From Leidyana gryllorum EB-2025a (Eukaryota > Protista > Apicomplexa): 64,000 nucleotides of DNA. The position numbers and the translations under genes are program-made. Positions 1-64,000 of this stretch are shown here, in pieces. How positions within the stretch are numbered: position 1 is the stretch's first letter; the number at the start of each line of letters is the position of its first letter. The DNA lies in the NCBI GenBank assembly GCA_048772705.1, contig JBLWGC010000133.1, forward strand, positions 124,001 to 188,000, given 5' to 3'. Under the pieces are notes generated by a model. It did not search any database. It was not told where the DNA came from and saw only the letters and a program-made list of their open reading frames with translations.

Positions 1-29
1 GGACGCGGTCGGGGTCGTGGAGGCAACTT

Positions 30-678
30 TTAGTCTGCTGGGGGCCTGTGGGAAGGGAAGAAGCGATCGGCAGCTATGACCAGACAGGCGCCGGTGAAGC
101 TATAGAGGCAGACGCTGGAGAAAGCGTCAAAGTGCGCTGGACGATTGAGGCGCAGGATCCACAGAGCAACGAGTATAAGGAAGAGTAGACAGTGAAAAGT
201 CCGACTAGGCGAATGCAGCGCGAGAACTCTCCGAACTCGCAACACATTCATGGTGAGAGACAACGAAGCTTCACTGCGTCCGGGCAGAGTTTGGTCGGGC
301 GTGGGCTCATTAGGAGCTTCGGAAATGACGACATGAATAACAGAACCTTCCCGTATAGAATTATGAGTAGCCGTCATCCACGTCTGTTGAGGCGAGAGTA
401 ATCGACCCCCCATGATAACTCGGATTGGTTTGCCTGAGTGAGTGAAAGAGAGAGAGTGTGAGTGAGAAGAGAGAGAAAAGTTGACCTCACACACTCACCC
501 GCTCGAATCTCATCTTCGTACTGCTCCTTGAGACTCGATTTGATGGTTTGATTTGGGTCAATTTCAATGTCTACAGGCGAAATATGGGCTCCAACGACAC
601 TGGGTAACCACTCCGTAACTCACCTTGACTCGTGCCACCCAGCTGTCCTGGCAAAGTGAGCAGAATCCGAATCCGCAT
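30..678 (-). CDS. Transmembrane and ubiquitin-like domain protein (TMUB/Dsc3-like), spliced
   Basis: Spliced N-terminus reads MRIRILLTLPGQ...DIEIDPNQTI...IRVIMGGRLL...IREGSVIHVVIS, a ubiquitin-like fold without di-Gly. Two hydrophobic C-terminal helices follow. GT-AG introns lie near 572-623 and 435-499. Confidence 0.65.
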
Positions 679-699
679 TCTGTATTGACTGAGAAAAAA

Positions 700-2439
700 A
701 TGCGATGGCCACCAGAGGTTATAGAATCCTTCTGGAAAGTATGTTGTGGTGTAACTGATCTACGCCAAGCGAAGCTTCTCGAGGCCAAATTGAGGTGTGT
801 GCCCGAACAGACACGGAGAGATTGACATTATTCTTTCGCAGGAAGGGCACAGGCACTGAGTATCTATTGGAGATCAACACATGTCACTGCTCTGGTGCCC
901 AAGGCGACGATTGTGGCGGGGCGGCACATCACCACAAAGAGGGAGACGCCACGCATACTCACGGCGGCCGTAACTCTCTCGCGCCCTATTGTTTCCGCAA
1001 GAGCACCGGTGAGCAGCGAGCTGTCTGTCTGCGCGTGTCGAGACACTTTTTCGAATTAGATGACGAGTTGGGAGATTTGTTGCAGCGCTACACTCATCGT
1101 ACCATATTTATCCGAGACTATTTGGCCGAAGTCGCTGAAGTGGCAGCGGACACTTTCAATAAAGTCGTCAAACGGGCTGGGATCAGTGAGTGCCAATTTG
1201 ATCGACTTGAACACTTTGGAACACTAACACAGCGCAGCTGGAGAGATCAGAGAAGGCCTCTCTATCTCGAACCTGTTTGGAAAATGCCATCAGTCGAGTC
1301 ATCTCGCAGGCCATTCTCAAAGACGTGAGTTCCGGAAATTAGCGTCACGCCAACAAGGCTCTCCCTCTCTCTCTCTCTCTCTCCCTCACTCTCTCTCTCT
1401 CTCTCGCAGCGGCGCCAATCTCGCCAACACACTCAGCGAGACGGGGGTCTCGTGGCCTATGCCAGTAGTTATCCGAAAATGTATCCTGACTCCCCGTTTG
1501 TTGAGCTCGCATCGCTCAAGCCGGACCATATGGGAACGTTGATGAACAACGGTGTGGCCATTATCGACCATTGGCTCTCTCCCTCGGATGCGAACGCGTT
1601 GCGCGATAACTTTGATTGGCTCGAGATGAACAACGTCTATAACGATATGGTCAGACCACAGATATACTGAGAGCACAACAACGCACAGACACCGTTCTCT
1701 CCGGACCCTCATCGCACGGATCACTCTGCCTGGATCAACGGCGCGGAGATTGTCGAAAAAGTGCGGCTCCCCGTAAGCCACACTCTCGAAATCGTTTCTT
1801 TGTCACCCACCGGCGTCTCCCACCTGCAGGCCGTCAGACTGTTGCTGCAAAAGTTTGCAAGTTTGCCGTTTGAGCTCAATGCGAAGGCCAATCTCTCGCT
1901 GACTGTAAGTGGAGCCGCTGTCGGTGTGGAGCAAAGGATTGATTGTCGTCCTCAACAGATCAGCAACTCGGCACTGTTCAGCCTGTTCAGGAAGGAGGCC
2001 TATTACCGCAAACACATCGACAACACGTAGGCATCACCCCCAATCGGCCTTGTCTCATTGATGTTATATTTCAGCTCGGACCCCAAAGGAGACAACGGAC
2101 GCACGGTAACCTTTATGTATTTTCTGCGACCAGACGCGCCCGAGTTTGACGTGAGTACCTCGTCAGAACAGGTTTCATTTCAACATCTCAGTGTGAGGAG
2201 CGACAGGTGGATTTGGTGTTCACATCGGAGAAGGGCGATGAGAATAATAAGATGAGTCTCCAGCCGCCCGACAACGGCGCGCTCGTTTTCCTGTAAGGGC
2301 CTTTGGCAGCGTTTCGAGTTTCTCGTTTCTCTTTGACTCCCGCAGTACGCGAGACCGTTCGCTGGCGATCGAATCAGTCAAGTCTAAGACCTTTGTGGTG
2401 TCGTATTGGTGTGGAGGGATGGCACTCGGTGGGCGTTAA
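700..2439 (+). CDS. Prolyl-4-hydroxylase (EGLN/PHD/PhyA-like) 2OG-Fe(II) oxygenase-fold protein, ~11 exons
   Basis: Spliced product contains GVAIIDHWLS, RTDHSAWING, YYRKHIDN (HxD), DNGRTVTFMYFL and LVFL...VVSYW. All joins use GT-AG. Stop TAA at 2437-2439. Confidence 0.65.
1359..1404 (+). repeat. (CT)n microsatellite forming the polypyrimidine tract of an intron
   Basis: ctccctctctctctctctctctccctcactctctctctctctctc lies immediately before the acceptor cgcag. Confidence 0.9.
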
Positions 2440-2452
2440 ATTATTTGTGTGA

Positions 2453-4450
2453 TCAGTCCACCTGTGCCCGGGCCCATTTGTTATCGCGTTTCTCTCGTTG
2501 ATGATGTCCCCGGCCTCCACCACGCCCACGGCCGCGTCCCCGACCCCTTCCCCCGCGTCCTGAAGGTGGTACAGTGGTGGTCTCCTCTGCTGTCTCGGCA
2601 GCAGGACTCGCTCGTCCATCCTTTTGGCGTTTGTCGGCAAACATGTTACGAATAATCTCTTGTTTGGCTTTGGCCCTTTCTTCCTGTTCTGCCAGCTGAG
2701 CGGCTTCTCTCTGTGCCGCCTCCTCCCGTTCTTCTTGCCATCTGAGGAGTCCCAGGGTTTTATTATGGATAGCCCAATTCTTCTCCGGCTCGATGACGTC
2801 CACAGCGCGGGGCACAGTCCGCGGGAGAGCAGCTCTCTTTGTGACATTTCTCAGATACTCACTCTGATCAAAGCATTCAAGTGTATGTTGATGAGAGAGA
2901 CTCACCAATTCAATGGCTTTGGCACTCGTCGGGAGGTCGTGCACCTCCTTGGGGAACAAACTGCGGTAGCTGATTGGATCTGCACTAATTTGAGCGACCA
3001 GCTGGTCGAGATTAGGGTCCGGGCCCGCATTAGCTTTGGCTACTCGCCAGGCCATAATGAGGAACCCGCGTTTCGCGACTTGAGGCTCTGCCATCGTGGC
3101 TTCTATAATTTCAACAGACATCTTCTCTTCCTCAGTGAAGTGTGGGTTGAGTAATGGGTGAACCTCAGTGGTGGGCACCAACTGAGAGGAGGCTTTGCTC
3201 GGCTCCAAGGCGGTCTTCACTGCATCGTCTATGGGGGTCTCAATGCCCCATATACGCCGAAAGTCCAACAGCTCTTCCTGACACTCAATGGCAGCCATCT
3301 CGTCCACTCTCCGAACAAAGGCGTCCATTCGGAAAGTGTCAGACGACACTCCCAACGCATCAAAGAGAGCAATACAGAGCGTCATCAACAGTTGAAGCGT
3401 CGGACCATTCAAAACGCAGTCACTGTTGTGCGTCACCAGGTACGTCAAGAGAACCGACAGAGACGCCGAGATATCATTCGAAGAGCTCTGAGACAGCAGC
3501 GGCTTCAAGGCTCGGGCCACACCGACCAAATGCGCTGAGAGACATGAGAGAGTTGTGGAACAGTGTCGCTTACCGAATAGGACAGTCGTCGGGTGCAACC
3601 TCTCACACGCCGCTTCCACACTTTCCACGAGATCTTGAGACGTAAAGCCAAGGGACCCCTCCTCCGGGAGAATGACGGGTAAAAGTTGTAGAAACTCAAT
3701 GAGGGGTTCGAGGATGGGTATCAGGGGTTCGTTGTGGTCCATTGACTGTGTCTGCATGATCGCGAGGAAGCGCAAACGGCGCGCTAATGGTAGGATCCGA
3801 ATACTTTCGACATCATCCCGACAGAAAAAGCTACAGGCCACTTTGGTGAGCTCGCGACAGAATGGTGCTCGGAGCTTTCCCCACCGATCCGAGTGGCCAA
3901 ATATAGTCTGTGCGGCGGCATTAGAGAGCTTCAACGCAGTTTGAGGACTCTCAGTGCTCTGACACACAGCCAGGGTGGCCTGAAGGAGACGCACGACATG
4001 CGAGTCGGATTGTAGTTTTCCAATGTCGTCGTCGCCCGGAGTGGCGTCCAGCAGAAGGATTCCCGCATGGAGTATCTCGGAGGGGTATATATAGTCCGCT
4101 GTCCAGCTGCATAACAGATTTTGTGTGGAGGAGACGGCGGTGGGGGAGACGGGGGTGGTCTTCTCTTACCTGAAGTTTTCACACGACTGCAAAATAAGGG
4201 TCCGCAATCCCGGGAGACATTGGATTAGGGCTGATAGGACAGTGTGACCTCCAGAATTGGCGACATTGAGAATATTAGCGGCGGAAGTGGCACAAGTTAG
4301 GAGTTTGTCAGATTGGCGTGCGCTAACTTTGAGTCTGGCCAAATCAGTGGGGTTGATAGGTGGGGCTGTGAGGAGGACAGCGGCCGATAGGAGGGTGGGA
4401 TCGGTGTGAATGTCACGGGTGGGATAGAAATACTCTTCTTTTGAAGACAT
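2453..4450 (-). CDS. Helical protein with putative CUE-like domain and C-terminal RGG box (ASCC2/Cue3-like)
   Basis: Two exons join through a GT-AG intron at ~4107-4169. It has a CUE-like segment VEIIEATMAEPQVAKRGFL...LDQLVAQI, a coiled coil, and the C-terminus GRGRGRGRGGGRGHHQREKRDNK, which resembles ASCC2 tails. Confidence 0.45.
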
Positions 4451-4495
4451 ATTGGAGGAAGAATTTTTCCATTAGGTTACCCCCAAGTTGATCAG

Positions 4496-5226
4496 ATGCC
4501 ACCTGTACGTCATGACGATAGTGTAATTACCCTTTCTCTTTCAAGGCACTGGCGGAAGAGCTACAGCCAAATGTAGCCTCGACTAATCAGCTTTCAACAT
4601 CGAGTTGTCGCGGAACGAAGAAGCCGAAACGGTCCCGCCGCAACCGCAAAAAGGGAGGCTCCGCTCAATCTACGAAGAAGCAGGAGCCAGGCGCGCACCA
4701 TCTTGTTCCTGAGGAGACTGCAGCGAGTCCTCTGCCCAGTAATGTTCAACCACGCGAATCCAACAAGAACACTCACAAACGCAAGGCGCGCAGCCAACAA
4801 CGGTCCCAGAGACGCAGCGCTGCGCTTCACCAACAGGAACCCCAGGCCCCCATCAAAGGCTCTGCGAATGCTCAGAGGCCCACTACCCCAGTCAGGCTCT
4901 CCACCGATGTCACAGCTGAGGCAGCCGTTTTAGCCAAGTCCAAGAGCAAGCTTAAGACCAAAAAGAGCCGTCGTACCAGATGGGTAGCCAGAAGACAAAC
5001 CAGGGCTGCTGCACAATCCGGGACGCCCATCCAAATCCAACAGCCAACTACGGCTCCCTTCCTCCCACTCCCCTTCGCAGTTGCGCTCAACAACTACCCA
5101 CAAGGGGAACCCTTCCTGGGATACGTCTTGGAACCACCCACCTTCGCCCCCTACACAGCGACTCACGCGCATTTTACATATCCCTTGTGCTATTTGCAGA
5201 ATGCTTTGTACAGCCCTCCCCAATAA
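4496..5226 (+). CDS. Hypothetical basic low-complexity protein (~229 aa), missed by the ORF track
   Basis: Micro-exon ATG CCA CCT (4496-4504), a 41-nt GT-AG intron (4505-4545), then a 681-nt stop-free frame ALAEELQP...KKPKRSRRNRKK...YSPPQ*. Confidence 0.6.
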
Positions 5227-5659
5227 ACAGCTCTCACCCCGCTGTGGAGCGACACATGCCCATCAAGAGAATCAAATAGACGAGACCCAAGGACGAATAT
5301 CAAGAACAAGCCACACACACATGTGTACCAACCATGCAGCCAAGCATACCTCCGACCGCTCCCTGGCCGGTGTGTGTCCCTTCCCCGTCAAAGATGAGTA
5401 TTCTTTGTCGGTTGTGGGGGTGTGGGTGTGCGCGAGTGTGAGCGTGAGCCTGGGAATATATGTGTATGAGAGTGTTTGTGCGTTCGTTCAGTCGATCTCC
5501 TTCTCTGTCGGCAACGTCAGAGAGCAGAACGTGTGTATGGGTGTTTCGTTCCATGCCATCACTGTATGATTAGTAAATAAAAGTGTCATTGTTTGTCTTC
5601 TCAAAGGATCACTCATGTCCTTGTCCTCGTCCTCGTCGGTGGGCTTTTTTTGTTATGTG

Positions 5660-6718
5660 TTACACCGCAATTGGGGAAGGGGCTAATTCCAGCGCAGTTT
5701 CGATAAGTCTGGCTGAACGATACATCCACCTAACACGCCCACGTACACCACCAACATGGTCGTGAAAGGTAACCCCAATAATACCTTGTCCAAAAACGAT
5801 GGAATAGTCCCGCCACTCGTCTGCAAAATGGTAAACAGCAGACACAGGCTAATCGTCCACTCTGCTGGTCGCCATCGCAGCCCAAATAACCGGACTATCT
5901 CGTATACGTTTTGGAAACATACAAATAGAATCATAGCCACCATGGGAGCATAGATCCCAGATCGCTCCACCATCCGGAAACTTAAGCAGCTCAGAAATAC
6001 AAATGTCGTCCAAGCCAAACGCGGCGCGGCCCTACAATGAAATGATAAGAGTCTACACTGACGGCCAGACAACGACACCGCTGGGTAGCGACGACACTGC
6101 CACACGGAGACGGAGACACCGGCACACAATCTTAACACACACGAAAGTACAAGGATGGACCGACCTATCATATTCGGTCATGAACTGATATGTAAGCAGG
6201 GGTTCCGCAGCCCGTGACTGCACGGATCGAATGGTGGGTGTGGGAACGAATAATTCAGCACAGTGCGACCCGTCACTCATTAAAGTTTGGTGATCTAGGC
6301 TGGGGGGAGCTGTTGTACTCCCGCTGTACTCTGAGCTTCTAGGCAGATCTTTGGCGCCCAGTCTTCGCAGCAGAGCCAACGCAGCACCTGTGAGGGGAAC
6401 GGGTCGGGATTTTTCGAATCGATGGCGTTCAATCAATGTGATCGTGAGTGCTAATATGAGCCCGGATAAAGAGGTGTATAAACAAGCAAGGAGGGTCCAT
6501 CTGGCATCGCAAATAAGGGTGGGTCGAAAAGCGTTTGCGGTCCTCACTGTATCAATGAAGAGGCAGCGGGGGCTCGGAAAGCGAGAGACACCCCGAATAC
6601 ACGGCAAATGTAGATACTGTACACTGTCTGTGTGCAGGTACAGTTGATGAATGCACAGGGCAGTAGCAGTGCTTACCCATATAGTCGTAGTTAACACTTT
6701 TCGCAGTCTAACTATCAT
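5660..6718 (-). CDS. Hypothetical multi-pass membrane protein, spliced; ends uncertain
   Basis: Consecutive minus-strand ORFs carry several hydrophobic helices (WTLLACLYTSLSGLILALTITLI, LAWTTFVFLSCLSF, IYAPMVAMILFVCF). Confidence 0.45.
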
Positions 6719-6807
6719 AATCACTGTACATACTGATCGCCAGCACGATTTTCGTGCTTTGTCTGCCAAATATCACTTATTGTGGAAAGAAAAGCTTTTC
6801 TCAATGT

Positions 6808-8468
6808 CTACGAAGATGTCCCCATCAATCTTCGAAAAGAAGTTGGGTACTGAGGATCGTCATAAGATAGTTCGTCGGAAGTCAGCGCCTCAGCGAGAGC
6901 AGCCTGGGCGTGTGATGTGCAGCGCATGAGAGTGAAAGATTGTCATTGCACACTCACCATTACTCGCTCTAACACCCCGCTAAACCCGAGTAAATTGGTC
7001 GAGTCGGCAATTGCGCGCCACTCAAGATGCATCCGAACACACGCATTGCTGAAGACTTCCACAAACACAGGGTTCTGCAACGAGCGATCGTTCGATCGAT
7101 TGATGAATCAGTGTTTGTCCCAATGTCACCCACCAGCTGATCGAGTTGAAGGCGATTAGTCTCGCGTGCGCGGACCATCAAACGTGCCAGATTCTTCACT
7201 GCCGCACGAGGTCCTTTAGTCAGGTAGGGAACCGATGTACTCGCCCTCGCGAGCCTCGAGGGTCTCGGTTGTTCAGTTGGAGACGGAGGTGTCAATAACG
7301 GTTCCCCCCGGCTCTGTCGTCTCGATTTGAGACCTGAGGTTTCGAATGTCCAGCGGCAGAGTGCGTTGTGATCACCTTTTGATTGTTTGCTGTCGAAAGC
7401 CTCAATCTTGTTCTCTAATACCTTGCTGAGGTCTGAATTCAATCGCAGAAAGTGCACCAGGGCGAACTGTTGGGGACAGAGCGATATAGTGAACGCGGCT
7501 GGTGAGGGGATGGGTTGGGCTTCTTTCTCTTTCTCTCCCTCTGCCCCGCTGTGAAGGGAGGACTTACTTCAACGTTTATAAAGCTGGCCGAGAAGGGGTA
7601 ATACAGAGTGTTGGATGTGAGGAGATCGGGAGGCGGTGAGGCCGCTGCGAGCTCAGCAGTAGTGACCTTTGGGACGCAGTCATTGACCAGTGAACGGATG
7701 GCCTGGATTTTGTATTTGAAATTGGGCTGTGTCGGGTCTCACCTCGGTGTGAGTGCGTGCAAAGGCGCACATGAGTTCCAGTGCGAGAGCCCCACCGCCT
7801 CGAAAGTCTGTCCAGGGAGTTTGGGACTGGAAGCCAGCCAGTTGCCAATGCCAGCTGGGTACTGTTGGTGTTGGGATGCGCGGATATAGTGTCTGCCAGT
7901 AGTCTGCCAGCAGTTCTTGGTGGTGCGGCAGTCTGTGTTGAGCCGGTTCGCCGGCCTTTTGGTAGATGAGTGCGTACTCGTCTAACTCTGGGTTGGACAG
8001 GGAGTATGAGAGTGGTAAACAGGGAGCGGCACAGTTGCATCCGGGTACCGTCCAACAGCACGAGACCGCCCGCAGTTTGTTCTTGCAGTTGGTGAGGAAT
8101 CTGGTGGCAGTGCGATTCTGTACTTCATTGTTGTTGGGTGACATATTGCCCACAGCCGCTTCGCAGGGAGCTGTTGCCGCATGTGAAAGTGAGCCACGTG
8201 GCTCTGAGTGGTAGATCTTTAGTGGACTCGGATCAGCTGTCCATGGCGCTGCCAAAGGGGCTTCAGCTGATGATGCGATTCGCGAAGAGGAACTCGAACT
8301 CTCCAAACGTTGATGCCGACCCCTCCGAATACCAGGGAACCGGCGACTAACGGACCTATGGTGGTGCTACAAACGAATAGATATAATATATACAAAGCCA
8401 AATACCTGTTTCGGTTCAACAACGACTCTTCTCAATGAAGAAGGGGGAGTAGCACACTGATCACTCAT
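6808..8468 (-). CDS. ELMO/CED-12 domain protein (ELMOD-like ARF/ARL GAP)
   Basis: Contains WQLAGFQSQTPWTDFRGGGALAL, YYPFSASFINV and VFSNACVRMHLEW...LLGFSGVL. Multiple GT-AG introns. Confidence 0.85.
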
Positions 8469-8545
8469 CGCTCTCTGATCATAGTCTTTTATTAGAATCT
8501 TAGGAGGGGCGGGCCGGGCCCCACCACTGACTAAAAATTCAAACA

Positions 8546-9512
8546 ATGTCCACCCCACCCCCGCCCAAACCAGAGAAGAAGTGCACTATATTCAAGCGAA
8601 GAGCACCCGCTCCCAACACGCGTACTAAACCCCCCCCTCCCACTCCCAATCCCGAGCACCAACCCGAAGAGACCATCCGGTCACTGGAACCCGAAGAACT
8701 CGAGCCATCCCGCAACACTGCCAAAAAGAACGGTATCGTTGCCGGCGGCTCCAAGGTGAGACTGAGAGCGATACATTCTGCAATATACTCTCCGCCCCCG
8801 GCAGCCACTGTCCGAAACTGCCACCCGCAACAGCGCGAAAGATAAAGACGGCCCTCGAGACCAGGCCGCCAATGCCGAAAGCCAAACCGACGAGGGACTC
8901 TTCGCGATGCCAGCTGAATACAGACTGGAACAGAAAGACGTCTCACAACGAGTATTTCATCACTTAGAGGTCGACACTGACCAGGCGCAAGATCACAGAG
9001 CAGTATTGGAACGCAATGTAGAAATCAGTAAGACAGCCTCCTCATCCCCCTCCCGCTTAGCACTCTCCATATCACAGGCAAGAAGATTGCTGCCGGAGAG
9101 CTGGAAGCCGGGGTATATAGAGGGCAAGGCGCCTATCGTCAACATATGGAGATGCGCGAAGGCGCCATTTCCGGAGCAAAATTCACCGGGTACGTTCATA
9201 TTAGTGCCTCCAAAATCTCACATCCAACCCCACAGCTTATTGGGACCTCTAAGGGCCAACAAATACGCCCGCACCACTCTAATGATCGACCGCAACATGG
9301 CCATCTGTAAGGATTACAAGGAAACAGGATACTGTGGGTATGGGGACACTTGCATTTACCTCCATGACCGTTCGGACTATAAACCGGGGTGGCTCATCGA
9401 TAAAGAATACGAAGAAGCAGTCAAAAAGCGCCAAGAGAAACTACTCAGACGCCATCAGGGCATCAAAGAGAAAGAAGAATCATCCTCCTCTTCCAGCAGC
9501 GATAGCGAGTGA
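8546..9512 (+). CDS. CWC24: Pre-mRNA splicing factor Cwc24/RNF113A (CCCH zinc finger)
   Basis: Contains VYRGQGAY and GPLRA...RTTLMID...[30 protein letters not shown]. Three introns. Confidence 0.9.
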
Positions 9513-9874
9513 ACCCAACCAACATCACCTTTCTCAACCAGTTAGATAGACAGAAAGAGAGGGAGAGAAAAACATACACCCGTGACGCACTCTTAACACT
9601 AAACACGGGTTGTGCGGGGGGAGCGCAAGGAACCGCTGTGATCGACCCATGTTCTGTGATCTGCAGTCAAACAAACCATCACATATCAATGGCCGCACTG
9701 CGTGGGAGACACACCAGGAGAGACACACACACCCTCTCGGTACAGTGACTCCACAGTGTGTCTTCTCTGGCTTCACACTCTGCTGGCTCCGGGTCAGGAG
9801 GGTGGAGCGAACCACAGCCCCTACCCATCCGCGAAAGTTTGGTCTTTTCTGGACTATACTCTTTGCTCACCAAC

Positions 9875-12800
9875 ATGGAACAAGACGATACGATAGTTAA
9901 CAATAGGGACGATGTAGGTAGCGGGAATAAGGGTCAGGCTAGTGAGGCAAGGGGCGACGATCCAAATAACCTCCGTGTCTCAGAAACCTCCACACACCAC
10001 CCACCAGTAAGTGACCGCCTCCTTCGAACTCTCCTTCAACTACGTGGGCGTAGCCGGACGACAACCGTAAAGGGGAGTATGACCCCCAGCAGGTCGCAGA
10101 GTACGAGGCCGAGCTTGATAAGCTCAGGGAACAGGCCGAGCGAGAAGCAGCGGAATTTGCCAAGCTACCGATCGCTGAGCGACTTGTGGCCGCACGCTGG
10201 GAAACTAAAGTGCATGGGTTGAAGGAAATATCCACCCGAGCAGCTGAAGTGGAGGCTAAAACAGCCGAGGGAGAATTACCTGACCTCAGCTTTGCCGCCG
10301 AACATATTGACCAATTGATCGTTCTCACCAATGATAAACAAGTTGCTGTCAAACAGGAAGCTATTGAATGTTTGACACACTGTTGCCGATCCTGGAACAA
10401 AGATGAGATAATCACCTACTGGGATCGACTATTCGACCCCCTCTTGAGCGTAAGCCTTGCCCAGAGAGCGTGCGTGTGGTGTGTGCTATTTCGTATTGTG
10501 GGAGACACAGTGACTTTCTGTATCGATGATGTCTGATCAGACGAATTTGCAAGCGCCGCGTCTCACAGCCGTCGTCAGCGCCTTTGTGGATGAGGTCGTG
10601 GCTGGCAGCGGTGAAAATGTAGCATTCACCAAAATGGTCGAAGTACTGAGCCGTTTCAAGGACAAGAAAGGCAATCCGAGCTTCCGAGGGCCACAGAGTA
10701 AAACTGCGGCGGCTATCTGGAACTTAGCATCCCACATTATCAGCCAGTTCGGCTTGACTGCACTCAAGTTGAACATCATGCAGGACCAAGTCAAGACCTT
10801 CTTGACGGTGTCGGACCGCATTGTGCGCGATTCTGTATACAGCTTCCTGTTGGAGATCTACAAATGGTCAAAGAGTAACGATCTGGTAAAGACGGGCTTG
10901 GATCCTAAGCAAGCGGTGAGTTTCGAGGGCTGAGTTTGCATACGAGTTGAGCTCAGACCGAAATCGAGGCTCGTATTACAGCGTACGAGAAACCAGCTGA
11001 CCCCGACGACAAGCGGCCGAATCCGCCTCCGAAGCCCCGACCGACGGTGCAGAAGTGGCATCGTGGGTCGAAGGCGAAGAAGATCAAGTCAGTTGGTAAG
11101 ACAACAGGCCAGTTGATGATGTGTTGACTGCATATGTGGGTGCAGTGAAGAGTGAAGCAGGGGACGCGGAGGAGGCGGCTGAGGCACCGGAGGAGGAGTT
11201 GGCGCCGGTAGGCGACATTTGGGACATGTTGCCAGGAGTCGATCTGTTTGATAACTTTGATGGGTTGAAATGGGAGAAGAGTCTGAAGGACGCAGCTAAA
11301 TGGTCCGACAAGAAGAACGTGATTGACGGACTGATGAAGGTATGAGTAACACAAGAATTGTACAGTAATTATATCGCGTTCACAGCCGCTGGGTACGAGT
11401 AAAGTGAAGAAGATCAAAGTGGGGAAGACCACCCAATCTTCGGTCAAAGCAGTCTTTGGCGCTCTGACTTCTCTGATATCGTTTGAGAACAATGCTCAAG
11501 TGGTACGATTGAGTGTGTGATTATGGGTTTTGAATTACTCTGCTCAGGTGGCCAGCGCGCTCAAGGCGACCGAAGAGATTGTGTTGGGTTTACGACAGAA
11601 CACTCCGACTGATGCTCTGCGGCCATTAGCCGGGGCAGTGGTGCCCAAGTTGAAGGACAAGAACAAAGTGTTAATGTCTGCGAGTCTCGATGCTCTCAAG
11701 TCGTATCTATACGCCCTCCCACTGGATGCTTTTCTGGAGTTGGTGAGCAATGATTGACGACGCCTCTTTCGAATTGTCGTCGACGACCCCAACAGACGTA
11801 CCCCTCATTCAAAGACAAGAACCCTCAGCTCCGACAGACGCTGACCCAATGGCTGACGGAGGCGGTGGACCACCCCTGTGTCACCCACGAGGAGGTTTTG
11901 AAACAAGCCAAGAAGATCAGTGAGTCGTCCAACGATCCGTCTCTCTCACACACGTCTATCACAGTTGCTGTTGGCATCGATCTATTGGATGATGCACAGA
12001 GCGCCGTGAGAACGGCTGCAGCCGCTCTAATGGTCAAAATGCGCACAGTGAGACATCTTTTGACCGGTTATCGCGCGTACTGACCCCAATCTTAGGTCGT
12101 GCCCAATTTGGTGGGCAACCAGTTGGCGCAGCTGAAGGGAAAAAAGGCGACCACAGCCAAAGAGGCCATTGAGCGCGCCGCTCGTACGTCCGGCGTGTCT
12201 CCTGTCGAAAGCACTGGCGGAGGAACGGGAGACGTGCCATCGGCAGCGGCAGCACCAGCCGCTGCCAAAGCGGGCCCCGCCCGGTCTGGCAGTCTCCAAC
12301 CCGCGGCTAAGGCCGCTGCAGCGAAACGGCAGCTTGGAAGCGGATTGGGTGCTCCAAGTCAGTCCCGACCAGCACCGTCTCGGGGAGACACGACCGAAGG
12401 GGCTGGAAATCTGCCGAGGACACAAGACTTGGCACCGGCAGCCGCCCCAGCGCCCGCCGTGGAGCCGCCAATGCGAGTGAACTTCACTTTGGACGATGTC
12501 GCGAATCTCCAGGAGTGCACCGCCACTGTGGAAGAATGCGAAGTTGCCGTGGCCGCCATGATGGGTTCGAAACCCGAAGGTGAGACAGCTGTTCGTGCGT
12601 CGCGCTAACCACCGTTTCTCCTCTGACACTGCAGACAGCGAAGTCATCCAGAGTTTCAGAGTGACAAACAATTGGAAGGAGCGTTCCGTTGGATTGGATA
12701 TGATGAAAGCCGATCTGATTGAGGTGCGTACTTTGCTTCTCCACAGTATTGTGTCTCTGTTTCCACGCAGAATCCTGAGCGAGAGGATCTCTTCTCCAAT

Positions 12801-15800
12801 CGTCAGCAAGTGACGTCTCTGTTGATGTACTTTAGGACTTTGGCTCGCGATATGAGAGAGAACAATACAATGGTCATTCGAAAGGGAATGGAAGTGGTCG
12901 CAGCGGTACTGGAGAAGTGCGCCCAACTGCAGAACGAAGGTCGCTACAAAGGCCCAGAATACCGCCAATCCCTCCCAGATGTCCCTAACAGTGTCATAAC
13001 TACCGTATTGGCCGCAGCCATTCTCCGTCCCACCTTTGATCGAGTGAGTCCTCTCTCTCCCTCTACGGCTCTCTCCCTCTCTCCCTCTCTCTTTGAAGAC
13101 TCTCTTATTCAGATGGGAGATACTCGTGTGACCAAACAGGCGGGAGTTTTGTTCTCGCTGATGTCGGAACTGTTGGGTCCGTCATTCGTCTTTTATCTAT
13201 TGGCCGATTGCGTTCACAAAACGGCTAATCTGAAGGTGAGACAGTGCATTGCCGGTCTCTCGGCTTGTCACCTAACAGCCTCTCTCTTCTTCCTCATCAG
13301 AACCAGAGCGAAGGCATTATGCTATTGGGCACTCTGGTGTCCGAGTTCTCACCCGCGCAGCTGCCGAATTCAGTCGTGTTGGAGACTTTCAAAGAGATGT
13401 TGGCGGACGGGAAAACGGTGAGTACAGCGAGCGAGCGCCGGTTCTCGCTGTTGGACGTCTCTTTGCTCAGCAATCCAAGAAGAGTATGACCCATCTGGCG
13501 ATCTGTATTATGGCAACGCGTCGGATCCCGTCATCGAGGGACTTTGTCAGTCTGTTGAATCAGACCAATTGCAAAAAGACGGTCAAACCAATGGTCATGA
13601 AGGAGATGGAAGCGATCACATATACTCTCTCTCAGTATCCCCAACTCGCAGCGGCTGCCGGTGGGAACTTTCCTCGGAGAGTTTGTGGGACCAAAGAGGT
13701 GGTGGGTGCCGCGCCCCCGCAAGCGTTGGTTCCGACTGTCACCGAAGTCCCTCTCACAAGAATCATCACCACTCAGTTTATGAAAGATCTCTCTGATCCG
13801 AACTGGAAAGTTCGAAGAGACAGATGTCTGGAGCTGGTCGATTTTTGTACCCCCGACAAGTGTCTTCAAGTCGCGTCTGGCTTTACGGATGTCGCTTCCG
13901 CATTCCGGACGCGAATGCAGGCCGTAAGCTTTCCTATCTCGTCAGCTCGTTGACATTTGTTGCACCAACGATACAGGAATCCAACCGTATAGTCAACAAG
14001 GCTCTCATTGACGCGTGTGCCGCGCTGCCGTGTTCCATCGAGCACAATGCTACGACGAGACAGGCAGCCCGGATTCTATTGCCCACCATGTTGCTCAAGT
14101 TTAGCGATCGCTCACCGCAAGTCAGTGCTGCGGCCTTCTTGGGTCTCAAGGCGTGGCTCAATAGAGTCGGCCTGTTCGTGTTTGTACATGCGGCTCTCTT
14201 CCCCGCCGGCAGCCGACCTGCGAGCGTACGGATACCAACAGACCGCAAAACCGAACTCTACGGCGCCATTTCGGAGTTTCTCAGTGATCCGGAGGCCTAT
14301 TTCGATACCGACCCTCTCATCGTCAATCCAGATGGGCAGCCATTAGGGGTGAGAGAACTTGCGGTCCTTCTCCTCTGCTCACACCGTATCGCAGCCTTTC
14401 CTCACTCTTCTGCTCTCCGAAGCCATCAGCGAGAGGGTTGCGCCTCTGCGGGAAGTTGTTTTCGACGTTGTCTCGAGGTGTCTTTTGGGTCTGCATCTAT
14501 CTGAACTCTACACCCTCGATCACGAGATCAGTACCGTCACACCGCAGCAATTCCCACGTATCCGAGAACTGACAGAGCTCGTCATTGGCCGGATTCAGGA
14601 ACTCGCCCCACCCGAGCCAATCCCAGCGCCCCCTCCCGCACCCCCCTCACAACCCGTGTCTCAACAACCCCGATGGGCGGCTGGTGACCCCCAACACTAC
14701 ATGGACGACACCATTTCCTCCCAGTCCAGCATGAGAGCTAATGTACTCGGCCAACCGCGTCAACAGAGAGTCAGTCGTTCCAGCCGTGATGTGACCGATC
14801 CCATCTCACCCGTTCGCGATCAACGGGTCGTGGGCGGCGGCACCCGCGGGAGCAGCACCAATATGCAGCTATTGCCCAATCCTCCAAAGTGAGCGAACCA
14901 AACTAAACTTGTCCCCTCATCAACAGCGCTGCAGTACCAACCCGACTTCTCGGGAAGCCGCCTTTATACGGGCCGGAGCCCGATGGCCAGTGGCATTGTC
15001 CCAAGACGACTTGATGCGACTGGCTGACGAGTGGAAACCGCACGTGAGCCGTGAGTGTTCTGGAAGCGTTGACGAGTTTTATATATTCACTATCGACTCT
15101 CTCAGCTTTGTTACACGATGCGATGTTCTACGATCCCGGAAACCGAAGTCGGGGTGCGCGTATGACCAAACTGACGCAGGCTCTCGTGTTTTGGCAAGAA
15201 TTGTTGGACTTTGATGTTCTGGAGATCCGTCCCAACTCGTCAGCCAACATGGGCGACCGGCCTCCGTGTCCCTCTGTGGACTCGAGGCTCGGAGCGCATC
15301 CGCGATATGAGAGAATTTTGGGTCAGGCTGAGGGGCTGCTGGATTTGTTGTTCCGGTGGGCCACACTACGACTGCAAGACAGCAACACGCGAGTGGCCCG
15401 TCACGCTGCTGAGCTGCTCCAACAGACATTGGGACGCTTGATAGCAGCCCAACAGGATGCGCGAAGTCTGAGTCAACTGATCAGAGAGGAAGCCGGCGGA
15501 GCCCTCACAGATCAGGAACAAGACATATTGGACTATCTCGAGACTGAAGGCAAAATTAGTCTAACTCAAGTTAATGTATTGTTACCGCACCTATTGGATC
15601 GCGCGTTCCTCAATATTCCAGGCACGCAAGCCTTCACCAACATTGTGAAGGATGTCATGTTGGCCTTAACTCTGGTCACTCCCGATCCACCTGCACTATT
15701 CCATACCACTCTTCGAATTGCCCCGAGACGTCCTGAAATTCTGGAACTAACGTCATTCCTCATAGAGCAGAATGGCTGGCGACTTTGCCGAGATATACTC

Positions 15801-18653
15801 GACGAACTCCAAGATTTCGCTCGATTGAGTCTCAGTAACAATGAATATGATGGCAACACTCGACACCTCGCCGCACAGTGTATGACTTTAATCCTACTCT
15901 CGCTCCCCCGAGACGTCGCTGCCGAGATACTAAATGAGTTGGACATGATGGTACCCGGAAGCAGACGCCATATGTCCAAATTTGTCAAGGCCAACCCCGG
16001 CCTACTCAACGTCTTTCCGAGCGAAGGCTTGCCGCCCCTCGATGGCACACTACCCACACACGCTCAAACCTCCCCCACCGACACCGATCAGCCGGTGCCG
16101 GATGAAGGAACCGCAACGGGCGCAATACCCGACTCATCGGTCCGTGACTTCGCTGCTGATTTCGACAAAGCTGTCGATGATGTTGGCATTGAACAGAGTC
16201 TGATTGAAGCCAAACAAGCTATCGCTGGAATGAGACTCGATATGAGACTTGTCAACTGTAAACTCGTCATGCAAGACTTTATGCTCGAACTACGCAAGGA
16301 GAAAGAAGGCCGAAACATCTCCGTCGAGTACGAGATGCGCTATTGGAATGCTGTTCGACATATTGAATATGTCCGCAAAGCTCCCAAAGTTCAACATGTT
16401 ACCATCATGCTCGAGGCGTCTCGCCTTGGAACCTCTGATCTCAACCTCATCAAAGAAGCTGCTATACTCCTGAGATCTCTGTTGGCCCCCGAACAGGCCA
16501 ACATCAACGCTCTCGATGTCCCGAATGAGAACTGCAGCGAACCTTCTCAGCACAACAATCCCAACACCCAGTCAATGACCTCCGCCGATTGGCCCTATAT
16601 GTTCTCCGGAGAACTAATCACCTCCTGTGCAAAAGCTCTCTTCACCGTCTTCAGAGCTGAAGCTCTGACCCATCCGGAAAGCTCTGTACTCTTTGATGAG
16701 ACTGCGGAAGCGGTGACGCAGGTAAGTGTTAAAGAGAGAGCATGAACGCCTCGAGCATCACCTTCTTAGCTGACGTTGAGTTTGGTAAAGATCAAGAAGG
16801 TCTTATATCCCGTGTCACCCAGTCAACTCAAAAAGCTCTTCAGAGCTGTTCTGACCGCCATGAGCTCTCACACCATCTGGGCCTCATCCCCTATAAGTGA
16901 CAAATTGGTCGATAGACTCAACATTATCATGGGACACCATCTGATGGGTGTGGTGTCTCCTCGAACTGCGTAAGCACACACGTGTGCAGGCAGGTGTTTT
17001 ACTGAAAATGATTGCACTTCAGATCGTCGCTGATTGAGGTCATCTTTGAGTTCTTGATTTCGACGTCGACAGACCCGACGTCGCATGTATCTCAGCCGCT
17101 CAACTTGATAGATCTAGGGCTGTTCCTAAGGGTCTTCAGACGCTTGTTGCGCAAACTCAATACCAAGCATCCGCTCAAGTCCACGAAGGAAAAGGATGCT
17201 GAGGATGCCTCGTCCGTTCGGATCTACCCTTTGACGCTGCACGATCGCCTCAACTATCTGAGGCTCTTGGATGTAAGTGGCCCTTTGTATTTGGTAGCTG
17301 TCTTTCCCACTTCGATTCATTCATCAGGTGACCCTAATGTGTTTGTTGTTTGTGGAGATCAAAGTTCCTCTCCCCCCTTTGGAGACTCTGAGCTCCCATA
17401 AGATTCTGGAGGAAGATGAAAACATGTCGGCCTCACACCACGGCGGAGGCCTCTTCGGCAACTCGTCGCAGGTCGAGGGTTTCGACCCCGAGTTTGCAGC
17501 GCGTTTGCGGGAGACCTTGGAGACATGTTTGAGAGAGTTGTTTGAGGTTCTCTTTGTGTATTGGTGAGCGATGAACGTCTACTGTGCCCAGCTTACAGCT
17601 GTCTATAGTCCGCACTTGTGTGCCATATACTTCCGCGACAAACAGCTGGCATCCCAGCCGGCTCTTGAGGAATTGGTGCAAGACTTTGTTCAAGGCGGGA
17701 GCAAGATTGACTTGGAGCTAAGTCAAGAGCAGATGAGCAGCTTGTCGAGCGCAACTTGTCTGCCATTGATTCTGAAGCCTGATCTGACGCGTTCTGAGTT
17801 TGTTTCATACTGTTTGGAGCGACTGATGAATAAAGCAGTGAACTTGGAGGGCACAGAGAATCGCTCGGGCGGGTACACCATGGAAGCCCTCAAGTCATTC
17901 GACGGCACGGAACAGCCGCCGTCGTGCAGCGGCCAAATGCCATTGGGGAGTGGGTCGTCAAAGGTTGATTACTTTACGCTCCACGCTGACTATGTGCGAC
18001 AATGCCCGAGCCGTCTCTCTCTACCGGCTGAGAGGCCCCAATTCAGCATTGATGCCTTTGTGGCCGAAGCTCCGGCCACCATCACTCTGAAACAGTTGGA
18101 CTCAACGCTGGCCACGGGATGGGCAGCGCGAAGGGATCACGTATATGGCAAAGAGGGCAACCAGTCTAAGCCGGTGTTCGAAGACATTATCCCAGCGGCT
18201 GAGCTGTTCAGGACTTGGAACCTCAGGATAGATCGTCTGCGAGGCAGTTTGGACACTGATCTTCCCAGATCCCCCATGGCGAACCAACAGCAGTTGGACG
18301 AGACGGACGACCAGGAGACTCAAGGCGCCAAGCTGACTCGACTCGCGTAAGTCACTTGAAGTCTTTCATACGTCACTCCTCCCCTAACTGTGCAGGATGA
18401 GATTCCGACAGATGAAAGTGACGAGTTGAGGGGGCACAAAGACAAGCAGAAAATCGAAAACAAAGAGAATAGTGTTAAAGTAATTTGTTTGAGTGAAACT
18501 AGAGTCATGTTGATATGGAGCACCGTTCGTGGTAGACCCCAGCCATCATCAAAAGATCTGCAGCGCTGTGCAGAGACTCTGCAGTGAGTTGAAGTTAGGA
18601 CTATACAGTGACTGATTATGTCGGGCTTGGTACAAAAGCTTGAGGATGAGTGA
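9875..18653 (+). CDS. XMAP215/ch-TOG/Stu2-family TOG-domain microtubule polymerase, many exons; 3' end tentative (18587 or 18653)
   Basis: TOG hallmarks: KLPIAERLVAARWETK, AAKWSDKK, PKLKDKNK, KDKNPQLR...WL, NNWKERS, RENNTMV, LSDPNWKVR and WATLRLQDSNTRV. HEAT-like helices are separated by Pro/Ala linkers. Confidence 0.85.
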
Positions 18654-18786
18654 GACAGTCATTTGAGGTATCGGTACCCGAGATCTGGCTGGGTGCCCTC
18701 TTTGAAAGATTTCGCAATTAACTAATGTCGCGTTCTCTGAACCGGGCAGGGCCGATTCACTGACGCACACTCCCCCCCACCAGCTG

Positions 18787-18811
18787 AGTCAGTCAGTCAG
18801 TCAGCCAGTCA
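18787..18811. repeat. (CAGT)n tetranucleotide microsatellite, intergenic
   Basis: Sequence reads agtcagtcagtcagtcagccagtcag. Confidence 0.8.
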
Positions 18812-19097
18812 GCGGAAAGCGTTTGCCATGCGAGAGAGAGAGAAAGAGATTCAATAAGAGAGATGGAGAGTGTGGGGCGGGGCGGGGCTGGAACAGCAAG
18901 TTCATCCAATAGCCAATGGTGTCTTTGGATTGCCGCGTGGAGCTGTTAGGTGCGCCTACTGTTGGCAGGGCGAGAGATGAGTGTGTGACACACGGAGCAG
19001 ATCCTCCTATGTCAGATTCCGGATATTGGGAGTATGAAACTTGTGTTCGACCCTCGCTTGTTCACTCGCTCGCACGCTTTTCTGTATGTCGCAGGGT

Positions 19098-19984
19098 TCA
19101 ATAAGTCGAGAGCCACCGGTCCAGCTCCTCGGAACCCCCAATCAACTTCCCATCGATAAAGACCTGGGGAACGCTGGCCTTGCCAGTCATGGCACCGACC
19201 ACGATTCCTCTGTTCCAATCGGGTAGCGGAATATCGACGTAGGCGAGTTCGCGAGCCTTCAGTGCGGCTTTCGCATGGATGCAGAACCGGCAGCCCTCTT
19301 TGGAGAGAAGAGCAATTCGGGGAGGCGGCTGGGCCTTGGGTGCAATGTACTTGAGCATAGTGTCCGCGTCCGACTGTCCATAAGGATCGGCACCTTCTTC
19401 AGGCTCCAGAAAGATCTTTTCAATTGTACCGTTGCGTACGAGCATTGAATAACGCCACGATCTACACACAAGGAGAAAGAAGTAGTGGCAGGTTGTGAGA
19501 AGTATCGTGCGCGGTTACACGCGAGTGGGTACACAAGGACATTTACTCAGACCCACACACGCGCGAACACACACACGGAGACACAGGTGCGCGTGTCGCC
19601 GGTGGCTTACCTTTCTCCGAATCCAATGGCAGTCTTATCGACGTTGAGCCCCATTGCCTTTGCAAATTCACCATTACCGTCCGGTAGCATCTTTACATGT
19701 TGAATCTTGTGAGCAGCGGCCCAAGCGTTCATAACAAAAGTGTCGTTTACGGAGGTACAGAAGACGTCGTCCACACCCGCTCTCCTGAAGGCCGGGAAGA
19801 GTTCGTCATACCTTGGCAAATGACTCGTGGAACAGGTGGGTGTGAAAGCCCCTGGCAAGCCGAAGATAACCACGGTTTTTCCTTTCACCAAGTCCGCCAG
19901 TTTCCAATCCTCCCACCCGTCTGAGCCGAAGACGGCAAAGTTACAGGAGGGTAGGGGTTTCCCTTGCATATGGCAAACGGGCAT
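19098..19984 (-). CDS. Hybrid peroxiredoxin (Prx5-type)-glutaredoxin, PGdx-like, copy A (245 aa)
   Basis: Exons 19984-19611 and 19461-19098. Contains GLPGAFTPTCSTSHLPRY, SVNDTFVMNAW, LPDGNGEF, GFGERSWRYSMLV and SDADTML, then a Grx domain EGCRFC...SVPQVFIDGKLIGGSEEL. Confidence 0.93.
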
Positions 19985-20171
19985 CTTGAGAGGGGTGGTT
20001 GTGAGAAGTGTGTGTACTGGAAGGCAGAATTGTGTTTTTGATATTTCTATTGTCGTTTGTGGCGCACACAAATTTGGAGTTGGCACGCGTTTGATGTTTA
20101 AGAACGGATGGTAGTCCCAAATAATGTTTTTATGGCCTTGAAGGCATTTTATAAAAGTGCCAAAGATCAAA
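19985..20171. promoter_or_regulatory. Probable bidirectional promoter between the two Prx-Grx copies
   Basis: A 187-bp spacer, AT-richer than its flanks, lies between divergent ATGs. It contains the self-complementary TTTTATAAAA at 20147-20156. Confidence 0.5.
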
Positions 20172-21081
20172 ATGCCGATTTGTGACATGGAAGGCAAGCC
20201 TATCCCCGAGACGCGATTTCACGTCTTTGGGTTGAGGGGTTGGGAGGAGTGGAAAATAGCAGACCGATGTAAAGGCAGGACTGTCATTATCTTTGGTCTT
20301 CCCGGTGCTTTCACGCCCACTTGCTCTACCAGTCACTTGCCGAGGTATGATGAACTATACCCAGTTTTCAAAAAGCTCGGAGTGGATGATATTTACTGTC
20401 TTGCCATCAATGATACATTCGTCATGAACGCCTGGGCGGCGGCTCATCGGACTGAGCACGTGACAATGCTTCCCGATGGCAACGGCGACTTCTCTCGACA
20501 AATGGGACTTGCTGTAGCCAAAAGATCCATTGGATTCGGTGAAAGGTGAGACATGCTTCAGGTTATCTATCTCTTCTACTTTTACTCATTACACGGGATC
20601 GGGCGGCGACGACGCTTTCGCATTCTCGCTTTCTCTTTCGTTGTCTCTGCCTGCCTGTCTGTCTGTCTGTCTTGTTGTGGTGTTGCGGCGGTTATGCTGC
20701 TTGTCACGTAGGTCGTGGAGGTATTCGATGCTGGTGAAAGATGGGATCATTGAGAAGATTTTCGTTGAGCCGGAACAAGGCCTCGATCCTTATCAGCTCT
20801 CAGACGCCGACACAATGCTCCACTACCTGAGCCCGGAAGCGAAGGCCCCGCCTCGCATAGCCATCCTCACAAAGGAAGGCTGCCGCCACTGTTCCATCGC
20901 CAAACAAGAGCTCTTCAAACGCCAGTTACGTTTTGTAGAGGTACCTTTGCCCGATTGGAACAGAGGCGTCGCCATTGGTGCTTTCACTGGAAAGTCATCG
21001 GTGCCCCAGGTCTTCGTGGACGGCGTCTTAATTGGGGGTTCCGAGGAACTCAAGACTTGGCTTAATTCACAATCGCTCTAA
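20172..21081 (+). CDS. Hybrid peroxiredoxin (Prx5-type)-glutaredoxin, PGdx-like, copy B (247 aa)
   Basis: Exons 20172-20545 and 20712-21081. Same motifs as copy A, with Grx site EGCRHC. Confidence 0.93.
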
Positions 21082-21234
21082 TTTTACACCGAATGTGAGG
21101 GAGAGGAGAGAGAGACAGACAGAGGGAGAGAGGGGGGCGACAGCAGGCTGACAGGCGCAGGCAGAAAGGCAGCTTCGGTCGGTTCAAATGTGGATCTCCA
21201 AAATCCTCATGGAATACAATCATCGAGGCCGTCC

Positions 21235-24200
21235 TCATCGCTTGGCCCGTTTTGTTGGCCTGCGGCTTATCAACGTCCCCTCCTCTTCGTCTTCGCCTCC
21301 TTCTCCTTCCCCCGCTCTCTTCGAAACTTTTGTTATCGTTGAGGTTCCATTCTTGAAGGCCGTTCTGCAGTTTTCAAGTTTCCCTCCCCACAACAAGAGG
21401 TTCCATATTCACCTAAATAGCACATCAGCGTTCCGATACAGGTTGTCCTTGTGCGATATCACAATGAATTGTGACTGCGAGAAATACTTCTTGATCATCT
21501 CACCCAAATGCTGCGTATGGTTAGCATCCAACGCCGCGTCCACCTCGTCCAGAATGTAGAAGGGCGAGGGCTGTGATCAAATTACATGAGACGTTCACAA
21601 TTGGCCAAATGCCCTCATACGTCACCCACTCACTCATTATCATTCAATCTATCATACATCCATATATCAACACACACACACACTCGCATAATGTCAGGTC
21701 AGCAAACAATGGAAGACTGAATTAACACATTTCGCCGTCATGGCCGCCACAACAAAACGAAAACAACTTTATGAGCCTTACATTCAGTTTGAGCAGCGCC
21801 AGAGTCAGAGACAAGGCTAAAAGACTCTTCTGGCCCCCGCTCAGCTCGGTCAGATTCAGCTTACGGGTACCACCTAATCGCACCTGCATTTCCAAACCTT
21901 TGTTCAGATTGTTCGGCTCCACACATCCGAGCATAGCTTCAGCACCCGGCAGAAGAGTGCTGAACACTTGATTGAAAAGCCCGTTGACTTTTGCGAACGA
22001 TGTCTCCAACTTAACTTTCTTCTGAGAGTCAATGTTCTTGATAAAGTCCAACACTTTGTCGCGCTGCTCTTCAACTCGAGCTTTGTCGCGCTTCAATGCG
22101 TCAAAGTCCTTCTCCGCCACCGCCAATAACTCAATCGCTTTGCGATCGATCTTCATTTGCAACTCACTCCGCTGACGATTCATGTTATTCAATACATCAC
22201 GCAACTCCGCCGGCGTCTCTTTGCTGTACTCTCGCTCCACCTCCTCCTTCACCCCAGGATCAACACCACTTTGGTTACCCATCTCCTCGTCCGCCAATTT
22301 GATTTGCTGCGACGCATGGCCCTCGCTGCCACTCAACCCCCCCCCCTCGGCCTACCTTCTTGGCGTTCTCGATAGACTCCTTGGCTTTCCGGGAGGCACC
22401 CTTGACAGACGTAATCTCATCCTGGCTATCCGCAATGTCCTTTTGGATCTCAGCAATCTTCTCCTCAGCCGACTCGTACTCTGCTTTCAATTTGGCATGC
22501 GTGTCCTGTACCGCCTGCAGCTCGGCACCGACCACCTCTGTCTCTTTGGCCTTCTTCTGATGCTCGGCTTCAAGCTCGGCCAGAGTCTTTTCGTGCACTG
22601 TCAGCTCGGTGGTTGTGATCTGCTGTATCTCTTCTTGGATGGTCTCCACCCGACCGTTCAAAGATGCGTGCTGTGTACGCAGATCCTCCATTGCCTTACA
22701 AATGTCCGCCAAAGCCGTTCCAGCGGCTTTCAAAGCCTTCTGGGAGCTGGCGAGCTCCTTCTCCATCTTTGCCAACTATATCACACGTGTGTGTCGATAC
22801 TGAAAGCGGTCCCGTGTCTCACCTGTTGAGCTTTATTGTTGGTGAACTTCTCCACCAAGTCTGTCAGTGGCTTCAGGGTCGACTCTAACGTCTTAATACG
22901 TTCCTTCAACTCCTTTTCCTTGTTGTTCAGATCGACCAGCTGCTCGATGCAGATCAGTGACAATAACCAAGATTGATTTTACCTCTTCTTCAGCCTTTCG
23001 CAAACGGCCTTCGTCGCTGACTTCTTTGGCTGTGTTGATTTTCTCCTCGGCAGCCGCAACTTCGCGCTTAAACTTTGCCACTTCAGATTCCAGATCGGTG
23101 GCTATATGTTCCTGATTGGTGGATTTGACAACCGCATTCTTGAGAACTCTGCAGATCAGGCAGTGCAGGATGAGACGTTTGTGAAGACAAACTATGCTCA
23201 CTCCAATCTTTTCTCGATTTCATCCACATTTCGGCGGCACAATCGATAGTTGGCAGCGTCGGTGAGGATATTGTTGAAGCCAGCTGTCGATCCACCGGAT
23301 ATGTTGCCGGCGCCATCCCACTTCTCCCCTTGTATGGTGATGGTGGGATACTTCCATCCTTGGGTATTGTACAGCTGATGCAGGAAAGAGGTCTTGATTG
23401 ATCCGGACCACGCACCTTCTCTGCTGTTTCTCGTTTTTGACAGAGAAAGACCCCTGGGAACACTGTACACAGTGCTGCGTGATGCTTCTTGTCGCTCAAT
23501 CTGTAGTTTGAGCGTCTCAGCCGCTCCTCACAGTTGGAACTCACTCGAGGCACTCCATTGGGTGAACAACCAAATCCTCAAAAGGTTCTCCAGCCTGTCT
23601 GGCCTGCGCTTTGACTTGCGCAGTCGGTTCTGCACCTCGGACTTTGTTCAGCGGCATACAGGTTGCTCGCTGGTTGCGAGCTTTGACCCATTCGAACACC
23701 ACCTGCGCGACTCGATCGTCCCGCACCACGATCTGACGCAATTTGGCCTTGGCGCATTCCTGTTGGTTAGAACGGCGTGCTTCAATCGACAACGGTGAGC
23801 TATTTGGGACCCACCTCGAGGGCCAAAACGTAACGGTTGAAGTTCTCTTTTACCTCAAAGAGTTCAAAGACAGCACCGGGCATCTGAAATAATGAGATCA
23901 CTCGTCGGCAGCGGGCGGGGTGAGCTTACTAAGGACGGATCGTTGACTGCCTGACGGAAGAGTTTGGCTCTGCTGATCTCTGCCCGGCGTTCGATAGCCT
24001 CGAGTTCTTGTCGCGCGTTCTCCAGCTCTGAGGCCAAGCGGCCATGTTCAACGATGAGGCGTTCATGGGCTTCAGGGTCGAACGCGAGGGTGGCCAATCG
24101 CTGTGTGGCTGCAGCCAACTTGAGTTTGGTCGCCTCACACGCCTTCTCGAGACCCTCCAGTTGCTGCATCCGTCAGTCGATTCCCGTGTCCCCGCCGTCT

Positions 24201-26028
24201 CCCGACTCACATGCTGACTTTTGACTCGAGGTTTGAGTTCCGCGACAGTCGCTGTCAGTGCTCTGTTCAAAGCCGAGTGGGGATTAAGCAGTCTTTTTGA
24301 GGCCTCACTTTCGGCGGGGTCCCAAGGCCGTGAGAGCATTGGTGGTGGCGCTCAATTCAGTTTGAATCTCTTGAATCCGCGTTGGGACATCCTGACCAGC
24401 GTCGTCCAGAATAGCGCCTGTGTGTGTATTCGAGATTGCGGGCACAGCAATGCCCCTCACCCACCTCGTTTGAATGCAGTGAGACGCTGTTCGGTGGTCT
24501 CGCATTTGCTTCTCAGCTCGTCTTCTTTCTTCTGGGCCTCTTCTTGGGCTGTGAGTTGAGCGGCGTTTTTGGTGACGAACGAATCTAATTCGGTTCGGGA
24601 AGTGGTCAGCTCTTTGTTGAGCTTTGCGATGTGCTGTTTCCGATCTTTCTGTTCCCGAAAGAAGTGTAATCGACTTTGGTGATCGCGACTCACAATTATC
24701 TTCCGTGTGTCTTCGATCGATACTCGTAGTGTCCCGAGCTCCTTTGAAGGAAGGGGAGGGAGTCCGTGTGAGTGAGAATGCAAAGAAAACTCACCCGTTG
24801 TGACTGAAGCAGCTTTCCTTCGAGACGTTTGACCGTTTCATTGGACTCAGATCCCTGGAGTGTGTGAGCGATCTTTCTGCGGCGATCTTCCCAATCCTCA
24901 ATCTTATGCTTTTGAGTCAGAATGTGACGTTCCAATTTGTCGACGGTGCTTTGACCGTTCTCTGAGAAGAGAGTTTGTCTCTTCCGAGACCCAAAGTGTT
25001 CGTCAGCTCACGCATCATTTGACGTGTGGATTCGAGCTGACGCTCGTAGGTTGCTTTTGTCCTCTCCAGGAAGACTCGTCTCAATGCGACTATTTTGTCG
25101 CCGAGCTGTACATAGGTCACGTAGCATTGTCTATAGTCGACGGGTGTGAGCGACGGAGTGGTCAACGGAGAGTGGCTCACTTGGCAGCTCTCAGATGGTC
25201 CAGTGTGGGCTGCAGAGAGGTACCGATGTCACTGTCAATTCGCGCTAGCTACAAATTTCGAAGAGCCAGAGTACCGACAGCAAACCTTTCGGGTACCACC
25301 TACTTGTTCGTTCTTCTCAGCGAGCGTACGTTCTGACGCTTTGCGCTGTCGATCAAACACGTTGGTACCGACTGCCTCTTGGAAGAGGTCGAGGACGTCC
25401 AGAGGCTTCATGTTGATGACAGCCGTCACTCGACCCTGCATGACCAGAAACTGCGGCTGGTCAACACTGAGGCGAGCCTCGGCAAACAGACGATGAACAT
25501 CCCGGGTTCGGGCCACGCGACCGTTCACAAAGTGTCGATCCTTATTGTTAGTGTCGATCTGGGGAGACAGACAACACTGTCTCAAAAACAAATGCGCCGC
25601 CCTACTTGACGAGTGACGGTTATTGTGTCCTGATCAACATAACTAGGAGGCGACATTGATTTGTCGCTGTTCTCAAACTCGATAGTGACCTGACGACGCC
25701 CGACATTGTCGGTCAGACTCAATTGTCTCAGCTTACAGCCGCGCTGGTAACACCAGCGGCGCCTCGTTTGTAGATCAGTTCGGTGATATCTTTCACACGC
25801 ATCTATAATCACAGTACAGAGAGAGTGTCAGATGATATGTTGTTGATCGTCGTCCAATACCTGCGCCCCAGGTCGAAACCCCATGGCAAAGCAGATGCCA
25901 TCAAATATGTTCGACTTCCCGGTTCCATTAGGTCCCGTGATGGCATTAAATTGGGGGTGCAAATGGTCAATTGTCACACGGTGGCTGTAAGATTTGAACC
26001 CCTCCAGGGTCAAGCGCACAATACGCAT
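21235..26028 (-). CDS. SMC2: Condensin subunit SMC2, many exons
   Basis: Contains LEGFKSY, FNAITGPNGTGKSN (Walker A), FLVMQGRVTAVINMKP, hinge TIQGEKWDGAGNISGGS, LTELSGGQKSLLALSL and PSPFYILDEVDAALD. Confidence 0.93.
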
Positions 26029-26085
26029 GATCTTGACGGCCAGCCCCCTTCCAAATACTATCAAAAATCCGAAAGAACCATCTCA

Positions 26086-27136
26086 CTACTTTCCAGGACC
26101 TGCCCATTCTTCCAAAATATCGGTGTACCATGTATCCAGGAAACCGATACGAGCTGTCACAGAAGCAACAGCGTCAGCCAACTTGACATTGCGGTGCTTT
26201 ATCAGATGCCACCCCCCCAAAATACTCGCATAGTCACAACCACTCTCATCAATTATCTGCCAAAAGTCGATCAACGAATCTATCAGCCCACACTCTCAAC
26301 TAAACTCACCAAGATGTTCCCCCGACCCTTCTTCGGCGGCTTCTTAGCCGCATATTTCATGTACACCGATACGACAAAGTCGTCCGGTGTCGGGTTATCA
26401 TCAAAGGCAGTATTCTCCAGATTGATCCCAGGAGTCTTCACGAACAAGCGCCGTGACGATATATTGATAATCGTGGTACAATACAGTCTACTGATGATGG
26501 CTTTCGCACGGAGGAAGTGCACTCTGTGGATGGCATAAGTTCCAACATGGGTCTTTGTCGGCGGTACCAACTCCACAGGCCCGGGTAAACTATCAGCAGT
26601 GTCCGATTTGTGCATCGTGAACCGAAACCGTTTGTAAAAGTCATTGAAGGTGCCTACAGGAGGGAGATCAATAGTGGTGATGGCCATGACACACACGTGT
26701 GTGACGGAGACGGCACACAATCATTAAGCAGTATCTACAGTTGCACAAGTGCAATATAAGTACCTTCTAGCACATAGACACCCTTGGGGGGCGTCTCACA
26801 GGTTTCCAACTTCTTGACAAACTCTTTAATCTTGTTGTCACCTGCTTTAGCCCCATACAAGAGAATCAGCATATCCCAGGCCCAGCTCAGATCCTCTCCA
26901 GTATCATTGAGTTTAGCCCCCACAATGTGTCTTTTGTTGAATTCGGGCCCATTTCGCAGGTCAAAGATGGCATAGTAGTCTGGCCACACAGCTGCCTGTT
27001 GGACGAGACAATAGAATCGGGAAGCAGAAACTGTTTGAAGTTCAAAGGGATCGGTTTTGGGGGTGATGGGGCCAGCAGGGGGAGGTGGATAGCCAGTGGG
27101 TTTCTCTAATGGTTCCTTAGATATCTTCTGCCCCAT
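26086..27136 (-). CDS. N-myristoylated rhodanese + dual-specificity-phosphatase-like protein (MKP-like, probably inactive)
   Basis: Begins MGQKIS. Rhodanese motifs are IFDLR...FNKRHIVGA and VYVLEGTFNDF. DSP-like motifs are PGPVELVP, TTIINIS and NILIIDESGCDYAS...VKLADAVASV. Introns 26654-26763 and 26257-26309. Confidence 0.65.
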
Positions 27137-27194
27137 GTTGAGAGTGTCCAGAGCACAAGCTCATGCACATGCACTACACGTCTCTAGCCGCTGT

Positions 27195-27561
27195 CTATCC
27201 TCCGCGCAATTGCAGCACCATATGGAGCGAGTCTCCAGCCTTACATCCGACATGACTTAACACTACATCGTCAGCGAGCTGTTTTCCAGAGTAGATGAGC
27301 TTGATTTGCTCCATGGCAATACCTTCCTTTTCCTGCAAGAGCAAGCGCGAAGAGTTAAGCAGGGGCGGGAGAGTGAATATGGGGGAGACGGTATGGGAGA
27401 GGGGAGTGTGTGTGTTCCTCCATTTGGGGGAGTGGCGTCACAAAGGCTGGTGGTGTGGGGGTCATTACCTGAAGTGTCCATTTGACAAACTTCACGTCGG
27501 CTGTGGAGTCAACATCCAACTCTGTGCGCTTGCCAGCGAGGGTCTGAATGTAAATAATCAT
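27195..27561 (-). CDS. NEDD8: Ubiquitin-like modifier NEDD8/Rub1 (76 aa)
   Basis: Spliced product is MIIYIQTLAGKRTELDVDSTADVKFVKWTLQ|EKEGIAMEQIKLIYSGKQLADDVVLSHVGCKAGDSLHMVLQLRGG*. Intron 27333-27468. Confidence 0.85.
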
Positions 27562-27575
27562 ACTGCACCCAAACG

Positions 27576-27965
27576 ATGTGGCCACCACGTGCACGGAGTC
27601 AGACCCTTATTCCTTTCGTCACTGAGCTGAGGCAAGGACCTATATTAGTTGTTTTGTTGTCTCCACACGATTTGACCGCCAATCGCTATACTCGATGGAA
27701 GCACCCAGCTACTGACTTTGACTCTTTCTGCTCTCTCATTAGCACTCGATGGAACAAATCACCTCAGCTGAAAGGACCGCCCCCAGACATACCCTTAGAC
27801 AAACAGCATAAACAATATGTCAGGCGCAGGCGACTCTCATTAAGTCTCATCGTCCTCGGTTCTATCATATCTCTAGCTGCACTCTCCTCCTTCTACGCTG
27901 CCGCTCCCACCTTAGCTCTCATTGCCCTCTGTTCCTACCTGATTCAGTACACTGTGTCCCATTGA
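27576..27965 (+). CDS. Hypothetical small membrane protein; structure uncertain (possible further exon ending ~28122)
   Basis: 129-aa ATG ORF with C-terminal hydrophobic helices after RRRR. Confidence 0.35.
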   Translation: MWPPRARSQTLIPFVTELRQGPILVVLLSPHDLTANRYTRWKHPATDFDSFCSLISTRWNKSPQLKGPPPDIPLDKQHKQYVRRRRLSLSLIVLGSIISLAALSSFYAAAPTLALIALCSYLIQYTVSH

Positions 27966-28209
27966 TGAGACCGAGTGTGTCTACACCCTGTGTGATGGTA
28001 TGTGCGCGCGTGTGTGTGTGTGTGTGTCAAACTGTGTGGCTCGCTGCCCGACCCGAGCTGTTCAGCTCACTGTTGACGTTCTCCTCATTGGAGTACTCCT
28101 ATGTCTGACCTCCACTATCTAACTATCTGTATATCAAAGTCTCATCTGTCATTTCGGATAGCAAACATAGCGTTCGCCAAAGGTCGGTCGCAGCGGTGGT
28201 GTAAATGAA

Positions 28210-30961
28210 TTATCGTGCGCACCGTCGGATCCCGACTGGCGGACTTGGAGGAGTGAGATGGGTGGAGAGGACCCTATTGCCGTTTGGGCCGGCGCCTGCT
28301 GCACTCCGATACTCGCTGCCGTAAAGACTGCGATCCTCCGAGAAGAGGTCATCCTCGTCCTCCTCAGTTCCATCGTGGCGTCTATCTCCGGGGCGCGGAT
28401 GGTGAGTCAAGTATATACGTTCATATTGCTCGAACAACAACCCATACTGATTATGTGCTGCCTGCAGAGACCTGCATGGGATTAGAGCTTCTTCGTCAGA
28501 CAAAACCTACTTTTGCAGGCGATCTATTGTCACCTCTCGTACAGCCAAATGCTGTTCCAACAACCGCCGCTTAGCCTCCGCTTCGGCATACCTGTCGGCC
28601 AACTCTTGAACTTGGGCATACAACAATGTCAACGCCTGGAAGTGGTCGCTTTGGCCGCCGAGGACCCCGTCACTGCAGAGTTATACAAACCGTCCACATC
28701 GGAAAGCGGTACGCTCACCTGATCTCGGAGGCCGAAAAACAGCTCTCCATTCGCGGTACGGACGTTATTGTCGCCCCTCCACGATTCGTTGGCGACCGCA
28801 CTTCGCGTTCTGAGCTGCCCACCCTAGACAAGGAATACCGTTGGGCCAACCACTTTTGGTAATGGAATGACTCGGGTGAACACGACTCTCCGCAGCAACA
28901 CTCCGCCGCCGTCCGCTTCTCGGGTGCGTCTACAAACTCTTCTTTGGCTTCCGCCTCGCAGACCTGTCGATGCCGGACAACCGGAGTCCCTTCGCTGGCC
29001 TCGGACCGGGCAACTGAGGGCACCGGCCGTGGCACCGATATCATTTCAAGATCCGGAAGCGACAGTTTAGACCGCGCTTGTGACACGTCCGCGGGCAACT
29101 TCAGACCGGCATTCTGCACAACATCGTCATCGATCAGACGCGAGACAGGAATGGCACACGAGACATGAGAGTGGCACACGAGACATGAGAATGGCACACG
29201 AGACATGAAAATGGCACACGAGACATGAAAATGGCACACGAGACACGAGATATGTTGCTTAGACGATGTATCAGTACCTGTATGAGGACCTCCAACGAGG
29301 AAGCATAAGTCTGAGAAACTCATTGTATGCCCAGAGACGCTCGTTGTCAGGCTTACCGCAATTTCAGCAAGTTCTCGAGATTTTGCCTCCAGGAGTAGTG
29401 CGAGTGTTTCTCTCGAGATCGTTTCGTTCTTGGAGACCACATTGGTCACTTTCTGACTTCGTTGTCCGAACCGCAGTGTATTGCAGGTTTCTCCTTCGCA
29501 ACTTGGATCGGTTGATATACAAACGATCATACAAGTGTGTCCATTGCCACCGAGTGAGTCCTGTAAAGCCCTTGTCAAGAGAGCGTTCCGATATGGAACG
29601 TGGGCGGCCTTCCTTTCCGTGGCCAAAACGTCAATCACCAGGCCTGAGGATCAAAGGCGCGATGGATTTCCCACTCAATCAAAGCCACCCCCTCCTCACC
29701 GAGAGTCGTCAAGCTCAAGTTGATCGTTTTGCTCTCTTCCATTGTCGCTTGATCAGCCTTAGTCCTTGCGAGGCGTTCACTGCCAGCCAAATCCACCAGA
29801 TTCAACTTGCTCGTCTGCGTGGACGGCATCAGCAGTGGGTCAGAGCTCTGATAATGACTCACTGTTGTCACCCCATTTGTGAGCTGGTGTCGGACCAAAT
29901 GGAGTCCTACGATTAAATGACTGCGTGAACTATGCAGATTGAGCGTAGTCGCCGCAGTCGCTCTCTGACGTCTTCCAGAGTCGTAGAGTCGAAAAAACTG
30001 CTCTTCATCTTCGATGAGTCTGCCAGAGCGAATGAGTGTGTGTCTCACACACCACCTTCACCCCCCCCACACACACACGGGCACTTACGCTTGTTGCAAA
30101 CCTTCTATTGAGATCTCTTGATTGGGAGTCTCTCTAATTTTGATATCATTGGAGTATTGACCATTTCCTAAGAGATCTCTGATTTTCTCGCAATAGATCT
30201 CGAACATTATAAACTGAGGTGAGAAGATGCCGGAAAGAGAGAGGGAGAGAGAAAGTGTTACCCTTAATTCGTAATGATTCTCGTTGTCAGCGTGGCCTCT
30301 GATGTGTCTTAGAACTTCGTCAACTACTCGAGGAACAATTCCTTGACGATCAGGATCTGTGCGACGGTGGATTGAAAGGCCGATAGTGGCAAGCGCCCAC
30401 TGACCATTGACAATTCCTTCCAGCGTGTAGGTCTTTCCGGTGCCGGACTGTCCGTAAGCCAGAATGGTGCCGTTGTACCCCTCCAAAAAGGCTTCGGTAG
30501 TGTCAGCGGCAGCCCGTCTATATACCTGAGGGGTGGGAGATTAGAGGAGAGGGTTTGATTTCGCAGGGGAAAGAAGGGAGGAGGAATGTTGAACTTGCCT
30601 CTTCCTGGCTGACTTCGGGCTCGAAGACGTGATCAAACTTGAATACTTGATCCAGACGCTGTTGTTGCGATACAACTTTGATGGAGGTGGGATCCCTCGG
30701 GTTGATGGTCAGGAAACCCCCTTTCTGGTAGTCTCTCATCCGGACACTGACTGCGATTCTCTGCACGCGGTCGGACTTGCGATCATTGGCGTTCGTTGTA
30801 CCATCCGCGGTGTCACGTGACAGGGCATCCGTTATTCGGGTTGCCGACGTAACACTAGAGATGACCCTCTGCTTATTGGCAGCGAACGTTCGATTCAGTG
30901 CCCGCGAAGGAGGGAGGGTAACAGCAACAGCATCAGTTGGAGACGAGTCCTCAAACATCAT
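28210..30961 (-). CDS. Kinesin motor protein (N-terminal motor, kinesin-1-like), many exons
   Basis: Contains IAVSVRMR, FKFDHVF, EGYNGTILAYGQSGTGKTYT, NLHSSRSH, KLNLVDLAGSER and HVPYRNALLTRALQDSLGGN. Confidence 0.92.
29141..29250. repeat. 20-bp minisatellite (~5.5 units of CGAGACATGA[A/G][A/G]TGGCACA-type) inside a kinesin intron
   Basis: Tandem units read directly from the sequence. The array lies within intron 29114-29277. Confidence 0.9.
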
Positions 30962-30997
30962 TGACAACACCAAGACAGAAATTCAATAATATTACAA

Positions 30998-31975
30998 CTA
31001 CTTGTTGGCTCTGGCCGTAAAAGGGGCTGGGGGGTCTAATACCCCAATCGGATTTATACGAGCCCAAGTGCGGAAAGACAGGTCGTGCACCCATTCGTTC
31101 TGGTTCTCGGGGTACTTTGTCAACGCCCGAATCGGCGGGTTACTCGGACTGATCCATACGCGACCCAAACTTTGGTCTCCGCCTGCAAGTTGAAGTACGA
31201 ATGAGACAAGATTCTCTCTGGGGCTGCACAAACACTTACCAATGAAACCAGAGTTGAGCGGGTTGGAGTGGAAGGAGAACTCATCGCCGATTGGAGTGGT
31301 GTAGTCGACGTCATAGAATCTCCCCTCGGGGGTGGCGGCGCCCTCTGAAGTCTCGAACTGAAGCTTTTCTGGCAGCCTCTTGCTGCGCAGAAGTGATGAT
31401 TGCCATTGTTTGAAGATCTCTTCGTTGGTCAATGACTCATCTACGCCATCGACTTGAAAAAGGAGTACGCGTTCCCGCGGTTTTATCTGCGGAGGAACAA
31501 AAAATGGTTCCACTTCCACTGATTAAGACTCACTTCGACGCCTTCTAAAGGATTTACGGTCTTTCCGGGGGATCCTTTGACCATATAGAACCCGTTGTAA
31601 TTGATCAAGTCAGACACGTAGAGATCTGGACGGTCATATGACTGATAATCGTCAGCTGTCAGCCGGGCTCTCCGGCGTCTGCCCAAGCGCCGTTTTGGAA
31701 ATCTCGAGTTCAATGGGAAGTAGGTACTGTCCCATTTGACATGTTTCTGCACAGTTAGGCAGGATGCACAACAACAGTCGCGCACTCACCCTTTTGAAAG
31801 CCGCCACATCCTCCCACTCGCAATCGTCCACCCGCTTGGCGGTCTCCTCCATTTGGTCATCATCTTCGCTGTCAGAGGAGGAGGATCGGTTCCCTTGTTC
31901 ACTTTTGACTTGAGGAGTGGGCGGGGGTGGCCCACTTGAAGAGCTGTCAGAGTCTGCTGAAGAGGAAGTAACCAT
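30998..31975 (-). CDS. Hypothetical protein, spliced, Ser/acidic N-terminus
   Basis: Three overlapping ORF fragments can be joined by GT-AG introns (e.g. EGVE|IKPRERV). No family recognised. Confidence 0.55.
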
Positions 31976-32006
31976 TTTGGGGCCAAAAAAACCACTCTCA
32001 CACAGT

Positions 32007-33315
32007 ATGGATGGTAAGCCACAATGGTCACAACTCACTGAACGTTTGGTGCAGACGCTCAACTCTTCGACGAGGACGATGTATTCCCGGATGAGCAGCC
32101 CCTGGTGACGGGCGAAGACGAGCTGGCAGACGAGGACGACGACGCACGTTTGCCACACAACTCTCGGCGTGAGTGGTTCTGAGATTTCTTTCCGTATCGA
32201 TTGCAGTGTCTGAGGACGAAGATGACGACGGTTTGGCGCCCAAGAAGATTCGGATGGCCACCAACCCCCCCTCCCAGTCGCTGATGGGAGGTACTTCAGA
32301 TATGCACTCGGCCCGGCCCAGTAGTAAACGAGCGCGAACAACAAACGGTGGTGAGACGCCGAAGAGTGCTAAGCGGCGCAAAGGCGAAAGCAAAGTGAGT
32401 GGGAACCCGATCCACGTCGAATATGTGTACCTTTCTCTCTTCAGAAGCGTAAAGGTGAAGGGGATGCTCGGCCGGCGACAGAGTTCGAACAAGCAATGGA
32501 GAGAGTAAAAGCTCAACGACGAAAGAAACAAGTTACACAAGAAGAAGCCGCTGAACGGGTCCAATCAATGCTCCAGAAAATGAGAGATATGGCCGATCAA
32601 GATGACGCGCGTTTGGCCGCTGGTAAACCCGCTATCGGCAAGTTGTCCATCGTTGACAGTGTTGCGGCCGAAATTGCCAAACCTGTCTGGACACAATGGT
32701 ACCTTCAGGAAGGTTTGGTCCCTGTAATAGAAAGATGGCTCGGCCCCCTTCCAGACGGTGGTCTGCCCAATCTGACTCTCAGATCTAAAATACTCACGCT
32801 GCTATCCAGACTACACGTAAGACGATCCTCGCAGCAACTTGAGTCACCAAATCTTCACAGATGTCACCAGACTATCTGTCGGGCTCTTTGTTAGGCGAGC
32901 GATTACTGGAGATCTGGAAACATCCCGAGGAAACAGAGGACAACCGGCAGTTAATTCGGAAAATCTGCACTCATTTGGTCAAGCCCATCCTGCAGCCCCG
33001 ATCCTACAACGCCGCAAGTCACTACGAAGCCATGGGAGTTGCAGCAACACCCGTTCCTGCCTCAGCAAGTAAGTTCGCACACACGTGTGTGGCACTCAAA
33101 AGCGTCTTCCAGGTCAACAAGCGGCTGTGGTACGCAGTGACTTTCGAGCAGCTATCCCGCGAGTGCAGGCGCGCACTTTTAGGGTGGCGCCGCGGTCGCA
33201 TGTTACCAGTGATGCAGGTTTAGGGGGCGGTGGGGAGGGTGAGCGTTTTTCGCGTGCTGTGGATAACCAACGGAGTCGGGGACCGGCGGGTCGTAAACGG
33301 GGCGTCCGTGCCTAG
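32007..33315 (+). CDS. IWS1: Transcription elongation factor IWS1/Spn1 (TFIIS N-terminal domain)
   Basis: Acidic N-terminus, then MRDMADQD...GKPAIGKL, WLGPLPDGGLPNLTLR, SLLGERL...HPEETEDN and RAAIP. 3' end tentative. Confidence 0.85.
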
Positions 33316-33388
33316 TAGTGACAAAGATAAGGTGTGCGCGAACAAGCGCAGATTTTTAGGTTATCGGCTGAAGAACACACACACGTAT

Positions 33389-36108
33389 ATGGGCGGGGAC
33401 GCGCAGGAGCCACGGAACCGCGGTGTGTGGGGCGGAGAGGGTATCAGTGAGGATGGTAGTCCTCATGTGGTCGGCAGCTCGCCCTGGTTGATGGCTGATG
33501 AAGGGGGGGCGGCGAGTCCTGCCGAGGGGAGTGGTGCTGTCAGTCCGACTACCGCTGCCATGGTGGCTGCCGCTGGCCCAATGGCGTTGTCGATGCGGAA
33601 GAGGGTCGTTTGGTATTTTCAACGGGCTCGTTTCTACTTGCGTGACGCAGAGCGGCAGTTGGGATGGGCGGCAAAGTGTGGAGGCACCAATTTCTCTGTA
33701 TGGGAGATTATTGCTGCCGTGATAATATGGGCGATTCTGTTAATAGTGGTGGTACAGTTCGCGTTGGAATCGGCCAAGGCGCGTCCTTTAATGGTGGGCA
33801 CTCGACTGACGAAGGGTTTGAGCGAGGCGAGTGGGAGTGACAAGGAGTTCGCCGATCAAATGGCACAAGCGTTCGGTGAATGGAAAGATCTGCAAGAGAA
33901 GTACCCGGCCAAGTTTCAGAACTTCAGCCAATACCTCATGGAAGAGAAGATGAAAGAGACGCGCCTCCGACGTAAATTGAATAGGTTGAGCAAAAAGAGC
34001 CTCAATATGGTTTCAAGTATCGTTGTTCCCCCCGCTCAACCACCACCTCCTTACAGCAAAGAGGAGGACTACGAGCTGAAATGGACCTACCTGGCTGATG
34101 AGAAGGCCTGGCCATACGTGGGCTCAGAGAGATATCTTGATAGATTCAAGTCTGATTCACGACACTATTACAACTCACTCGCCGTATTCCCCCACTCCAA
34201 CCGTACACGCCTCCATGGACTCGTTGGTATCTGGCCCAATGGCACCCGCGCATGGCAACCCGACCCAATGCCACCTCCCATCGAAGAATATCCTGGTGGC
34301 AAAGCCGAGGCCCTCAAGAATGGAGGTTTCTACTTTAATCTTAGCAACGCTCTTCCACTCGATCGAGACGGACCAGACGGACGCGAACCCTTCTGCAAGG
34401 ACGAATATTATGATCTCGCCGAGTACGAAGACGTATCTGTTATCATTACCTTCTATAATGAACCCCCCTCAACCCTCCTTCGTTCCGTGCATTCAGTACT
34501 GAATCGCACTCCCCCACCCCTTCTGAGAGAAATCATTCTTGTTGATGACCACTCCAACAACACCGAAAATATGCCTGGTGGTTACATATATGAATACATC
34601 AAACTCTTGCCCAAAGTCAAATTGGTACGGCCTTTCCATCGAAATCATCCATCTTCCCACCATCGTGCCTGTGTAGATGCGTCAGCCCGAAAGACGTGGA
34701 TTAGTGCAAGCGCGATTAGCTGGAGCTAAATTAGCAAAGGCTCCCATCATCGTGGTACTCGACTCGCATATTGAAGTCAACATCCATTGGCTCGAACCTC
34801 AACTCAAACGGCTTAAAGAAAGCCCCAAGAGTGTCGTATTCCCCCAGATCATGTCGATTGACTCTGAAAACCTCAATCAGCGTCAAGACGCTGGTATAGG
34901 GTAAGTCACTGCCACCACACAACACACGTGTGTGCGTCCGACCGGCCCAACTCATATCACCAATCACAATCCAGATGCTTCTTGAGCTTCAAATGGGTCA
35001 TGCAAGAACGTCCCTACTTTACCAAGGTTGATAGTGTTGATCCTGTGCCGTCACCATCAATGGCCGGAGGTCTATTCGCGGTACGACGTGACTGGTTCTT
35101 TGAGTCTGGGGGCTATGATGACGAGTTCCAAATGTGGGGTGCGGAGAATGTGGAGATGGCTTTCCGTATTTGGATGTGCGGTGGCCGGGTTGAATGCACA
35201 CCATGTGCCAGAACCTACCACATTTATCGGCATGGGGGTAGCGGCTATAAGAGTCCTGGTGAATACATTCGACGGAACAGATTGAGGACAGCCAGAGTGT
35301 GGCTAGACGACTATTGGCAGCTGAGTAAAGAGTTCGTTGGCGAGCACGACGTCGACATGGGACCGTTCGATAAGGTGAGCGAGTGGCATTGGCTAACGAT
35401 CACCAGTTTCCCTAGATGTTGGATCTCAAGGAACGTCTACAATGCAAGAATTTCCGATGGTTCCTCGAAAATGTAGATCCGAAACGGGAAGGTACCGATA
35501 TGGAGCAATTCGGGATCTTGGGCGAAATTCAAAACCTCGGAGACCCCCAGCAGAAACTCTGTATTGATGAAATGAGCAGGAAGGAGGGAGGTGAACCATA
35601 CGAGTTGTACCGCTGTCACGGCCAACGGGGAGCCCAAGGGTGGTTCGAGACTCGGTGAGTGGTTCTGAGACTCTTGAGTATGAGATCCTCTCGATATGTA
35701 GGGATGTGAAGAGAATTCGGAATATGTCGCACGAGGGTCTGTGTATGGGTCATCACTTCAAGATGACTCATTGCGATCAGCGCAACAACGACGATCGATG
35801 GGTTAGTATTCCGGAGCACCAGTGGTTGGCGTGGCAGAAGCCTGGCACGCCGGACGACAACGTGGACTACCTGAATTCTGCGGCGTGGGAGTGTTTGGGA
35901 GTTGACTACTCTAGCCGACCGGTAAGGGGGCAGATCTAAGCACTATGGTTGTTGTTGTTAGGCCAAGTTGACGTGGTACGCTTGTGACTACGACTCTAAA
36001 CACATCAAGTGGGGTTACAAGCACTTCCAAGTCGATCCCAGCTTCGAAGGGCCTACCCGACGTCCCACAGAGAAATTGCCGGGGCTGTTGGGTAACCCCA
36101 AGAATTAG
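33389..36108 (+). CDS. Polypeptide N-acetylgalactosaminyltransferase (GT27) with ricin-B lectin domain
   Basis: Type II TM helix, then SVIITFYNEP, LLRSVHSVLNRTP, EIILVDDHS, RGLVQARLAGA, LDSHIE (DxH), SPSMAGGLFA, WGAENVEMAFRIWMCGG and CHGQRGAQGW. Start may instead be the Met near 33491. Confidence 0.93.
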
Positions 36109-38762
36109 AGGTGGAGGTAGTCTGACATGATGAGCAGACTCTTGAGTTGAGTCTCGTTGAGAGATTCCATTCTCTCTTCCAAAGTTTGCAGCATTCGTCG
36201 TCGGACATCCACACTGAGATGAGATGAGAGTTGTTGGAAGCTCCCAAACTACTCACTTAGTTTCGTTTCGTGTTTCTCGGTCGAGGCCTACCAGTCCGCG
36301 GGTTTCCTCGTCCAAATACTCCAGCGTCTTCTCCACTTCTGTCTGGGTTAGTCGCAAACGGGGTACGTAGAGGGGGCTCGGCCACTCGTCGTCGGCAACT
36401 GCTGCTGGTGTACCACTCATGGCCCCCTTTTTTTGTCGATTCCAATTCTGGTAGACTTGCTGTGACTACTAACTCGAGCTGGTGGTAGGTGTCCCGAAAA
36501 GAGTGCTTCGCAACAGACTATCCCCACTATCCCCCGCACTATCTGCCTGGGCCCCCCCTTCGCTGGCGGATTTGGTTGTCTCTAAGAGTTTGTCGAGTTT
36601 CCAACTGGATCGTGCCGGTCTGAGCTCCGGGAAGTCGTCAACAGTATCTTTGCGAATGAACGCGGAGGGTTGGCGGTCAGCCATGAGGTCAATTTCAGAC
36701 TGACCCATCCGGCGGAATGGTCGGATTGCTAAGTTTATGTGATCGTCTCTCAATATCTCTTCCATGACACCCGGCTCAGCTCCATAGACGCATTCATCCA
36801 ATTTATACGGTTTCTCACTCAGCGCTCCTACATATTGTGGCTCTTCGGAGGCCAGCCGCGAGTCAACAAAGTAGTCAGCGCCGTGTCTGTATTTGAGGTT
36901 ATCGGCTTCGAACTTCATTTGTTGGCCGACCGTTCCCTTGATCATGTGCCGGACTCCCATTTCTTCACGACGTACTTCTCTCAAATGGTCTCGAAGGTGT
37001 TTCATCTCCTCCTTGTCGGTTCTCTTCCACCACGGCTTGTACTCGCCGGGCACTTCCGAGTCGCTAGTGGTGCTGCTTGTGTCCTCCCCGCGTTCTCGTG
37101 CCTTTTGGATCGCCGAGGCCCGAGCTCTCATCATCCGGAGTCGCTGTTGCACCTGGCGACGGACAGGATTCAAAAGATCCGTCACAGAACAGTATGGGGA
37201 CTCGAACGTCATAAGGGTCGGCTGGGGGAGGTCCCCCTCGGCCTCTTCGTGGCCGTAGTGGGTATGATAGCCGACAACTTGATCAGTTATGAGATTGGCA
37301 CCCGGCTTGGGCCGAAGTTTGCGAACCCTATCGGTTGATGGTGAGTGATGTCATGGACTGGAAGAGCTAACTTACAGTGTCGAAGCAGTCTCTGCGGCTT
37401 CTTGATCAGCCAACAGGGCTTTGGCGGTCTCTGGAGGCAGCAATTCCGGCCGAAGATGCATGATGAGTACTCTGGCTACTTCACCAAAGGACACCATCAC
37501 TTCGTCGCGCAGCTCAGGCGCTCTCTTCATTTTGTGTGCCTCGATCTGATTGAGACCGGCGAGCAGCGAGTTGAGGTGCTGACGACTGACTTGGCTCTGA
37601 GGGGAACGGCACAACAGAGTGTCGGTGTCAAGTCGGGAGGAGAGTCGCTTACCAGTGATATCTGATCCGGGACCCAGACACGTTCGTCTGGAACGCCAGA
37701 GAAGTCATTATAGAATTTGAGTGCGAGATCCTTGCAGAAAGTGACCTCTTTTTTGATCATTCCAATGAACAGACGCAGAGGTCCCAGGAAGAGCTGTTGA
37801 TCGTCGTTGAAAGATCCTTTGGTGGCGGCGTTTGAGCGTGGAGTGCCCTTTGGAGGGGGAGGAGGTGGCTGTGATTGTGTCTTGTTTGGAAAATAAAGTT
37901 GGCCGGGATTCTTGATGTGTTGCCATAAGAGCTGTGCGACTTCTTTGATTTGGTGTCCTGCCGCCTCGGCGGCATCGAGAACGTATTCGCAGGCCTCGTT
38001 GGGATTGTCGTGTGGAAGCGCAGGCAGATAGACATTGTCTTTGGTGGTGAGGGCGATGCGTTGATCGCCTTTTTCGAGCGGATCCTTGGAGGATTCGAGC
38101 GGGAAGAACCCAAAGGCGTGCCAGGCCAAGTAGCTTTTGGCACAGACTTTCTTGAGATCAGCCATATAACAAAGGCCGGATCCCAGAGGTTCCGATGACA
38201 CTTTGTCGGCGAGTTGGAAGATGCCGTAGACGAGATAGAGAATCTTCTCGAGATTCCGCAAATGGCCCCCAATACCTCTGCCGGTCTCCAGTTCATAGGG
38301 ATACTGACAGAAACATCGATGACCTTTGAGTTTCTCCTCGCGTCGGAGTACTTTGACATACTCTTTATGCTGTTCGAGAGTCAACCCTGCGGCGTGGATC
38401 CCGTATTGATTACCCTCGTCGTCCCCCATCTCCTCCGCCCGTTCTTCGCGGAGCGTCAGATGACGTTGGGGGAGGTGGAAACACACCGGGCCGGGTGCCG
38501 GGGAGGGCGAGGCGGACTGCCACCAGCCATAGAAGCCTTTGGACTCGAGGGCTATCTTCAGAGTGGGGGCCAGAGGGACCTCTTCATAGTCATCAGGTGG
38601 GTATTTGCGCGGGGGGATTCCCGGGAGCTGTTCAGGAGGGAGTTTGGGATTGGGGATATCGAGATTCGCGAGCTCGAGACGCTTCAAAGTAGCCTCCAGT
38701 GATTGTCTATCGACAACAGAGGTGGCAGAAGCTCTGCCATGGGATGGAGCGCTAGTGGACAT
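36105..38762 (-). CDS. Hypothetical protein, multi-exon
   Basis: 411-aa and 247-aa ORFs plus smaller exons on the same strand. Last exon is VDVRRRMLQTLEERMESLNETQLKSLLIMSDYLHL*. No family recognised. Confidence 0.6.
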
Positions 38763-38791
38763 ATCGAGGAGCAGCGCTGCTCCATTGCCAT

Positions 38792-39138
38792 TCAGAGCTC
38801 TTTATTCAGTTGGGCAAGATAGTCATGGGCCAATTTGACTGCTCGTTCGGGTAATTTGGTTTCATAGTGTTTCAAACAATACTCAATCGGTCGTTTGGCC
38901 TCCGCGGTGATGTCTTTGGCGTCCAATTCCATCCAAAGCAACCAATTGGCGCAAAACTTGTAGTCGGGTTCCGCTGGGATCCTTAGATCGGGGTCCTCCG
39001 CCACCTTGAAAACGCAGCTATGCACACGCATTGGACACAATTTGGCCTTACCGACAATGCCAGCGATACCCACACAGCCTTAGACCAGAAGAAGAACAAT
39101 CGCATGGTGCACCTCACAGGTAGCTTCACCCGTCTCAT
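38792..39138 (-). CDS. Small hypothetical protein, possible signal peptide and C-terminal NKEL
   Basis: Tentative splice gives MRRVKLP|AVWVSLALS|VAEDPDLRIP...FCANW...YCLKHY...LNKEL*. Confidence 0.4.
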
Positions 39139-39161
39139 CTTAGGGGTGCCACATGGTGACC

Positions 39162-39473
39162 CTAATTATTGCTGCTTGCGAGATACTTTGCAATGTGTTC
39201 CCGCCGTTTAGCGCGTTCAGCTGACATTGAGTAATTCCCAAAGAGAGGAATGACATCGCCAAAAGTCAGAATCCACCCGATACACACTGTGGCGAAAGCA
39301 AACAGGATCCCCATCCATATGGCCGGGATTAGTAATGCATATTTTCGGGCCGGAAAGTACCATTGCAGCTGCTGATCAGCGTCGAGGAATGGTGTAAACA
39401 CCATCCAAGCTGCCCAATACGTGAACGCACATGTTGCCAAGATGATATATATTGGAGAGTTGTAGAGTGGCAT
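39162..39473 (-). CDS. DPM2: Dolichol-phosphate mannose synthase regulatory subunit DPM2
   Basis: Contains FTYWAAWMVFTPFLDADQQLQWYFPARKYALLIP and two TM helices. Confidence 0.85.
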   Translation of the reverse strand: MPLYNSPIYIILATCAFTYWAAWMVFTPFLDADQQLQWYFPARKYALLIPAIWMGILFAFATVCIGWILTFGDVIPLFGNYSMSAERAKRREHIAKYLASSNN

Positions 39474-39501
39474 TAGGACACAAAAAAAGAGCGAGTGAGA
39501 G

Positions 39502-42415
39502 ATGAATACATCCTCCTCTGTACGTTGGCACCCCCGCCGCCCAGTAGTCAAGCAAACCCCCTCAACGCCTTTGTTTCAACCATACATTCCACATCATGAA
39601 TACAGAGAGAAAGTGGCTCGAGGCGAACTTGTCAAAGGTGTACTCCATGTCAACATCAAAATGCCCAATGACGCCTTCGTGAGAGCCAAAGGACCCTACA
39701 TGCGTGTTCAAGATGAGGATGACTACACCGCGTACGATGAAGACGTCTTCGTCTCTGGGCTCATTCCGCGCAACCGCGCCTTCCATGGGGACACTGTTGC
39801 CGTCGAGGTAAGCAACACCCACCTTCTGACCCAAATTGCCGCCGTCACAGCTGCTTCCCATGGAGCAATGGAAGTCCTTGAGCGTCAACGAAGATCCAAA
39901 CTCGCCCCCAACCGATCCAAAGCCAACTGGCCAAATCGTATATGTGGACAAGAAGGAGCATGAGGGCTGTATGAAGGGGTATTTCGCCGTATTGCGGAGT
40001 AATCGCAGTCAGACAGACAACAGGGACCTGGAAGCCTCACGAGGTGACGAATTCCGCAGCGATCTCTATGTCAACTGGAAAACCGATCCCCGGATTCGCG
40101 CTGTCCCCATAGACCGTCGCATTCCATGGATGGTTATACCTGTCAGCGACATTGCGGCTTCTTCGGACTTCCAACATCTTCTCGAATCTGAGAATTTACC
40201 CGAATTCACTGTATTTGTGGTCTATATGAACCACTGGAAGGAATCCGCGCGGTTGCCAGAAGGACGGATTGACTCCGTCATCGGCGAGCTCAATACGGTC
40301 GCTACCTGCGAATATGTAAGTGTGTGTCGATTGGTGTCTCCTGCGGAAACCGTCATCGTGTGCCCTTTCCGTTTCCGAACGCTGTTCACTGGGGCAATGA
40401 TGGGCGTAAACCTTTCTGTATCCTTCAGATGGCTATGCATCAATCGGCTGGACTGGTAGCGGACCACATGAATTGCTTCACTGAGGAGGTGGAGAAGAAT
40501 GCGGAAGAGCTGATTGCTACTGAGCAGGCCGGTCGCAGGCAGCCGGGGCGAGTGAACCTCAGGAGTAAGTGGGAGAGATTTCAGTGAATGGTGATTGATG
40601 CGTTTCTTTTCATTGTGCAGATGAGCGGGTGATTACCATTGATCCCACAACCGCGAAGGATTTGGACGATGCCATTCACGTGAAGCGCATAGAAGACGCT
40701 CGAGAGGGTCGTCATTTGGAGATCGGCGTTCATATTGCAGATGTCAGCTATTTTTTGCCCTATGGCTGCCCTGTGGATACAGAGGCTCGGAGACGGACGA
40801 CCACAGTGTATCTGCCGCACAAAGCGTTTCACATGTTGCCGCGATCGTTGTGTCAGAACGTGTGCTCGCTGAATCCTGGGGTGGATAAGCTAACGTTCTC
40901 TTGTATTTTCTATTTGGATTATGAAGGGCGGTTGTTGGAGAAGAAGCCGCCAAAGTTCTTTCGATCTTTGATCCAAACTAAATATCGTTTGAATTACGAC
41001 GAAGTACAGAATATTCTGGAGAAACATCGCCCTGAGATCGCTGGGAAAAAGGATGCTTTGGCACCAATTGTGTATTTGGTGCCCGATGTTGACGTCGCTG
41101 ACTCAAAGCTTGAAAGTCCAGAGCATCCCGAGTATCCAGTAGCTGATCTCACAGCTGATTTGTTGCTGCTGGAACAGGTCACCCAGAAGCTGCGGGCCCA
41201 CCGATTTGAAAATGGGGCTCTGGAATTACATAAAGTGCAATTACGCTTCGTTTGCGATCCCGATAGTAACTTGCCTATGTCAGTTGCTGTCGACCCGCAT
41301 AACGCCTCACATGAACTTATAGAAGAGCTTATGCTCATGGCGAATCGTTTGGTGGCAAAGAAGCTCATGACAGGCTACTACGGCCCGTGGGCAGTTCTTC
41401 GGCACCATCCTCCACTTCTAAGCCAGAAGGCTGAGAAGGTGGCAAGACAGCTCAAGAAACTCGATCTTCCTGTCCACGAGCTTCACAATGCCGGGGGAGT
41501 TCATAAGATTATCACCACAGCGTATAAGAAGAAGGGCAAACGAGTGGCGATGGCAGTCGAGCAGATTATCATTGAAGCCATGTGTCTTGCCAGATATGGC
41601 GTCTTGGACCAAGAGAACTTTGAACCCTTCCATTTTGGACTCTCCTTTACGGAATATACACACTTTACCTCCCCCATTAGGTGAGCCGTCAATCTTTGAC
41701 GGATGTTAATCGTTCCTTCTCAGGCGATATCCCGATGTGTTGGTACACCGCTTGCTGGATTTGACTCTGCGAGCGGAAAAAGGTGGTCTTGTTAAGCCAT
41801 ATAAGAGGATCGCCCACGAGGATCTTCCTGAGCTTCGCTCCCAAGGCTTGGAGTTTTGTGATCTGGAGTCCTTACTCATGACGTGTAACGATAAGAAGGA
41901 GGCTGCCAAGAAGGCGGGCGAAACGGGAGCTGAGTTTTGGCTCCTGATGCACCTCTCAGCCTTGCCTGAGCCGCCTACAACACTCGGAACCGTTCTCGAG
42001 GTGGCTGACAAATCCATCCTAATATTCGTTGCTGAGTTCAATGCGAAATCCAGAATAGAATACTCTATGGTTGGATGGGATACCGACCGCGTGAAGATGA
42101 AGCTCCCGAAGAAATATGAGGTGGGTGAACTCCGACCATATCGGCTCAACATTGTGTGTGTACGTTTCTGAACAGTCGCAGATCGATCTTCCGTCCTCCT
42201 TCTCTCTGACCAAGGTGGGCGAAGCTGTGGACATTCACTGGTCGTCGGGAGCTACGCAGCATGTCGAGCAGTTTGGCTATATTCCGGTCTGGTGCATACC
42301 CACCCGAGAAGTACCGATGAAAGTTCAAGTTTTAGCGCTAAACCCGGCACATCCCAAATTCCAGTCGATGGTGGCCCTTGAGAAAAAGTTGACAGCCGTG
42401 AGGCATAAAGATTGA
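39502..42415 (+). CDS. RNase II/RNB-family 3'-5' exoribonuclease, Dis3L2-like (no PIN domain)
   Basis: Contains RNRAFHGDTVAV, ITIDPTTAKDLDDAIH, IGVHIADVS, TTVYLP, LIEELMLMAN and YTHFTSPIRRYPD. The N-terminus starts at a cold-shock domain. Confidence 0.85.
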
Positions 42416-42442
42416 GCCTTAGTTAGTGCCAAAAAAAGTGCG

Positions 42443-45400
42443 ATGGAAAGCGATACCATGATGGAAAGCCCTGCTAAAGTCGCCGGTAATGTCGATATGG
42501 ACTTGTATTCACGCCAGTTGGGCGCCTATGGTCTGGAAACGATGAGCAAGTTGGTCGGCCTCAAAGTCCTCATGACTGGACTCCAAGGCGCCGGTGCCGA
42601 GACAGGTAACATTGCGTGTGTGTATTTGTGCTGTGACTTATATTGGGTTGTGTAACACAGCAAAGAATTTGATCCTGGCCGGTCCGGGCTCTGTCACCAT
42701 TCACGATGGGAGTCTGGTGGATGTGAGTGACTTGGGGTCGAATTTTCTGCTCCGTCAAGAAGATGTTGGGAAGCGCACACGTGCGGAAGCGAGTTTGGAA
42801 GGGCTTCGAGCCTTGAATCCCTACGTGAATGTCCAACTGCATCGTGGATCCATCAACGAGCAAATCATCAGTCAACATAATGTTCTGATCGTTTGCAATA
42901 TGACTCGACAGAAACACAACGAGTTCAACGCGATTTGTCGAAGACACAATGTTGGCTTCATCTCCATGGGAGTATTTGGCTTGGCCTGTTACGTCTTTGT
43001 TGACTACGGAAAGGAGTTCACTGTGACGGACCCGGATGGTGAAGAACCTAAACAGGTTATCATTGAGTCTGTGATATCAAGCGGGAAATCAACCACCATC
43101 AATTGTGTGGATGAGAAGCGCTTGCCATTTCAAAATGGTGAATACATCACTTTAAGCGAAATCGAAGGAATGGATGCTCTGAATCACTTGGGACCTATTC
43201 AAATAGGACGCTGCGCGAAGCACTCATTCGAAATTGAAGTGGACTCGTCCAAAATGGGCACCTACATCAAAGGTGGTCTCGCCCGCCAGGTGAAACGTCC
43301 CCGAACAATGGCTTTTCGCAGCTTCCCAGAAGCTTGCGACAGACCTATTCCGAGTGGCAGCGAGATTCCGTGCCTCATCACTCCCGACTTGGGGAAGTTT
43401 GGTCGTAGTGAACAGCTGCACATCGCCATGCAGGCGTTGTGGGCCTATGATGCCTCCCACGAATGCCTTCCAGAGCCTCGAGATCCCACTGCTTGTACTC
43501 AAGTGTACCGTCTGGCTGTGGAAATCAATGAGAAATACAAATCTCTGATTAAGGAAGGCAAAGGTGACGGTGTTATATCTGTGGAAGAGGTTGACAAGTC
43601 AATCTGTACAAAGTTGGCTAGTCACGCTCTTTGCCACATTTCACCTATGGCAACATTCATAGGTGGCGTAGTGGCTCAGGAAGTCATCAAGTACACTGGA
43701 AAATACACTCCCCTTCATCAATGGCTGTACTTTGATGCTTTCGAGATTCTCGAAAATCTGCCATCGACCTTTGAAGAGCATCCGGAAGACTTTACTCCAA
43801 AGCACTGCCGAACTGATGATCAAATTCTGCTTTGGGGAACCAAAGTTCAGAGCATCTTGGAGAATCTCAACGTCTTCTTGGTGGGTGCTGGAGCCTTAGG
43901 TTGTGAATATCTGAAAAACCTGGCAATGCTCGGCGTGGCTACGGCTCCAGGAGGCAAGGGACTAATCTCGGTAACTGATATGGACCGCATTGAAGTATCG
44001 AATCTCAATCGACAATTCCTCTTCCGACGCCAGCACGTGGGCAAGCCCAAGTCCCTGACTGCGGCTGAGGCCATCAAAGCGATGAACCCGAACATCAACG
44101 TCAAGGCCATGGAGACGCGGGTTGGAGTGGAGACTGAAAATATTCTTACTGACGAATTCTGGGATGGACTGGATATCGTCGTCAATGCCCTCGATAACAT
44201 TCCGAGCCGTTTGTACGTGGACGGAAAATGTGTGTGGCACCTCAAGCCCCTCTTGGAATCTGGTACTCTTGGCACAAAAGGCAACGTGCAAGTTGTCGTC
44301 CCAGAGAAGACTGAGTCGTACGGTGACTCTCGTGACCCTCCTGAGGAGTCCATCCCGCTCTGTACACTCAGACATTTCCCTAATCAGATTGAACACACCA
44401 TCGAGTGGGCTCGGGACCTCTTCCAGGGCTATTTCACGGATGCTGTGCAAGAAACCCAAAAGGTGGTGGCCGACCCCGAACAGGCGCTCAAAGCTCTGAA
44501 CACCACCGTCGGGTCAGCCTCGCAGAGGCGCACTCAACTGGAAAAGATTGCGAATCTGTTAGAAGTGACCGCTCCCAATCCAACCTTCGATAAATGCGTC
44601 GCATTCGCCGCAAACCAATTCCACTATCTTTTTAACACGGATATCGCTCAGTTGTTGTACAACTTCCCCCTCGATCACGTCACCAGCAATGTAAGTACTG
44701 TGACTGACTATCTCATGGCGGTCTCTCTGTGCAGGGAGTGCCCTTCTGGTCCGGACCCAAGCGAGCTCCACACATCTTGGAGATGGATCCGAATGATCCG
44801 CTCCACAACAGCTTCTTGTTGGCAACAGCCAACCTCGTGGCCGAGTCTTTGGGTATTGCACAAGTTCGGGACCCACAGAAGGTGGCCGAGTTGGCCAAGA
44901 AAGTCCAATTGGCACCTTTCCAACCACGCAAGGTAGTGATCAAGACAGATGATAACGACAACACAGCTGATGAGGCTTCTTCCGTGGGAGGTGGCGATGA
45001 TGAGAGGATGTGTGCTGAGCTGGAACAGCGCATTCGAGATTTGGTGAAGGGTGTGCAAAGCCAAGGCGTTCAATTGTCACCTGCTGAATTCGAAAAGGAC
45101 GACGACACCAACTTCCATATCGACTTTGTCACTGCTGCTGGGAATCTGCGTGCCCGCAACTACTCGATCCCCGAGGCTGAAAGATGGAAGGCCAAGATCA
45201 TCGCAGGCAAAATTATCCCTGCTGTGGCGACAGCCACCGCCATGGTGACCGGTCTGGCCACTCTGGAGCTGATCAAAATGGTGACGCGCGAAAAGCGACC
45301 CATGGAGCACTTCAAGAACTCCTTTGCTAACTTGGCACTTCCCGAATTCATGTTGGTCGAGCCAATGCCACCGAAGAAGACTGTCGATAGCGACTATGAT

Positions 45401-45836
45401 CCCATCGTTGGGGGAGCGGTGCGAGCAAAGCCCAATGGGTTCACCAGCTGGGACAAAGTGGAGGTGGACTGCCGAGGGGCACCCTTGCAAACATTGGTGG
45501 ACCAGATAGAATCGAAGTTTGAGACTGAAGTGAGCATATTGTCAGCAGGCAATCTGTGTTTGTACAACGCGTACGACCGAAGTCAGAAGAGTCGGTTGCA
45601 GGAGCCAATGAAAGCCGTAAGTTGTGTGAATAAATTGATGGTGGAAACACGTGTGTGGTATTGCGCGTCTCGGTGGCTTGTTTTATGATATCTTGGCCAT
45701 CTCCTATTATTCGCAGCTATTGGAGCGGTTGACCAAAGAAGAGTTGGCGAAGAACTACGCTATTGTCCAGGCCTGTTGCACTGATTCGGACGGGACTGAC
45801 GTGAGCATTCCCACCATCAAGTGTTACTTCGTCTAG
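42443..45836 (+). CDS. UBA1: Ubiquitin-activating enzyme E1
   Basis: Contains DLYSRQL, VGAGALGCE, SNLNRQFLFR, catalytic SIPLCTLRHFP, FEKDDDTNFH and IAGKIIPA. Three introns. Confidence 0.96.
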
Positions 45837-45855
45837 CTTTTCCGGTCTTTGATGA

Positions 45856-46407
45856 TCATTTCTTTTCCTGATCGGATGACGCCATTAACCATTGCGCCAC
45901 TTGCCTCAACCGCGAGGCAGTTGGTAACGTGTAGTCAGCGTGTGAGCCGGCTTGTTTCTCCCATTCGCTGTAGCCCAAAATCGGTGTGTACTCCGCAAAG
46001 GAAGGCTTGCTTACCATAGTCGGCGTTTTGCATACTCCTCCTTGTCAAAGTGATAGGGATTGTTGAGAAGCGGTGTAGGTAGTCCTTGTACCATCGTACT
46101 GCCAGCTGTTATGAGTGACAACCCTCCCACAACAAATGCGACAAGGTATAATCTGTAGTGTTATGTACGATGATTAGGACCACAGTACATGTAGGTAGGC
46201 TAACCGGGAAGCATAAGAGCCATCAGACATGAAGACGCCAAATGGGCCCGATTGTCGATCAGCCAGATCGGACATAGCTAGGTCGATAGTATAAGCTGAT
46301 TGTGGGGGGGGCTTACTTCTGCGTCGAGAGAGCTGCGCTCCCAAAACGAGCAGTAGGAGTGTTCCAGTAGTGACTAAGAGCCATCCAAGACGCTTGAGGT
46401 TTGCCAT
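45856..46407 (-). CDS. Hypothetical small membrane protein, 3 exons
   Basis: Begins MANLKRLGWLLVTTGTLLLLVLG. A second hydrophobic segment, LYLVAFVVGGLSLI, follows a GT-AG intron. Stop TGA at 45856-45858. Confidence 0.5.
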
Positions 46408-46454
46408 TCTTCTTTGGTGTTGGACCAAAAATTTAAGTCATCAAATTTTGCCCC

Positions 46455-48308
46455 ATGGCCTCTCTGCACAGTGTCAACCCCAAGGCAGACCTGTTGCGCC
46501 ACAGCCAGGTGAGTAGCGGACGTTACAATGAGTGTATTACATACATACGCAGGCGTTAGCGGCAAATGTGAATGCCGCTCGAGGGCTGCAAGAGGTGTTA
46601 ACTAGCAACTTGGGCCCAAAGGGGACCCTTAAGATGCTGGTGGGAGGAGCCGGGCAGATCAAGACAACCAAAGATGGCAATGTGCTCTTGAAGGAAATGC
46701 ACATTCAGCATCCTGTGGCTGCTCTGATTGCCAGGGCCGCCGGCGCACAAGATATTGTGACCGGCGACGGTAGTACGAGTGACGTTCTGGTTATGGGTGA
46801 ATGCCTCAAGATAGCGGAGCGTTTGATTGAGCAGTCTGTGCACCCCAGACTCCTCTGCGCCGGTTTGGATCTCGCCCGAGAGGAAGCCATAAAGTTTCTG
46901 GAGAAGTACAAACGCCCAATGCCACAAATCGGCAGTGATCGTGAACTGATGGAGAACATTGCTCGTTGCTCTCTTGCCACCAAACTCGAGTCAAACTTGG
47001 CTGAGCAGCTCACTCATATACTGGTCGACGCCATCCTGTGCATCATGGGACCTAACTGGGAGAAGGTGAGCTTTTATACGCCTACAGTACCGAAACATCA
47101 TCGTTCCCTTTCACAGGACTCTGAGGAAGGCCGCATCCCTCTGGACCTCTTCATGATTGAGGTTCTGGCTATGAAACAGGGGCTCAGCAATGAGACCCGT
47201 TTCATCCGCGGAATGGTGATGGATCATGGGTGCCGTCACCCTGATATGCCCACTCACCTCAAACGATGCTATGTGCTCACTTGCAACGTCTCTTTGGAGT
47301 ACGAGAAGACTGAAGTCAACTCTGCTTTCTTCTACAGCTCTGCTGAACAACGCTCTCGCCTCGCAGAGGCCGAGCGTCGGTTCACTGATATGAAGGTCCA
47401 GAAAATCATTGACCTAAAACGTCAAGTTTGCACTGAAGACAACAAGTGCAACTTTGTCATCTTCAACCAGAAGGGCATTGATCCCCCCAGTCTCGATATG
47501 CTCGCCAGAGAAGGCATCATGGCTCTCAGACGGGTCAAACGCCGTAATATGGAAAGATTGACTTTGTGCTGTGGTGGTAATCCTGTGAACGCTGTGGACG
47601 ACCTGAGCGCTGAGGACCTTGGATTTGCTGATTCTGTTTGGGAAATATCGATGGGTGATGAGAAATATACTTTCGTGGAAGGCGTCAAAGACCCTCGCAG
47701 TTGCGCTATACTCATCAAGGGCCCGACCGACCACGCAATCGAACAGGTAAATTCGTGTGCACACACTTTCGGGGAGGCAAAGTTGTGTGTGCAGATCAAA
47801 GATGCCATCCGCGATGGTCTGAGAGCTGTACGGAATGCTCTGGTTGACAAGGCTTTGGTGCCAGGTGCTGCGGCTTTCGAAGTTGCGTGCTGCGAGCACT
47901 TGAAAGAGTATGCCGCTAATGAGGTGTCTGGCAAAGCCAAGATGGGTGTAACGTTGTTTGGCGAGGCATTGTTGGCAATTCCACGGGCCTTGGCTAAGAA
48001 TGCAGCTTGGGACCCACAGGTACATAACTTGCAGTGGGTTTTTGGCTTCAACAATTGGTGTGTTTTGACAGGACTCTCTGTTCAAAGTGGAGGAGCGGTA
48101 CCGGGAGCTGAAGAAGGGTCAGCAAGATGATTTGGTGGACGTGGGTTTGGATCTTCAGACTGGCGAGACGTGTTGTCCTTCGTTGAAGGGTATTTGGGAT
48201 TCAGTATCAGTGAAGAAGCAAATGATTGTGTTGGTGACTACTCTTGCAGCCCAATTACTCTTGGTGGATGAAATCATCAAGGCGGGCAAACAAATGGGCC
48301 GTGGCTGA
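46455..48308 (+). CDS. CCT6: Chaperonin CCT/TCP-1 subunit zeta
   Basis: Contains NLGPKGTLKMLVGGAGQIKTTKDG, LTCNVSLEYEKTEVNS, INQKGID-like FNQKGIDP, ALRRVKRRNMERL and LLVDEI. Four introns. Confidence 0.95.
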
Positions 48309-48351
48309 TTCTGTCGTTTTGATTGCGGACGGCACAGCGAGTGAGCTACTA

Positions 48352-49597
48352 TTAGAACAGGTTCTGTATGCTATCACGTTGTTCGGCCGTCAATGAGCTG
48401 CAAGCTTGATGTATCGCTGTGTGTTCATAGACTTACGTGGGGAATTTGATGTCGAACTCGACGATGAGATTCCCTTTGAAATCACTCCGTTTGTGATGCG
48501 GCATTCCTGTGGTAACATTCGGAGTTGGGGTGGGTAGTGGGACTTTGGTAGACATACCCTCTCTAGCGAACTCTTTTCTTGTGGAAGGAGTGATAACACC
48601 CGGTACTCGTTCTCTCAAAACGCGGCCATCCAGATGATTGATGAATATTACTGTGCCCAATAAGGCCTCTTTGAGGGTAATCGAGGCTTTGTAGAGGAGA
48701 TCGTTTCCTTGACGTGTGAACTTCGGGTGCGGTTTGGCTTTGACGACGAAGACAATATCGCCAGGGGGCGATCGAGGATCTTCTTGATCGCCCTCTTTGG
48801 CGTAGGTCAGACGTGTGCCGTCTTTCCAGCCGGCGACGACTTTGATATCCAGCGTCTTTTCGTCATGGCGTTTCTGCCCGGTGGGAGACCACCGCACACG
48901 CGTGACTTTCATGCGTTTCTGGCAGCCGCTGAAGAGGAGGATTTTAGCGCTCAGACTGTCGAGAGAAGGTGTCTCACGTGTAGAGCTCCTCGAGTGTGAC
49001 ATTCAAGTCCACTGAGTAACTTTTGGGTTGGGGTGGCCGTCTGCTACCACCCATGCCCATGCCGCCAAACATGTCGTCTCCCATCTCACCACCGAAGATA
49101 CCCCCGGGAGTTCCAGACATGAAAACGCCACCACCCATGCCACCCATCTGGTCGGGCGCAAATGGATTGCTGGAGCCAAAGAATTGCGCAAACAACTCAG
49201 ACGGATCGACCCCTGCGCATCACCAAGTGTTCAGTGACACTTTGAAGCTCTGACTGACCTGTGTAAACGAAGTTCCTTCCTCCACCGCCCTCAAACACAC
49301 CGCCACCCGGACCCACTCCTTGTTTGAGTCCATCTTCACCAAATTGATCATATATTTTACGCTTCTCCGGATCAGAAAGAACGTCGTAAGCTTCTGCAAT
49401 ATCCTTGAACATCTCCTCCGCTCGTTTCTTAGCCGCCGCGTCTGGGTGCTTGTCCGGGTGCCATTTCATGGCCAACTTCCGGTATGCCTTCTTCAGCTGG
49501 TCGGCAGATGCATCTTTGGGAACATCTAGGATTTTGTAGTAGTCCTAACACCACTCATTTACACCACCTTTCGTCCACAAACTCTTACTCTGCCCAT
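48352..49597 (-). CDS. Type II Hsp40/DnaJ co-chaperone (DNAJB/Sis1-like)
   Basis: Begins MGR|DYYKIL...[13 protein letters not shown], followed by a G/F-G/M region, [17 protein letters not shown] and [12 protein letters not shown]. Confidence 0.93.
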
Positions 49598-49655
49598 CTT
49601 AATGGTACGAGACTATGTGTTCAACTTGAAAAAAAAACTCAAAATAACAATCATC

Positions 49656-51338
49656 TCAATGATGAGGTCTGACTTCAGAACTGAGTACTGCCTCCACCCC
49701 ATTCGGACCAGCACTTTCGTGAGGGCCCGAACTCTCAAACACTGGCTTTTCCTCTGCTGCTGGCTCCGGTTTATATGCCTCCCGTGGCGGAGGTGTCGCT
49801 GGAGTGTCATCGGGCATACCTACTGCACCCCCACCCTCTGTACGACGAAGTGATCTGAACTGTGACCGTACGGTTGGTGGCGCTGGAATCGAGCCTGTCA
49901 TGTCCAACAGCTTCTCCATGTACTCAGGAGTGCTACCAGGTGTATGGTCAATCAACCACGACGATCGCTCTCCATCCTTGTTCGTCGGTTCACTACCTCG
50001 CAAATTTTGGCCACTGCTGCCACTCGCCGGCTCAGTGGCATTCGCCCCGACAACATTCTCCAACATGGTGTACAATGAGGTTTCCTGACTCAAATCGTCA
50101 CCGTGCCCATTCACCAATTCGTAACACCGATTTCTGAACCAGAAATACCCGTGGTTCACAGTGTCGATGAAATTGGACACCTCTGGGCCTTTCCCACAGT
50201 GACATTGATTGAATTCCAGGTCGCTGCTGTCCTTTGCCAGACGTGATGTGAAAGCGCCGGCTCCAGTCCCGGTACAATCCGTTCGCTGATAATTACGGCA
50301 CCCGTACCTAAGGAAAAATTGACAACAGTTCCACACACGTGTGTGATCAACGCCTACCATTCGTTGGTCACCTCCGTAGCGGGGGCGAATGGCGACAGGC
50401 CCTTGGCGTCCAGCGGTATGCGACCGGCACATAGGCCCTGCTCACAGCACGAATAACCCGTTGGGCAGTCTCCACAGGTGGAACCAGAGTAGTTGGGCTC
50501 GTATGGGTCCTTTCCGATGTTTCCAAAGTCATAATGACAGACGACGAAGGTCCTCCAATCGCCCTGCTTCTTACAATTGGAAACCACCGTGCATCCAACG
50601 CTGGTCATCTGAGGTCGCACTAATTGTTTGTAGTGACCAACTGGCCCTTTGGCTCCGGCCTTGGCGGCACCGGTGGCCCAATCGTAGTCTTCGCGTTCCG
50701 CATACCACTTGCTCACAACATCGCCTGAGCGCAAAGGTTGGACCTCGACGGATAATACGAACTGTAAACACTCACTGTAAGATTCATCAGGCGATCGCAC
50801 GGCCGAACTGGTGTACAGATTCTCGCCTGTGGCGATTCGGTATGGCCTGTGGGTGATGACTGATTTAAGTGTGTGTGAGAGGGACGTACCAACTTGGTAG
50901 ACCGTTGCTCGAGTCTGGGGAGTGCTCGAAGTATTTGGTAGATGGGTTGGTGCAAAGTGCCATTGCCCATTGGCGACTGTAGGCTTCCAGATGGAAGTCC
51001 CAGACCAACTTGGTCATGAATTTGGCCGCAGGAGCTTCGACTTTGCGAACGTAGTTGTGCATATCTAGGAGCTCCTTGCGAATTCGAAACCCATTGTCAG
51101 AGTCATCGGTATAGAACTCGCCCTCGGAGGATGATAGATCAGAGGTTCTCGGATTTTTCCCAGCATAATTGATACCATAGGGGTTTTGGCCGAAGGCATT
51201 GGGGAACGTGACCCTCAATACCTTCCCGTCCCGATTGGAAATACCATCGGGCTGCACCCCGCCCGTGAGGGCTGCCTGTAGCGACCGAAGGGGGGCTGCA
51301 GCAAAGACTGAAGTCGACAAGTACAGAAACCACCGCAT
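49656..51338 (-). CDS. Secreted CAP/SCP (cysteine-rich secretory) domain protein with Cys-rich extension
   Basis: Signal peptide, then LLDMHNYVR, MTKLVWDFHLE, FEHS, GENLY, GHYKQLV, SVGC and VVCHYDFGN...PY...CGDCP. Confidence 0.88.
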
Positions 51339-51409
51339 TAGCACTGCTTGGTCTTCTTCTCTATAAAGCTAAACACAAATGGGAAGAACCCCACCACAAG
51401 ACATGCACT

Positions 51410-52990
51410 TCATGGAAGCACAGTTAATCTGATCTTTGTTGGATTCTCCTTTCCGGCTGCGTAAAGATATAATATCTCCTCCTGCGATAATAGTTGACCA
51501 TCGACCAGCTCTCCGAAACTCAAGTCCAGTTTGTGTTTGTGCTCTTCGTGGAAAGCCTCTGGTAAGGCCCCATATAAGAGCCCCTGCAGCGATAAGCATG
51601 GCTTAATCAATCTCCGACACCTGGAGACTCACACTCTGTGTTCGAATAGTTGGCTTGGACACCTCTTTACCATCCAGCCACTCCCTCAGCAGTGTGCTGC
51701 GGGCCACTTCATTGTGCTCACCCATCATTAGTTTATCGCAACAAACAGTGCAATCCTACGACGACGTAGAACATCAATTAAGGCTTGGCTGGACTGGGCT
51801 TACTGGATTGCGTTCTAGCGTCAAACAGGTGATGTTAGACCCTTCAGTCCCATTATATAGAATATAAGTTCCCGTCAATGGATGGTATCCAAGCAACAGT
51901 TTGAGTAGCTGACAGTGTGTGTGGAGACACACGCGCGATGTTAGTACGACATTCCTCGCTGAGCCACTCACTTCGTTCACCAACAAGGTACCGATCACTT
52001 GATTCGTTGCGGAAATAGCAGGAACAATCCGCTGACAACACATGATATTTGGAGATCAGTAAGCGCCGGTAGTACCTTCACAGTGCCCAAAGTGAGCTCC
52101 GGCGTGATGCCTCCGATCCCAACCTCCGAACCCCGAATAATAGCTTGATCGGTCAGCCATTTTATGTCTTCCTCGGAGTCAAAGTCGGGAGCTCGCTCGA
52201 AGTTACGTGGCCATGTGACCATTAGGGCATAAGCTGAGCACCGGCACCCAAGATCGAACAGCTACCGTCATCGACGCTTACCAATGCAATGCTGGGGTAT
52301 GCGGGGTTTGTCGGCGACTGTGCACATTGGCCAAGTTTCTTGGGGAACAAAAGCGTCCATTGAACACTCGTAGCATGCAGTGCTTCCCGGAATGATTGTT
52401 CGGCAATGCCCCATGAATCCCTCAGTACCTCCGTCGATCATTGGCACCACAGTCGCAGGGTTTGGCATTAATACGCCTCCTTCGCTCTCTGCATATTGTA
52501 TAAGGTGACAGAGGGTGGCGTTGAGCCAACGTCGTGCCTCGAGGTTGTCCAAACCGGCTATCACAGCACTAAATTGTAGGAACCATTCTGGGGGAAAATC
52601 CTGTATCTTGCAGGTATGAGGTATCACACGAACGTCTGGCACGCGTGCCATGATTGCACTGGCAGCGGCTTCGGCCTTGGATTTGCCAATGTCCTTTTCC
52701 CTGAACAGTACTTGACGGTTCAAATTGCTCAGCTCCAGAGTATCGAGATCGACCAGCTCGATGTGCTTGACACCGCCAAGGGCAAGCGCTTTGAGGATGA
52801 AGTTACCCAAGCCGCCCGCCCCCACCACTAGAATCTTGCATTCGTGCAGCGACTCTAAAACCTAGTTTCCAGACATATGCTTGGAATACTCTCAATTGAA
52901 GTATCGTACCTCATCAACAGCTTCTCCTCCCTCTGCAGGTCTCAGTGACCGTTGGAGATGACGTGCTAAACTCGTCTTTTGCTGATGCAT
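51410..52990 (-). CDS. UBA3: NEDD8-activating enzyme E1 catalytic subunit
   Basis: Contains ILVVGAGGLG, LSNLNRQVLFR, GLDNLEARRWLN, IDGGTEGFMGHCR, catalytic WPMCTVADKPRIPQHCI and IVPAISATN. Confidence 0.88.
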
Positions 52991-53163
52991 ATGTCATTTT
53001 CTTTATCAGTTGATGCAGTACCCGACCACCTCTGTGACTGCAGTCTGCCTCTTGCGTTGGCAGGACTCTCAAAAAGCAACGTCTGTGGGAATAAAGGGAG
53101 TATTGGAGCTCGCTCCTCCTTTTTCGGTACATTGCCACCCCCCAATTCATCCCTCGTCCTGCG

Positions 53164-55356
53164 ATGTGGACATTCTGGTCAGCTCTATGTCTCTTCACTG
53201 CTCCGGTCTGGAGCCTCCTAACCGCGTTAAAGGATTGCAACGAGGCGGTAGATATTGTCTTCCTGCAAGATGTTAGTAGTTCCATGATGCCATTTGTACA
53301 CATCTTGCACAACGATATGGCCAATGTCGGCACCTTTCTAAATGACCGCCACCCCGAAAATCGATGGGCACTTATTCAGTTCCCCAGCCCACGAATTACG
53401 TCACATTATCAAGTGCCACCCTGCCTTCTTCTGAGAGCGCGGCTGAAGTATCGAACGCCCGAGTCTATGCAGCACGTTTATCAGGCACTCACCAGCTCCA
53501 ATGAAACACTAATAGAAACTGAATCTCGACCCCTGACAGCTTTACTTGGGGCAAACAGCAATTACCTGAATTGGAAATCATCCCAGAGACTTATTTTACT
53601 CATTACCGACGTAATCCCGGACCTATCACACACGTGTGCTACTGATCTCACACCTGCGTCTCATTGGCAATCCGCTTGCATTGATCCGTGTGAACCGGAT
53701 CCCATATATTTGAAACTGGCCTTAGAAGCCCAGGACACCACTCTGGCCGTCCTTTTACCGGGTACTGAAGGCGTCGACTCGAGAATTGCAAATGCCTGGA
53801 CCTTTCTACTCCAGGAGATAAATGGTCCCAATTCCTATCAACCCGGACTGCTGAAGCATTGTTCCGCAACAGAATGCACCAAGGCTATCACTCAGCTAGT
53901 CTCAGAATGGAGTTCGAGCCGGTGTCAAGATGCCACGACCTTAGTGCCACCTCTTAACAATGAAACAGCGCATATTGCAACTGCGACAGACGTCAATCCG
54001 GCCCAAGCTATTGACTTGGTGCCTAAAGTTTTTGAAGATCACGTATCTATCAAGAAGCACCATTCTTCGAATGAAACACATCCAATTGGTGACGCGAGGC
54101 CCGAAGTCGTTAGAGAGGAACGATCGGGCTTCGAGGAGGAGTGTCGGAAGACTCCGGCGGATTTGATGATTTTACAGGATGCCACGATGGGTCTGGACAT
54201 CAGCAAAGATGCATTAATCCCTGCGTTTGCGCAGGTCTTTGAGTTACTCAAATTGGACAATGCTCAGAGCCGAGTCGGCTTCCTCTCCTTTAAGGACAAG
54301 CCTTTCCCCCGTCTTGGCACTACTTTGGATTACTGCACCGAGCTGCATACGCCTTTGACAGAAGACATGGAAAGAGTGCTGGACGATATGCGCAGTTTAG
54401 GGTGTGGTGGGGGATGTGATGCGCCTGAAGCACAGTATATTGCTTTGATGGGCGCCGCTGAGGATCCGAGCATAGACTGGAGACATGGGCCACTGAATTT
54501 TAGCGTTCCATTCGTGATACTGGTGACCGATTCAGCTCCCCATTTCGCGGGAGATGCTGAGAAGGGTACCGTGTACACGGAACAATGGTGGGTCCCACGC
54601 CCCGGACAATGGCAAGGATGGGAGGCGGAGTGCTATGTGTACGACTATCCGGACCCTTTTGACTTGATCGATGTTCTTCAGCGGGCGGGGATACATGTCG
54701 GCATACTTCTGGTACCTCCACAAACGAGATACAACCAGATGCCAGGCGGTAGTCATATTTGTGATGCATCACAATCTGATGCTCATGACGGTCCCCTGGT
54801 GGCGGATGCATACAGATGGTTCCTATCAGAGCTTACAGGCGGATCGACTGCCGATCTCCTTGTGTGCTCGAGCGAGGAGTGTCCTGAGGCTATGCCCTGG
54901 CTGCTTGAGTTTTTTGCACGTGGCAAGGGAGACTTTTGTCGAGTTCCCTCTGACAATTCAGGGTCAGAGACCGACTCGGAGGGCAGTACTGAGCAATTCC
55001 TGACATCACTACAAATTGAGACAACCACCAGCTCGGTGGATGGTACCAAATCTGGTGAACCACCATCGAGCTCGACTTTGTACACGAGAATGACGACAGC
55101 AACGGAGGAAGGGGAGTACGATTGTGACAGTGACAGTGACAGTGATGTGGCAAGTGAAGGGGATGTTGATACGTCAACCCGTCCTGCTCATTGGGATCTG
55201 CAGCGGACCCGTCCGGGTCTCCAAAGGATGGGTTACACCTTCGTGTCGTTGGTGGGTGCGATGATACTGACGGGCGCCATGGGGATGGGTTTAGTGTCGC
55301 TGGGTCGAGAGGCTGAGGGGCCATCGTCGAGCGCATACCCGACACTAACCGAGTGA
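53164..55356 (+). CDS. Type I membrane adhesin-like protein with two vWA (integrin-beta I-like) domains
   Basis: Single 730-aa ORF with a signal peptide, DIVFLQDVSSSM (MIDAS), a second domain (GFLSFKDKP / DAPEAQ / DWR / VTDSAPHFAGD / YDYP), a Ser/Thr/acidic stalk, a TM helix and a short tail. Confidence 0.8.
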   Translation: MWTFWSALCLFTAPVWSLLTALKDCNEAVDIVFLQDVSSSMMPFVHILHNDMANVGTFLNDRHPENRWALIQFPSPRITSHYQVPPCLLLRARLKYRTPESMQHVYQALTSSNETLIETESRPLTALLGANSNYLNWKSSQRLILLITDVIPDLSHTCATDLTPASHWQSACIDPCEPDPIYLKLALEAQDTTLAVLLPGTEGVDSRIANAWTFLLQEINGPNSYQPGLLKHCSATECTKAITQLVSEWSSSRCQDATTLVPPLNNETAHIATATDVNPAQAIDLVPKVFEDHVSIKKHHSSNETHPIGDARPEVVREERSGFEEECRKTPADLMILQDATMGLDISKDALIPAFAQVFELLKLDNAQSRVGFLSFKDKPFPRLGTTLDYCTELHTPLTEDMERVLDDMRSLGCGGGCDAPEAQYIALMGAAEDPSIDWRHGPLNFSVPFVILVTDSAPHFAGDAEKGTVYTEQWWVPRPGQWQGWEAECYVYDYPDPFDLIDVLQRAGIHVGILLVPPQTRYNQMPGGSHICDASQSDAHDGPLVADAYRWFLSELTGGSTADLLVCSSEECPEAMPWLLEFFARGKGDFCRVPSDNSGSETDSEGSTEQFLTSLQIETTTSSVDGTKSGEPPSSSTLYTRMTTATEEGEYDCDSDSDSDVASEGDVDTSTRPAHWDLQRTRPGLQRMGYTFVSLVGAMILTGAMGMGLVSLGREAEGPSSSAYPTLTE

Positions 55357-55411
55357 GACTCGAGAACATACACATGGGTGTGCATGCCTTTTTTCTTGCA
55401 TCATTTTGGGA

Positions 55412-56562
55412 ATGGCTGAAGTACTACTGAGAGTCTACGACCTTTCACGTGGCCTCGCGGCCACTCTAGCGGGGCTGGAGGGTTTATGGCACACTGGCGT
55501 GTTGGTTCATGACATTGAGATATTCTATGGGGGCGGCATTGTTAAGGCGCAGAGTGCCGTGATAGAGCGTGAATATGGGATGCAGCCCAAGAAGATACTG
55601 AGATTGGGTACAACAAGCCGCACAATGCAAGAAATTGATGAGTGAGTCCACAAATTGATGAGCAAAATCGTATTGCACGCCAGCTGGATAGGCGAGAATC
55701 ATCGAGTGTTCAATGCGAACAATTATCGATTGGTCGATCACAACTGCAATCATTTCTCGAATGCGTTGGTGAAGTTTCTGATCCCTGAGGGGTCAGGGAT
55801 CCCAGTTGAGATATTGGAACAACATCGACGGGTTCCGGCTGGGCTTTTGAATCTGGTGCAGAACTTTGACGCTATGATGAATCAAAGAGGTCCGTTCCAG
55901 TGGGCGGCGAATCCATCTCCGTATGAGGTCGCCCTAAGAGCTCTGCACGACGCGTCCGGCGTGGACGAGGCGGCCAAGGTTGCCGCTATGGAGCTGCTAT
56001 ACAAAATATCGGCAGACATTTGTCGTCACGCCACAGATATGAGTTTGAGAGAGCACAAAATGGACTCGCTCAAAGCACTTGAAGTGCCGCACGGATTTGA
56101 GGCTTTGGAGGCACAGGGATGGAAGAAGGAGGGAGACTCATACGTGATCAAGGAAACGAATGTACAGGTTCTGAGCTGTCTGAAGAATGCCAGCAAGTTA
56201 ACACGAGCGGTTATTGACAAAGCTGACCACCCCTTGCAAGCCGGCATGGAGGCGCCAAGTGGCCATAGTGGACCTGCTCTCATGGGTTCTGGTTGGGGGG
56301 CCATGTGGGACGGAGTGCAGGGACTATTCCGCAGTCCTCAAATGAGCTCAAATGCACCCATGCCAATGGCCTCCCCCCAACAAACATATGCCTCGCAACT
56401 TGGTGCTCTCCGGGAAATGGGCTTCCAAGACGAAGAAGCAATGCTAAAGTGAGTTTGGTGCCTGCTTGAACGCGAACCCCATCGATCTGTGTGTGCAGCG
56501 CACTGGCCAGAAGTTCTGGAAACATCAATCAAGCCATAGACTTCCTGACTGGAGCTCGATGA
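55412..56562 (+). CDS. PPPDE/DeSI-1-like isopeptidase with PUB-like and UBA domains
   Basis: Contains VYDLSRG, LWHTGV (His) and YRLVDHNCNHFS (Cys). PUB-like segment is LLYKISADI...GFEALEAQGW. UBA is YASQLGALREMGF...ALARSSGNINQAIDFL. Confidence 0.85.
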
Positions 56563-56570
56563 TCTATCAT

Positions 56571-59500
56571 TCACTGAACGAGTTGTAGAATCAGGTGACG
56601 ATTAGTAGGACTCAACTCCTGCATAGCCGCTCCCCAACTATCCGCCATGGTGTCGCGGATCCCTGAGAAAAACCGACCCCAACATATATAGCAGTCGTAC
56701 AACGGAAAGACCCTTACAAATTGCCAACTCTCGCAGAATTGGGTCCACATGCGCTGGCAGCTGCGGTGCCCCGCCCGCACCTGCACCGTCAGGCGGTAGA
56801 GGAACCTCTGGCGCTGTTAGAAAAGACGCTACACACTCCAGCAGGGGTAGCGTATTGGCCTGCACAGCTCCCGGATTCTTGCTCATTGCTCGACAAAGGC
56901 CTGAAACCAGCCACATAGCTGAAACAGACAAATCGCACATACCAGTGAACGACTTTAACTTTTCGTGTGGTGTGCGGAAACGCGCCATCAGAGCACACCA
57001 AGGGGGCAACATTTGACTCAACACAGGAGACATCTTATCGGGCAGCCCACCGCAGAATCGGCCCTGAAAACCATTGTGTAACCGTCGCAAACAGCAGAAA
57101 TCATCGTGTGCCTACCAATGTTATACAAGCATTCTGGCGGAGTGCAATATTGCCAAGTGCGTGTGTGACAATCTCCGTCAACTTGGTGGCAATGTAGTCA
57201 GCCCAGGGCAGCATGGCCTCGGGCCCGAGGTTCTCGATGATCTCACCCAAAGCCCAACTCGCGTTGCTGCAGACAGACACGTTGCCCATCAAGCCTTGCG
57301 CCAACTATTGGTGGAGGCATTACATTAGTCGCGACAGAAAGAGCACTTACTGCAGGGATTATAGTACTCAGGTGCGGTTGGATAATATAACCATTCGAAA
57401 CTGCTAAATCACCAATCACAGCAAAGGTGCTCTGTTGCAAAGGCATCGAGCGCTTGAGAGTGGGGTCCTGGCCACACGGAGAGATATTGAAACTCCGCTT
57501 CCCTTTCGTAAAGCTCACCACTAAACACTTGAGCAAAGAGGGCATGATGTTCTGTGATTGCAGAGTCGGAGCATATCGTTCCTTGAGAGTTTCAGCTAAA
57601 TAGGAGATGAGGTCCAGGCACGCCTCAACAACGTCGTTGGAAGATGAAGTGGCACGGCCTTGTTGAAGCAGAGTGAGGTGAGTGTCGAGACACTCTATAC
57701 ATTTCGCAGTGATCGGAGCCGCCATGGGTTCAACGCCTGGTGAAGAGACAATAAATCAATCCAGCGCCAATCCAACACACACACGCACACACACTTACCG
57801 TCACCGATGGCCTGAACTATAGCCGATATACATTCTGCGAGCGCTGTAACTTGGAAGTCTGTGGGTTTGACTTGGCTCCAACGCTGGAAGAGCGGTTGTA
57901 AAAGGCTTTGGGAGTAATGGGTTGGGTGAGCCAGAACGAGTCCGTCTCCAACCCCTTGAGCCAGAGTGCCAATCGCGTCATACAAGATGAGTGTATTGCG
58001 CGCCTGATAGAGTTCTAGTGCTCTTTGGAAAGTCTCGAAGACTTGAGGCAGATAAGGAGTCATCAGAGTGCGAGCCCATTCCTCCAGGCCAGCCACTGAA
58101 GAGACCGCGGCTTCCTGGACACTCTTGTTTCGGTCAAGCATCCGTGAGAGAAGAGCCCGAAGGACGGGTTCCAGATAGGTTCCCGCATTCTCCATAGCGC
58201 ACACCCATGGGGCGAATCGGTTGAGACACCAACAACAGATACTGCGCAATAGTGGCTGAGAGTCTTCGCTCAACTGAACCAATAGGTTGAGCACATTGGG
58301 CACATAGCGGTCCAATTCCCTCAAACAGCCCTTTGAAATAGCGCCCAAAGCAAGGACGCCCGATTCTCGAACTTCCCACTGTTGAGCCTGTAGCCTTTGC
58401 TCTATCAACGGCAAACAATGTCTCATCATTCGCTCGTTGAAAGCCACGGCCAAACTGTCCAATGCCAAAGCAGCGCCTTTACGAACAGTCCATTTATCGC
58501 CCCAGGCGCGTTGGGCGTCGCCTCCTTCTGGTTCGTCGTCGTCCTCCTCCACATCTTGTTCACGACCTTGATGGAAACGAGGAGCCAGACTGTTCTCTTG
58601 ATCCGGGACTGCGGCGTTGTCGTCTTGAACTTGAGCTGCATCAAGCTGTTGGTAGTCAGCTTCAGAATACACGGTCTGTTCAACCAGGAGTGGGACCAGA
58701 CGCGGAAGATATGGCTCTATGAGCGAGACTGCTTCACTTTCCCGAAGAATTTCCGGCCAGAAGGAAGCAGCGTAGAGACGGATGTCGTAATACTCGTCGC
58801 CAATGCTCTGTGTCATAAGCTCAAAGACTGCTGGGGCGTTGGACAAGATTGGATCGATCTTGTACTCCATTACAGTCAGCATGGCTTTGATGACAGACGC
58901 TCTGATGCGACAGTCCGGCGACGTAGCCAAGTGACCCAGCATTGCCCAGAACTGATCAAAGTAGTGACTAGCGAACTCATTGCGCCCGAAAAGATGTCTG
59001 CTGTTGTAGATTTGCAGAATGTTCAACGAATCCAATCGCACAGAACTATCCACTTCTGTGCTTGCGCACACACGAAATAGGAGCGGCAGTATCTGCCGAT
59101 CAGAAACTTGAGCGAAATGACTGTCGCTTCCGACGGGATGATTCTCCCAACGCTGTTCCAACTCGTCTTCAGTGATCATCCGCAATGTCGTCAAAGCGGA
59201 AGTGACCATTTCCAAGTTGGACTCATTGGACTGCAATTGCTGCAAAAGTGTCCCAAGGGCTTCTGGATAGCATTCGATCCCATATTTGGTGACGATGGTA
59301 GTGACGACGCTCGAAGCTGTACGCCTTACAACCCCGTTGTGATCGTACAGTGCCTTAAGAACCAATCTTTTGACGTAATCCAACGCTTGATCAGTGAATA
59401 TGGCTCTGGGCTGCTCTACTTGGGGTTTTTGAGCGGCGGACGCGTAGTCAGCAGACGAAGGAGCAGAGGCAATAATCGTCTTGAGCAAAAGTCCAGCCAT

Positions 59501-59692
59501 TTGTCGCACTTCTTCAACCTCTTGACGCATCTCTGTCAGAATTGCCACACAATATCGAACAGCATCTGGACTCAGTCGTAGCTGCTCTACAGCCTCGCGA
59601 ACACGATTTTGTATCGCCGCATCAGGTGACTGAGCAATGCGGAATACCTCCACAATCTCTTTCAACGCAGTGGGCTCAGGGGTCCAGTCCAT
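56571..59692 (-). CDS. Transportin-1 / importin beta-2 (Kap104)
   Basis: Begins MDWTP, then RQMAGLLLK, acidic H8 loop VPDQENSLAPRFH...EEDDDE, WTVRKGAALALDSLA, RESGVLALGAI and NASWALGEI. Confidence 0.92.
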
Positions 59693-60120
59693 CTTGGGCT
59701 TCTGCCCCCCAACTAGGAGTGAAAATTTTGACGTACTTAGTCAACTACCAACTCTTACATTTCAATTAATCTATAATCTGGCAGGGGGAGTGACTTTGTG
59801 GTCACCGACTAATACCACAAGGCAGATAATAATAAGTCGTTGATTCAACACCATAATCTATCCGTCACTAGACCTCTATAATACCAAATCTGTTCCCAGA
59901 AGGCCACTATCCGTACTCCAATCCCCCTCGTTCCAATCCAGCCGATCACCAACCGGCCACTCCCATTGTACTCGGTCGTTCCCACACCCTAAACCGCAGC
60001 TCAGTCACAATAGGACTCTGACACTCCAAATAGTTGGGACAAAATACTTGTTTTGTGTCCGTCAGATGAGCCCCTGTTATTTTTTTCGCTTCGTTTTTTC
60101 CCTCAGTCACCCCGCTAGAG

Positions 60121-60790
60121 ATGGTCAAGTCTTGCCGCACTGTGGAGGAGACCAAGGAGTTCGCTTCCCAAAGTAAGTTCCTAATTTTCAACCCCAGACT
60201 CACGTCTCCCCACAACAGGCGTCAGCGCTAAGGGAGCTGACCTTCGTGTCCACTTCAAGAACACCTTCGAGACCGCCGCCGCTATCCGTGGCCGCCCAGT
60301 CGCTTCCGCCATCTCATATCTGGAGGATGTCCTCGAGCACAAGCGCTGCATTCCTTTCCGCCGCTACAACGGTGGCATCGGCAGAACCGCTCAAGCCAAG
60401 GAATTCAAGTTGAGCCAAGGCCGCTGGCCCGAGAAATCGGTTCGCAAGATCCTCGATCTTCTCCGCAACATCCAGGCCAACGCCGAATCTAAGAAGATCG
60501 ACCACGAGAAACTCTACATCTGGCACATCGCCGTCCAACGTGCTCAGAAGGGACGCAGACGTACCTACAGAGCCCACGGCCGTATCAACCGTAAGAACTG
60601 ACCTCAGCAAACCACTCAGATCAAACGCTCCTCTCTCTCTACAGCCTACATGTCCAGCCCCTGCCACATCGAGGTCATCTGCAGACAGTACGACCCCACC
60701 ACCACCAAGGGTGCTACTGACGAGGAACACAAGACCATCCGTCTTACTCGCAAACAGAACTTCGCCCGTAGACTGCGTGTCGGTGCGTGA
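60121..60790 (+). CDS. RPL17: 60S ribosomal protein uL22 (L17)
   Basis: Contains [41 protein letters not shown] and [21 protein letters not shown]. Two introns. Confidence 0.97.
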
Positions 60791-60930
60791 AGTTTCTGGC
60801 AATCTTTCTTTCTCTATGGGGGTCGGCATTGCACAACATTCCATTCAACACATTATTGAGGGATGAACGATGTGATCAATAGATCATACACGGACGAGCA
60901 TTATTTCTCTTTGCGATTCCATCAAACGCT

Positions 60931-63118
60931 TCATGCGCTCACCGCCGGCGTGTAAACGGGCTTGGGGGCCTCGCCATTCATTTGATTTATGAGCTTCAAT
61001 GTCTCCATGTTGCTCGCCTGCTGTACCGCATCCGGCCCAGTGAAAGTAGCCATCGGGATAAACTGCTCCTTCCCAGCGGGGGGCGGCTCCACTTTAGCCT
61101 TCACAGGCTTCTTTGTTGTAGTCGTAGGAATGGCAGACTGCAGGGGCAAATTCGCTTCCTCCGGGGGACTGCCCACAGGCTCCTCACGGACACCGAAACG
61201 ATAACACTTCTGCACCAAGTTGTCATACTCATAACCTGGGCGACAGATCGGCACCGGCTTAGACCACAACAATTTCCGACACATCTGCGAATCCTGCACA
61301 TATTGGTATCCGTCGGGACACAGGACAATGGGAGTCTGAGTCTGAGGCAGCACACAGCTGGTACCCTTCAAGAAACCCTCGGCACAGCCCATAATCTTCG
61401 GCAAAATCTCCTGGAAGACGCAACGATCACCCTGAGCCACATAGGGGGCCACACAGCCCAGCTCGCCGTCGGCCAGAGCACGTCCCAGACACACTTGTTG
61501 ATCCTGACCAGCCAAAGTGAAGTCACGAGGACAGGTCACCTTAGCAGGCGATACTGCAATTTCCTCACAGTGCTGGGGGATGGCACCAGCGCCCTTCACA
61601 GGAGTCGAACCCGGGGGACAAGTGATCACAGGAGGCAACACTTCCGCCAGCACACAAGCGTTATCGGCAGCTTCGAATGTTCCGACCTCACAAGCAGGCA
61701 CAGTATCAGCCACAACTTCACCGTAACACATCTTGCTGACTCTGTCATAACTCAAACCTTTGGGACAAGTTGGTTCGGGCAAGAAGCTCTCAATGTGGAT
61801 ACATTGGTTCCCACGGGGGATGGCTCCCTCGGGACAAGCCAGTTGGGGTGGCACGAATTCGGTGGCAGCGCAGATTGCACCCCGAAGGCTGAAGCCAGGA
61901 GGGCAAACTTGCTCTTTGGGGATGCTGGAGCGTTTGTGGCAAGTTGCCTTATCAGCAAACACAAAGCCAGCAGGGCAGCTCTTTGCACCGGGTACGACTT
62001 CCTTGCCGTTTGTGCAGCCTCCCATTGCAGCTTTGGCCATGCCTCTCGGGCATTCCTCTCTGGGCGGGGTGGTTTCCTCTATCAAACACGAGTCACCCAA
62101 CGCTTCGGAGCCGGGAGGGCACGCAGCAGACGCAGGAGCGGTAATCTCTTGTTGGCAGAGATCGTCAGCGGAGGTGATGCGCCTGCGGAAAGCATAAATA
62201 GACGAACGGCTCGGATAGCTTACTGATCGGCACATTGGTGGAAGGGAAGAACAGAGCGTTCAACAGTGCACACACCTTCTGAGAAGACGCTGCCAGCGGG
62301 GCAAGCGAGTTCAGGTGTCACACGATGAGTCTGTACACACTTCTTCTCTCTCAAGGAGAAACCAACAGGACATTCTTCGGCGAACTGGAGAATTCGTTTC
62401 CGGGCACATTGATTCCCGATATTCTCAAAGCCAGATTCACACATTGCGATAGGAGTTGTTTCGATGACTTCAGCGCATACGCCTTGGGACAGCATTCCTG
62501 CATTGAAGGCACTGTCAACAGGGGCTGTGGGTACTACATTACCGCTGGCACACTCCAAGATTGGAGCAGTTTCCACATCCTTGGCGCAGCCGAATTCAGT
62601 GTGGTTATAAGCAGGAGGGCAGATCAATTGTTTGGGAGCTTCCATGCGGCGTTGACATCTGCCAGCTATGTCCTCATATCCTTCTGAGCAGTAGCGATCT
62701 GCTGGTCGCACACTGACCGTGCCACAAGCACCATCACTAAAAGTCCACCCTATGGGGCATCCTAACTCTGCCTGCTTCTCATCGTTCCTTTCACACCGCT
62801 GACGCTCCTGGTTGAGCTCGAATCCCTCTAAACAGAAAAACTCGGCATCATCAACATGAATACGTCTAGTGAGTTGCACCCGCTCTCTGTAGCGTCCACT
62901 GGTGGTTGGGCGAACAGTGGTGACCGCAGGTCTAGTCGATGGTTTTGGAGCAGATACACGAGGTAAAGCTGGTGGTGTCGTCGCCGCAGCCGGGGTCGGG
63001 GGAGGCGCGATCGGACCCTGCGATTGTACGAAACCTGCTGAAAGTCACTACGGAACATCATTCTCCACTCACTGATACCGAGACACGACCACAAACAAAC
63101 AAAATCGATAGTACGCAT
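60931..63118 (-). CDS. Oocyst wall protein (COWP/OWP)-like cysteine-repeat secreted protein, 3 exons
   Basis: Spliced signal peptide MRTIDFVCLWSCLG|FVQS, a Pro/Thr segment, then more than 20 units of CP-x-G-[FY]-x4-6-C with Cys about every 10-12 residues. Confidence 0.8.
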
Positions 63119-63212
63119 CCTGCAGCTCAACGAAAGGGCCTTAGTTAGCGCCCTGATCCATAGGGTGCGTTCTGTCGGAACCGGCACACACACGATTTTT
63201 CGGGGTTTTGGC

Positions 63213-63532
63213 ATGGCAGAAACCATCTTCTTCAGAAGCTATGTCCCTCAGGACCCCGAATTACGTAAACTTGCATTGCCTAAGCCCGACACAGGCGCGA
63301 TTGAGCGAGCAATTGAGGAAGAAATAGAGGAAGCCCTCGAACGGGCTCGCAAACAGGTAGGATCGAACAGGGTTCCAGATATGACCCTCTTAAGGATGTA
63401 ACCAAGCTCGTAACCCCTACGAAAGAAAATGCTGATATTAAGCGCGCTCTAGAAAAGAAGGTGGCAATTCTGAAACAACGAACGGACAAGGCAGTTTACG
63501 CCTTGGCACAAGCAAAAAACATGGAGGACTAA
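63213..63532 (+). CDS. Splicing factor Cwf18/CCDC12
   Basis: Contains FRSYVPQDPEL and PTKENADIKRALEKKVAILKQRTDKAV. 38-nt intron at 63357-63394. Confidence 0.8.
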
Positions 63533-64000
63533 AACGGGAAATGGCTTCCAGCAGGCGACCATCTAAGATCCTTTCCAGAAGGAATGCTATCGAAAGCAAT
63601 ATATCTAGGGTCGCGCTGGAGACGATAATACGCCCAGTGTCGGATCTGATGATCCAGCTGGGTCAGAAGGGGATCTTTGCACTGATATCTACCGCACTGC
63701 GTATGGTGCAGTAGCACAGACTGCGAGAGGTCACGATGGAATTGGGTTTTTGATGCTACCAATGGACTCACGCGAATGCAAGTTGGGCCTTGTGTTTGCA
63801 CGAACCCGACTCTGTCGTAGACATATGGGTCGTACACATCCTCTGGATGCTTCGGCGCTATCTCACTGCCAAAGGGTATCCCAGGGAACGCCTCCCTGAT
63901 GAGCCGGAAACCATCGGGGCACCAAGTCCGCCCTTTGTATCGAGTGTCATAGTGGCAATGTAGAGCTTTCAAGCCGAAGAATGTACTGGGATTGAAGTCA
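63529..64000 (-). CDS. 3' end of a hypothetical protein (runs off window)
   Basis: 147-aa ORF open toward the window edge. No family confidently recognised. Confidence 0.5.
   Translation of the reverse strand, partial: DFNPSTFFGLKALHCHYDTRYKGRTWCPDGFRLIREAFPGIPFGSEIAPKHPEDVYDPYVYDRVGFVQTQGPTCIRVSPLVASKTQFHRDLSQSVLLHHTQCGRYQCKDPLLTQLDHQIRHWAYYRLQRDPRYIAFDSIPSGKDLRWSPAGSHFPF

Follow-up and report, generated by a model that had tools for sequence, protein, structure and literature searches.

Proteins in which a Prx5-type peroxiredoxin is fused to a glutaredoxin (PGdx, or hybrid Prx5) have been described as specific to bacteria (PMC2679010). The Haemophilus enzyme is exclusively GSH-dependent (PMC1361801), Bordetella PrxGrx is a GSH-dependent peroxidase (PMC7794356), and 1nm3, the structure of Haemophilus influenzae HI0572, is listed as a tetramer (PMC8113037). 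Apicomplexa are known for another Prx5-family peroxidase, AOP (PfAOP, and the Prx5 of Toxoplasma and Neospora), which is of prokaryotic origin, tentatively alphaproteobacterial in the published tree, and which uses GSH and glutaredoxin (Djuika et al. 2015, PMC5361646). AOP stands alone, has an N-terminal targeting or pre-sequence and depends on a separate glutaredoxin. Eukaryotic Prx5, plant PrxII and fungal Ahp1 belong to the same fold family, with the same PxxxTxxC site, and are also stand-alone proteins.

We have analysed a window of 64,000 nt from the genome of the gregarine Leidyana gryllorum, in which two neighbouring genes combine these features in a different way. They share with the Haemophilus and Bordetella enzymes the Prx5–Grx architecture, the length (245 and 247 residues compared with 241 in HI0572), the aligned catalytic Cys, Thr and Arg, the dithiol CxxC and the VPQ and GG motifs. 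They differ from them in being nuclear eukaryotic genes with a spliceosomal intron, present as two paralogues, in having CRFC or CRHC instead of CPFC together with gregarine-specific motifs, and in having no adjacent glutathione reductase gene (the match to this enzyme is on another contig, C173). Like AOP, they appear to be Prx5-family peroxidases of bacterial origin recycled by GSH and glutaredoxin; unlike AOP, they have the glutaredoxin fused. On the features that can be tested, the encoded proteins are, as judged from their sequences, PGdx, and neither AOP nor eukaryotic Prx5. Our literature search, for which most subscription papers were out of reach, found no paper reporting a eukaryotic PGdx; gregarine PGdx are present in public transcriptomes, yet apparently undescribed.

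Structure of the locus

The two PGdx genes are intact and lie head-to-head on opposite strands, their start codons 187 nt apart. Copy A, on the minus strand, starts at the ATG at 19984 with a first exon of 374 nt (19611–19984) that encodes the N-terminal part of the Prx5 domain, matched by both Pfam and 1nm3. It includes the codon of the peroxidatic Cys51 (19834–19832), which forms the PxxxTxxC site with Pro44 and Thr48. A putative spliceosomal intron of 149 nt (19462–19610, GTAAG...TAG, with a pyrimidine-rich 3′ end) is followed by a second exon (19098–19461, stop codon TAA) encoding the end of the Prx5 domain with the catalytic Arg128, the linker and the glutaredoxin domain; the Grx site CRFC (Cys182/Cys185) is at 19292–19281 and is accompanied by the VPQ cis-Pro and the GG motif. 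Copy B, on the plus strand, starts at the ATG at 20172 and has the same layout: a first exon of 374 nt (20172–20545) with the N-terminal part of the Prx5 domain recognised by Pfam and the Cys51 codon at 20322–20324, a putative intron of 166 nt (20546–20711, GTGAG...TAG) and a second exon (20712–21081, stop codon TAA) with Arg128, the linker and the glutaredoxin domain, whose site is CRHC (Cys182/Cys185, 20881–20892). Another in-frame ATG, upstream of copy A, falls within gene B and was for this reason not taken as the start. Between the two start codons, the spacer (19985–20171, 187 nt) contains a TATA-like imperfect palindrome beside the start of gene B, which is borderline when compared with shuffled sequences (24/500).

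The introns are placed by homology and by their GT–AG borders. Since both first exons are 374 nt long, both introns fall in phase 2 within the codon for Arg125, and the predicted spliced products of copies A and B are 245 and 247 residues long. The coordinates and the split of Arg125 agree with the preliminary description of this DNA, which gave each gene a single intron at an identical phase-2 position. It had also found the two introns to be unalike, and their similarity score of 17 is indeed that of shuffled sequences (mean 17.0). Without splicing, a stop codon follows directly after Arg125 in both reading frames, and the product would therefore lack the catalytic Arg128 and all of the Grx domain; we infer that both introns are spliced. 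The spacer may act as a shared bidirectional promoter. The downstream neighbour is an intron-rich SMC gene, which from its motifs we take to be of the SMC2 type, while the upstream neighbour gives weak TOG, CLASP and HEAT matches. Of the two housekeeping neighbours originally named, SMC2 and XMAP215, the SMC gene is confirmed and XMAP215 is weakly supported.

Domain identity and catalytic residues

The window sequence was searched, aligned and placed in trees exon by exon, and the gregarine homologues P0002, P0003 and P0136 served as queries in further searches. Pfam identifies exon 1 as Redoxin and exon 2 as Glutaredoxin. Among solved structures 1nm3 is the best match for either exon, at 142 bits for exon 1 (next best 98) and 115 bits for exon 2 (next best 33, with free glutaredoxins at 33 or less). 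Eukaryotic Prx5, PrxII and Ahp1, in contrast, reach 45–92 bits compared with the 142 of 1nm3 and fall on the opposite side of the exon-1 tree. The two exons are colinear with residues 3–122 and 124–240 of 1nm3, respectively, and Cys49, Cys180 and Cys183 of the structure align with Cys51, Cys182 and Cys185 of the window proteins. Pro44, Thr48, Cys51 and Arg128, that is, PxxxTxxC plus the conserved Arg, are present in both copies, as are the dithiol CxxC, VPQ and GG. All catalytic residues are thus in place, and the PGdx identity first proposed is upheld.

TIGR02190 is the best model for both Grx domains, with 89.8 bits for A and 83.1 for B against a cut-off of 99.3 bits, and it outscores GRX_euk by 89.8 to 36.5 bits; three gregarine orthologues exceed the cut-off (100.9–108.8 bits). 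An Arg at the second position of CxxC is rare, being found in 1 of 321 bacterial PGdx, that one with CRHC, and the two inner positions of the motif vary widely across the same set. The Prx domain begins at residue 5, in keeping with the earlier observation that no targeting presequence is visible, and the N-terminus, MP-xxx-M[EQ]G, is like that of the gregarine orthologues. A cytosolic location is likely for these two reasons, and both genes likely encode cytosolic PGdx.

Relatives and origin of the genes

The top homologues of the window proteins are gregarine proteins from EukProt transcriptomes, with 64–65% identity (53–68% by exon): two from Gregarina sp. Poly1, one from Gregarina sp. Pseudo9, two from Protomagalhaensia wolfi and one from P. 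sp. Gyna. Unlike the window pair, most gregarine EukProt PGdx keep CPFC or CPYC, and they are known only from transcriptomes. Next in the match list come thousands of Prx + Grx proteins at 53–61% identity, of which all the named ones are bacterial. No eukaryotes other than gregarines appear among the top PGdx matches, in lists so saturated with bacteria that a distant eukaryotic PGdx could be hidden. NCBI-sourced gregarine proteins (for example, from Gregarina niphandrodes) are also absent from these top matches, unlike those of the EukProt Gregarina species, and scans of metagenomes, including one with a degenerate DNA pattern derived from P0002, found no gregarine PGdx locus.

The window pair and the gregarine PGdx form one clade, with support of 100/98 in the exon-1 tree and again 100/98 in the exon-2 tree, and share two short motifs found in 0 of the 321 bacterial PGdx. 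In the exon-1 tree all PGdx are set apart from stand-alone Prx5 of bacteria, green algae and the host itself (94/92), which places the Prx domain on the side expected from the bacterial origin originally suggested. The maximum-likelihood comparison with bacterial PGdx and eukaryotic Prx5 that had been proposed as a check did not group the Prx domain with eukaryotic Prx5; the AU test against that grouping is borderline (p = 0.054, with three such rows), and the tree contains long branches. In the betaproteobacterium Derxia lacustris, two PGdx-type Prx domains that closely resemble each other lie on separate contigs (L014 and L115); the second was left out of this tree. In the exon-2 tree, and only there, the gregarine clade has betaproteobacterial neighbours, lying amid Betaproteobacteria and unnamed sequences. 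A full-length tree, from which the window genes were left out, singles out no donor, and the sampling of donors is biased because the bacterial rows were picked by similarity. The donor was probably a proteobacterium.

The head-to-head pair is, from the comparisons made here, a lineage-specific duplication. Every tree recovers copies A and B as sisters (100/95 and 100/91), and their orthology with the Protomagalhaensia paralogues is rejected in seven of eight AU tests. In the full-length tree the pairs from Protomagalhaensia and from Gregarina sp. Poly1 each stay within the lineage they come from. With the window pair, three pairs are each bound to a lineage, and there have therefore been at least three independent duplications. 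Identity between A and B at codon positions 1, 2 and 3 is 79, 81 and 36%, respectively, in exon 1 and 69, 83 and 36% in exon 2. At four-fold sites identity falls to 26%, which means saturation, whereas by exon the proteins retain 69 and 67%; on these grounds the duplication is old and both copies have been under purifying selection. The old inverted duplication of the preliminary description is thus supported by its four-fold sites and third codon positions alike.

These results point to one old transfer from a bacterium to gregarines. The transfer predates the host species and is common to at least two other gregarine genera. We are fairly confident that a bacterial PGdx was taken up by an ancestor common to the host and at least Gregarina, Protomagalhaensia and Blabericola, gained an intron and later underwent inverted duplication in the host lineage; transfer, intron gain and duplication in that order are the simplest reading.

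Gregarines come from bacteria-rich animal guts, and a bacterial gene in such an assembly might reflect contamination or mis-assembly. Here that explanation can practically be dismissed: both copies have GT–AG introns and would be broken if unspliced, their GC content matches that of the window, their contig, which is at least 188 kb long, has the intron-rich SMC gene right beside them, and their orthologues in several gregarine species make up a separate clade. Introns, eukaryotic neighbours and orthologues in other gregarines likewise bear out the earlier view that the genes are integrated in a eukaryotic genome. A fusion that arose convergently inside gregarines, from their native Prx5 and glutaredoxin, would have had material at hand, since the host encodes a dithiol Grx as well as four Prx5-like proteins that stand alone, and the borderline AU test leaves it some room. 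We nevertheless regard it as very improbable. The match to bacterial PGdx is colinear through both domains and the linker, at 50–60% identity, the host's own Prx5 scores only 62 bits on 1nm3, and the gap between 115 bits for exon 2 and 33 or less for free glutaredoxins gives the Grx domain an independent PGdx affinity by which a convergent fusion is largely refuted.

The two other explanations accept a bacterial source and differ as to the route. PGdx occurs in cyanobacteria, and the gene could have arrived with the cyanobacterium that gave rise to plastids, by way of the red-algal ancestor of the apicoplast, to be kept only in gregarines; a clade of gregarines and cyanobacteria is not rejected by AU tests (p = 0.10 and 0.11). 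No tree joins the two, however, a branch with 97/98 support lies between them in the exon-2 tree, algal, plant and chromerid PGdx are absent from the top matches, in the nearest ESM Atlas clusters 96–100% of the named members are bacterial, and many losses would be needed. An endosymbiotic origin therefore seems quite unlikely to us. Alternatively, a single transfer early in Apicomplexa might have given rise to both proteins, AOP of Plasmodium and Toxoplasma being the same gene minus its Grx domain and the fusion surviving in gregarines. The prokaryotic origin of AOP and its use of GSH and Grx (PMC5361646) would fit, and PfAOP (1xiy) is the second- or third-best PDB match for gregarine Prx domains. 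It shows no special affinity for them, however, scoring 110–113 bits against gregarine and 107–116 bits against bacterial PGdx Prx domains, where 1nm3 scores 212–218 bits, and the published AOP tree is tentatively alphaproteobacterial. As the PfAOP scores are equal for the two groups, a proxy and not a tree, AOP was probably a separate transfer, and we hold a common origin to be unlikely. The preferred reading remains a bacterial PGdx acquired by a gregarine ancestor.

Proposed mechanism and redox setting

To judge from the conserved residues and from orthologues in bacteria, Cys51 would be activated by Thr48 and Arg128, would reduce H2O2 or ROOH and would become oxidised. The fused Grx, through Cys182-x-x-Cys185, would then re-reduce Cys51 using glutathione, and the resulting GSSG would be recycled by the glutathione reductase of the host with NADPH. 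Within an oligomer, Grx is likely to reduce the Prx of another subunit, on the pattern of the Haemophilus tetramer, where the Prx–Grx contact reportedly runs between subunits (Kim et al., 2003). Our search of the host assembly (15.5 Mb in 237 contigs) shows that glutamate-cysteine ligase (GCS), glutathione synthetase and glutathione reductase are all encoded, so that the glutathione cycle can close. The system had been called self-contained, which holds only for the built-in Grx step, as it continues to depend on an outside supply of GSH, glutathione reductase and NADPH.

The genome further encodes catalase, GPx, two 2-Cys Prxs, TrxR, four stand-alone Prx5-like genes and a dithiol Grx, and with catalase, GPx and other Prxs present PGdx is an add-on to existing defences. 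The host TrxR is closest to apicomplexan TrxRs, presumably the Cryptosporidium and Plasmodium entries. Cytochrome c1 and ATP synthase gamma were not found in the draft genome, the same pattern of absence as reported for gut eugregarines (PMC8051059). The likely role of PGdx would be extra, thioredoxin-independent scavenging of peroxide in a parasite seemingly without respiratory complexes III and V.

Several of these other antioxidant genes have features of their own. The four stand-alone Prx5-like genes (L002 on contig C109, L006 on C230, L007/L123 on C216 and L008 on C126) are divergent; L008 has no peroxidatic Cys and has a long Pro/Gln-rich N-terminus, and the gene on C216 lies ~ 4 kb from the GPx gene. 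The 2-Cys peroxiredoxin genes L004 and L005 (C202:65220-65645 and 83514-83942) are similar to one another and 18 kb apart, another duplicated antioxidant gene. On the same contig, catalase (L124, C202:258883-260037) matches the whole Pfam model in one uninterrupted frame. A further gene, L093 (C115:124074-124211), is apparently intronless and by eye resembles the bacterial ArsC/Spx family, a possible further transfer.

Four-unit PGdx chains in other gregarines

In two other gregarines we found proteins with four tandem PGdx units per chain, P0136 of Gregarina sp. Poly1 (1075 residues) and P0227 of Blabericola migrator (1154 residues). The two are 31% identical and colinear over 1086 residues, and their units are orthologous one by one, with the caveat of long branches. 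The peroxidatic Cys is kept in unit 2 of both and in unit 1 of P0136, and the complete Grx CxxC in unit 4 of both and in unit 3 of P0136. No four-unit gene was found in the Leidyana assembly; the match on contig C216 was considered and ruled out, as it extends to one Prx5 unit only. As P0227 escaped a word-index search with P0136, the known range of the protein is a lower bound. An AlphaFold model made from a single four-unit sequence had a mean pLDDT of 35 and was unusable.

The four-unit chain is a candidate covalent pseudo-tetramer, in which peroxide sensing might be confined to the N-terminal units and glutathione reduction to the C-terminal ones. The divergent A/B pair could represent a two-gene route to the same division of labour, by way of a co-expressed hetero-oligomer. 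We offer only as a speculative idea, itself rather doubtful, that gregarines have turned the symmetric PGdx tetramer of bacteria into asymmetric specialised assemblies, both as the four-unit chain and as the co-expressed A/B hetero-oligomer.

Significance

Lateral gain of antioxidant enzymes is a familiar theme among low-oxygen protists and the chemistry of the enzyme is known, which limits the surprise of the present finding. The adoption of PGdx by a eukaryote is nevertheless well supported, and the adopted gene has an intron, has been kept in more than one gregarine genus, has been duplicated repeatedly and has yielded a new four-unit architecture. This suggests that Apicomplexa acquired another bacterial Prx5-family enzyme besides AOP, and that in gut parasites whose respiration is reduced the defence against peroxide by means of glutathione has been under sustained selection.
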